64,000 nucleotides of DNA from Chlorokybus atmophyticus (taxonomy: Eukaryota; Plantae; Mesostigma and Chlorokybus algae). A model generated the notes under the pieces. The model made no database searches and had not been told where the DNA came from. It was given only the letters and a program-made list of their open reading frames with translations. Location: NCBI GenBank assembly GCA_009103225.1, contig RHPI01001292.1, positions 349,243 to 413,242 of the forward strand, in the 5' to 3' direction. Position 1 is the stretch's first letter; each line of letters opens with the position of its first letter. This document shows positions 1-64,000 of this stretch, in pieces. Both the position numbers and the translations under genes were made by a program.

Positions 1-2030
1 TACAAGCCCTTTGAGGTAAACTGTGATGCATCTGTTGAAGGCACTGGTGCTGTGTTGCTCCAGAGTGGGCACCCCCTTGCTTATGCTAGCAAGAAGTTCT
101 CTCATACTGAGAGGAACTATACAACAGCTGAGCAAGAGTTGTTGGGGGTAGTCCATGCGCTACAAGAGTGGCGTTGCTATCTAGAGGGGGTGGAAGACGG
201 GTTTAGCGTGATCACGGACCGCAACCCCCTTGTTTTCTTTCAGACCCAACCAACCTTGTTGAGAAGACAAGCGAGGTGGGCTGAGTACTTGTCTAGATTC
301 AACTTTACCTGGGTTTACAGACCAGGGAGAGTGAATGTGGCAGACCCTTTGAGCCGTTTACCATTGCTGTTGGCAATGACAACACGTGCACGTGCACGAA
401 GCCAAGGGTGGGCACGAGCAAGTGATGCTACTGCCAATACTTTTGAGTTGCCATCTGTGCATGAGCAAGCTGTCAATGAGACACCAGTGGCAACAGAGAC
501 CAGCGAGATGCCAACTGAGCTCGAGAGAGCAGACAGTGAAGCACCGTTGGTAGTGCACGAGCCAAGTGGGGAGGACCCAATGGCCGTTGATGTGGAAGAC
601 ATCATACAGCATTTGCCTAGTGCTTATGCACTTGACACATGGTTTGTTGAGTTGCTAAAGCAGGCAGACGACAAGATCACTTCTCACAAGGGCCGCTGGT
701 ACCGTGAGGGCAAGTTGATAGTGCCAAATGCACTCGGCTTGAGGCATGAGTGTCTGTTTGAGGCACACAATTCCGTGTACAGTGGGCACATGGGAATGGC
801 AAAGACCATCAAGCAGCTGCAGAGACAGTATTGGTGGCCGAGCTTGGGTGCTGATGCATTTAAATATGTCGCGTGTTGTGACACTTGTCAAAGAGACAAG
901 GCCTCGCACAGGAAGCCAGCAGGGTTGCTGAAGCCCTTGGCTATTCCCATCTATCAATGGGAGAGTGTGAGCATGGATCTGATTACAGATCTACCTGTGA
1001 CAAAGAAGGGACACACTGCTGTCATTGTCTTTGTTGATCGCTTGACAAAGATGGTCAGATTTGAGCCCTGTCGCACAGACATTGATGCGCAAGAGTTTGC
1101 GTTTGTCTTTGTAAACTCGGTGTTTTGATCACACGGTGTACCCAAAGAGTTTATGTCTGACCGTGACCCCAAGTTTGTGAGCCAGTTCTGGCAGGCTGTG
1201 TGCCGGTACTTAGGGACTAAGCAAAGCTTGAGCACTGCTTAGTCCACCGTTTACAGAGTGACGGACAGACTGAGCGCGTCAATCAGGTGTTGGAAGATGT
1301 GCTACGCCACTACACGTCACCTAGGTTCGATGATTGGGATGTGTACCTGCCACTTGCTGAGTTCGCTGTGAACAATGCATGGCATGAGTCGCTATGAAGC
1401 ATTCCTTGCTATCTGAACTACGGTCGTCATGTGTTGACACCCATGTCTCTGAATGTCGAGCCATTCAGCAAAGTGCCGATGGCTAGACTTCACAGAGAGC
1501 ATGCACGCCTCGTTGGCACATGCAAAAGACTGCTTGAGAGCAGCACAAGACAGGCAAAAGATGTATGCCAACATGCAACGTAGGCCTGGAGATGAGCTCC
1601 AAGTTGGAGATCAAGTGTTGTTGAGCTTGAAGAACATTCGACTCAAAACAAGCGGGGTACGCAAGTTGCTACCAAGATGGCTGGGTCCATTCCGCATCAC
1701 CGACAGTGTTGGTGACCGTGCCTTTTGGCTTGACTTGCCGAAGAGCATGCGAGTACATGATGTGTTTCATGTAGCACTGCTGAAACAGTTCAAGAGTGAC
1801 GTTCCAGTGCAACCCCCTCCCCCTCCAGTTGAGGGCGATCACGAGTATGAGGTCGAGGCCATTGTTGGCAAACGGTTCAGAAAGTACAAGAAGAACTTTC
1901 GGATCCAATACTTGGTGAAGTGGCTTGGTTATGGCGAAGAGCATAACACTTAGGAGCCGAAAACCAACTTGGCAAACTGTGCTGCCTTGTTGAAGGAGTT
2001 TAAGAATGAGCTCAAATCCACAGGTGCCAC
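1..2030 (+). pseudogene. Degenerate Ty3/gypsy (chromovirus-type) pol: RNase H, integrase (zinc-binding and core) and chromodomain; truncated by the window start
   Basis: RNase H motifs CDAS...GAVLLQ...AYASKK...NYTTAEQELLGVVHAL. Integrase H..GH.G..KT...C..CQ, SMDLIT, VDRLTKM, SDRDPKF and DGQTERVNQVLE. Chromodomain EYEVEAIVGKR...QYLVKWLGY. Disrupted by TGA at 1126-1128, TAG near 1241, a further TGA and frameshifts, and TAG at 1951-1953. Confidence 0.95.
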
Positions 2031-2603
2031 TTGAGAGCGTGTGCTCAAAGCTACTAGTGCTCAGCCTGTAGAAGCATGTGCACATGCCCACAGCATTTTC
2101 ATGTGACATACCAACACCGCATGCACTGGTACACAGTATCAGATCTGTCTCTAGAGTTGGTTGTCACTCCCACGACTTGCACTACTTTTACCTGAAGCGC
2201 TGCCACTTAGTTTGGCCTGGCCAGCCCGGCTGCGGTTTGTGCGGGACTAGTGTCCCACCCTTTTGCAACGCGGTCGTTGCAATGCAAGTGGGGAGGAATG
2301 TCACGCCCACAGGGCAGGCAAAAGTCATTCTCTGTCCCTTACTTATGTGGTAAGTAAGATGAGACCAAGTGGGGACCCACACTACGCAAGCGTGTGTAGT
2401 GCTTGTGGGTGTGCTCTCATGTAGGTCTGCTCTAGAGCCTGAGCATGATGAACTACACAAGGCATGATGGCAAGCACAGGGCTGATCATAGCCGATGAGA
2501 CATCATGTGTGCATATGTCCGCATGCGTATGCATGTGTTTGCATATGTGTGCACATGTACGCATATGCGTGCATGAGAGGTATGTATTAGATGTATGCAT
2601 GTA

Positions 2604-3077
2604 CAGTCTACCCTCGTTATAAGAATCACGTTCATCTTTCAGCTTCTCATTCCACTAACGGGGTTATTCTCTTGGCGCTTATAAGATTATATATTCTTTT
2701 GTCATTTAAAGAATATATATTCTGTTGATGGGGTTATCGACCGATAACCTCAAGCCACGTCATCATTTGCTGGCGTGGCAAAACTTAGATTCATATTTCC
2801 TCTATAAAACATACAATATAATATATAAACTTAATGATTTGATTTAATTTTTATATAGTTATACTAATATCAACAAGACAATCATGCCATTAACAAGGTA
2901 TTCCCCCGTTACAAGACTGAGCCCACTTAAATTTCAAGCCTTCTCTTTAGTCTTATTACGTACAAGACTATTCCACTAACCGAAGATATTTGCCTGTAAA
3001 ACCATTGGTCTTTTTATAATCCACGATCTTAGCGGGGTTATTCCCTTTAAGCGAAGTCTTTTAACGGGGGTAGACTG
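2604..3077. mobile_element. Non-autonomous Tc1/mariner (pogo-like) MITE inserted in the LTR
   Basis: 474-bp AT-rich insert. Left end CAGTCTACCCTCGTTATAAGA versus reverse-complemented right end CAGTCTACCCCCGTTAAAAGA (21 bp, 2 mismatches). TA on both flanks (2602-2603, 3078-3079). Repeated internal TTCCACTAAC and GGGGTTAT motifs; no ORF. Confidence 0.85.
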
Positions 3078-3121
3078 TATATGCATGCATGCGCATAAGG
3101 ATGCATATGTATGCATGAGTA

Positions 3122-3242
3122 TGATGTCCTAGGCTGATGTGACCAGCCAAGGACATTCACAATGTCCAAGGATGATGTGTGTGATGTCCTTGGCTGATGT
3201 GACCAGCCTAGGGACGTTTACAATGTCCGAGGCTGATGTGTG
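3122..3242 (+). repeat. Imperfect tandem duplication of about 60 bp within the LTR
   Basis: TGATGTCCTAGGCTGATGTGACCAGCCAAGGACATTCACAATGTCCAAGG is followed by TGATGTCCTTGGCTGATGTGACCAGCCTAGGGACGTTTACAATGTCCGAGG. Confidence 0.8.
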
Positions 3243-6200
3243 ATTAGTCTTGGGCGTTGAAAGAGGTCCAAGGGCTGATGTGGCAGCCCTAGACATGAGT
3301 TGTGGTAAACGCAGCCATGACAAGGCATGTAGCCTTGGACTTGGATGTTCTAGGTCGGAGAGTAGCAAAGAGAGGGTATATGAACGACCTCAACATGTGT
3401 CGAGGCAGCTCAGCATGTGCATACTCGACTCTTGTGTGTGGGGTGCCTCGTTTAGTTGTTTAAGGGGCTCTCCCTCTCATCCCATGTGGGGTGTGATGTT
3501 CGTGGCAGCTTTGCACATGTGTGTGAGGTGTGCTTGAGTGTATGAGTGTGTGGGAGCTGAGTAGAGAGGTTGGTGTCATCCTCTCCTTCCTTGGTGCGGT
3601 GCTGTGACTTCATCTGCAAGGTACTGCACCAGTGACGCTGGTAGGGCTTCCAGTAGTAAGTCCTTGTGCTTGTGCATAACTTTGCCAAGCCGCCCAGCAA
3701 GTAAGTGAGTGATATGTTACAGCGAGGGAAAACAAGCGGGGCGGCCAAACTACTTTGGTAGTGATATTTACAAATCGGAATTGTGGTGGCATATCACAAT
3801 TCATCTTTTCACCATACCGTTTTTCAAGCCCCAATCTTCACTTTTGCCCCCTCTGCGACCTTAGACGTCCCTAAATTGGCTTTTTGTCTAGATGTGCTTC
3901 TTTCATCACACGATCAACTCCATCGTGCAATAACGCATCATATGTCTAGAATACCACCTTTTACCTCCATGTATCATAAGGCACTCACGATCAGAGTAAC
4001 AGTTTCAAGTGACATAATGGAGTGGTTTGTGTAGAATGTGACATAGTTCGTCATATGAAATCCACGTTAGTTTTTGTGTGAATCCAATGGTTTGGTGTGA
4101 ATCTATGTTTTTGTAGAACGTGTTACACCGATCATCGTTTTCAATAAGCGTGATGATCAAAGTTACTTGAGTGTTGGTAACACTCACAAATGATGTGATT
4201 GAGGGGTTAGCAGAAAACGTTTTGTACACGCTATGTTTATTTATGATATAGATATTGCATTGTACTGCTTCTTATAAACCTACACAAGCTCGTAGAAGAC
4301 AACACCATGCCCTTCTTTATGCAACTCGAGAGGGTTTTTGCGTAAACTAGTTAAATCGTGTCATAACAAAAACTTGTTTTACATACCACCATCCAGCTTT
4401 TCACCACACGGTTTTTAGAATTGTCATGTACACATTGCCCCCATATGTGCACATGTCCACGAAACTCCAATTAAAGTGCGGATATGTAAATGTCCCGACC
4501 GCCTTGTCTTCATGTGTCACGGTGGTGACCCTCGACACGCACTATCCCCTCGCCACCCTATAACGCACTGGTGTTGCCTAATTGACAGCCGGGCCGATCA
4601 ATTCGTGTCCAAATTATCGGCTCAAATGCTCTGCCAATCAGGACATGGTCCTTATGTTGGTGGGCCGCCTAACCGCCGACTGCCGCAGTCGGCTGGCGGC
4701 CAGCACTGGCCTCCAGCCGAGACACCGTCCCTATAGCGGCGGGCCGCGCTGACACTCCACTTAAGCAATGCCCGTTAGAAGCGTCGGCAATGAGTTGCAA
4801 GTAGACGGACTGGAGCAGAAGCGGCGGTGGCATAGCCCGAGACTGATCAGTTGGCCCACTTGGAGCCGCTGAGCGCCCGAGGCTCAATGAAGTAGAACCC
4901 CCGTAGTACAAGTAGTTCAGCAATAGATGTGTATGTGGTGTTAGGTGTACCAGCTGCTCCGACAGACAGTTGGTTATCCCCGGCTGCACAATGCTGCAGT
5001 GCTTGCTCGCACTTGCACACTTGGTGCTTATAGTATGTGATCTCGTCTTACTTCGCTACCCATCCCTGCACACCTACACCGCGTGACTGTGTGCATTCCC
5101 CAAGCATCCTTGTTTGAGAGCTTGTAAACTGATTACCACTTCTTACCAAGGTAAGGGGACTACATAGTTATATTTCCTCTCCACAGTCTCATGTACTCGT
5201 TATTGCATTACTACACGCATTGCAGCTTCGGTGCCCTTTTGCTTGGCCACTCGCAGGCTGCTCAATAGCACCACTCGTTTCTTAACACTTGTACACAGTT
5301 GTGTACGTACTCCCACTGCGAGACACACCCTGCAGTCGAGGCTTCCTTGCACGACATATGTGTTACTAATTTGCATGTTAGATTTGATCCATGCTGTGTT
5401 ATTGCTGTCATTGATGTGTTTGATAGCAACCTGACACCTTTACCCTCCAATCTGCCTTATACATGCTAATGCAATACATCATATGATGTGAAGTAAATAG
5501 AGCATTGCTTCATGGTGTTGGTTGCTGCTCGTTGCTTGCTTGTCCATTCATTGCTATACCTTATGCAAGTGAAAAATCTCGATACCACCTGCAGCAGGTG
5601 GTATCAAGGTGACCTGCTATTGCTTTTCGCTCTTTTGTTACACAGCAGTATGCATACCATGCTTGTAGGCTACCGTAGGACGCCCTACACACAGGCTTTG
5701 GCTGTGGGCCTAGCCTATGATATCACAGGTTGCTTAAGGAGTTGGACTTCATGAGGACGGCCCTTCGCGCGGTGAATACACACGGCTCGCCACTGCCACG
5801 TGTGTTTGCGTCAGCAGCGGTAGCAGCGTGGCCGGCGTGGGCGACGTCGCGATCGTCGGGGTCGTCGTTGGCGACAGTGGAGGAAGAGGATTGAGAAAAG
5901 CTTAGCAGCGTCCTTCTTGCCGTTGTCTCCGCCGGCTGCTTGATTGTTTACCCTCCTCATGCTGCGGTGAGACGACGTTGGCTGCTGAAGTTACCAAGCT
6001 GGACAGTAGCAGTCGTTGTTTGCCGGTGGGCGGACTGCTTTGATTTTTTGTGTGTATGCTGCGGCGGTGATTGTCGGCTGAAGGTGCTTTGTTGGCTGGG
6101 TTTTTCTCTGGGCCAGAATTGCTGTGAGTGTGGAGTTGCTCGCAAAGCTCACGCCGTTGCCGCTTCTTGTGCAAGGTGAAGGTATGCGTGTTAGGGTTTC

Positions 6201-6353
6201 GCTGCGTGGTTTCAAAACAGCCGCATTGAAGCCCGTCATTACTGTTCTTTACAGGTTGCTGTTGCCGTTGTTGTTGTTGCTCTTGTCGCTGTTGCTGTGA
6301 GCCGGGAAGCACCGTTGGCGAGACGAAAGGGACAAAACACAGGACGCAAGAAC

Positions 6354-8770
6354 ATGCTGGTGTGTAGCATATTGATTGCTTGATGGCGTGTGGGTGTGTG
6401 GCGACGACTGCTTCAAGTTCCTTTGCTCCCTCATCAACAACATCGCAATGCTGCACCAGTGGCAGCATGCGAGAGGGATTCCTTACCGGGGAACAGGTAT
6501 TGTGAGCGAACATGCAATCTGCGCATTTTTCTGCATTGTCATGCATTATCAGTGCTAACGAACAGTTATTATATTAACAGCAGCAGCAACTGATCTTTTA
6601 CCTGTTGGCAGGGGCAGCCAAGAGGTCGCTGTAGAGTGTGCCATTGCCACATTGCTCGGTTTAGCGGTTCCTCGCGCAGTGCGCATAGGGCTGGTGCTGT
6701 TGCGTGTGCGTGGCCTACCAACAAGAATGCAGACGATGTCGGCAAAAGCATTGCCAATGGCGCCAATGGCTCTGGGGATGTGGACACGTGGCGCCACAGC
6801 CACCCTGTCTACATGCAGGTGTGGACTTTTCCGCTTGTTGGTCCGAAGGCAATGCTGTACTTGGCGCGTAGGCCATGTGTGTGCGTAGCAATTCGGCCTC
6901 AACCATTTTCTCAACCATTTGCTTCAGTTGCACGCTGTAAGGGACTGCACCTGTGTGCTTATTGCCAGCAGTGCGCTTGCAAGAAGTACCTATATGGCAT
7001 GTACTTTACGCAGTATGTGCTTCTGTGTTTAGTGGCTGCCTGCTGACACTGATGTTTACTGTTGAAGTCCATAGAATGGCCTATGCCACGCACAGTAGCT
7101 AGATATGCAGTATACTAACAGGTTTCTTGCTGGAGGCTGAATGTCGGAGTTTATTTCGCTGGTTTTGTAATTGCTGCAGATGCTGCAATTAGTGCATTGC
7201 GTGAGCTTGCTTGCATATCTACTACTTTTCAAGGTGATGCGTGCGCAGGGAGACGCAGTGGGCTTTTGCAACCTGCTAGAGAAGCCGAAGGTGGCGGCAG
7301 CAGGGTCAGACCCCGTGTGGGAAGCTATCAGGGCGGAAGCGCATCGCGATGCGGACAAGGAGCCAATACTCTCCTCTTTCCTATATGCCAGCATCCTAGC
7401 GCATGACAATCTGGAAGCCTCCTTGGCGTTTGTGTTGGCCAACAGGCTTACGTCCCCCGTCCTCTTGCCCGCACAACTCATGGAAGCCTTCCAGGACGTG
7501 CTTGATGCGGACCCGGGGATCAGAGATGCCATACGCGCTGACATTCAGGTGTGGGGTGCAACCTGTTCACTGCAAGGCGTCGTTGTGACCTACTCAAAGG
7601 GTCCACTGTGCAGTCCTTTGGTAAACTCCTATATGCGTACAGGCTTTCTACGAGCGGGACCCAGCATGCACTGCCTATAGCCAAGCTCTGTTGTACTTTA
7701 AGGTAATGTGAAGCTCCTGTGTTGTATATGGCGTATGTTTTGGTCTACAGTAACAATTGTTTGGTTGTAAGTATTGTCAAACATCAATGGGTAAAAAATG
7801 GTTGTTCATACTGCGCATCAATGTGTGCAGGGGTTCCATGCCCTGCAAACATACCGCATTGCACACCACTTGTACAAACGAGGTCAGACGTTCCTGGCCG
7901 TCACTCTGCAAAGTCGTATGAGTGAGGCAAGTTTGCTGCTACTGAGCACCTGTTTGCTGAGACCCGGAAGTACTGACAAGTGCAATGCCTTAGTTAACGT
8001 CATCAGCCGACTGATGTGCGGGTTGCTTGCAGGTACTTGGCATTGACATCCACCCTGCAGCACAGATCGGTGAAGGAATACTCATTGATCATGGCATGGG
8101 AGTTGTGATTGGAGAAACAGCTGTTGTTGGCGACAATGTGTCTATACTGCAGGTAATGTTGCATTGAACGTGTTTGTATCAGGAGCCTTTTTCATCTGCA
8201 AACTGAGCTCACACTGGATGTGTTGTTGCTACTGCATGTTGCATGGAGTAGAGCACGAGACCCACAGTTGCTGTGATGTGTAGGGCGTGACACTCGGTGG
8301 AACAGGCAAAGACCGCGGCGACCGGCATCCAAAAATCAAGGCGGGTGTGCTCATTGGTGCAGGTGCCACTATTCTGGGTAACATAGTTGTGGGACAAGGC
8401 GCCATGGTGGCCGCCGGCTCGCTCGTGTTGAAGCCAGTGCCTCCGCACAGGTGCACCATGATACTGTCTCGCATGTTACCCAACAGTCCTCTTGGGGGCT
8501 TTGTTGTGAGCTGACGGCGTGTCCATGTGTGTGCACATGCGGTTGCAGCATTGTTGCTGGCATCCCTGCAACTGTGGTGGGTGATAAACTGCAGACAGTA
8601 CCTGCGCTGGACATGAAGCAAGGTGTGTTTCGGTGTTGCCGTGGTTTGTTCTTATGCGTTTGCACATATTTACATGTAACACTTGCTCACTACCAGATGT
8701 GAGGTTCAACTTCTGCAACTTCTGGGATGAAGAAGTCAAGAAGCAAGTGGAGAAGCAGGCGCAAGGATAA
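6354..8770 (+). CDS. SAT: Serine O-acetyltransferase (CysE/SERAT), spliced, probable organellar N-terminal extension; start uncertain
   Basis: Spliced exons give [11 protein letters not shown]...[15 protein letters not shown]...[14 protein letters not shown]...[17 protein letters not shown], hexapeptide [55 protein letters not shown], then VAGIPA. Stop TAA at 8768-8770. Confidence 0.95.
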
Positions 8771-9896
8771 GCACAGTACGCCGCACTCATGTAATTACAG
8801 CATAGCTCTTTGGTCTTCAAGTTCGTTTGGTTTGCACACATAAGGCTAGCTGCTTTGCGGTTGTCTCAGTTGTTTTAGATAGAGCCTCAGTACATATTCA
8901 CTGTAACTAAAAAGAGAAAACAATGTTCACATGGTGCTGTGGGCATGCTGTAGTTGCATGGCTTAAAACAAAACCTAAAGTATCGATGTTGTATGGTATC
9001 TACCCCCAAACAGCAGGCTGCGCCGCAAAGTATGCGCAGCCTGTCCCTTCACAGGACATGTGCAAGTGCATACATATCATCGCATCTTCTCTGCGCCGCG
9101 CCTCTCCTCTGCAGGTTGATGTAACTTCTACACCTCCCGCACCTTGCTGCTGCATGCTGCCTGAGGGTCTAGCTGGGAGTCTCAGTCCAAATCGCCAGCT
9201 GTCTAGTGTAAGTGGTAAAGTCTATGATTTGCCTTGGCCCCCATCTAATTGATTGCTATTGTATAAGAGGTAGTTTGCTAGATTAACAGCAGTGTATAAC
9301 ATAGCATGCAAGGATTGTGGCATGCATGAGAATGTAGCAAACATGCATGCAGTCCGCACACTACATCGCATGTGTTTGGCCGTCTGCTTGCATTCGCCAC
9401 AGTATGTTTGAGCGTGTCTCGCGCAGCTTTTTTGTGATATGTGCATGCTGCACATGACTTACAACATCAAACGCCAGCAACAGCAGCTTCATTACCATCT
9501 ACTGCACATTTGGTTTTGCATTGGCTGGTCGTGTAAAAGCAGACAACATGGAAAGGGCTACCAAGCTATACAAATGCTGCCACAAATGATGCGTATGTTG
9601 TTGCAAAGTCTTGATGCCAAGGATCGACCACTACCACTGCTTTCTGTACACTACAACAGTGCACACAAACAGTACTTGTAAGGCAAGTTGAGTGACCACC
9701 CCGCGTACCACAGTAACAGCATGCATAAAAGAGTCTTTGTACACCACATTGCATATTGGCATGGCAGCCACAACACCTGCCACAATGGCATCAACCAACA
9801 ACTGGCCGCATATATATACACTGCTCAATAACCGTGCAATAGAGGTCCAACTGGTAGTCTCAACTACCAATGGGCTGAACAAGACACCGGTGGAGC

Positions 9897-12800
9897 CTAA
9901 TTGAACAGATCTTCTCGGTCCGCCTCAAGATTATCGCCCTCTTCAATGGTGCTAAACTCCAAGAAGTGGGTGGGTCGATGGACCTCATCATAGTACTCGC
10001 GCGGGTTGCCCAGCCTCAAGTTGTACTTCATGCTGGATGAGTGCTTAACGCCCATAAAATTGTAGTTCCAGGAAGCCCCAGCTGGCACCATGTAGAAGCC
10101 GAGGAAGCGATCACTGAGCAGCATCTGCACCTTCTCATAGTGGGTTGGCAGGTAGCCTTGCGGGTTGTTGGGATCGCGATTGTTCTTGCCCCACTCGTAG
10201 CCGGTTGGCGTGAGCTTGTAGGCAGTCAGGCTGCAGGAGCCAGGAGTAAAGCTGCACGTGATGACCACGCACTTCTCGCCGTCCCACTGCTTGCTGCGCT
10301 CCAAGATGTGGGCGTGCTGCACAACATCCTGCGGGGCCATCTGTGGAAGCTCGTTGGGCTGTGTGTGCATCCAGCCAAGGGGCTCAAGGTCTTGCAGGTA
10401 GTCATGCTCTGGCAACTGGTTCGGCAAGTGGACCTGCTGATGAGTACCCCACTGAGGCACCATCACCACACACCTGATCTCCTTCACTTGCGGGTTGTCA
10501 GGAGGGCTGACACCATACAGATACCCAGCAACCTGTGTCCTGAGATCAGCGATGCAGATGAACTTTTTGAGCACGTTCTTGGGCAAGATGTAGGTGTAGC
10601 CAGTCTCCCTGATGTCCTCAGAATTCACGTAGATGTGGTTGACTCGCAGGTGCAGGTTGGCGGCCGAGATGGCACGCACGCGCCAGTCAGTCTTGGACCC
10701 AAACACGGCCTGCTCGTATGGACTGGTGGTGGTCACAATCAGCTCATCACCATGGACGTTCGTGGTCTTGGTTGTGACGGCAGTCAACTGCGTAGCATCC
10801 TTGGCCTGCTTCTCAATCTCCGCAATCTGCTGGCGCTGCTGGGACGGAGGCGTGATCTCTGCACCCAAGATGATGTCTCGGATCTCAGACGATGTGAGGG
10901 CAGACACGTTGACATTGTTTTTCTTGGCATAGTCAGCAAGAATCAGGTCCTTCAGCGCAATCTCAACCTTGATCCATTGCTGGTCAGTCAGAGTGGGCCA
11001 AATGTGATGCGGCTGCGTCACCACTGTCTTGTCTGGCTTGAGAATCATTTTGGCCTTCTCGTTATTGACGTGCAGAGCCCTAAGAATCAGGATGAGCCTG
11101 GAGAAGGCTGTGTATGAGGAGATGGTCTTCAGCCAGTCATCATAGATGTTGAACAGCACCATCTGCGGCTCCGTGGCCTTGAGGATGAGATCGCCAAACT
11201 TCTCAATCTTCAAGCATGCCTGGAAAGGCAGCTGCAGCTCAGAGCCCTTGATGACGATGTTGGGGAAATCGAGCAGATGCACCTCCAACGGATCAAGCAT
11301 GCCTTTGCGCGTGACAATGATCTGCTTGGGCTGTTCTTCCACTGGCAGCGAGCGAATGAGAGCGGCAACCTCCTCAGCAGTCTTCCACTTGGCTAGCTGA
11401 CCCAGACGCTTCTGGCCGGCCCACACGCTAGTATGAATGACCTTCAAAAACAGCTGTCCAGTGCGGGGGTTGAAGATGAAGATAGCGCCGTTGATTGGCT
11501 TGGTGGTCAGGTTACCCTCAAAGGTCTTGTGAATAGTCACGCGGTACACATTGGTGTCATCCACAAACCAAATGATCTGGTTGCTGAACAGCTCGCCATA
11601 GTTCTGCGCGCTTAGGTAGGGCTCTGTTGGCTCGGAGGAATACAGCTGCAGACCCTTGCGAATGCGCTCCCTGAGCACATACAGAGCTGGGTTGGCCTTC
11701 ATGATCTTTGCCATTGCCTGTGCGATCAAAGGCTTTGCTCCAGGGAACCAGTTGCCGAAGGCAGAGTGCAGATTGTATGCCAGATCAATGCCAATCATGC
11801 ACCCTGTTGGCGAGGGGTAGATGGACATGGTGTCGGTGGTGTAATCCAAGAACTTGGCGCGGGTGTAACGCTCAATGTCATGGGAGTCATAATCACCCCA
11901 CCTCAACTGCACATCCAGCCAGTACTTGTTGCTCGACTTCTGGTCAAACACATCCTTCTGATCAGCGACAAGGCTGGGCTTGCTGATGGGCCACTTGTAC
12001 GCTGCAAACAGCAGGATGTCTGCACAGGAGCTGTTCATCTTGTAGCTCTTCCTGGGATGGATGGTTTCCTTCTGCACAGTCTCAATCTCAAGGGCGTCCA
12101 GCTCCTGATCAAAAACCTGGCAGAGATCCATCACCACACTCTCGTGAATCTTCTGCCACAAGTGCGCACGGAAGATCTGGATGAGGGAGATCTTTAGGGT
12201 GGGAATCTTGCCGTGCATGAAAATGCCAGTAAGATCCAGCTGGACTTGGAAGCCGACATACACATTGGCACGGTTGATCGTGGGGGACCACCAGAGCGTG
12301 AAACGCCTGTTGGGGATCTGGTTGAGACCGGACCGCTGTGCATGGGTGAGCTTCTTGTACTTCATGGACTCCTCAAAGCCAGAGGCCTTCTCCCAGAAGA
12401 GACCCTCCCAGGTCGGGAAGTAGGTGCCCTTGAACAGAGTGTGCTCCAGAATACCCTCAACACCACCCAGAGCCTGGATGACATCCGTTCGGTAGTTGTT
12501 CAGGTTCCAGAGCTTTCCATCGTGACGCTGATGAGTCCACCAGAAGGGGTTCTGCTTAAGGACCTGGTACTGCTTGAAGTCTGTGCGAACGCGCCAGCCT
12601 TTGTCATAGGCCAGTGTGTGGCGATCCTTCTGGAACAGAGTGTTGATGCGAGGAATACCACGGTCCCAGGAATCCTCCAGATCCTCCAGTGTCAATCTGC
12701 GGTTCTGAGCAAGCGCCTCCTGCCGCTTCAGTGCATACTCAGCCCACACGCGCTGCGAGTCAATGAACTCACTCTCCCAAGGCTGGATGTAGCGGTACAG

Positions 12801-15800
12801 GTTGGGGATGAGCTGATCTTGCTCGTGCGACATGCCGGAGCGGAAGTGGGTGACGCCCACATCTGTCTGCCTGGAATACTGAAGATCACTCTGTGGAATG
12901 AGGATGTGGCCCATGCTCAGCATACCCAAACCACCGATCTCCTTGGGAGTGTAGAAGATGACGGGCGGGAATCTGCTAGGCATCTTGGAATTCAGCCCAA
13001 TCTTGATACGTGTCTGGATCTTGTTCTCGCACTTGACCATCAAGTCCAGCAACTCCTGCGTGTGCACACTAGCCTCTCGAACATAGGTCATCAGCCCGAT
13101 CAGAGCTGTGTTCCACTTGTTGGCGATCTTGGTGAATGTTGTCGAGCCACTGGACATGAGAATCTGGCGCACACGCGTCTCGAATGCCTTCATGAGCTCA
13201 TCATCCACTCGAAGGAACGCCGTGGCCGTCCGCTCCTTGGTAGCTTCGTTCTGCAGGTTCCAGACACCATCCTTGCTGGTGAAGGCCTCCTGTGCCATGC
13301 GAATCTTTGGAAGTATGCGCACTTCAAACCCAGACATGGAGAACAGCAGATTGGGGTTGTCCTTGCTGTACACGGACACAAAGCTGTTGTCCCAGTCTAA
13401 CGTGGTGATGCTGCGAGGCAAGCGGTTCCTCATGTCCCAGAAGACAGCGCGGCCAAGGTTCACGTCATGCTTCATGAGACGCATGCGAGCATCGCGGGGC
13501 CAGCACTTGCGGTTGTTGTAGCCCACGATATTCTCGTTGTTGGGATCTGGATGCTCAGTGAGGTAGCGCTGGATAAGATCGCGTGCCTCCTCATGAGTAA
13601 AGCGGAACAGAATGTGCAGCCTGTCGATGTACCGCGAGTACATGCGAATGGGATGCCGCGTCTCTGTCTTGATGTCCCTAAATGAGGCGAAGTCGTTGGG
13701 AGTCTGAGGAGGCCCCGCCAGCTCACTGGCGCGCGTCAATCCCAGCAGCAGCAAGTCCAACACCAACCCATAGTACTGCACAATGAAGGAAGCAAACTGC
13801 AGCCCGCGGATCAAGCCATAGGAGTTGGTGTGGCTCATGTCCTTGTAGGAGATGACAATATTATTCTTGGCTGTCATGTAGTCAGCGATGTTGTGATCCA
13901 CGATCAAGCGCAACAGCCTGTTGAGCATAGTCAGATCCACCTTCTCGTACAAGCGCTCCAGGCGTGTCTGCATCATCACAAGGCATTCGCCATTGCCGGT
14001 TTCCCACACGTCAACGAGGTTGTTGATGCCCTGGCACCACTTGTAGACAAGTAGCGGAGGTGGCTCACTGTCAGCTGGCTTCACCCAGTTGGGAAACAGA
14101 GACCGCTTGTCACCCTCGTACCAGAGGTACTGATCAAGGTAGGCATCCGTGATCTTCTCCAGAGGCTCGATCTCGTAAACCGGAATCAGGTGAGTGTAGA
14201 GGTCCATGAACTCAATTCCGACCTCCTTGAATGCGCGCTGGGTGAGCAGGTGGCGCTTGATGCGAGACAAGGCCTCATGTGGGTTGTCATATGCCTGCTC
14301 AATCAGCCCAAGCTCCTCGCGCTGCTGCTGATTCAGGCGCACAGACACTGTGTAGGCCTCCTTGAGTCTCTCCAGCGCCAGGATGAGCAGCTTGGTGTCA
14401 TGCTTGTAGGAAAGCGGCGGGAAGGGGATGGGCGAGAATTTGCGGGACTCCAGCCAGTGCACAGTGGTGGTGTAGATGGCGACAGCCTCTTCTGCAGTGA
14501 CATATGGCCCATCCTTTAAGTAGTTGTGCTGCCTCTCCTGCTCAGCCTTCAGCCAGAGACGAGTGAGGCGCCCGAGGTTCTTGCGGGAGACAGTCTTGTC
14601 AACTGTGGCACCACGGCGAATGCGCTCTCTGTTGTAGTGCGCAACGTTCGTCCACCAATCTGCCTTGGACTTGACATACCGCAAAATCATGTTCTCGATA
14701 GGAGCTGGCAAGCCAGGGACCTTCCAGGGGATGTTCGCCTTCCAACAGCGCCACGCTTCGCTAAGATGCTGAAGAATGGTGCGAGCCTTGTTCTGCTTGA
14801 CACCTTCTGGCATCATGTCAAGAATGTCATGCATGACTGCAGCGCGCAGCTCCAAATCATAGTGACTCTCCACTCTCTGCTTGGTGACAGTCTTTGCCAC
14901 AGCCTTGGACTGCCTGCCCTCAAACTGACGAGCAAGAAGGTTGCCGAGCCAGCGCTCCAGCAATGGGACAATGCCGCGCAGGAAGAACAGCCACACGCGC
15001 CACACTGGCGCCCAGAAGCCGCAACCAGGGCCCTTGCCAACTGGACCAGAGTTGAAGCGGTAGTAGACCAGGTGCTTCAAGTCTTTGCACATGCGAATCT
15101 GCCGCATCAGCCTGTACTTGTACCTGTACATACCCGTCAACTGGCCAACGTGGGCGAAGATGTACTGCAGCCCGTCTGCAAGCTGGAAGGCATCAACGTT
15201 GCCAAGCCGGAACTGCACATTGCTGTCCACCACCAGCTTCGTCAAACGCAAGATCTCACGGCACAAGTGGAACGCATTGCCAAAGCGTGACTTCTTACGC
15301 TCCTTCGTGGTCAGAGTCTTGATGGGCTTGAGATTGAAGTTGTAGTCCAGATGCAGGTAGTTGAGGTTCTTTCGGTGAATCAGCAAGTTGAGCATGTTGT
15401 ACCCCTGGCGACACACCTGCAGGCCAACCTCCACCCAGTCCAGCTCAGTGGTCTGAAAGAATTTTGTGGCCCGCAGCGACCGGAACAGATACTTCTTCTT
15501 GAGTGCCTTGGGCGCTCGATGATGCAGAGTGTTCAGCACATACATCTTCAGCAGCTTCTGGTAGCTGACGCGAACCTTCACAGGGTAGTTGGGAGGGCAG
15601 TGCTCTCTAAACCAGTTGGCCACAAGCGGCACATCCACAGCACGCCTTGTACGACCGGAGCGCTTGTTGAAAGGATGAGGCGCGAACAACAGCGCAATTG
15701 CACTGGCAGTGGTGTCAGTGTACAACGGCTTGCTCTCCAGGAAAGGCTCCACACCATCAGGCAACACAAAGTCATCATCATCTTCAGCTTCTTCAACCTT

Positions 15801-17574
15801 CCGGTCAGCCTTCCCAGTCTTGTAGAAGGCAATGGGATGAATGAGAGGGTCAAAATAGAAGGCTGGCAGCTCAGGGTCCTCAGACTTGATGTACATGGTC
15901 ATAGGCGTGTGGTATGTGGAGAGCGCCACCTTCCTAGGCCTGTTGTTGTACAAGTGGGGGAAGGCGATGCGGTACTCAGTGCGAATCTGGTTGCGAATGA
16001 TCAGCTTGTTGATGTCATTGAACTCATTCCACTCCTCATCACCAGCCTCAGAGTCGCGATACAAAGGCTCAAACTTGGGACCTCCAGGAATGGCCATGTT
16101 CAGAGCCTTGGACGTGAAAAAAGACTGCATGTCGAAGAGGTAGAAATAGTTGCTGTCCGTCAAGTCACTGAGCAACTGGCCAGCAAGCCGATGCAGTGTT
16201 GCCATAATGGGCAAGGACAACCGCCACTTGCGATAGCTGGGACCATTAACCAACTTGGTGTGGGCCAGTGGCATGTGGTCATAGAACCAGTCATACACAG
16301 CAGCGTCATCCTCCTCATCCATCTCCAGGCGGATGGGTTCCAAGGGCTCCACGTCCAGCAGGTTATCAGCGTAATCCAATGGAGGCTCCTCATCATCAAA
16401 GGGTGGAAACCGCATGCGCTTGAAGTGTCGCCGATCCCTCTTCTCCCGCCGCATCATGATCCACATGCTGCCCCATTGTGCTATGTACACAGGCTCAATA
16501 ACACGCGGCGTTTCATCAATGAACGTGATGGCGCCAGTGATATGGTATAATACTCGACAGTTCCGGACTTGCTCCCAAGGCATGGGCATGTTCTCCAGCA
16601 GCTTCAGGACCGCATGTGGAACAAACTTCAGCGCACCAAGGTAGACGCGCTTGTCTCGCCTGAACTTTCGAGAGCTCATGTCCCCATGATCCCTGATAAT
16701 CTTGCGCACATGCTCTGGGGGCATCGCCTCCTTCTGCGTCTCCACATACCCAAACTTCCGCTTGTCACCATACCTACAAGCCAGCATAAGGTAAGTTGGG
16801 CTGTAAAATAGGCAGAGCAACAATAACTACAACCTAACACGAAAGCTTTCACAGCTCAAAAGAATATAGGAAAACAAACAACAACAAACTGCCAGGTAAC
16901 AACCAAACAAGCGGACATCGTGGCATGATGGGCTGCACGACACAACACCACCAACCTCCGCATACTCACTGTGTAAAGTGTAAACTGCGAGCTGAGCACA
17001 TAGCAGGATACCTATACTAAACAAGAACGCAACTAAAGCTGCAGCGTGCTATTCGCAACGGCCTAATAATGGTTGTAAGCTTGTCGCTGACTTTTCGCCT
17101 GAAAAAGTCAGCGACAAGCTTACAACCAATAGCATCAAGGCTGCCAGTACATCCCCAGCAGTGAAACCCTAAACAACTCAACTCACAGAACGGGAGCGGC
17201 TAAACAGTACACATAAAACGCAGCAATATCGCTTCATTGCTATTGTTGATTCGTTAACACACATAGATGAACCAAGATAGCAACATCGCAATTGAGTTCA
17301 AGTAGCAGACTGAGCTGTTGAACGGCAAATCAACATGCATGCAGCGCAAGTCTGCATGCTAACATAAACATGAACAACACACCCACCTTTTGCTGTTAAG
17401 CTGCTGCCACTTGCGCGCTTTCTCCTCCAAAAACGCCTCCTTGGCTGGGTCGTAAGCTGAGCCTGGAGGCAAGGGCGGCGTGCCCATCCCAGTGGGCGGT
17501 GGAGGAGGCGGCTGAGCCGGAGGCATGTTGACAGCTGGACCCGGAGGTGCTGGCGGTGGAGGCGGCGGCACCAT
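9897..17574 (-). CDS. PRP8: Pre-mRNA-processing-splicing factor 8; exon 1 17574-17387, intron 17386-16774, exon 2 16773-9897
   Basis: ORF of about 2300 aa with unmistakable PRP8 sequence ([40 protein letters not shown]-terminal RNase H-like and MPN regions). A Pro-rich first exon ending [15 protein letters not shown] joins YGDKRKFG through a phase-2 GT-AG intron. Confidence 0.99.
17070..17128. repeat. Perfect 26-bp inverted repeat with a 7-nt loop inside the PRP8 intron
   Basis: TGGTTGTAAGCTTGTCGCTGACTTTT (17070-17095), loop CGCCTGA, then AAAAGTCAGCGACAAGCTTACAACCA (17103-17128). Confidence 0.97.
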
Positions 17575-17798
17575 CTTTTCCACCTTCTGCTCAAACAACG
17601 AGCCGCACCGGCTTCAGCAAACTTCAACCACCCATACGCTTGAAGCCAGAGCGATCACTGTGCTCTGAAGAGCAACGATACCACACAGCGTCCTTCTCAA
17701 GAGAACAGACCACAACGGCCCCGCAGACCTCCCGACCAACAAGCCGCCCGCCGCAGCCGCTGCCGCCGCCCTGACGGCTGCTGTGAGCAACTCACAGG

Positions 17799-17807
17799 TT
17801 AGGGTTT
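17799..17807 (-). promoter_or_regulatory. Telo-box (AAACCCTAA) in the PRP8 5' region
   Basis: TTAGGGTTT on + at 17799-17807. Further AAACCCTA copies at 6191, 17164, 28942 and 63796, each in a 5' region or first intron. Confidence 0.45.
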
Positions 17808-18480
17808 GGCTGGAAGGGTTTGTGTTGAGGGCTTGTATTATAACCAAGTCAGTTACTCCGCGGTAAATGACGCGGTTAAGCAGTTCCGCGGTCATCGTAA
17901 TGCGCCGTAACTGCTAGGGGTCGTGTTCGAGATACGTCCCGTGTCAGACGTGTTCGCTCCGCAACCGCGTTACGTCTTTGCGGGGCGTCGCGCGCTGAGT
18001 TATTCAGGACACGGTCAGGTGTTAACTGTAAGCGCCGTAACCCTAAATGAGGACTTTAACCCTCTATTGTTTCACATAGACAGGGTCTTGCACTGTGCAA
18101 GTTGCACAGCGTTCAAAGCCCATTATATATATTAGCTCCACCGTGCATGGTGCGAACATGTCTGTCAGTGAGGGGATGTGTTTCCCTCTATGAATTTGTC
18201 ATGCAAGGGCAGACGCGTGCATAGAAAATCAGTTGGACTGATATGCCGCATAGCAGCAAGTACTCATAGCATCAACAGGCACATGTACACACAAACAGGC
18301 TCAGTCTGTAGTTTACAATTCAACATGCTGCGCAGCGCAACACGGCAATCGATGTATAGCATGCTGAGCTTTCAAATGCAAGCATGCTGGCAAGTAGCCC
18401 AAAACATTATGTAACAAAGGCATGACTGAATAACATAGCTAATTATGGAACACAAGAGAGTGGTGTGTGGTGTCTGCTCA

Positions 18481-19785
18481 TCACCGTCGCCGTCCGCCAG
18501 CAAGACCGGGTATCGACTCCCTAACCTCCTTTGCCTGGTTGGGATCTGCACAAACACACACAGCACATGGCATGAATGCTATGGTCTGGCCAATGCAGAT
18601 ATGTGGATGAAAGTACAAAGCTGAAGCCAATCCAACTTACCTATGAATTGGGTAAATATGCGCGTAAAGAAGCTGAAGTTCCGCAACATGCTTTGTCTCA
18701 AAGCTGGTGGTAGCGGCTGCAAAGACAAGGCATCAGCATCAACTCTACAACATCAGCGCGTGCGACGCATCAGCTCTTCACAAACAGCCTTACCTGGAAG
18801 AGGCTTTCAGGGCTGAACACCCTTTGAAGGAAAGCAAAGTTCCTGCCGAATGCTTCGGAGATTTCAGAAGGCATCTCGAACAGATCGCTGTCTTCATCAC
18901 CTTGCTGTCCTCCTTGCTTCTGCATGCGCGCGTGCAGCTCCCTCGCCCCTTGCCTCATCGCTGCACGCCTGCCCGTCCCGCCCCTGACAACCTACCACAT
19001 GCGCATGATGATCTGTGTGTGCTTCCTCCATAGCCGCAAACTCAAAAGTGTTCTGACTGTCGATTGCTTTGGAATCTGGGACCAAAGCTACCACTGATGG
19101 ACGCAGCTTCAATTTTTGTCCAGCAAATGCACGTCATGGTTTGCATTCCATGCAGTGTATGCAGAGCTACAGGGTTGGTGTCATTTATGTCAAGCTGTGC
19201 TAACTGAACTGGCCAGCATGAGGGGAGAAAGTACACAATATCTGTGCAGTCAGTGCCTGAAACGGCAAGCACACATACACGTGCAAGCTATGACCTGTGA
19301 CACTGCTCTGACCGAGCTAGGTCCACATGGTAGGTCCGTTTAGCCCAAAATGTGGCGACCGGATTGCTCTATGCTACGCTCTGCCATACCCGCATTTCAA
19401 TGATAAAAAGGCATGCAGCGATTGCACGAGACGTTCATGCCGCAGACTTGCCTGGCTAACCCTAGCGCTGCTCCGCTCGACCTCATGACAGCAAGAAACG
19501 GCGATGAGCAAACTTACACCAAAGCATGAGCAACTTCAACATGGACATAGACATAGACGGCAACGACGACGTCGGCCATTCCTACCAGACAAGCCCTTCA
19601 ACACACCACAGACACACTTTCTCACGCACCTGCTGAGGGGTGCCCTGAGTGACAGAGACGCTCTCCTGCTTGACGACCCGCTTGGTTGCGGCTGACTTGG
19701 ACGACACGGGCGAGGAGGCTTTGAGGCCATGCTGCCCCTCGCGCCTTGCAGCCCCCTCCCCCGTCCTGTCCGCCGCCGCCGCCAT
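18481..19785 (-). CDS. Small hypothetical protein with a tandem RNF(A/S)F..R(V/I)F motif; last three exons supported, 5' end uncertain
   Basis: Exon from 18991 (...FEMPSEISEAFGRNFAFLQRVFSPESLFQ), then PLPPALRQSMLRNFSFFTRIFTQFI, then DPNQAKEVRESIPGLAGGRRR* splice in frame at GT-AG sites. Stop at 18481-18483. Confidence 0.7.
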
Positions 19786-20635
19786 GGCTGCCAGGCGGGG
19801 TATGCTGCTAGCCTCACAGTGGATAGCATTGCCACCAGTATCGCAACGCGATACTTTACGACACTACAGATATCTTTCAGGCTCCAGATACTGCAACCTA
19901 AGTACCTTAGCAAAGTACTTGGTGTTCTGCTTTGCTGCCACGTGGCGCAGGTAGCGAGCTGGGCCGTGGCGGCAGCGGTGGCGTTGTTGTGTAGGCGTAC
20001 GTGGTTGGAGGACGAGGCGTTGGCGGTCTCAGTGGGTGACAGTAGCCTTGCTGCGATTCAAGCCCCTGTGCAGCTGATTTGTCCTCCACAGCATGCGGCC
20101 GCCGCTGATCGACGCTGACATGCGGCCGTCGAGGTGGGCTTGTTGCGCAATCGGTGTGCCAACACGTTGTGTAGGTTACTGTGAACGTCGCATTGCTGCT
20201 GAGTGATGATGGTTGTTGATCATCAGTGATATTGTGTGCGGTTGCAGTCAAGTGCACTGGCTGCTATGGTGGTTGCATGGGTGGGGTTCACTTGTAGCAA
20301 CTGCAGCTTGAGGTTGTTATCAGATTCACTAAGTATACATGCCCAATGTTGAGCTGTGTAAAACCGTACATGACAGCTTGCTTGATAGAGAGCTTGGTGC
20401 TGATCAACAGTTGAGCGCTTCACAAGCTCTTCCAGCTATTTACCATGCGCACGTCATTCTCACACTTGACCGTCTATGCATGACCATTTCACTGCATGCA
20501 TGACACTCCTGTTGTAGTTAAATGCTGGCTTGATTTGGGGGGAAGTACTTCAGTCAGTCAGTCAGTTACGAGCGTGCTTCAGTTAAGCACGCTCTTGCTA
20601 CTGGCATCTCAGCTATTAACAGTCTCATGCTGCAG

Positions 20636-21688
20636 TGGACCGCCTGGGGGACCGGGAGGCGCGCAGCTGGCCTGCCCTGAGCTCGCCCAGATGACGCCTG
20701 AGCGGCTGCAGGTGTGTGTTGAGGTCCTGCGTGCGTGCTCGTGCTTGTGTGTTGTCTGGACCCTCTGCTTGAGATTGGAACCGCAGTGCTGTGACTCATT
20801 TGTGAACATGATGTTAGGAGTTGCTGACTGATGAGCGGGCGTTTGCGCGGTTTGCAGAGTCGCAGAACGTGCTGGAAACCGTGATCAGAATGGTACACCC
20901 ACTACATCCACCAAACGAATGCGCATTGGCTTTGTGTTCTGCAATAGTTCGTTGACATGTTGCTTGCCCTCGCAGCAAAAGAGGGAGCAAGTCACAGTGA
21001 ATGAAGCCATTGCGAGAACCAACCTAGCGCTGGAACCATCCATAAAAACGCTGCAAGACGAAGTTAGGGTTGTTGCCACTTCTAAAGTTTAACAGTGCAC
21101 TTATGTATTGAAATTGATTTAAGGTGCTTTGCCCCTAACATGACAGATAGCCACCATGAGTGCCCAAGTAGAGGATGCCCGTCGCGCCTATGAGAATGCA
21201 CGTCGTGAACAAAGCGCGATGGTCAGCTCCGTCAGCCCAGCATCGCTTCTCGACAGATTGCAAAGTCAGTGTATGCTGGGTGTGACAATGCAGTGGGGCA
21301 GTCATTGCTACAGTAAATACTGACCATGTGGACGTTTTTGTTTTTCAGAAGCCGCAGCCGCTGCAGATGACGAGTCAGAAGACTTGATACGGTATGTGGT
21401 GGATTGTTTCTGCGGCTAGCTTATTTGTGGCCTCCAGTTGACGTGTGCCTTGCCTGTTGTGTAGTACATCAACGCTGTGTGGGTTCATCGCATATTAGGT
21501 CTTTGTTGGGACGTGTGTTAGGCTAGGGCTTGCCAATACAATGTAGGATACTACTCATGGTGTTCATGCTCTGCAGGAATCAAACTCCAAACATGGAGCT
21601 GTTGGATCAGTACAAGGCGCTACGCATATTGCATCATCGGCGTGTAATGATAGCGCGAGCGGCTCAAAGTCTTGTGCAGGGCAATTGA
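20636..21688 (+). CDS. VPS37: ESCRT-I subunit VPS37 (Mod(r) domain); 5' exons upstream of 20636 unresolved
   Basis: Spliced CPELAQMTPERLQ|ELLTDERAFARF...|ARTNLALEPSIKTLQDE|...SPASLLDRLQ|EAAAAADDESEDLIR|...LLDQYKALRILHHRRVM matches the plant VPS37 C-terminal pattern (SP.SLL.RLQ...DEESE.L...Y..LR..HRR). Stop TGA at 21686-21688. Confidence 0.8.
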
Positions 21689-23141
21689 TAGTGCCGTGTG
21701 ACTGGATGTCATCTGTATATATGTTGCAAATGTGGGCTATTGATGGTTGCTGTGCAACTGTCGTGTGCAGACGCATGCATAGTTATAGTCAAAAGTCGGT
21801 CATGCATGCGCTGTTGAGAACGCCGTACTGGTGTTGACTGACACTGTGTGCAGGTTTGGAGAGTCTTCAGAGCTAACAAGCCGCATTGAGAATTGGAATA
21901 ATGAACATTTTGGTATACAGTCAACCGCCTGTCTGAAATGATCCACCCCTCATTGTTACAACCCTCAACATGTTCAGCATGTTTGCACTATACAACCCAA
22001 TTATTTACTGCTATGCTACGTTGGTATCGTTGCACATGTATAACACCAACCAGCCTGTCCCTTGTCTCCTTGCAGCAGGTAGCCACATCTACTACTTTTT
22101 TCTTGTGGTCAACCATTCCATTCTAGTAGAACAGCATAGTGCGCTACGCGCACTCATGTACATGGGTTTCCTCTCCCCTCTCCTGTGCTGCTCAGGTATA
22201 CTTGAGCGGCAAAGTAAAGCCGACTTGCCCGACTGCCTGCCTGCTGGCTATCATTGCACATAGCCCCAGCCCCAGCCCCGTAGTTTAGCTAGGTTGTGCG
22301 CTTGTGCTTAATTGTTGGGTTGTTTTGCTGTGAGCTGTGACTGCCTGCTTGTGCTTGTGTTTGTACTTGCTTGCTTATGCTTCAGTTTCAACCCTATACC
22401 GTATAGGTGCATAGAACGGTTTTCACCGCAAATGAAGTGCCCGCTGCAGCAAAGTTGAACACCATTTCCGGCGTAATGACACTGAGGAACCACAAGACAA
22501 GCATGCCTTGATCAGTAATTGACAAAGCTGGAGTCCACTGCATTAGGCATTGGTAGGTGACAAGACAGCGTAGTAAACTGACTGACTTACATGTGTTGTG
22601 CTGTAGATTCGCGCCTTGAAGTGTATATAAACCTGCTGTTGCTGTCATTGTTGATGGCAGGATAGGTTCTTTGATTGTGACATCTGCAGTTGCACTGGGT
22701 ATCCATGGTCACGATGCTGACGCTGATATCGTTGCTTTGAGGGCGCCACTTCTTAAGCTCTAGCATATCGTGGACCAGCGTCTTGCGGCTGTTGGAACGG
22801 TAAGCACTTATGCATCAGTCAAATTGTCGAGCCGCAATGCACGCACGCACGCCTGATGCATGCCTGTACAGGTGCGTGCACTCGCTCACACATGGCATTG
22901 TCATTGCACGGTGTGTAAGCATTAACTCACACTGCATGCCGAGCACCCTGCCAGGTGTACAGTGTACCAGTGCGGTGTACGCACACCCGCGCGCACAATC
23001 TCACACATACTCCACCACTTGTATACACCTACCTGCTGAAGAAAAAGCCCAGAAAAGCCTCCACTACACCCCGTGCTATGCCAGCCCATACTGCGTCGAC
23101 ATAGTCCCTGCCGCTGCCCTGCGTACGAGGCGATCCTCCAA

Positions 23142-23424
<283 letters not shown>

Positions 23425-24507
23425 NTGCTCGCACGCAACTATGAGACGCACCAAAGCTACGCTCGCGCACAGACTGCCTAGTTTGGGGGCAGCAACGCAT
23501 CACGTGATATGGAAAGGCGCTGGTGCTAGTGGCGCAACGACCGTCGAGTACCGGTCCAAACCTGGGGATTGCCTGTGGATGTGACGGGCCGATGCCAAGG
23601 GAGGTTTCTGACCGGACCGACCGGCTGCACAACGGCAGCGTAATCGAGGTGACGTATATCCCTCCTTTTCTGGTTCGTGGTTTATACGCATAGCAAGACA
23701 GCGACCACCCGTACCTTGTAAGCACTATGGGTTCAGTGCTTTGTGTGCGGGCAGTTGGCAGCCACTGGTGGTTGTGTGTGTGTCCAGCAGAGTGCGTTCT
23801 GTTTCCCCGGTATAGGTAGTGGTAGTTGCGCTATGTCTTGCCCTGGTAAACTATGACTTGCATTCAGATGTAAATTAACACACCAAGCAGGACGCATACA
23901 GCAACCCGCATCATCATCAAGTCCTTGTGAATATTGCAAGAACGACATTCATTACAAATTACAATACACTTTTAGCAGCTACGGGTTGAAGAGTGACACA
24001 GGCCGCAATACGACACTCTGTGTGTAACAACACCCCTATGACACATGATGGCCCTTGTGGATATAGCCAGAACTCTGCTGCCTGCTTGTTATCAATAGTC
24101 ATTCAGTCTAAACCAGTTTTCTGCTCTTATCTTACATAATCTGTACATAAAACACGACTAACCAGTAATTTGCTAGCTACTCTGCTATCTCTAATCCTGA
24201 TGACGCTGGTGCTGATCTCTTTGCTTGCGCTCAAGGCATAGTTACAACCACATCAAATCTCCCAAGGCGCATCCCCGCGCTAGCAGCGTGTACCAAAAAA
24301 GACTGAGAAGAACATAAGCATGTCAAAGAGAGATTGCATAAGTAACCGTTTTACGAAGAAAAAAGGGTATCCATGGCAGATTTGCAGTAACAAAGGTGCA
24401 GTAATAGCCAGTTACTCTGAGAGTGCTGTTCAAGGAGAGATGCAGAGCTGAGCTGGTATTTACCAGCACAACATCAAGGCAAGGCAGGAAAGACAAACAT
24501 CCTGTTG

Positions 24508-27500
24508 TTACCTGTTCACCGAAGTAGCTTCCAGTCCAGGTATGGTGTGGATCCCAATCATGTCTGAACGGTCTGCGCGCAGGACTTCCAAGTACTTGCT
24601 GACAGCGTAGTTGCGGTGGTTGAATCTGCTGTCTCGTATATCATTTTCTGAGCCATGCACATCACCAGGTATACGCCGCTCTACTGGAAACGACCTGAAG
24701 ATAACAAAGCAGCTTGAATCACGCACTAAGAGGATGTGATGCACACATGCAGAGACACACAGATGCACAGGTGCAATCAATGCGCATGCGCATGCGTACA
24801 TGCGCATGCAGATGCACACACTCGCATACACATGATCCTTCCTCACCCAAGTACTGTATGCACCATCGCCTCTGCGGTGCCCAGCATAACCCCAGCGCAA
24901 AGGGAGTGCTGCATCCTGGGCTGCTAGCTGTTAGCAGCTGCCGAGGGGAGACACAGTATACCTTGGCTTGATGCACTAAAGTAGTGGTAACAAGTAACAA
25001 ACAATCTGCCCCCATTGCAGTTTAGCAAACCGTTGCCTGCATGTCTTGCTTTGCCTCTCTGCTTCTGCTCCTCAGCAGCTGCGGTGCGCATGCAATTTGG
25101 GAACATCACGTGATCTGGACCGCCGCCTTCAGGAAAGGCCGCTGGCTGCCGGACACGCTCCCTGCCTTGGCCTGTGCCAGGCTGGGATGCAGCACTGCCG
25201 TAGCCGCCGGATTGACCGGCATAACTACCGGCGGCAGAGTACGTCGGATTACGTTGGCGTAGCTTAGTGACGTATTCTTCGGGTCCAGAGGGGATGGCTC
25301 AATGCGGGTCACCTCTGCAAGGGCAGGACTAAAGATGTGAGTAGCCATCCTGAATTGCTGCTTTGTGTGGAAGTTCTTGCACACACCGCTGGCACGACCC
25401 CTGTGCCAGTGACGTGCAAGGCAGCTGCGCATGCCTGACCAGAGTCATAATGTTGCTTGTACCAACTGCCACACGCGCAGAAGGCGTTGCTGCATCAAGC
25501 CTGCATACCCTAAAACGCTGCAGGTAGCAATATGCAATGATACAACCGTTCACAACCCATCCTAATGCATATGTTACGCGAGCTGCACCATGTTCTATAG
25601 AACGTAAGAACTTCTGCACTACGCACGCTACAGTATTACATATACACTGTGTGGCAAAGTGTGCAACAAAGCAAATACAAGGATGTTACAATACCAAATA
25701 CAATGTTGGCAGCTGCAATATTCCAAGGATGTGCACTCGCAGAGAACACGCCTTGGTTTCTCCAACAAACCGACACCCCACTCCATTTTACCGCCTTTGT
25801 TGATGCCTCTTAGTACAGTCATATGGCCCTGCAGGCTGGTTCCGAATCTGTGCGAAGCCAGGATTCGATGAGCTGATAGCCAAGTAACTGCACAGTGCTA
25901 CTGCAACATTTTCCAGATTCACTTACTGGAGACCAGAGGTTATATGGCTGAGTCTGTGGCGTTTCTGGAGAGTTGGCAACACGCCCACCCTTCTTGGCAA
26001 ATGCCTGCAGGACGCAAGTGTCTGGCGATCACTGTGTCATGTGCTACAAGTCATGCAAGGACACCCAAACCCAACACACCAGCTGACCTCATCCTCATTC
26101 TGCAGCAGTGCCGCCAACCGCTCTTCAGTATAGAGGTTCTCGCCGCCACCGCTGCTGCGCTTCTGTTTCTGTTTCTGCTGCTTTGCTTTGGCGCTGGAGG
26201 CTGGAGGCTTGGATAAACCGATTACCGGCTGCCCAGGCGGCTTCAAGCGGCTGGTTGAGTTGGTTGCCACAGGAGCAGCCGCAGCCTTGACTGGAGCAGC
26301 ATTCATCTCCAGTAGAGGCGGCCTGAATGGGGAGTTTGTGCAAACACACATACGCACACGCATGTGAATGCACACATTCATATGCACGCAGTTCAGGACA
26401 GACTTACCTCTCTTGCGTGCAAGACCGGGACTCCACTGCAGCCACAGCGCCGGAGTCACTTCTGGGCACAGTTGCCTCCGTTGCGGACATCCGCTGTATC
26501 AGAGTGGACGTGCGGGCGACTGGAATCTGCTCAACGGCAAAGACAACACTTCAAGCGTTGGCAAACACCAACCCGCTTGTGTGTGAGTATTAAATTTCTA
26601 CCTTGCACTGTGAGAAGTCCACAACTGGTCTCAAAGGCCGTCTTGGTGTTAGCTTGCTGGGTGTTGGGGCAGCATTGGTTTGAGTGTCGGCCGCTTGCAT
26701 TGCAGTAGAACACGGGCTTGCAGCGACTGAGGCCGCGGTGGGTGTCGCACTGCATGACTTGGCTGGTGACGCTTCAACCGGACGGTCAGCCATTGTTTGC
26801 TGCTGCTCAACTGCTTTAGCTGGCTCTGGGCTTGCTGTACTAGTATCAGGCAGCTGAAGCGGAGGGAGGCGCGGCGTCCTAGTCTCCAGGCTAGGTGTTC
26901 TTTTGGACTGTATGGGTTGCTTTGGAGTAGTCAGTGCTGGAGTAAACACTGCTGCCGCTTGCTTTGCTATTGCAGGCAATTGTTCTGTCATTTGCGCGCG
27001 TGTGTCGCAATCTGATGTGCTGGGCTGCTCAGCTTGTGGTCGTGACTCTGCGCAACAGCCACAGCAAATGAGACACATACGTACACATACATGACACATA
27101 CCGAAACCGCAGGCATTCGCTAACTTTCTGTACAGTGTTGCGTGGGCTTGATAGCAGTGATTCCTATTGCGCAACTCACCAACGCAACAATGGGTGGAGT
27201 TGGTGCTGAGGGCTATCATGTTGCATGACAAAAAGAGAGTGTTCTCCTGCAACAAATCAGTGACAAGCTTTTATTTTCTTTTCGCTGCAGTTCTGTCATA
27301 CTGTTGGTACATTGCATGCGACAAGGAGCTGGTCTCAATATAGCAGCATTGTGATAGCACCATCATGCAAGATGCTGATCATCTGCAATGCAACCTCCAG
27401 TCAATGCACGTACTGTCACTTTAGTCGCGCTGGGTACGTCCCTGGCAGGCACACTGCGGAGACATGCATCTTCCTCAAGTTGTTCGAGCCTTTCATCCAT

Positions 27501-28867
27501 CAACTGTGCGTCTGCAAATGATGCAAATGTCAACGCAACAAGCAGTGCCATGCTGCATCTTGAGAACCAAGTGACAAACTCAGCAACACATTTACCGCGC
27601 AAGTTTGCGAACGCCTCCCACGTCATGGTCTGGCGCGAGTTTGCTTTGAGGCGTGAAGGCAGCAACGAGTCTTGCTGTATGGGTTCGCAAGCCACCTGCA
27701 CATGCTTGTTGCCAGTTGTCGTGCATTCCTGGCAAGACTCAAGCATCAAACAGGTAAAAGCTTCCGATCAAGATTGACTGGAGTGCGCATGCTACCAGTT
27801 TGTGTACTCACCGGTGCAGTCGGTGCCTTTGCTAACACCGCACTTGCATTGACATCGGATAGCAACTCGTCATCTGTAAACGGCAGACTGAAAGGATTAC
27901 AAACTTCATGTTGTAATGGTTTGACGCTGTGTGCGTGTGGGGATACATGACTGTATCCTGCATTGTGAGCAGAGCTGATAGCCTCATCAGGTCAAGCTCA
28001 CTGACACGCAACAGTCAAGAGCTTTACATATTCAGTGTAAGTGCAGACTGAAGTACAGTTCAGTTCAGTAACAATTCAGCTCAAGTTAAAATGTGACACA
28101 CATGAAAGCCGAAGATGACAACAACACGTTCATGTGGGAGCAACAGCACAAACCTTCAACTGTGAATGCTTCAAACCAGTTGCTGTCCCGCAAAGTTCGT
28201 CGCATCCGCTTCCCGCGCACGGCAGACTGCCGACGACCGCATTGCTGCTCACACCTGCCCGACGCTGTCGGGCTTTCGCTGCGTGGCGGGCTTGCGGGCA
28301 ACTTGTCTTCCTCTGCAATAGGCTGCACATTGCGCCGTAAAGTAATCAGCGGTATAACTAGCAATATCACTTCCCATGCATCGCTGAGACTGTTTCAGAA
28401 GCAGTACCGAACAACAGGTGGTGAAACGGGCTTTGCTTGCAGGCGCATGCACAGCGTCATTCCCGCCTGTGATGGTACTCCCGCCTGGGGTCTTTGACTC
28501 GTCTGTCAGTGCATTGCTCTACTTTGGTGCTTAAGTCAACACGCAACACGGTACTAGCAACATCATCACTTTACAGTGCACTGTGCAGCTGTCACTGTCC
28601 TACAGCAGTCGGTAAATCTTTCTTTGAATCGCACAATGCCAATTCACAATGCGTGCAGTCTTTCCGGGAAATTGGTTCACATAGGTTCAATTGTTGAACA
28701 ACTGCGTGACGCATACCAGATGGGCGCAGTGGCGAAGGTGTGAACGGCAGCTTGCCAACCGGGGAGCAGCTGGCGGCCCCTCCTCCTTTCGCAGAAGCAC
28801 CAACAACCTCCACGAGCGGCGAGCCCCCAGTATGAACGCTCAAATCTAACAGACCCTCAGCGTCCAT
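24508..28867 (-). CDS. Unidentified multi-exon, Ser/Pro-rich hypothetical gene (possibly two genes); only some exons resolvable
   Basis: ATG at 28867 (MDAEGLLDLSVHTGGSPLVEVV...TPSPLRPSG|gtatgc). Further GT-AG-bounded open segments include ENLYTEERLAALLQNEDE|AFAKKGGRVANSPETPQTQPYNLWSP| and, near 24.6 kb, SFPVERRIPGDVHGSENDIRDSRFNHRNYAVSKYLEVLR. No family recognised. Confidence 0.4.
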
Positions 28868-29847
28868 GCCCTGCAAGAGAGATCGACCCTTTGGACCCCC
28901 TCCTCCTCCTCTTCCTCCTCCTCCTCCGCCCCCGCCGCCTAAAACCCTAATCGCTTCCCGCCAAATAAAACCCCAAGTTCGAATGTTCGAACCAAGCTTG
29001 CAGTCAACGGCCAAAGGCGATGATTGTTTGATAACAACAAGTGAAGTGATATCTGTTCTATCTGGTTTAGACCAGGCCGCCGCTGCCTGTCGCCGCTGCC
29101 GTCGCCGTCGTCATTGACGTTGTGGTCGTGGTCGCCGTTTCCGCTCCCGGTCGGTGCGTCGTCATAGAGGGAGGAGCACGAGGAGATCAGGCTTGCAGGC
29201 TGCGGCAGCTGGTAGGTGAGCGCTTTGCAATCGCACTGGCGGGGGTTGCCAACCTAGACAGGCAGGCCACTGAGCCTTGACAAGGCTAGGCTCTGAGTCT
29301 CCGCCTTTTCAGAGCTTTGTGATTGTCGTCTTCAGTTGACTTCCAGTCCAATGGTTGCTGCGCGAGTGTCGCGTAGAGTGCTGATCACGCCGCAAAGCAG
29401 CTGCTGCTCGCTGCATTGTTGCTGGTTTGCTGCTTGCTTGGTCGGCAGCAATGACGGCTGCTTTGCAGTCAACAAGTGTTGCAGCCGCTTTTTGTGAGTT
29501 GCTTACACGCAGTTTAAGATCAGTCAGTGACCTTTCTTGCGGCGTTCTGTGTGATTGTTAGCTTCACATGTCATTTCAATTGCACAACATATTAGCGACT
29601 GCCTTCATCACCTGCACAAAGCCGAGGTTACTGCTGGCTGCTTCCATTTTGTTTGGTTGGTTTCAATCTTGTGTGATGACAGTTGATGCCGTAGCGTTTG
29701 TCAGTTCATTCTACAACGAGGTGGCATTGTGGAAGTTCCATCAGCTGTGATTCAAACCAGTTGTTTGGTGGCGCCTCAGCTTGTCAGTGCAAGCATCACA
29801 CATTATAAGCAGACGAAGCGTGAGCAGGTCGAAAGAAGGCGAAAGCC

Positions 29848-31392
29848 ATGCCACAGAAGAAGCGCAACAACAAGAAAAAGAACGGCCCTGCAACAGCAGC
29901 ACCAAGCAATGTGAAGACCACAAACCCAGGTTAGTCTCCATATAATACATTGCAACGCAAGCCAACCAACTGTACAGTCCCCGCTAGCTGTACTGTGATT
30001 GAACTTGTTCAAGAATTGTGAACAGCATTGTCACAAGACACAGCGTGCAGACCGGTGTGTATGTGTGGAGGGTTGGTTACTTAGGTTTAACGCGCATGTG
30101 TTCTCATGTTCTTTGGCTTGAAAGGTGCGGAAGCATGTGAGGACGAGGGCAGCACCCCTGGCTCAAGTGTAGCGAGCACGCCTCGTAGCCCTCCGCTGTC
30201 TCCCAAAGACGCCAACAGCGCCCCAAAGCCATCTGATGGGAAGCAGCCTGTAAGCTACACGCATCTCCAACTCAAAACTTGTAGTGTTGACTTGCATGCA
30301 GTACATGTGGGTCGCGGTGTGGACTTTTGTGGGTGTTAACTTGTTCGACTGTGTACAGGCTGCGGTGGCAAGTGCGGCAAGCAGTGCAGCAGCCAAACAG
30401 CAAACCAATCCGAAGCAAGAAGCGGAGTTGAAGGCCAAACAGGACACTGAAGCAAAGGCACAGCAGGAGGCTGAAGCTAGGGCGAAGCAACAAGCAGCGG
30501 AAACGAAAGCCTTGCAGGAGGCTGAAGCAAGCGTGAAGCAGGAGGCAGAAGCGAAAGCCAAGCAAGAAGCTGAAGCTAAGGCAAAGCAACAAGCAGAAGC
30601 CAAGGCCAAGCAGGAAGCTGAAGCCAAGGCGAAGCAACAAGCAGCACAAGCGAAAGCCAAGCAGCAAGCGGAAGCCAAAGCTAAGCAGGAAGTGGACGCT
30701 AAGGCAAAGCAAGACGCCGAAGCTAAGGCTAGGCTACAGGCGGAAGCAAAAGCCAAGCAGGAAGCTGAAGCGAAGGCGCAGCAACAAGCGGAAGCAAAGG
30801 CCAAGCAGGATGCAGAAGCGTTGAAAGCGAAGCAAGCAGCAGAGGCGAAGGCAAGGCAACAGCAGGAGGAAGCTCAGCGACAAGTTGAAGAGACACTCAG
30901 GTTGCTATCAGAGCAGAAGCGCGCAACAGAGAGCACTTCGCAGAGTGACAAGAAGACTGTGCGCTTTGCGAATGAGTCATCATTGCACAGGGCCGAATCA
31001 GCTGCAAATAGCACACCCACAGTCCCGCAGTCACCCCCGCGGCAACAGGCTGTCGCAGAAGAGATCGCGCGACGCAAGGAGGCGGACAAGGCCCTCAAGC
31101 AGGCCCTCAAGCAGGACGTCGGTAGCAACACCGCACGAGGGTCTCCTAAGTCACTCAAGATAATCCCACCTGATCAGGTGCAGTGTGCATGTGTGTGTGT
31201 GCGCATGTGCGCGTGTGTTCACTGCGAGTGTAGTGTGCGTTGGTAGCTTATGTTGCGAACATCACACCAATCAATCAACAACTCTCTTACTATTGCAACT
31301 TGCAGACTGCCAGGGGTTCACTCGTGGAGCCGTTGTTGGACGGGGCAACAACCAAGAAAGAACGGAGGTGCTGTGGCTGCACCATCTCATGA
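29848..31392 (+). CDS. Ala/Lys/Gln/Glu 8-residue-repeat helical protein with a C-terminal CCGCTIS (CaaX) motif; four exons
   Basis: MPQKKRNNKKK...TNPG|AEACEDEG...KQP|AAVAS, then about 18 KQEAEAKA-type units, then IIPPDQ|TARGSLVEPLLDGATTKKERRCCGCTIS*. Intron phases are consistent; exon 3 is 30359-31177 and exon 4 is 31306-31392. Confidence 0.8.
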
Positions 31393-31811
31393 GAGTCAGT
31401 CCGCGTCGCACACCAGTTTTTTTGCCATGTTGCTGCCACCACACGCGCGCGGTCCGCAGCGTTTACCGCACAGCAGAGAAGACAAACAGCCGGAGTACAG
31501 TTAAGAGCCGCAGCACAAGTTTCAGACAACATGGTTGTAGATTAGCTCAGTAGCTAGTTTGGAGATTTTGGAACTAGTTCTAGAGAGTGGAGTTACCCAG
31601 TGTCATGGCCCATGCCACTTGCTCTATCAGTACACATTCACACCGAGCAGCTTCGTCAATACAGTTGGTGGCATACCACGAATTATACCCTATGCGTACA
31701 GTGCATGCACGGCTCTGTATGCGAAATGCAGATATAGTACATTACATTGCAGTATCCTGCACAAAGCCTTGCTGCTAACACTGTACAGCATCTGTATATA
31801 TCCGCAAAGCA

Positions 31812-34228
31812 TCATTGACGGGTCTCCGCAAGAAGCGCCTTCGCAAGTTCGATGTGCAGCGCGTGACTGGCCTGTATCACCCAAAACGTGTGTTTGGTTG
31901 TAGTTTGTATGCTTGTCGTTACCAATCCAATGTGCCCGTCATATGACTAGCTAACGTTGCACATGGCTGTGAGCATAGTTGCTTCAGGCACATCGCGTAT
32001 GTACATGCATGCATGCATGCATGCATGCGTGTGTGCGAGCGCATGCACGCATGCTGGTATGCAGTGCGTGCGCACGTGTGTGGTGTTGCTAACACTGTGT
32101 GTTGTGGTCATTGGGCAACGATCAATGGTCCGAGGCAAGTCTTGCGCACCTTGTAAGCGACCACATGCGCAACGGGCAAGCCGGGGTTGCCATTCATGTT
32201 CAAGAGCGCCAGGTCGCCAATCAGATCGAGCAGCTTGTGCCTGCACGGCTCGTTGGCAAAGCGCAACGGCGGGTTCACCCAGCCAGTCTTCATGCTGCAA
32301 AGCACACAACCATACCGCATCATACTCAGCAAATTATCGCTGAACCTGTGAGGTAATACCTGCACACCAGGGCATTCTCCAACGATCCGCCCTTGATCAA
32401 ACCCATTGCGCGCAACTGCTCAATCTGCAAGACAAGGCAATAGCTTGAGTAACAAATGTGCACGTGCACAAGTATGCGCTTGCGCACGCACGCACTCACG
32501 CATGTGTAGGCACAAACCCGCAAAAACGCCAAATCTATAACACGCATGCTCAATCATCAACGTGTTCATGCTGACACCGCGTATAAGTGCTACCTGTTCG
32601 AGTATGCCGAACGTGCGCGCGGGCGCAACCTCCTCCTCGTAACTCTCCGCCGGCGTCCACGAGTACCATTGACTCCCCACCACAGGCAACTACAACATCA
32701 CACCACATCACCACACAACCCGCACACGCCACCTCCACTCCTTTCATTACACACCTGCGGGAAGTCTATCCCGTACGTGAGTCTTGTCTCGTTGGCGGGG
32801 AACGCAGCCACGAAGGCGTCGCCGCCTGTGACGGTGATGGGCTTGTGGACATGTAGAGGGACGCGGGAGTGGTGGGAATGTTGGGGTGAAGTGTTGTTGT
32901 TGGAGTGAGCGGGGATGACGCCGGAGTCGCGGATGGCGGCGACCCAGTCACGCGCGGAGCCGTCAAGCAAGGGGACCTGCATGAGGAGATGTGATACACA
33001 GCAACATGAGTTCGAGATATGTGCACGTGTGCGCGCGCGTGCGTGTGTATGCGCGTGGTTGTGCGTGTAGGCACTCACACGCGTGCGCACGCACACACAT
33101 GTGCATGGCTGTGTATATGTATCTGTTGACGCGCACACACGCATACAGGCGTGCGTGCGTGCACATGTACACGTGTTGGTGCGCACATGCCTGCACATGT
33201 ACATGCGCATGTGTGTATGCAGCCCCACATACACGTGTATCTGTATATCTTGTACCACCAGCTACCAGCTCAGCATCATGACCTTCCATGTACGTTCCCC
33301 ACACTACTACCCACCTCCGCTCCGCCCCGTAATTCAATCCGCGCGTTATCCACCCCGCACCCTTCCAACGCAGATAGCAGGTGCTCGACCGTTCTGATAG
33401 AAGTGTCCTTCGCTCCATCCCCAAGCGTCGTGCTCAGTTGGGTGTCGACCACGCTGTCGACCGTCGCCGCCACACGAAGCTGAGCCAGGAGACATAGATG
33501 AATACACACGTGCATGTACACGCACGCATGCACGCATGCACGCATACGTACGCATGCGCGCACACGCGCATGTGTGCGCCAACACCCGTGCAGATGCTAT
33601 ACTTGTATCAGAGCAGTAGCCAACTGAGGTAAGTGGTTGTTTCGATGGTGGTGTACTACCTCTTTGTTGTTGTCGTCAAAACAGGCAAAGTAGCGTCCTT
33701 CACCAGCTGCTGCAGGCATCACTCTCACCTGAGAAAATATACTTACTCTACTGCATGCAGCCATGCATTGCTATACACAGAGTAGCAGCTCTATGCGCCA
33801 TTATCAGAAGTAAAGTGAATCTACAAAAGGTACGACAGGATTATCATCCTTGAACAAATTATGGTGCAACAGTGTCTGACTTGTTGAAAAAGAATACGCG
33901 TACAGGTAATACAAAGTCCTCTGCCTCACACCTCAGCCAGCTCGCCGAGGTGAAGGCCCACGCCTGAGCGAGTGAACGCTGACCGCAGAGTGCACTGCTG
34001 CGAGGAGGATGTGGCGGCGGCGGCGGCGTTTTTTGATGATGATGAGGAGGAGGAGTTGGCAGTGGCGGAGGAGGAGGACGAGGCGGAGGGAGTGGAGGAG
34101 GAGGGTAGTGTGGCTACCACAGTCATGAGCGTTGAGGTCCTTCGCCTGCGCGAGAGGGATGTCAAGCGCATGCGAGCAGTGGAGTGCGCCGCTACGGATG
34201 CCGCAGCGGCCGCCGCCGCCGCCGCCAT
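31812..34228 (-). CDS. lpxC: UDP-3-O-acyl-N-acetylglucosamine deacetylase with an Ala/Ser/Arg-rich N-terminal targeting extension
   Basis: [91 protein letters not shown]|[13 protein letters not shown]. Zinc ligands (HLL, HK.LD) are intact. Stop at 31812-31814. Confidence 0.97.
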
Positions 34229-35505
34229 CGTTGCCGCCGCGGCCAGCAACAACGCCAACGTCGCCAGCAATGGCGCCAAAGTGTTGCAGCGGACATCAAC
34301 GCAAGTCATGTCTACATCTACACTTGTATACAGACTGTCTTGTATCCTCATCGCTGTATGTTAAGCATCCCGATATCGTTTACAGCCTCTACATCGGACT
34401 GTAACGGCGCGTTAGTTAACCGACGAGGGTGTATATCTGCTGCGCACGTGAGGAAGTGCTCAGCAAGCAAAGCAGTCAAACTTTACTACTGTTACCACTT
34501 CTTACTGCGCTGATATACATGGTGCCCTGCGGCGGCGGTTTCAGGTGAATGAGGACCCTGTTGTAAATAGCTCATTTAATTAGATTAAAACAATCACTGT
34601 GGTAGGAAGCGGCAGATTAGCGACAAGCACAAGTTTGCATTAAACGCAATAAAGGGGCTAACTATAGGCTGCAGTCAGGGGCCTGTGCTGGTCAGAGATC
34701 ACAAGAGCTAAGGCAGAGAAGAGATTAAAGAGAGTAAGAGTACGAGAGATAAGAGCCACCTTTAGTGAATCAAAAGTTTGACTGTGACTGAGTCTCCTCA
34801 CAGCAACGCAGCCCCTCTGGTACCAAGTAGGGGGTGTTAGTGCTGCCACTTGGCAAAACAACACCCCAAACTATCTCTTTCTCTCTCCCTCAGGACCGTG
34901 TGTATCTGTAACTGGTGGGAGGCAGAGAGAGAGAATGGACCGGTCCCAGGCTTTGACTGTAACGTCTAGCAATGATACTGCTGCTGTTGAGTATGACCAG
35001 CCCAGACTAGGCTGGTATATAGACCAGGCCAGAACAGCCACTACTTCAGTAGACCGACAAGCTACAGTCGCAGACCAGCGGCCTGGTCCGCTCACACCCA
35101 CACTCTCCTCCAGCCACTACAAGGAGGAGGAGCAGGACAGGGACAGAGAGGTGCTGCAAGAGAGAGGGTTAGGGGTTGGTTGACCAGGCCAAACTCCACA
35201 CCAGACCAGGCTGTGCAGCAGGCCAAAGGAGAGCAGGCGACCAGAACAGACCGGAGTGCACAGTGGAGAGACCAGGCTGCTGCTGCTGTTGCTGCTGCTG
35301 CGTGGTGTCGCAGACTTGTGGTGTGCATGAGCAAACTTAGGTGGGTGAGGTTGGAGAGTTTGACTACACTCGATGACAATGTGTGACACTTTCCCGCTCT
35401 GTGACACTCTGTCATACACAACACCAACTCGCTCGCCACAAAGCCACAGCCACACTCACTGTGTTTTTGTCCCCTGCAGCTGTGCTCTCCTCCCCGGCGC
35501 CAGCC

Positions 35506-38500
35506 ATGGCTCGCCCAGCCCACCTCCTCCTCTTCCTCCTCCTGGGGGTTCTCCTCTCTCACCCCACCTCCGCCCAGTATGACAACTCCACCTCCTACCC
35601 CGGCGACGAGCTCTTCCCCCTCTCCTCCGGCGTCTCTCCCTTCCCCGACGACCCCTCCCTCGTCGCCTCCGTCCAGGCCGCCCCGCAACCCCCCGCCCCC
35701 GCGGTCCTGACGGGAACCGTCTTCTGCGACGCGTGCAGGGATGGGAAGATGGGAGGAGCGCCGGATAGGGCACTGAGTGGGGTGCAGGTCATCGTCGTTT
35801 GCAGAGGTGAGGGGGGGGAGAAGGGTGTGGGTGTATCTGTATCTGTACTACAGATACAGATACAGAGCTTGTATCTGTACCTGTACCTGTATCTGTATCT
35901 GTGTGCATGTACGTTGTTGTTGATGTTGGTGTGTTGATTACTAACTCACCTCCTCCTCCTCCTCTCTGCAGCTACCGACAACACCATCTACAAGCACTTC
36001 GCCTTGACTGACTCCAAGGGTTTCTGGCGCGCTTCGGTCCGCAGCGTGGAGACGGAGTGGTACGCCCGCAAGCGTTTCGCCAACTGCACGGTGCACCCGT
36101 ACCGCAACCCACACAGCGACTGCAACACGATGATCGGACATGATAATTGTGCGCTGGATGCCGTGATGAAAGATTTGAGGTCAGGGGTCACGTATGGGGT
36201 CACGCCCAGGTGCTATACCGGAGCGAACAGACCAGCCGCGCCGGCGTGCCCAACACCGACGGCGAGCGCGGTGAGTGGGCATATACACTTATGCACAAGT
36301 GCGCGTACCAGTGTGTCAAAACACACATGTCCTTGCGTGCGTGCGTGCGTGCGTGTGCGTGTGTACATGTGAGGTTTTACTCCTGCCTGCGTCTGTGCGT
36401 GTGCGTGTTCGTGTGCGCATGCGTGTGCGCGTCTATGCACGCCTCTATCTACGCTTGCGTGCACATGTATGCGTCACACTGATACAATGATCGTTCTAAC
36501 ACATCCCCTCCACTCCACAGCCCGAGATCAACCCGACCGTTGGTCTCCGCACCCTCCGCAAGGACCACCCTCGTCTCCTCATCACCTCTTCCCAGGTCTC
36601 TTCCATGCGTTCCACTTGCAACGCTCCTTCCGGTCCACTGCGCGGCCCGGCCTATTGGATGTGTTGGTCCAACCTCAACACGGCCAACGACTACAAGAAG
36701 ACTCGCTTGTCCTCATTCCAGACCGACAACGGCCTCGGGATGGCCAGGGCCGCCATGGATAGGATCAGTTCACTCGCGGGGGCGTGGTTGGGTACCGGTG
36801 ATGCGAGCTTTGCGGGTGTGGCGAGGGAAGACTTGAGGTATCATGTGTTGGGGAGCACCAACTGGAACCCGGATAACTCGGTGGACCCCGGGTATCTGAA
36901 TATTGGGATGAGTCTGCAAGCAGCAGCGCTGGGATATGACTGGTTGTACTCGGAGCTGTCCACATCAGAGAGAGCTGTAAGTGAACGAGGTCACTCGCTT
37001 GTTGGCTCAGGCACCAAACACACACACACACACACACACACTGATACTCCCCTCTCCCCTCCAGGCTGTCTGGAACGCTGTCAAATACAAGGCTTTCCTC
37101 CCCGCTCTGGACCAATCCTCTCTGGAATACTTCTCCCAGACCTCCACCAACCTCAACGTGAACGTGTTGAGCGGTTACATCTCCGCCGCACTGGCCTTCG
37201 CGGACGTGGACTACGCGTTGTGTCGACAGATCCTCCTGCGTGCGGTGCCCGGGTTCAGCGCGGGGATGGGCATGATGAACCCAACAGGAGGGTGGTTTGA
37301 GAGCTATGTGTACTTGAGCATGATAGGGATGCATGCGGCCATAGCCATGTCGGCAATGGAGACGGCCATGGGAAGTGACTTTGCCATCGGGACGAGATAT
37401 GGCGTGCGACAATCATGTAAGAGAGGAGTTGATGTTGCTACTGTTGCTGTTGTGAGAGCTGTCTTGTACATGCACATGTGTGTAAAGTGCGCGCACGCAC
37501 GCATGTGCGCACACACGCACACCTGCACCCACATACTCACACTTACCCACACCTCCTCTCCTCAGCTTACTTCCGTGCTCACGGCGTGTCTCCATTGGGC
37601 GCCTTCTTCCACTTTGGCGACGACTCCACCACCGACAAAGCCATCTCCGCCCAGCTCTCTTTCTACTTGGCCGGCCGCACCGCCGACCAATGGTTGATGA
37701 ACTACGAGTCCAACTTGCGTGCAACAGGAGGCCCATACAAAGTCTTTTGGTCTGCTCGCAACACCAACGTGTTCAATGGGTTGGCCAAGTCCACACCACC
37801 CCCACTCGACGCACGCTTCCAGGGCTACCAGCTCGATAATGTGTACATGCGTACGGCGTGGGACAACGCTAATGCGGGGTGGATTGCTGTGAAGGGTGGA
37901 CAGAACCCGTGGAAGCCTTCGGGTGTGCACAACCACTTGGACTTGGGTTCCTTTGCGTTTGTTTTGAATGGAGTGGAGTGGTTCGGGGACCTCGGGGCCG
38001 ATAGTTACTCACTCAGTAGGTACTTCAACGACCGTTACGTGTACTATCGCCCACGCACGGAGGGACACAACACGTTGGCGATCGCCACAACCACGCAGAA
38101 AGAGCTCCAACTCAACAACCAGCCTCTCCACTCCTACTCCAAGAATGTTGGCTTCTACTCTTCACCGACACGTTCACACACCGTGTTGGACCTCACCAAC
38201 GCATATCCCGACAGCAAATCGGCTTACCGTGGACTCGCTCTACTCAAAGATGTGCCTGGAGGACTAGCGAGGATGCTTGTTCAAGATGAGATTGTGGCGA
38301 AGGGAGCTGCGATTGATGTGGTGAGCATGTTTCATACGAGGGCGGCGGTGAGTATTGCGCTGGATAGGAGATCGGTGGTGCTGACGCAAGGGGGGCAGAG
38401 ACTGAGGGGGTACATCCTAACTACCGATGGATACTTCTTGTAAGTGACAATGAGATGCACGCAACTACACATACACACACGTGAATGCACACAAGCCCAC

Positions 38501-38800
38501 GGACGCACACGTACATGGACTGTACAATAGCACACGCACACCCACACACACACCATGACTGACTTATACCTTCCCCCCCGCAGCACTATTTCATGCGACC
38601 CCACCTCCCTCAACGTCGACAAGGGCTCCGGTCCCGCCGAGAACAACAACGCGGGCGTGACCAACCTGATCGTGCGTCCCCAGATCGGTGCCGGGGCGCG
38701 CGTCGGGTCCACTAAGATCGCCGTGTTGTTCCAGTTGGATGGCACGACGGTGGCGAAACCGAGCGTGACGGCATCTGTCCTCACATGGCAAAAGAGTTGA
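35506..38800 (+). CDS. Secreted chimeric protein: signal peptide, Pollen Ole e 1-like domain and heparinase II/III-like (DUF4962 / oligo-alginate-lyase-type) polysaccharide lyase; six exons
   Basis: Exons 35506-35806, 35972-36270, 36521-36976, 37065-37416, 37566-38439 and 38584-38800 splice in frame. Signal MARPAHLLLFLLLGVLLSHPTSA. Ole e 1-like LTGTVFCDACRDG...LSGVQVIVVC...TDSKGFW. Lyase motifs DHPRLL, ALGYDWLY, GGWFESYVY, FFHFGD, YMRTAW, VKGG...HNHLDLGSF, DLGADSY and RTEGHNTL. Confidence 0.85.
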
Positions 38801-39346
38801 AAGGGGAGAGTTGATACAACTATATAGTCATTGTTTGGAGGAGGAGGAGGAGGAGGAGGATTTGTCATTCATTGATGAGATTATTATTCTTTGCTGACCT
38901 GCTGGAGGAGGAGGTCAACGGGCGGATGCGTAAAGTTGATTGCGGTGCGATAATGGTGGTAGGCTTGAATTGGGTTAGGCGGTTATACAGAGTAGTGTTA
39001 GGGCTTGGGCGCGCAAATGGTTGTTGTTGTTTGTTACTGTAGTGCTATTGATTAATGTATACATAGCGTGTGTATGTCACGCGTGTACGGACCCCAGTAG
39101 TAGTAGAGCTGCTGCTGGTAGAACGACGTTGTAATGTGTACCAACATTGAAGTTTGGTTTCTTTCCAAAAAGTCCCCCACGCTGCATCTCTGTGCTTGAC
39201 GTGACATATGACACCATGCTTGAGGTGGCGTGGTTGCATGCGTGTCCACGCGTGTTTGCATGTTGGTGCACGCGCACGCGCACCTCGTGTACTGTGTGAC
39301 GGTCACATCGACTAAACCAATACACAAGCGCAACACCAGCCCCGAC

Positions 39347-41369
39347 TCACAAGCGCTCGTACGCCGCAGCAAGCTCCCGCAGTGCTTTGGCTATCCTCAT
39401 CCCCCTCTCCCCGGTAAAGAGGTCCTCCCCTTCAACCCGCCACGCCCAGTTCCCCTCCGCGACCCCCGGGACATTCATCCTTGTCGAGGAGTCGAGAGCG
39501 AGGACGTCCTGCATGCTGACTATGGCTGTGCGGCCCACTGAGGAGAGGGCGCAACGGATGAAGTCCCAGGAGATGGAGGAACCGTCGGTGCCGAGGTAGG
39601 ATCTGCGGATGTGTGTGTGCGGGACAGTGTTGGTGGGGATGAGGTATGGGGTGATGGGAAGCAGCACAAGAGTTGAGTCGGGGTGTACCTGATGCGGTGC
39701 TTGGTCAGCTCGTCGGCCTGCCATCAAACGGAATGTCAATGAGTGCTGTTTTTGGATTTGTGTACAGTAATGTGTCTCGATGTTTGCATTCGCGTGTACG
39801 TGTGCACGTGCACGTGGGTGCGCGCACGCCTGCAAGGGCAAGCGTGCGGACATGTACGTACATCTGCGTGCACGCGCGCATGCAACTTGTGTAGGTCAGT
39901 ATGCATGTGTCTGCATGTCTGTCATTATGACTGTTTGTGTGCCAATGTGGGTGTGCGTGCTTGAGTGTGTGATGGTGTGCGCACGGACTCATGCGTGTGT
40001 GTGCGCGCACTTGCACATCGCACACCTTCTGGTAGTATCCCAGAACGGTGTCATTGTCATGTGTGCCCGGGTATACAACACTGTTCTCTCGGTGGTTATG
40101 TGGCAGATGCACGTTGCGCGGCTTGCCGTCTTCAAACGCGAAGAGCAGCACGCTCATGCCAGGCGCGCCCACACTCTCCCGCAGGGCCACCACGTCAGGC
40201 GTGATCACGCCGAGGTCCTCCGCCACGATCGCAGCACGCGCGTTGCCACCCAACCGCCGTGCAATGGCGTCGAAGAAACTTTGCCCTGGACCCACCCGCC
40301 ATTCACCTGACACACACACACACACACACCAAATCAACCCAACACGGCTCCCATATACACAACCTCTCGTGATGTGTCTGTGAAGTGGTAATCTTACCTT
40401 CCATTGCTGTTGCTGACTTTGCGTTAATAGCCCAATACCCCGCAAGCCCCCTAACACAGACAAGTCAATCGTGTTTGTAACACACTTTGAGGAGGTGACG
40501 CAATGTAACACAACTCGCGCATGGAGTGCACAACCCACCTGAAGTGGTCTATTCTCAACTCATCATACAACTCCAAGCTGCGCCGCAACCTCCCAGTCCA
40601 CCACGCATAGTCCTACACACATCACACACATCACACACACATTCCCACATAAGCCACCCACCCGACCCCCCACCCCCCACCCACCCACCACAACAACAAC
40701 ACCTCCTCACACCTCTTGTTGGTGCGCTGTCCAGTTGTACAGCGGCGACCCCCACCTCTGTCCCGTCGCAGAAAAGGCATCCGGCGGCACTCCCGAAACC
40801 TGGTGGTGGTGGTCGAAAGTCTCGAGGTAGTAGTAGTCTCTTGTTGTCTCATTCATAGCACGTGTGTCAAGAGATGGACTGAGTAAGTGATTCACTGACC
40901 TCTGCGGGGGCGCCCGTGACGGGGTCGAGGCAGAAGAGCGTGCGGTGGCACCACACGTCCGCGGAGTGGCCGCCGACGTAGATGGGGGCGTCGCCGAAGA
41001 GGGAGACGCCCTTGCTGTTGGCGTAAGACTTCAGTTCCTGCAGGCAATGTGAAGTGTTGGATTGGGGGTGCGTGGGTGGGTGCGGGTGCGGGTGCGGGTG
41101 CGGGTGCTTGCACGTGCTCGTGTGCGTGTGTGCGTGTGTGCGTGTGTCCTTGTACACGGCAGCTGTGCTACAAGTCGTACACAATGTGACCACATCAAAG
41201 AGAAATACTATGACACAGTGCAGTATCAGATAGTGCTGTCCACACCTGCCATTGCCGGTTGAAGAGGAACTGCTCAGCGACATAGACATCGACCTCATGA
41301 CCCTTTTCTGCCCACACTCTGGCCAGTGCATCCCTGGTGCACGCAAGCATCAGACTTCAAGCCCACACC

Positions 41370-41401
<32 letters not shown>

Positions 41402-44183
41402 CAACACTCGCTCACTTGTCCCTGTCCCTCAGCTCCGGCGGCCACTCCCAGAAGTTCTTCCCTCCCAACATGCGATCGATCGCCGTGAAGAGCCCCGCGT
41501 CCCAGGCCCACGCGTTGGCGGGGTCGGACTTCCACGCGTCGAAGTGGACGCGGAGGGCGGGGGGACCGGCGGGGGAGAGGAGACGGGAGGCGGCTTTGTG
41601 GAGCAAGGGGTCTGTGGGGGCATGTGGGTGGGTGCGCGTGTGCTTGTATATGTATATGCATGCGTGTGCGTGTATGCGTGCGTGCGTGCGTGCACGCGCT
41701 TGTGCTTTATTGCATGTAAGCGCGCGCGTGTGAGTGCGCCTGCGATTGTATGCATTGTGCACGTGCGCGTGCGCGTGTATGCATGTGCGCAAGTGCATGG
41801 GTGTGCACCCGCGCACATATGCGTATATGTGCGCGTGCAGGCGCGCATGGCTTGCTGGCACCTGAGACACACCCACGCACAGTTGCGCGTTCATGTGCGT
41901 GTTGAAGTACCTAGCACACACACCTTTTATGGCTGCGACAGCTGGGAAGTCAGCTCGGCCGGCGGGTAGCGGGTGTGGGCGGTCCGACTCGTCGAGGAGG
42001 CCGTCACCGATGAGGGCGTCTATCGCCACAAGCAGCGTGTTCCCTGCGCAATTCGCCCTGCGTGTATTGTAGTAAACACATACACACTCAACAATGGCAA
42101 GCCAGTCTCATGGTGCATGACTGCTAAGATGCACACTGTGTTGGTGCATCCGTGGCCTTGACGATGACGGAGACCGTGCGTGCGGGTTGTTGTTCTGTGT
42201 GAGTTGGTACACATAACAACGTGTCAAAGGCCCACAGTACCAGCGCTGGAATCAGAGCCGGAGTATGGTGACCAGTAGTCTGGACGGCTTGGTGTGGGTC
42301 TACCAGGCGGCACCAAGGGCAACACCTGCCAGCACGCACACCCGCATACGACCTTCATCACCTCAAGCATGTGCATCATGTCAAACCCCCAAACATTCTC
42401 TCAGCCTCACCTGCCATATGGTCATCCCCGCTTCCGCCATCCAGTCCACGAACCGGTACGCGTGGTACCCCATGTCCCCGCAGCCGGCGGGTCCCGGGAG
42501 GGACGTCGGGTGGAGCAGCACGCCCGCGCGACGCCTCCTCGCGGGTGAGGAGGAAGCCTCTGCATACGGCTGAGGCATGGCGTGACCGACGTGGGGATCG
42601 GAGGCCCAGACGGACTCGGGGGCAGTGATGAGTTGGTCCTCTGTTGCAAAGAGGAGGAGACGTAGTCACAACCCAACATTAACTTCATACAACTCGCGCA
42701 TCCACGCACCTGTCAGCGACAAGCGAGTGCGCACGCGCACACATGCACGCACATGCAGGTGCGTATGCATACGCACACGCATGTGCACACATGTATGCAC
42801 GCACACAGTCACAGGCACACGCGCGCACGCGCACGTGTGCACGCGTATGCGCACGGGCACATGCAAGCACAACCTACCTGTGATGGAGAGTGCCATGAGC
42901 GCTTTGAGGTCCGCTCTCACGCGCTCGAACTCGGCCGCCGCCTCCTGCTGGCTGCGAGGGGGCCTGCCCGCGGCCTCCCAGCGCTGGTAAGCCCACTTCT
43001 CGCACAGACGCAGCGACGGCTCCACTGATGATGAGGGTGATGATAAACTCTGCTGGCCGTCTCGCTTGGCACACCCTGCGCGCATGCGCACTGAGAGAGT
43101 GTGTGTGCACGCGTGACTGTGCATGTGTGCACGCGTGCGCGCACATGTGCACACGCACACACATGCGCACGCGTGTATGTGTGTGCTTGTGTGAGAGTGA
43201 GCAAGTGTTGTATTGCTTCATCATGAGGCAGTGGGACTCACCAATGCCAGCTGGCAGCGGTGGAGGCTGTGGTGGTGGTGGTGGCGTTGGTGCCGGCTCT
43301 GTTACGTAAAGAGGGATGGAAAAGGGCGTGCCGGGTATGCCGTCGCGGTTGTGCCACACGCCCGAGTCGCCCTCGCGCACGGCGAACTGAAGCTGCGTCC
43401 TGGGCGCCACACGACCGAGAGGCAAGACAGTCTGCTGCACGCCATCATCCCCCTGTGTGGTGCAAGGTCAACGTAGCACACATTCAGACGCCCAGGCTCG
43501 CATACGCATGTGCACGCACAAACACATAGGTACATTTGCACCTATGCATGTGCGTGTGCACTCGTATATACATACACGCACACGCACACGCGCACGCGCA
43601 CGAATTTCCATTTCCACCCCACCCTGAGTAGTGTTTCGACGGCCTGCCCCGCGACATCCACCGACCCCGCGGGCCAGCAGTTGTTGGGCGGCTGCTCCCA
43701 TCTGCTCCCATTTGCAAGCGCATTCACCAGTCCCCAGTGCAGCGCCAGTCGACCGCGGGCACCCTCAGAACACACGTGAACGTGGACGCTACCGTCCGAA
43801 GACTCAAAGACAGAAACCTGGGTGAGATTGTTGTAGTTGTTGTTGTTGTTGACGTTGTTGTTGATGCTGATGAAGCGGCACTGACTCGATCTTACCTTGA
43901 TGAGGCCTGAATTGTTTGGGAGGTTGAAGGTGTGGTTGGCTTTGGTTAGGGCAGAGAGGGTTGTAAGCGTGCGCTGCGTCCTCCTTCTCCTTCTTGAGGA
44001 TGTGATGCTATGGCGTTTATATCGTAGTGGGTGGTTGTTGTGAAGTGGTTGCGATGCGGTGTTGTGAAACGCTTTGTTGCTGGGCCTCCGCCAGCTTGCT
44101 GCTGATGAAGCAGCCTGCTGTCGCTGATGAGGCAGCTGCCATGAGGGTGATGGTGGCAACCACCTCGCAGCCAGCGACCACAT
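39347..44183 (-). CDS. DPE1: Plastid 4-alpha-glucanotransferase (D-enzyme, GH77) with a transit peptide and an extra N-terminal CBM45 plus GWD-like helical segment
   Basis: RRRAGVLLHPTSLPG, WQ|VLPLVPP...YWSPYSG, GDAPIYVGGHSADVW, VSGVPPDAFSATGQRWGSPLY, catalytic RIDHFRG, VAEDLG and GTHDND, then RMNVPG...GNWAWR. Upstream in-frame exons contain LALHWG...WEQPP...P.GS...AVET and LQFAVRE...WHN...F.IPL. Stop at 39347-39349. Confidence 0.93.
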
Positions 44184-45616
44184 GCGCTTGCTTGTGTTGA
44201 GAATGCAAATGTCTTGGAAAGCTTCAGTCTCAGGCTTTGTTGCAGCTTCTGTCTGCATGCAAAGGAGAAAGTCACGCCTGCCAGCTGGCACACAGTACAC
44301 GCGTTGCACACGCAAATCTACCCAATGCAGCAGGGTTCGGATGAGTGTGTGCTACTGAGGCAGGGCATGCCCATGTCCTTGTCAATGTAGCAATGAACGA
44401 CATGTCATTGCTAGCACGGTCACTTCGCACGAGGCAGGCAAGCCTGGCCTCTCTTTCCTCTTGCCGCCGCCGCCGCCGCCGCCGCCGTCGCCGTGTGCGT
44501 GTCACTGTCCAGCTTCCGCTCTAGGTCTGATAAGTTATGCATCAATGAAGTGACATTATTGGACGAATCTCGTATGATTGGCAATGGTGTAAGTAAGGGA
44601 GTTTTACCAAGCCAAGTTGGCTTTTTACTAACCCACTTCAAGCTGCAAAAGTCCCCAAGTGTTCATTTCGCATCAGCAATTTCAAGCATGTTCAAGATGA
44701 AGTGTGGCTGTATAGATGCTTGGAAGTAGCTACATACATTGCAGCATCATATTCTTGTTAAGCAACAGATAATAAAAAAGATGCATTGCAATAAAATGAA
44801 TACGCAACTGTACCTACATATCTGTGGCACTCAATTATCCAGCATGCGTCTGTCCCAACTTAGCCATATGCGTAAATTGCTTGCAAAGCCAAACGTTATG
44901 AATAAGTGGCAGCGTTGCGCGCGTGCATACATTCATGTGCGGCTGCGCTTAGCGATTTATCAATGATGTTCATCCAAGGAGGAACGCTTCTTCTTGATGT
45001 GACCGACGTGCAACACAATACTATTGTGTTGCATAATGTTCACTGTCACATTTATCGCAGCTGGTGTGATGCCTTGATTATTGCCATCACCTATATTAGC
45101 TAAGTTTACTTTTGCAAGAAGCTGCCCGCAAAAGATGCATGTTATTACCCGTTGCAGTTGTCTGTTCAACATATGGTGTTTGTACACAATCATGAGCACT
45201 CATGCTGCTTCAAACATCATGAATGCATCGTGCGACACGTTCATTCACGTGAACTTTGTAGCCAATATAGAAGGCCCCTGTTAAAGTATATCTCCTCCCA
45301 CTTATTTGTTCCTGTTATTAATGTAAAAAAGTAGTTTTGACATTGATAGTATTACAATAAATGCAAAGTCAGCAGTGTATGTACAATGGATCGAATGGTT
45401 GTTTGATGACATAATGCTATTGAAAATCATGTAATTTGTTTGTTTTTATGTGACATAGATGCGTTTAACAACCAGCCACTAACAAGTGCATTAATAGCTT
45501 AAAAGCGGTTACAAGGAATTATTTACGTATATTATACCAGTACGCAATCAATACGTGTGACAGACAACTAAGATACTTACATGTAATATACCTCAAAACA
45601 TACCACCTTAATATAG

Positions 45617-45916
<300 letters not shown>

Positions 45917-46804
45917 ATGTNACAAAAGATGCAATTGGCCCATTTTTAGTCAAGACGCATGACGCTCTTCATGTCACATGGGAACAGATTGCAACACTGT
46001 ACACGCTAATGGCATCACTAAATTCATACATATACACAACTACTATAGCTTGAAATCCATACTTACGAGTGCACCCAATGCAATCGTTCACACACAATGC
46101 ATGTAACACAAATCTACATGTAACACAGAGTGAGTTAATACACGATGCGCATGTTGATGGTCATGCATGACCATTAACATATTTACAGATGTGTTCTGGC
46201 GTCAAGTCAAAGTTGAGCTAGCCCCTTGCAACCTTTGTATTTGCACTTAGTTCACTGGGATGCATCATCACGCTGTGTGTGATTTGACACATGCTATGTG
46301 ATTCTTTTTCGTGCACTTGCGGCTGCATGGTGTGCCCAGTTACTGTATCTTTGCATATGTTCAAATCATGACATTTACAAAGTTGCCATGGCGTGACTAG
46401 ATGCTAGTGCTCGACCTACACACATAATGTCCCTAATCCTACAGTAACGCAGGGTAAATGTGCACAAAGCAACGCGAAGCAATTTGGCATTATCAAAAAA
46501 CGCAGTCAATTGTTGCACGTGCTTCAAAAGCTCCTTATCCTTGAAATGGCTCCTTGAAATCTACAACGCGTTTGTGAGTGACCGATTGCATCGACTGATA
46601 GAGAGATCCTGCTGTAAGCACTATACAGTCACTTGTGGTACCTGATGTAAGTTAAACAAACGCAAGGTTTTCGATGCCGGCAGTATGCTCACATGCTAAT
46701 GAAATAGCTGATGCACTGTCAACCAGTGTAACGCAAAAATGCCGCTTTAATACACAGCCTGTAATCATGTTATGTGCGCAACTTGATCGCACAGTGAAGT
46801 GCAG

Positions 46805-48711
46805 TTATGCTACGGCTGCTCGCGGCTTTGGAGTGACCTCCACAGGGCTGACATTGCGAACAAAAATGGCGTCAAGAGGGTGATCTCGCTCGCCCTGCTC
46901 ATATGTGTAGCTGGATGCCACGGCAAGCAGCGTGCCGTTGCTGTTGAACGCGAGCGCAGCTATGCTCGTGGGATACCTGTATTGCGTGAACTCAGATCAG
47001 TAGTGCCGTGTGCTGTTTGAGGAGGGGGAATACGCGAGTTCAACGTGTGCATGTCAGTGTGTGTCTGTGGGTACGTATTTGCGGGGGGGCGGGGCATGTG
47101 TCCAAGGCACAGGTGCACATGCACGCACGCCGGCATGCTATTGTACCAGCATGTGTGCATGTGCCTTGGGCGAATGCATGCCTTGCACGTGCTTTCTTTG
47201 CTTTACTGTGGGGCATACCTGCTATACTGGTAAAGGCGCTTTTTGTTGGCACCATCCCACACATTAATGAAGCCGTCGCAGCCGCCTGTGGCGAATGTCC
47301 CGCACGGATGAAACGCAATCGCGTTGACGGGAAACACAGTATCCCTCCCCGCTTTGGTCTGCCGATGGCACTTGAACGCGTACTTCTTTGCTTGGACCGC
47401 CTCGCCCAAGTCAAAGTACTCCATAGCCACACGCCCCTCGACAGATGCCAAAGCATAACCTAGAAGATGCGAATGAGTTGCAAACATGTTGCGCACGTGC
47501 ATGGATGCACAAGATCACCTGCTGTTGCCATTGTTGTATATGTAACAGATGGACCCAAAATGCACCATAAACATATGCATGTCAAGTGCACGCACATTTA
47601 CCATGGCAAACTACTCTTACCTGTGTTGTCGGGGTAACACCGAATGCTGCGCGTTTGATATTTGAGTGAGGACTCGCGCTGCTGCTCCGGCACGGACATG
47701 TTGCGCAGATCATAGATGAGCACGTGTCTGCCAGCGGTTCCAACAACCAGACGCTCGGCCGACCGTGAGATGGTATACACCTGTCGTAGAATGTTGGAGA
47801 ACAGGAAACATGATAAGAGTGCCAGTGCTGCTGCTGTTGGCAACAATTGGTGGGCCTTTTGTACCCGGTCGGGCAAAGCCACTGTTCCAATCAACGCCCT
47901 GTCGGCGGGTGAGCGAGGGTCCCATCGCTTGAGCGTGCGATCCCAGCTACCCGTCACAACCTCGCCTGAAAAAAGGAAGAGATTGATTGTATAACACCGC
48001 TACTGTGTATTGCCGCACATGTGACTTTGATTGCTACTCGACAACTGCGCAAGCACCTGTGGCGGGGACATGCTCGACGCACTTGATGGCTTCATCATGC
48101 CGGCCCAGAATGTCCTCAGTGCCAGAGATGATGTCATATCTGAGCGTTACATGCATGCTCATCAGCTGAACCAAGCACAACCAATGCACACTTTGTAACA
48201 TTAACAGTTGTTGCGTGCATGCGGACACAATTGCAAACCAACTCACACTTTCACAGCTCGATCAAGGCCTCCGCTGATGACGTGCGAAGACTCCACAAAG
48301 CAGGCGTCCAGCACCGGCCCACGGTGCTTGTAGATGGACCGAAGCACGCACAGCCCAGCGTCATACAACCTCACACTCTGTGTTTGAATGACAATGTGGT
48401 TAACTTCCAAAAACAGGGGAATAAACAAACCAGCACAGAGACAAGTAAGACAGCAAGCGAGCAAGCAAGCAAAGGAGCAAGTGAACAGAGAAGCAAGGCA
48501 GCAGAAACGGAAGTATGTGGGTGAGCATGTAAGCAAGCTTGTGATCCAGCAAGCATTCGTGCAAATGAGGCTATGCACTCACGCAGTCCCAGGAGGTGGC
48601 GACGAGAAGGTCTGTGTCGGGGGCGAAGCGCAGCGAAGATATGCCGTCGCTGGGAGGTGGTCCAAGCTCCCGCCCCGCCGCCGCCGCCCCCGCCGCCTGC
48701 GGCTGCTGCAT
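46805..48711 (-). CDS. BUB3: Mitotic checkpoint WD40 protein BUB3, seven exons
   Basis: [12 protein letters not shown]...[53 protein letters not shown]...KKYAFKCHR...[45 protein letters not shown]...[20 protein letters not shown] and KRLYQY favour BUB3 over RAE1. Confidence 0.96.
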
Positions 48712-49114
48712 TCTCTGCCCTCCACTTTAAGGCGGGGAAACCCTATTCAGCTACTTGTCATCGCCGTCGTTGTCGCCGTCGACGTTGACGGTGCTGTCGA
48801 CGTTGCTTCTTGCTGAGGAGAAGCTTCAGGCTTTAAGCTTTATTCAACCTGGTGGGCTACCCCAAAGGGGTGGAGCGTGTCGCTGTCTGTTTTGCTCTGA
48901 GAGGGAAACATGCTCCCTGTGTGAAGCCGCTGCTGTGTGTGTTGAGGCATAATCAGTACTTTTCAGCTTGTAGCAAGCCACACTGTTTTAAGTGTTAGCT
49001 AGAAGGACCTGCAGACTGTGCTTTTAGCCTGTCTCCAAGTGTGTGAAGCGTTTCCTTGAGGTGAGAGCGAATAAGCAATTGCGTAAGTGAGGGCAAGGTA
49101 GCAGAGTAGACAGG

Positions 49115-52100
49115 ATGGGGAAGAAGCAGCACAGCAAGGACCGCATGTACATCACGAAGACGGAATGGGCGACGGAGTGGGGCGGCCACAAGAACAAAGC
49201 GCGCCTGCCCTTTCAGCGCCTCCCATTCTACTGCTGCGCGTATGTGTCCTGCCATAACTCGTTGTGTTATACATCTCTTAGCTATGGGGTAGTAGCTGAA
49301 AGACCATCACAATAACTTTGCTTACAACGCAGGCTCTCTTTCACACCGTTCGAGGACGCTGTGTGTACCGCCGACGGCACCGTGTTTGAGATCCTGTAAG
49401 CAGTTGGACTTCAATTTTGTTGTTGTCCTACTGTTACAGTGTGTGCTTTGGGGAACTGGCAGTAAGCAATCCTTGTTCATCTTGTCTGTGTGCGTGTTTG
49501 TTGAACTACTGTTACAGAATGTGCTCGGGGACTTGCAGTATGTGCTTATTGTTCATCTTGTCTGTGTGCGTTTGTTATGAAGGAACATTGTGCCATACAT
49601 ACAGAAGTTTAAGAAGCACCCTGTCACTGGCGCACCGCTCAAAGTTCAAGACCTCATTAAGCTGAACTTCCACAAGAATTCAGATGGTGAGTGTTGGGTT
49701 ATTGCCCCTCTTCTCACTCGGTTATGACAAAACTTTCGCTAAATCTCTGCATTTATGGTTTATTGCAGGGGAGTACCACTGCCCAGTGCTTCACAAAGTG
49801 TTCACTGAGTTCACGCACATCGTGGCGGTGCGCACCACGGGCAATGTGTACTGCTACGAGGCAATCCAGCAGCTCTGTCTCAAGACCAAAAACTTCAAGG
49901 ATCTCCTCACAGACGAGCCGTTCATCAAGGCCGACATTATCACACTGCAGGTGTGCACACGTGCGATGGTGCGAGTGTTTGTGTGCACACTTGTGTGCGT
50001 GCATGTGATGTCATGACCAAGTGTGCATATCTCCCTTCTCACAGTTATAAATTTCTCCACACAGGATCCCAATAATCTGGAAACACGAGTGATCTCCAAG
50101 TTTGATCATGTGGAGAAGGGCCTTGAGGTTGAAGATGAAGGTGAGGCCGTGGTAACATGGCTCTGCGAAGCGTGTGTAGTTGTCAGTGGCTTGTTGTTAC
50201 ACCATGTTACCAATTTGCTGTGCAGAGGCTGAGAAGCTGCGCAATGATCCCGCTTACAACATACGCACGAGTGAAGACATGAAGCGCGTGATACAAGCAC
50301 TCGGGACACAAGATGTGCGCATGTGTCCTCATACACAGTTCACACGTACTGCCTTTATGTGTGCTTGACTTGCTTTTCGTGACGTCATCCACCCGCAGGC
50401 AGCAGCTATTGCAGCGCATGGAGGTGGTGGCAAAGCGGCCGAGGCTGAGAGGAGAGCGGCGTTGGCGCTGGCGGAGGAGAGGACGCGCCGGGCCACCGAG
50501 GGTGAGGAAGCCGAGCCCGCGCCCAAGCCTATTCCTCAGAGCATTACTGACATTGCTGCCGCCACCGCTGGGCGAGGCCAACAGGATAAAATCAGAGCCA
50601 TGTCGAATGAGAAGGTGAGATGGCGTGCATTCGAGCATGCGCACATGTGCACGTTTATATCTGGGTGTGTGCGTGCGTGCATGTATCAATGGGTGCGCAT
50701 GTGCATGTGCATACGTGTGCCTGTATGCGCGATATGCAGGTGCATGCGAGTGCGCAGGCATGTTGATGTGTGCTTTATTATGTCATTGACATAACTACTA
50801 TTCCTCTACACAGGCTGCGGCACGGTTAGCTGCTGCTGCGGTGGACCAGGCAGCGGCTGCGCAGGCTGCGGCAGCAGCAGCCAGTGCAAGCAAGACGGTG
50901 AAACAGCGGTACACTACCGGTGCAGTGTCTCGTTCATTCACATCCACGGCCTGTGATGTGGCCACGCAAAACAACCTTGCCGAGCTCAAGGTTTGCCAAT
51001 GCTGAGGTGTTATTATAAACTACCCTTGAGAGAGTTTGCTAACGCTGTTTCCTGGTGGCGTTGACGCACTCAGGTTGAGAAAACCCCCACAAAGAAGGGC
51101 TATGTGCGATTGCACACCACGCATGGCGACATCAACGTTGAGCTGCATTGTGACATTGTAAGTGTTGTTGGATTTGTTAGGTGTTTGCTGTGCTGGATAC
51201 GAACGTTTTGGACCCATGCCTTTGCATATAGGTACCTCGCACATGTGAGAACTTCCTGACCTTATGCGAGGCCGGCTACTATGATGGTGTTGTCTTTCAC
51301 CGCAGCATCAAGAACTTCATGGTTAGTTCTTGCATGCCCTAGCGATGCCGCACACAGCTGGCCTAGCAGGTATCTGTGTTGGACCAACAATTTGCGTACA
51401 GATACAAGGAGGCGATCCAACGGGCACGGGCACAGGGGGCGAGTCGATGTGGAAGCGGGTTGGTCTTTCACTGCAGGCTGATAGTTGTGTCACACCCCGA
51501 GGCTGTTAACATAGTCTTATGAGTTCTTCATTGTGTTGCAGCCTTTCAAGGATGAGTTGAATTCCAAGTTGACGCATTCAGGGCGAGGCGTGTTGAGCAT
51601 GGCCAACTCAGGGCCGCATTCAAATGGCTCGCAATTGTGCGTAGCTTTTCTTTTGCAGCGTCATCATGCTGATCTACATCACACAGTGTTTCTTATCTCT
51701 GTTTACTGTGCATACAGCTTCATCCTCTACAAGTCTGCAAAGCATCTGGACTACAAGCACACGGTGTTTGGGCGTGTCGTGGGTCAAATGGACACTCTGT
51801 CCACGATGGAGAAAGTACCTGTGGACAAGAATGACAAGCCTTCAGTACGTAGATGGCTTCATCATTATGGTGCACCTTCCATGCATAGTGATGACCTTGT
51901 TGTATGGCTCACTCTGTCATGCAGGAGGAGATAAAGATTGAGAGTGTCACGGTGTTTGTCAACCCGTATACAGAAGAGGAGGAAGCAGAGGAGCCCGCTA
52001 CTACGGCTGCCCCTGCATCAGATGCCGCTGATGTATGCACAAGACTTGTGAAGCTCTTTTGTAATACATGGCATTATGACGCATATTCTACTGACGTCAT

Positions 52101-52402
52101 TGTGTTGGTTGCAGGAGGAGAGGGGCCAGTGGTACAGCAACCCTGCTCCTGCCCACAATGTGCAGCCCGTGCGTGCAGGCATAGGTGGGTGAATGTCCTT
52201 TCCATCGTGTTGTATGTGACTTTTCTTTGATGAGTGAATAGTCTATAATAGTCTCCTTACTGTGCTGTGTGCAGGCAAATACATAGGATCCACCACGTCA
52301 CAGGCGTCTGCCTCTAGGCCTAGTGCAGATGAGGGTGCACCAGCAGCTAAGAAAGCCAAAACAACACCTGCTAAAACAGCGTGGAACTTCTCTAGTTGGT
52401 AA
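49115..52402 (+). CDS. PPIL2: U-box/RING plus cyclophilin peptidyl-prolyl isomerase-like 2 (PUB49/CYP65-like)
   Basis: [18 protein letters not shown]...[74 protein letters not shown]...[40 protein letters not shown] and [13 protein letters not shown]. Stop TAA at 52400-52402. Confidence 0.96.
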
Positions 52403-54880
52403 CCATGTACTGCAACGTGTACATAGTCAGGTATTTAGCATAAGCAGTGTGGCTCTTACATCGTGCAGGTTTTGCTGCGCGCAAGCTAGCCATATTCTCA
52501 CAACCATTTTCCCATTGTTGCCTTGAGCACTCTCCCAGCATTGGTGGTCTATGTGGTCTTCCATTATTTTCCATGCCCAGTTGGCATGTGCAACGCAACA
52601 TTCTGCCTCGCCTTGACTTTCTTGGGGCGCAATGGACCAGCACGAGCGCATACTACCTGCACCTCGCCGATGCATTGCACATGGGCAATAGTGCTAGTTA
52701 GTGAAGTGAGTAGCCCGGTGGTTGGATGTGTACGGGGTGCTACATCATTCATGCTGGCGCAAGCAATGTTGTGTGTGCGTGTATGGGCATGGCTGCATAT
52801 CAATTGCCTGAACGCTGGGTCTTTGTGTGATAGAGGGAGGTTGAATATGCCTACATGGTGTGGCTGTTGTGTTGCACTTTGCATGCCGCCTATGACATGC
52901 ATGTGCCAACCCTGTTACTCTTTATACACATGCTTGGCTGAGAGAGTTGAAATAGAAACACAAAGCTACATCCCCGGCAAGTGGTTTTGCTGAGCACTTT
53001 GCCTTGGTGATGTAGTGGCTTCGGAATTTATCTCATTTCAAGGAAAAGAGCCACAGGGTTGCAATATGCAAGCCATTACATCAATGGCATTTAACTAGGC
53101 GCATATTATGTTATGATGTGGCTCTACTAACTTGAGTATGGATAAATTGCTCCAAAGTGTGGCTCTTCAAGGAGGTAAATTCAGTTTGTTTCCATTTTCA
53201 AGCCAACAAGCAAAAATTAGCCAGTAATTGGAACACGGCCCCCGCCGTACATCTATGCTTGTTATCTGCTGCCTTGCTTGCTTGCTGCCATGTTTGAATG
53301 ATAGTGTTGAGTTGATAAAGTTGCATGTACTACCATACCTTATATACATGCTTAATGATAGACTAGTAAAGCCTGTTGAAGGGATGCTACTGGCACAGCT
53401 TTTCGTAATCTTGAACACATGTTCAACTGCATGTGTGCATTGGGTTTTGCAGTGTCGCATCATCAACATGCAAATTGCGGACGTACCTTGGCATGTCTTG
53501 ACCTGCAACACCATCATAGCTAATGTTGTTCCTATTTTGTGTTTGTGTCCTTTACCCCTGTCGTGATTTTGGGCTTATTTATAGCCTAAATGCAAAGCAA
53601 TAATGGATAGCAAGCAATGCAGACCACTGTTTGTGACAACCACAGCTAAGGTAGGGGCAATGCAAGACTATGTGCAATAATATAGTCTAATTGTATAATG
53701 TATGGCATTTGCATGCAATGGACAACGAACAACTACCACATACATCTCTGTATGCAAATGGTGCTGAGGGACTGAGGTAGCAGTAGGCAGCAGGCATGCA
53801 GTAGACTACTAGCACCCAATTAATCTCTAGCAACAACGCTGGAGGTTGAACTCAAGTCCTCCCGCAGCAGCAAGCAGGCAGGCAAGCAAAGTAGCAGCAA
53901 TGGGGCGAAGGGCGAAGGGTGCGGTGCTGTATGGTTGCGACTATGTTGTTATTGATCGTATAAGGCATATTTACATGTTTTCCGTCAGGTACTATAGCAA
54001 TGTCTTCGAAGATATTTTGGCCTGCATGTATTTTACAAGTATGCGATATGCTGGTTGACTTAACAGAATTAAATAACAGTTATTACAAGTAAACGTAGTT
54101 AAAAACGTGGTAATATTCGGTTGTAGTCCAATTTGATTTGCATGCAATAGACGTACTGGAGTAACTCGTACGTTACAACTGAGAAAGTACCTTGAAAGGC
54201 TTAAGTTGTGGTGTTACTGAAATATTTTGGACATTAACAACACCAACATTAGTGCAATCCAATTTGTGATGTTACTTGCAAAAGATTGAATTGAAACAAT
54301 TGTAATGTTGAGTGTGCGTTGTAACGTATGTGTCAATACGGTAATCTTGGCCAGACTTTACAACCATTCCACCGTGCAATGCTTGTAAAGTGCACGGCTT
54401 TGACCTACCAGGTACACAGCAGCACAAAAACGTTATACAAGTACATCAAGTTGAAGAGAACATGGCCTCGATGTGATTGTTATTCATGTCTAAATCCTCA
54501 CAGGCGGCCTGTCACTGAACTTGTCAAGTCCCTGAAGTCGGCGAATTGTCAGTTGCAGGCTATAGTCACGCGTGAGGACCACTGCATTCCAATGCCAATT
54601 GTCCCTAATGCAAGACGCGCGGTATGCAGACAAATTCAAACGCATGCTGCTCCGGTGATCGCCGCGGCCGCCGGCGCTGCCGCCTCCTCTTCCTCCGTGG
54701 CGGCATAGCTGGCCTGGTCGCCGTGCTCGACGGCCCCATCTCTCCATGTCCCGCTGCTCTGGCTTCCAATGAGCAGCTCATGGCGGCGGAGGCAACCGAA
54801 GCAGGACCCGGATGAGTTGAAGGTGAACGAGGTGTTGGTGAAGGAGGTGGAGGAGCAGGTGGAGGAGGAGCAGGAGCACA

Positions 54881-56408
54881 ATGGGGTGCAGCAGGAGTAA
54901 GCATGCTGACGGCGAGGATCACGATGGGGAACCTGCTGAGGGCGAGGAGCTTGAGCTTGAGAGGTTCTGCGGGAAGTGGTACGTGGTGGGTTCAACGCTG
55001 CCACTGTGGAGGGAGAACATGCGGCCAGCTATGGAGTACACACTGCTGCAGGGCGGCGGTGGTCGTCGCCTCAGGGACGAGGTGACCTACATGGCCCCCG
55101 GCAAGGCCGCCCTCAACCGCGTTCTGGGCGTGGACACCGTCGTGGGGCGAGGAGCCTTCGTGTGGAGAGGCGCAGGGCTGCTACGCCTCGTCTCGTCACG
55201 ATGGAGAGTAGCCTACCTGGACCCAGAGTACAGATGGGCGATCTCATCCTTTCAGGTAGGTGTGCATGTTGGTCGGGGGGGTGGGGGGGTGGGCATGCAC
55301 ACGCACTTGTGTGCATGTGTGCGTGCGTGCATGTGCATGTGCATTCTAGTGTAGTGGTGTCAAGTGTGCATGCAGTCTCAAGTGCATGCTTGTAAAAGTC
55401 TGTGCATTGCGCCTCATGCTGTGTATGCCAAGTTCAGTGTACATACGGGCAGCATGTACGACTACTACTACTGCTGCTGCAGCAGCGTATGCTGCAAGCT
55501 ACCATGACAGTAGTAAAGCTTGTCTTCAGCAGCACTGACCAAGCTATCCAATTTGCTAGCCGAGCCCAATGCCAGCATGTACGCCTGTACACACATGGAC
55601 ATGCACATTGACAGAAGCAACTGAAGCAAGCTTCCATACTTGCCAGCGTTTTGACAATACAAAGACAGCATGACTTTATCCATCATACCTACATGCAGCT
55701 TATAGCGGTACACATCCGCATTGGTCGGTGACAGCAATCAATTCAACAATACACAAACTGTGCATGTTACCCCCCGGCGCGCCATGGCTAGTGTACATAA
55801 CCATTTGTCCCTGGCAGAAAACCTTGTTCACGCCTCGCGGTGTGGACATCATAGCGCGCGAGCCGCACATGCCGCAGGACCTGTACAACGCGCTGGTGCA
55901 GAAACTGCGCGACGACCCGCATTTGAGCTTCATGGCTGAAGACATGTTCCGGCCTCAGCAGGGCGAACTTGGCGTTGTGACCACCATCGCAGAGGTACAC
56001 ACATGCACACACACAGAAGGAGGCACGCACACGCACATGCACACACGTACGCATGCACATGTATTTTGTGACCCGTTGCTGTGTCCTTTGCAACACGTTT
56101 CTGGTTACGCATGTACACACACAACCTTGTATAAATGTGGCGAGATGTTGTGTCGAATTCAAAAACTCGTGTCTATTCAGGGCGACGAGAACGTGTCAGG
56201 TGGCAACACGCCCGTGGCGCGGTTCTCAACGGAAGAGAAGGGCAAAGAGGCGGCTGAGCCCACGCCTGAGCCGTCTCCGCGGCATCCGCACACAAGCACT
56301 CAACCCACAAGCCAACATCCACCACCCGCCTCGGCCGCCTCCCAACCGCGCGCAAGCCGGTTCTCTGCGAGCACAAGCGAGATCACACCTGAGATGCCAC
56401 CATTGTGA
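54881..56408 (+). CDS. Lipocalin/calycin-like protein of the fungal/bacterial type, with an N-terminal MGCSRSK motif and a Pro/Ser-rich tail; exons 54881-55255, 55818-55994, 56181-56408
   Basis: GKWYVVGSTLPLW (lipocalin G-x-W), GVDT, WRGAGLL, SSRWRV, WAISSFQ|KTLFTPRGVDI, joined by phase-0 GT-AG introns. The start codon is uncertain. Confidence 0.75.
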
Positions 56409-57349
56409 CAAAGTGGGCTCGCCGCAGGCTGTGCTTGCAGGATTTTAGTCTGAAGGGTGAGGGCTTCATGTGGGGCTATGCACTGGTTTTGTACAGTAAG
56501 GTGGGATCTTACTGGCCAGAACTCACTGTTGGGTTACTTTGACAGGGTCGCCCACGTTGGTTCTTGCCAGCTTAGATAGAGTTGTACCTACGAAGGGGAC
56601 TTAGAAGGTGTCATTGAATGTGCAATTGGCTAGCTAGTGCCTTGCGTAGGTGTTTAGTTGATACGTGAGTGGCAGCAAACAGCTGCGGTTGTTAGATTGG
56701 GAAGCGGCGTTTCATGTGCGGGGAGAGAGTTTCTGCGATTAGTGCAGGTGTTTTGGTATTAGTGCGGAAACATCAGAGGGATTACTTGTCTTGTCTGCTT
56801 GTCGCATCACATTTGCGCGAAACAGCTGTTAATGTCAATGTCGCTGTGTACAGAAACGCACCTGATGCATGTAACATGCACGAGTGTGAGTCTTCTCTAT
56901 GACTGCATGCATGAGGCCTACATTAAGATCAGATACAGACGCAATGCTTGTGCTGGAACCATATCACAATGCATCACAGCCTGCTGATGCTTTGCTTAGA
57001 CCGGCCAAGACAGGACTCAATGAGAGTACTATGCAATTGACATTATGGTGTTCAAGTCATTCCCAACAACCGCGATGTGGCTGTATTTGTAGTCAATACC
57101 AAAAATGTTGGTAACTTTTATTTGTGTGGTGCACTGAAACTGGTGTACTCAAACAAAAAGGGAAAAAATTATTTCATCGTTTGTACTGTGTTGGCCTGGC
57201 CAGGTTGCCAGTCACAATGAACAGCACACATCACGCACGCCACTACTCTACATCACACCACTATGCTACATTACACTAATTACACGCGGCTAATCAGCCT
57301 ATATCAGCTACACTATGTTACAGTACCCGGTTGTGTGACCTGCAGTCAG

Positions 57350-60200
57350 CTACAGGCCTATCTCCAGTCCCGGCTGTGCATCTTGAATCTTGCACAGCAA
57401 GCGATCCTGAGCGTAAGGCAGACGGTTGTACCCCATGTGCACAAACTGGAGTGTGCGGCAGGCCTGTACGTGATCCACACAAGAGTTAAAATGTTGACTG
57501 CTTGCACCAAAGCTGCCATTGCAGCAATGGCTCATTACAACAAAGATTTGGTTATTGACAGTAGATGCTTACCCGAATGGACTCCAGGAGGAAGCGAGCG
57601 TCCTGTATGTTGTTATTGCGCACGTCCAAGTGCGTGAGTGAGGCACTTTGCCGAACACCATGTGCAAGTGCTGTGCCACCTGCAAAGATACTCGCCATCA
57701 CCTCCTGTGTGTATGCTACAGTGGCACTACCTCAGCTGCATGGCTCGTACTCACCGTGCGGTCCAAGCATGCAGTTTGCAACGTCGAGTGTTGCCAACGG
57801 CAATTGCGGATATGCCAATGCGGCTGCAAGGGAGCGAGCAGTGCGCAGAGAAGCATAGTTGTTGGCCATAAGCAGGGCGCGCACAGGTGGCGGTGTCGTG
57901 AACCCATCATCCTCATCAGCGTCACCGTCTTCATCGTCACTAACTTCACTGACCACTTCTTCATGGATCAGACTGAGCGGCAACAATGCGTCCACGATGT
58001 GTGCACACGCACAGTCACTAAGTCCGTTCCGTGCTACATCTAGCACCTGCAAGTCACCAGCACATGCTCAGTAACAAACAACCCATCCCAGAACATTTGC
58101 AGGCAACGCGTTCGCCATACCTCAATGCAGTTGCAGTTGCGAAGAGCCACTGCCAGGCTCGCAGCTCCAATGTCCCCCATCATCACTTTGGCCAGCGATA
58201 GCTGAACCAGGTGTGGTGCTTCAGGGAGATGCAGGGCCAGGACAGTCACTCCAGCTGCGCCCAAGGCGTTGCCTGCGCAACGGGCATTGAGGCTGTTATA
58301 TACAACGCAATGCAACAGCCTTGAAGAAGGTGATTCAAGACACTGTTGGGGGGCTTACCACAGAGGGACAGGTGCTGGATAGCTGTATTGGGCAAAGCAG
58401 CACTCAGCGATGCAGCACCGTGCTCGTGAATATTGTTGCAATCCAAGGAAAGGGTTCGCAATGACGTGGCATGAGGCAAAGCGTCCGCAATGATGGCAGC
58501 ACTGTCATCACTGCACCAAGAAGACAACAATGTCAGGACACGTGTTGTTTGCTAGCATGGCACAAGTCATGTGGCACATACTCGAGTTCAGCACTGTCCA
58601 CCCGCAGTTCACGCAGCATGGAGCAGCTGCTAAGCACCTGCACACTCAGCACCATCAGCTTGGGCAAAGAACACACGACCGACAGTGTCACGTGGCAGGT
58701 ACAAGCATCACATTGACATCACCAACACGGACCCGCGCAACGGCAGAGGCGCCTTCCTTGCTGATAGGGTTTTCTGACAATCGTAAAGCTTCCAAGGAGG
58801 AGTGGTCAACCAAAGCACTCAATATTATGTGTGTGGTTTCACAAGTCAGCCTGGAGACAAACATAGAACGGTCTGGTGACACACACATCATTGTTGATCA
58901 AACATGGACTGTGTGTCTGCCTGCTTTGAGTTTGGATGCAAAGAGAGCAGCTTACTTGTTGCAATGAAGCGTGAGGATGCGCAGGTCTGTGTTTTCACGA
59001 ACGACACGTGCAAGGGCCAGGGCATCAGCGCGTAGAAGCATGCGAAAGCGCCACGTAAGCTCTTCACAGGTACCAAGTGCAGCTCCAGGCACGGCTGCTG
59101 TAGCCTCGCCTTCGTCGCTAGCGTCCACATGGCTGAGACTGTCCTCGTCCGCAGTAGGAAATGTCACACGGTGGGATGAGATTAGGCGCTCGCGATAGTA
59201 GTTGTTACGCGTGTCGGCTGCACGCCACGTTAATGTTCAGCGTGCACATACTTGACTTGCGAGCTGAACTCCAACTGCTTGTCAACTCTTGCTTACGTGT
59301 TTCGGGGCGCAGGACATCAACCACATCATGTGGCCTCTCGTCGTCATCGTCGTGGTCATCAACAATGCTATACTCAGCCATGTGTGTATGCTCCACCTTA
59401 TCAGCAAGGCGCTTGACATCAGCACTGTCGAAGCTGCTGCCGTTAACGCCGGCATCGTCAATATCATCAATGATATGAGATTCACGCTGGGCGACAATTC
59501 CGCCATCAACGGTATCTGCATCATATGGGATGCTCTTGGCTTTTTGTAATGAATCGATGGCCCGCCTGTACACAAAGCCCAAAGAGGGCATCAGCAAACA
59601 AAGGAGCCTCCCATTAAGACAACTACAAATGTAAGCGTTGGCCATACATCGTCAGCCAACTGTAGCCACTACTGTAAGGGCAGATTTGTTCAAGCCATGG
59701 GTACCAGCACTAAGCCGTTACTCTGCTTGCTCGTCCTTGTGAACGAACCTGTCACAATCAGGTGCACGGGTTCGGGTTTGGACTTGACGTAACGACAAAC
59801 ATATGTACAGCATGTGTGAACCAACCGTACGACAAAACCAAACCTCCCAACAAATCTGCGCATTAGCAACCTGTGCTGCTACCAATACTACAACTGGAGT
59901 TGCAGAATCACCAGATAAAGGTGCGCTGAGCCAAGCAAGGGCTTCTAAACTTAACACGCATTCCACTATATCTGTTGTACACACGCGCACTTAAACACTC
60001 ACAGACCTGAGCAGCTTCCTGGGGCCGAGCAGAGTGACACCCAAGTCAGTCTTGATCTCCTCGTCCGTGAGATGGAGGAGGCAGGCGCCGTCAACCTGTT
60101 GGCAGCGGAACGCCGCTGCGTATGGCCGCAAGCCCGGGCCCAGCCTGCTCACCCACGCCGCCACGTCCTCCGCCTCCCACGCCTCCGCCACCCCCGCCAT
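57350..60200 (-). CDS. SAM-domain plus ribonuclease-inhibitor-like leucine-rich-repeat protein; may extend upstream
   Basis: SAM: WEAEDVAAWVSRLGPGLRPYAAAFRCQQVDGACLLHLTDEEIKTDLGVTLLGPRKLL. LRRs: LEALRLSENPISKEGASAVA, LRTLSLDCNNIHEHGAASLS, LVQLSLAKVMMGDIGAASLA, LATLDVANCMLGPHG and LTHLDVRNN. Stop at 57350-57352. Confidence 0.8.
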
Positions 60201-60490
60201 GACCCCCCCGCCCAACCCCAGGGCCAAGCTTAAGCAGCAGCAGTGTCAGCTTGAAAAGCAGCTTGCTAACTAAAGCTACGCGTCGTTGTTGCAACCTATT
60301 GACACATTGCAAGGGGTAAATGCAGTCCGTTGGCTCGGCTCTAACAGTCAGGTGGAGGCTGGTTGTCAGCCGTCCGATGGAAACCCTCGCCTGAGCCGCG
60401 TCGCATCGGACGGTCGCAAATAGTATAAGCATGCTTGGGGGCCTGCGCCTGTTTAGTTTGTTGGCATTGTCGGCGTGGCCTTCGTCAGCA

Positions 60491-60527
<37 letters not shown>

Positions 60528-60783
60528 TGGTGTTGGGGACGTAGTCGCTGCTGCTGTTGAACAAGGCGCTTGCTAGACTGCTGGACGAAAAGCGGCGGTG
60601 CGGACGTTTGAGGCGGTACTTTTGCTGGAAGTTTTGCATTTTCAGAGGGAGGGGACGGTGCAAGCAGCGAGGCGTTGCAGCTGCGAGAAGCGTCTGTGGA
60701 GTGGCAGGCCTAGTGAAGCGGAGCGTTGAGGGGTTTTGCTACCCGCTGCCCGTGCGGAGGTGAGGAGGCCGTAGCGTAGCGGG

Positions 60784-61106
60784 ATGGAGGCCGCAGATGT
60801 TGTCATCAAGCCCGTAAAGAGCTTTGCCAAGGACAGCTATCGACTTGTCAAGCGGTGTACCAAGCCGGACAGAAAAGGTAAATGACTTGCACTGTGTTGA
60901 ACGAGTGTGAAGCCATGTGCATGCTTGTCCTGTATTTTTTGTTGGTACAATGGCTGAAGCACATTTTGTTGGTTTGTTGTGCAGAGTTTACGAAAATCGC
61001 CTTCAGGACAGCCATTGGTTTCGTTGTCATGGGCTTCATTGGTTTCTTCGTCAAGCTGATCTTCATACCCATCAACAATATCATTGTTGGCGGTGGCGCC
61101 AGCTGA
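60784..61106 (+). CDS. SEC61G: Protein transport protein Sec61 subunit gamma; exons 60784-60877 and 60985-61106
   Basis: [31 protein letters not shown]|[40 protein letters not shown]. Confidence 0.98.
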
Positions 61107-62478
61107 GTGCGATGCAGGCAGTGATTCTGGACACAAGGCAGCATTGGCATTGCAGCCGCAATGGCCCATTGGAGTCACTGTTACTCACCGCCTCCATGTC
61201 GAGAGTGTGGGTTTGCTGGAGTTGAGAGGCGGAGCTGTCTGTCGTTGCATGCTTAGGACCTTGTTGACTGCAGCTCAAGTGTTGTGTTTGCTGTATCCGA
61301 TACTTCTGGCGACATGTTGCGGACAAACTGAGTGTTGCGAGGTGCCCAGCATCTACATATTGCATAGTTCCAGATAAACTAGAATGCGTGCAGCAGATGT
61401 GTTGTGCTGTGAGCGATTACTCGCGTCAAGGAGGGAATTCTGGCTCGTACGCAGTGGTGTATGTGGAGGTGCGTTCAGGCCACTGCTGCGCTGCACATTC
61501 GTATCTGCAATCTATTTGCGACTTCCCGGCTCACCAAGGGCGTTGCAAACACTTATGCATATACGGGTTGCATGTGCAGTTGTCCCTGAGGGCCCATGTT
61601 TGCGCTTATGGAATGGCCTTGACCTCTGTGAGTTACTGATACTCGCAGCCGCTGCATATGCCAGTCATAAAGGCACGTACAGTAGTCCACATGCTGTCGC
61701 TGGTGTGATACCTTGCATGCGCTCATAGCAGCTTACCCTCCAAATTCATACATCACTTGCATTTTCTGGACATACAGGTGAATGCGAGTTGATGAGTTGG
61801 CGTGTGCCATGTGAGCGGTGTGACTTGCATGTGTGCAATCCACCTTGCACATTTGTACGGAAGTGGCTTTTCAGTGAAGCCTTCACTAAACGTCCACTAA
61901 TGGGTGCATGGGGTATCACGGTACATGCAGAAGTAAGTGAGAGAATTGCAAGTAGCGCAGCAAAGACAAAGCTTCCAATTTGGCCACGGGGTGCAGCTTA
62001 CAACTACTTTCAAAACTCACACTAAACCCACTACCCTACGTGCATGCGTGAATACGTACAAAAGATGTTATGCCTCATAGGTTGCATGCAAGGGGTGTGT
62101 GCAGCAGTGGAAGCGCGGTGCAGGCAGCGGACATGGACAAGTGGACAACATGCGGCACAGGATGGAGGGAAGGAAAGGGGCACGTCAGTCCTGCTGCATG
62201 TTGTTGGGTTTGCCAACCAATTTTGTGCGAGGACATCATACCTCATTGTTATACCATATACTCAGCTGCAAACAATGGCGACCCAGTATGACTATCACTA
62301 TGTTACCAACATCACACCTTAGCAGGTGGACCAGGGTGATGCGCCAGCAAAGAAGCTGACAAAGCCAGAAGCTCTTTGAATGTATACGGCGGGCAATGTC
62401 TAACCAGGCTGTACAACAACAAAATGCAGTATATACAACTGTAACAGTTTCTACCTACACGCACGCATCTACTCCTAT

Positions 62479-63626
62479 CTACTGATTATCAGGTGTGATC
62501 TCCTCCAGTGTCATCTCCATGCCTTCAAGAGTCCCACGGCGCAGGCGCGGCAGCGCACCCTCCGGGTCAAAATCCCGCAGCAGGTCTCCATCTCCCTCCC
62601 CAACCCGCTCAGATTCAAACTCGGGCTTCACGCGGCGCACGGGCACACTCACGCTGTAGATCGTACCCAATTCGGGATCACTTGAGACCGCCAAATCAAC
62701 CTGCAAACCAAAGAAGTTCACAACACAATCACACAACCCAAACAACAGTACCAAATCCTAACCATGCTCATGGAGGCAGAGGCATTGAAGCAAGAAGACT
62801 ACCAGGTTTCATGTACTGACCTTGTCTTCCTTTTCAATCTCAACGTATGATGATAAAGCTCGCACAATGGAGCGCTTCATCTCGGCCATCGAGGCCGGGG
62901 AGAGAGCGCAGCGGTCAGCGACAAGAATCATGCGCAGGCGCTTCTTCGCGCGCTCCCGAGCAGAAGACTCCACGTCCAAATCAACCACAGGCTCCACGCT
63001 GCCCTTGGGCTTCGGGAAGAAGATCTCAATTGCCGCTTGCAGCTGCCAGCCAACAGATACGAACATATGTAAGAGCTTGCACATGACATAATAAGAGCAC
63101 ACGACAAGCTTGCAGCACTACTTCCGTCTGTTATAAGTGATTCACATAAGCCAACGCAGTACGTTGCCTAGTAAGTTCTTGTAGTCTGATGGTGGGGTTT
63201 GCGTATTTTCCAGAACGCATGAGATGACCTGCCTCAGTAGCATTACCCAAAAACTACTTTAGAGCATGTCCAAACTGGTGTGCATGCTCTCCAGGTAGTC
63301 CAGAAGGCATAACTCAGTCACCATAGAAAACTAGACTGATAATAACAAACCACACTGCTGACCTTTTCCCAGAATGTGAGCGGCTCACGCCGCCGCTCCG
63401 GCCTGGAGTACTCCCCGTAGGCGGCTCTGGCTGCCAGGCTCCGCCGGCCCACTGATCCTGCTCGCCGCAAGACGGGCGCAGGGATCCGGGCCCGCAGCAG
63501 CTCTGACGGCCGACAGGGCCGCAGCTGCGACCATCTAGACGACAAAGACGAAGACGGCGATGGTGACGCCGCTGCAGCGGCGGCCACACCGGCGGACCCT
63601 CCCGCTACTGCCGCCGCCGCAGCCAT
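62479..63626 (-). CDS. minE: Plastid division topological specificity factor MinE with a transit peptide; exons 63626-63363, 63042-62821, 62700-62479
   Basis: Ala/Ser/Arg-rich transit peptide, then SARERAKKRLRMILVADRCALSPASMAEMKRSIVRALSSYVEIEKEDK|VDLAVSSDPELGTIYSVSVPVRRVKPE, the plant MinE1 pattern. Confidence 0.95.
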
Positions 63627-64000
63627 GTCTTCCCAGCAACCCCTCTCAGCTCACCAACCTGCCCTCCTTTTCTCCTTTGGTCAATGCGCCCTGCGTTGCC
63701 TTTGCCACCACGACCAACCACCAAGACGATCCCCAGCCACTCCCAAGCGCCGCACCTCGCCAGCAACACCGCCGCCGCCGCCTGCCAATCGCCGCAAACC
63801 CTAGGCTGTTCGGTCCAGTCAGCAGAGTTCAGTCTGGCGTTTTGGCGGGAAGGGCACGCACACGCCAGCAATTAGATGCCAAACAAGCACTGCTGTGTGG
63901 TAGGCCTAACGTAAAGTACTGCTCAAAGTCTATGAGCTAAAATGATCACACAACGACTGCCACATGAACTGCAGCCAGCAGCGAGAGAAGGAAGTGTACC

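Follow-up and report, generated by a model that had tools for sequence, protein, structure and literature searches.

In the window (the whole 64,000-nucleotide stretch of Chlorokybus atmophyticus DNA analysed here), the + strand gene at 35506..38800 probably encodes, at a likelihood that we put at roughly 0.7, a secreted protein of the alga's nuclear genome that combines an Ole e 1-like module with a PL35-like enzyme, the lyase being of bacterial origin and having a role in the alga's own matrix. It is the first fusion of an Ole e 1 domain to an enzyme that we could find in a literature search, which returned no paper on an Ole e 1-lyase fusion. An earlier note, made from the sequence alone, had read the gene as a horizontally acquired lyase joined to a plant wall-targeting module. 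This overall interpretation is supported, as the reading of the N-terminus as Ole e 1, the limited spread of the architecture and the placement of the lyase have all held.

Gene structure and the Ole e 1-like module

The gene model consists of six exons on the + strand (35506-35806, 35972-36270, 36521-36976, 37065-37416, 37566-38439 and 38584-38800), with the stop codon at 38798-38800. All five introns are GT..AG and the spliced coding sequence of 2499 nt is in frame with a single stop, giving a protein of 832 amino acids and bearing out the in-frame six-exon gene that had been proposed. The motifs noticed at that time are likewise all present in the translation, namely a signal peptide, GTVFCDAC (aa 70-77), HPRL (216-219), the W-FE-Y-Y motif (GGWFESYVY, around 435), HNHLD (591-595) and GHNTL (636-640). 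The domain, structure and large searches described below were carried out with exon pieces and paralogues rather than with the whole spliced 832-residue protein.

That exons 1-6 form a single transcript is supported indirectly, by the gene model, the paralogues and the exon-limited conservation in a relative. The locus was found in two Chlorokybus-labelled samples, and the matches to it in three sequencing runs, none of them identified as RNA, are contigs; these runs appear to be of DNA, as one contig crosses intron 3 unspliced. In a relative that is ~92% identical (run X2), conservation ends 4-26 nt beyond the predicted exon edges reached by the contig, and intron 2 is replaced by 172 unalignable letters, with both flanking exons conserved. 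The contig from this relative (1701 letters) is collinear with exons 1-5, with some of exon 1 and some of exon 4 missing. Third codon positions account for 25 of the 40 listed differences between it and the window gene (p = 1.5e-4), a bias that we count as a sign for selection on the predicted protein.

The putative signal peptide (aa 1-24, MARPAHLLLFLLLGVLLSHPTSAQ; 35506..35577, +) was read from the translation and shows, by eye, basic residues at its start, then a hydrophobic core rich in Leu and a cleavage motif of small residues. It is followed by the Ole e 1-like module (aa 69-193; 35710..36249, +), which is encoded by exons 1-2, is interrupted by intron 1 (35807-35971, +) and carries the G-x-V-F-C-D-x-C-R signature as GTVFCDACR at aa 70-78. 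The module contains eight Cys residues (74, 77, 99, 139, 151, 160, 181 and 193), all of which are kept in the alignment of three paralogues. The spacings of Cys 74/77/99/139/151/193 are 3, 22, 40, 12 and 42; for Ole e 1 itself we take the corresponding Cys to be 19/22/43/78/90/131, with spacings of 3, 21, 35, 12 and 41.

Pfam searches with the Ole e 1 profile (PF01190) gave 14.4 bits for exon 1 (profile positions 2-33) and 18.2 bits for exon 2 (positions 45-90), each below the gathering cut-off of 23 bits, with a rough sum of ~32.6 bits for what appears to be one domain split by intron 1. The corresponding modules of two paralogues, P0001 and P0003, score 27.1 and 33.7 bits, above the cut-off, and the only PDB matches to a profile of the module are Pla l 1 (E 6e-5) and Lig v 1, which favours reading the N-terminus as Ole e 1, in line with the earlier note. 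A weak AF2 model of the P0003 module (pLDDT 55) has Lig v 1 and Pla l 1 as its top Foldseek matches (E 4e-3), and Pla l 1 is also its top match in VIA (Z 6.7), where generic beta-sandwiches reach Z 5-6.5. No match was found with phmmer for exon 2 alone against the PDB, or in a word-based protein search with the profile of the N-terminal module, and an Atlas feature search with the module gave only sub-threshold bacterial hypothetical proteins and a faint TTR-52 signal.

A short Pro/Thr/Ala linker connects the PAC-type Ole e 1 module to the lyase. Intron 2 (36271..36520, +; phase 0), the longest intron of the gene at 250 nt, lies at the junction between the module with its linker and the lyase. 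Homology to the bacterial lyases begins at aa ~206-210, which is 5-9 residues past the start of exon 3; the domain boundary therefore falls at intron 2, where the earlier note had placed it. An intron at the junction fits exon shuffling as the possible mechanism of fusion.

The lyase domain and its predicted active site

The predicted PL35-like polysaccharide lyase (aa 201-832; 36521..38797, +) aligns over its full length with bacterial enzymes. Exons 3-4 and the start of exon 5 encode an (alpha/alpha)6 toroid, while an antiparallel beta-sandwich is encoded by exons 5-6. With exon pieces as queries, Pfam gave 38.3 bits for Hepar_II_III_C on exon 5 and a faint match to DUF4962 on exon 3. The closest solved chains are all PL35 (9o3q, 8khv and 8khw). 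Exon 5 matches 8khw (E 2e-10), 9o3q (2e-8) and 8khv (3e-8), with a PL33 chain next best at 2e-5, exon 4 matches 8khw and 8khv only, and the lyase of P0003 matches 9o3q with an E-value of 6e-29. The model of P0003, which is 38% identical to the window protein over its full length, has a pLDDT > 90 in its lyase part, and this paralogue model, rather than one of the window's own protein, has 8khv as its best Foldseek match (E 3e-35, TM 0.85). The lyase is thus closest to CAZy PL35, a better match than any other PL family. The domain had been described as a heparinase II/III-like lyase; a full-length lyase of this fold is indeed present, but it is nearest to PL35 and not to the heparinase II/III families proper.

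Alignment to 8khv identified Asn381 (37149..37151, +) as the predicted equivalent of Asn192 of GAGase II, the carboxylate neutraliser, and Tyr435 (37311..37313, +) as that of the catalytic Tyr246. In the HNHLD motif (37928..37942, +), His591 would be the catalytic His (His401), and His593 and Asp595 would be Mn2+ ligands (His403 and Asp405). The other two metal ligands are predicted to be Asp611 (37988..37990, +), equivalent to Asp421, and His637 (38066..38068, +), equivalent to His457 and located within the invariant TEGHNT motif. By our own reckoning, the chain numbering of 8khv plus 22 presumably gives the numbering in the GAGase II paper. In GAGase II, N192, Y246 and H401 form the triad, and His403, Asp405, Asp421 and His457 form the Mn2+ site (PMC12088678). 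The Asn381/Tyr435/His591 triad is invariant among the Chlorokybus paralogues and bacterial sisters in a 14-sequence alignment, and all four Mn2+ ligands (H593, D595, D611 and H637) are present in the alignment to the PL35 structures. The residue before the neutralising Asn is Thr380, which aligns to the position of His188 in GAGase III.

Paralogues and the origin of the lyase

The family search, which had no specific query of Mesostigma, gave 2609 matches, and names were retrieved for 20 of the best 150. The seven best matches outside bacteria are all annotated Chlorokybus atmophyticus paralogues in EukProt, and no other eukaryotic relative was seen among the best matches. P0001 and P0003 align with the window protein across both the Ole e 1 module and the lyase, and the module is present in three members of one subclade, the window gene and these two. 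Among the sequences searched, the Ole e 1-lyase architecture was seen only in Chlorokybus paralogues, with none in bacterial relatives or elsewhere, which agrees with the suggestion that it is not widespread. The lyase family is not uniformly extracellular, because some paralogues (P0004 and P0005) have no signal peptide.

The seven Chlorokybus rows, the window gene and six paralogues, form one clade (100/100), and wider trees agree. All labelled tree neighbours of this clade are bacterial, from many phyla, and the nearest Atlas clusters are also bacterial; the lyase is hence not part of a vertically inherited eukaryotic clade, in keeping with the horizontal acquisition that had been proposed. 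The tree is unrooted, with a weakly supported sister group of the Chlorokybus clade (80/56) and a Chlorokybus stem of 0.95 changes per site, and the clade lies within a starred subclade that holds Myxococcota and Bacteroidota rows. The best non-Chlorokybus matches among the 2609 are all bacterial or metagenomic and are uninterrupted open reading frames. In metagenomes, no relative exceeded about 42% identity, full-length matches were at most 38% identical and a scan with exon 5 of the window gene alone gave no match; a word-based protein search with exon 5 found short bacterial fragments only. A search of viral contigs found no relatives, so nothing points to a virus as the vector.

The bacterial sister sequences have lipoprotein-type, low-complexity N-termini and no Ole e 1 module. 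Inheritance of the N-terminal module from the bacterial donor was rejected because such low-complexity N-termini are all that the sisters have. The lyase gene is flanked on the contig by genes for a GH77 DPE1 and for LpxC; its GC3 is 0.72-0.81 versus 0.58-0.66 for these neighbours. Bacterial contamination was rejected on account of the five spliceosomal introns, the flanking DPE1 and LpxC genes and the annotated paralogues, and the lyase gene is integrated in the host nuclear genome.

The most likely history, judging from the sequence comparisons, is a single old bacterial transfer followed by intron gain, duplication and fusion. The donor may have been a bacterium near the Myxococcota, a placement with weak support, and the recipient would have been the Chlorokybus lineage. 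After the transfer the lyase gene would have gained introns and been duplicated, and one copy would have come to lie downstream of two resident Ole e 1 exons, with the junction at the present intron 2.

Proposed function and comparison with known systems

Chlorokybus is an early-branching relative of land plants. It lives in mucilage on soil and rock, and its 'pectin' carries sulphate, contains much GlcA and L-Gal and withstood all of the land-plant wall enzymes that were tried on it (PMC10953000). The annotation of the Chlorokybus genome includes neither pectate lyases nor rhamnogalacturonan lyases (PMC7027972). We infer the function of the Ole e 1-lyase protein from its sequence, and the favoured substrate, also inferred, is the alga's own sulphated GlcA/L-Gal 'pseudo-pectin'. 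The enzyme would act by metal-assisted beta-elimination at a 4-linked uronic acid, in which Asn381 would neutralise the carboxylate, His591 would abstract H5 and Tyr435 would protonate the leaving oxygen; by analogy with the PL35 GAGases, cleavage would probably be endo-acting. Its target would be the anionic matrix of the alga, either the sulphated GlcA-(1->4)-L-Gal 'pseudo-pectin' or the sheath, and the Ole e 1 module would keep it in the wall. The enzyme might be used as packets grow, when cells separate or when zoospores are released. The only linkage established for the 'pseudo-pectin' is GlcA-(1->4)-L-Gal (PMC10953000), and a lyase needs an O4-substituted uronic acid.

The same protein could instead be directed at foreign polymers (alginate-like, glucuronan or GAG-like), as acidic exopolysaccharides of mucilage-dwelling microbes, for defence, biofilm control or nutrition. 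The substrate spectra of PL35 enzymes are very broad and include alginate (PMC12088678), related proteins are found in bacteria of soil and fresh water that break down polymers of this kind, and the alga itself lives in mucilage. The at least eight diverged paralogues, some of them apparently non-secreted, and the attached plant module, which resides in the wall, nevertheless point more to an endogenous role, and Thr380 occupies the position of His188, which GAGase III needs for its alginate activity (PMC12088678); a foreign target is therefore rather doubtful. We give little credence to a catalytic domain that works as a uronic-acid C5-epimerase, like the animal dermatan-sulphate epimerase, and modifies the polymer without cutting it. 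Human DS-epimerase 1 (6hzn) does share the fold and the His/Tyr/His site (Foldseek E 5e-18), but the match to PL35 is much closer (TM 0.85 versus 0.60; sequence E-values of about 1e-29 to 1e-10) and no residue of the PL35 triad or metal site has been lost.

It is also very unlikely that the fusion is an artefact of the gene model and that there are really two genes, a small one for an Ole e 1 protein (exons 1-2) and another for the lyase (exons 3-6). A search of sequencing runs found no RNA run with the locus and the exon 2-3 join spans the longest intron of the gene, but exon 2 contains no stop codon, exon 3 has neither a Met nor a signal peptide before the conserved HPRL (the first Met is aa 229) and the intron phases match across canonical splice sites. 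Moreover, independently annotated paralogues that are only 38% identical share the fused order, and the contig of the relative is collinear over exons 1-5. An ancient vertical eukaryotic gene lost everywhere else, or a transfer from the alga to bacteria, would be compatible with an unrooted tree and a Chlorokybus stem as long as 0.95 changes per site. Either is highly improbable when the family spans many bacterial phyla, the best non-Chlorokybus sequences among the 2609 matches are bacterial or metagenomic and Chlorokybus sits inside the starred subclade with Myxococcota and Bacteroidota rows.

The reading of a secreted enzyme with a role in the alga's own matrix has several implications. A plant-type Ole e 1 wall module and a bacterial-related lyase in one secreted protein make it a candidate remodeller of the acidic, sulphated slime, and the secreted PL35-like family, predicted to be catalytically intact, provides the first concrete candidates for matrix remodelling in Chlorokybus. 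More tentatively, and with somewhat less than even confidence, we suggest that the alga domesticated and expanded a bacterial PL35 lyase and that the Ole e 1 fusion is a wall-tethered enzyme that cuts its own 'pseudo-pectin'. If this is true, matrix turnover in this lineage would have relied on chemistry borrowed from bacteria at a time when land-plant pectin and pectate lyases did not yet exist, and the Ole e 1 domain would target an enzyme by binding carbohydrates or AGPs. The fusion could accordingly help with the long-open question of the ligands of Ole e 1/PAC domains, and the PL35-like lyases are potential tools for dissecting the structure of the 'pseudo-pectin'. The family would also be a further well-defined case of horizontal CAZyme acquisition in an early-branching streptophyte, in which the gene gained introns, multiplied and underwent a domain fusion.

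Among known systems, the PL35 GAG lyases (GAGase II, 8KHV; GAGase VII, 8KHW; Bacteroides chondroitinase, 9O3Q) are the best sequence and fold matches, yet with only about 20-30% identity. They share the toroid and beta-sandwich fold, the Asn/Tyr/His triad, the His-x-His-x-Asp...Asp...His metal site and a size of ~600 aa, whereas the Chlorokybus gene is eukaryotic, has five introns and an Ole e 1 fusion, encodes Thr before the neutralising Asn where PL35 has Asn or His, and its product probably acts on something other than an animal GAG. The PL15/PL17/PL39 alginate lyases and PL21/PL12 heparinases have the same fold class and His/Tyr mechanism (PMC12088678), but are far weaker matches (TM 0.5-0.6, identity 13-17%), and the extra N-terminal domain of the PL15 type is absent from the Chlorokybus lyase. 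The closest relatives are uncharacterised bacterial DUF4962/Hepar_II_III_C proteins, which are 30-38% identical over their full length and have the same invariant motifs; unlike the Chlorokybus protein, they have lipoprotein or plain signal peptides with no Ole e 1 module, and their genes have no introns. Their hosts include Myxococcota, Verrucomicrobiota, Planctomycetota, Acidobacteriota and others. The plant Ole e 1/PAC proteins (Ole e 1, Pla l 1 4Z8W, Lig v 1 6YOA, LAT52 and AGP31) are also secreted and share the G-x-V-[YF]-C-D-x-C signature and Cys spacing, a match at the Pfam/profile level. To our knowledge, proteins of the Ole e 1 family either consist of the domain alone or combine it with Pro/His-rich or AGP regions, whereas the Chlorokybus module has two extra Cys and precedes an enzyme.

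Structure of the fusion gene

Reading of the region 35200-39200 with splicing at canonical sites gave a gene of six exons on the forward strand (35506-35806, 35972-36270, 36521-36976, 37065-37416, 37566-38439 and 38584-38800), all five introns of which are GT..AG. The coding sequence of 2499 nt encodes 832 amino acids. Residues 1-24 are a typical signal peptide, followed by a moderately proline-rich stretch, a module at approximately residues 69-193 that contains GTVFCDACR and eight cysteines, a linker (PTPTASA/PEINPT) and a lyase part of about 630 residues that aligns end-to-end with bacterial lyases. The six-exon Ole e 1-lyase gene described in the earlier note is confirmed by the canonical introns, the 832-residue reading frame and the motifs it listed, all of which are found in the spliced translation. 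The fusion gene is present as one copy within the 64-kb window.

Simple repeats are found in intron 1 (TGTATC/TGTACC units, about 35838-35900), in intron 3 ((CA)n, about 37020-37042) and in the presumed 3' UTR, where a (GGA)n run lies at 38840-38862, ~40 nt past the stop codon. The GTGC/GTGCGT-rich stretch of intron 2 (36336-36452) was represented by short contigs at a depth of 97 to 2698 in all three sequencing runs, indicating a common genomic simple repeat.

An alternative explanation is that the fusion is an artefact of the gene model. Exon 2 lacks a stop codon, exon 3 contains neither a start codon nor a signal peptide upstream of the conserved HPRL motif, and the module order is identical in paralogues of only 38% identity. 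Sequence identical to the gene was found in run X1, but it is unspliced across intron 3, so this run is probably DNA. In run X2, which carries the same organism label, a 1701-letter contig from a relative (~92% identity to the window) is collinear with exons 1-5; the likeness stops 4-26 nt beyond each predicted exon edge within the contig's reach, with unalignable letters in place of introns 2 and 3. Third codon positions hold 25 of the 40 listed differences between X2 and the window (p = 1.5e-4). This pattern supports the exon map as well as purifying selection that extends to the Ole e 1 exon. Two stretches, 35733-35967 and 37244-37556, are missing from the X2 contig, each comprising the 3' part of an exon and the next intron. 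The gap ends are not canonical splice sites, 20 letters and 1 letter are found in place of the missing stretches, and either an assembly artefact or a copy damaged in that strain could account for the gaps. Together, the data support a single predicted gene containing the Ole e 1 and lyase exons.

The Ole e 1-like module

Pfam searches were run on the exon pieces rather than on the whole spliced protein, and Ole e 1 matched exon 1 (14.4 bits, profile positions 2-33) and exon 2 (18.2 bits, positions 45-90) below the cut-off of 23 bits. These matches appear to be the halves of a single domain with intron 1 between them. The homologous modules of two paralogues exceed the cut-off (27.1 and 33.7 bits), and the only matches of the module profile in the PDB were the Ole e 1-family proteins Pla l 1 (E 6e-5) and Lig v 1 (E 0.28). 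The structure model of a paralogue module was weak (pLDDT 55); Foldseek nevertheless ranked Lig v 1 and Pla l 1 highest, and a search independent of Foldseek also had Pla l 1 as its best match (Z 6.7). Generic beta-sandwiches were close behind Pla l 1, so the fold evidence is not decisive alone. All eight cysteines of the module are kept across three paralogues, and six of them are spaced as in Ole e 1.

Relatives and probable bacterial origin of the lyase

With exon 5 as the query, an exhaustive HMMER search revealed 2609 relatives in libraries from which the window's own protein is absent. Seven of the ten best matches are annotated C. atmophyticus proteins (EukProt/JGI Chlat1) with 40-54% identity to exon 5. 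Two paralogues, P0001 and P0003, share 38% identity with the window's protein in alignments spanning the Ole e 1 module to the lyase end. P0003 has a further 446 C-terminal residues (780-1225) without a Pfam match. The paralogues P0004 and P0005 form their own subclade and lack both the signal peptide and the Ole e 1 module, suggesting that some family members may not be secreted; the N-terminus of P0004 is a Gly/His-rich tract and that of P0005 (MGQAASSC) resembles an acylation motif.

The best non-algal match, P0006 from Paenibacillus sabuli, is a giant DNRLRE-domain protein of 3123 aa in which two lyase domains lie in tandem (residues 45-610 and 1582-2143). A scan of bacterial genomes gave hundreds of full-length relatives (about 30-33% identity) in the Verrucomicrobiota, Planctomycetota, Acidobacteriota, Myxococcota, Armatimonadota, Chloroflexota and others. 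Metagenomes contained no closer relatives (full-length matches up to ~38% identity, partial up to 42%), none were found in viral contigs, and the nearest Atlas clusters are 100% bacterial. The N-termini of the bacterial sisters have lipoprotein-type signals and low-complexity linkers without an Ole e 1 module.

The window's gene clusters with six paralogues in a single clade of a 188-row tree, within a starred group whose other nameable members are Myxococcota (Kofleriaceae and a Myxococcales MAG) and Hymenobacter. IQ-TREE analysis of 45 rows gave the Chlorokybus clade support of 100/100, with P0001 as sister of the window's gene (95/80) and a Myxococcota-type clade as the nearest outside group (only 80/56); addition of 72 metagenomic sequences left the placement unchanged. 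The alternative is vertical descent of the lyase, and the tree is unrooted, with names looked up for 20 of the 150 best matches; the named neighbours are bacterial, which argues for the horizontally acquired lyase proposed in the earlier note. Its overall interpretation, including the Ole e 1 identity of the N-terminus, is supported, with a single transcript and the function being predicted. Acquisition by transfer, with later expansion in Chlorokybus, is the supported reading.

Bacterial contamination was rejected, as five spliceosomal introns interrupt the gene, three of them within the bacterial-type part. The gene is flanked on the same contig by a GH77 4-alpha-glucanotransferase (DPE1) gene carrying a GWD-like N-terminal module downstream (39347-44315, reverse strand; Pfam 96 bits on 39705-40538) and by an LpxC (UDP-3-O-acyl-GlcNAc deacetylase) ORF piece upstream (32698-33258, reverse strand; 45 bits). 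LpxC belongs to the plant lipid A-like pathway. The upstream exon of DPE1 gives a 36.9-bit match, on 43542-44315, to the Ig-like N-terminal domain of alpha-glucan water dikinase. GC3 of the window's gene is 0.72-0.81, compared with 0.58-0.66 in these neighbours. The Chlorokybus stem branch is long (0.95 changes per site) and the paralogues are deeply diverged; the acquisition does not appear to be recent.

Full-text literature searches revealed no paper linking Chlorokybus with heparinase, Ole e 1 with a polysaccharide-lyase fusion, or heparinase, HGT and streptophytes. The main text of the genome paper (PMC7027972) mentions neither the fusion gene nor HGT, and no published comment was found on the paralogues, which are public gene models. 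The enzyme family and the Ole e 1 domain are already known; the host lineage, the domain architecture and the proposed acquisition by transfer followed by expansion are new.

Lyase class and proposed function

Pfam matched Hepar_II_III_C to exon 5 (38.3 bits) and, faintly, DUF4962 to exon 3. Among proteins of solved structure, the PL35 enzymes 9o3q (a Bacteroides chondroitinase), 8khv (GAGase II) and 8khw (GAGase VII) are nearest in sequence, with PL33 far behind. The model of the P0003 lyase part is confident (pLDDT >90) and superposes best on GAGase II (8khv, TM 0.85), followed by PL15, PL21, PL17, PL33 and PL12 enzymes. Using the residue roles from the PL35 structure paper (PMC12088678), the window's protein retains N381 as the neutraliser Asn, Y435 and H591 as the catalytic Tyr and His, and all four Mn2+ ligands (H593, D595, D611 and H637), and these are invariant across the Chlorokybus paralogues and bacterial sisters. 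These data establish the protein's PL35-like class and its intact active site.

We infer that the secreted enzyme would cut a polymer with 4-substituted uronic acid by metal-assisted beta-elimination. As plant PAC/Ole e 1 domains are wall proteins and the PAC domain of AGP31 binds galactans, the module may retain the enzyme in the AGP-containing sheath. The best candidate substrate would be the alga's own 'pseudo-pectin', which is sulphated, has high contents of GlcA and L-Gal, includes beta-D-GlcA-(1->4)-L-Gal units and resists every land-plant wall enzyme tested (PMC10953000); no pectate or rhamnogalacturonan lyases are listed for this genome in the genome paper (PMC7027972; see also PMC10762512). 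The lyase could alternatively act on microbial exopolysaccharides, or the catalytic domain could have epimerase rather than lyase chemistry, human dermatan-sulphate epimerase having the same fold as the P0003 model. Compared with characterised PL35 lyases, the putative algal lyase differs in the residue preceding the neutraliser Asn, which is Thr in the window's protein, His in the alginate-active GAGase III and Asn in GAGase II.
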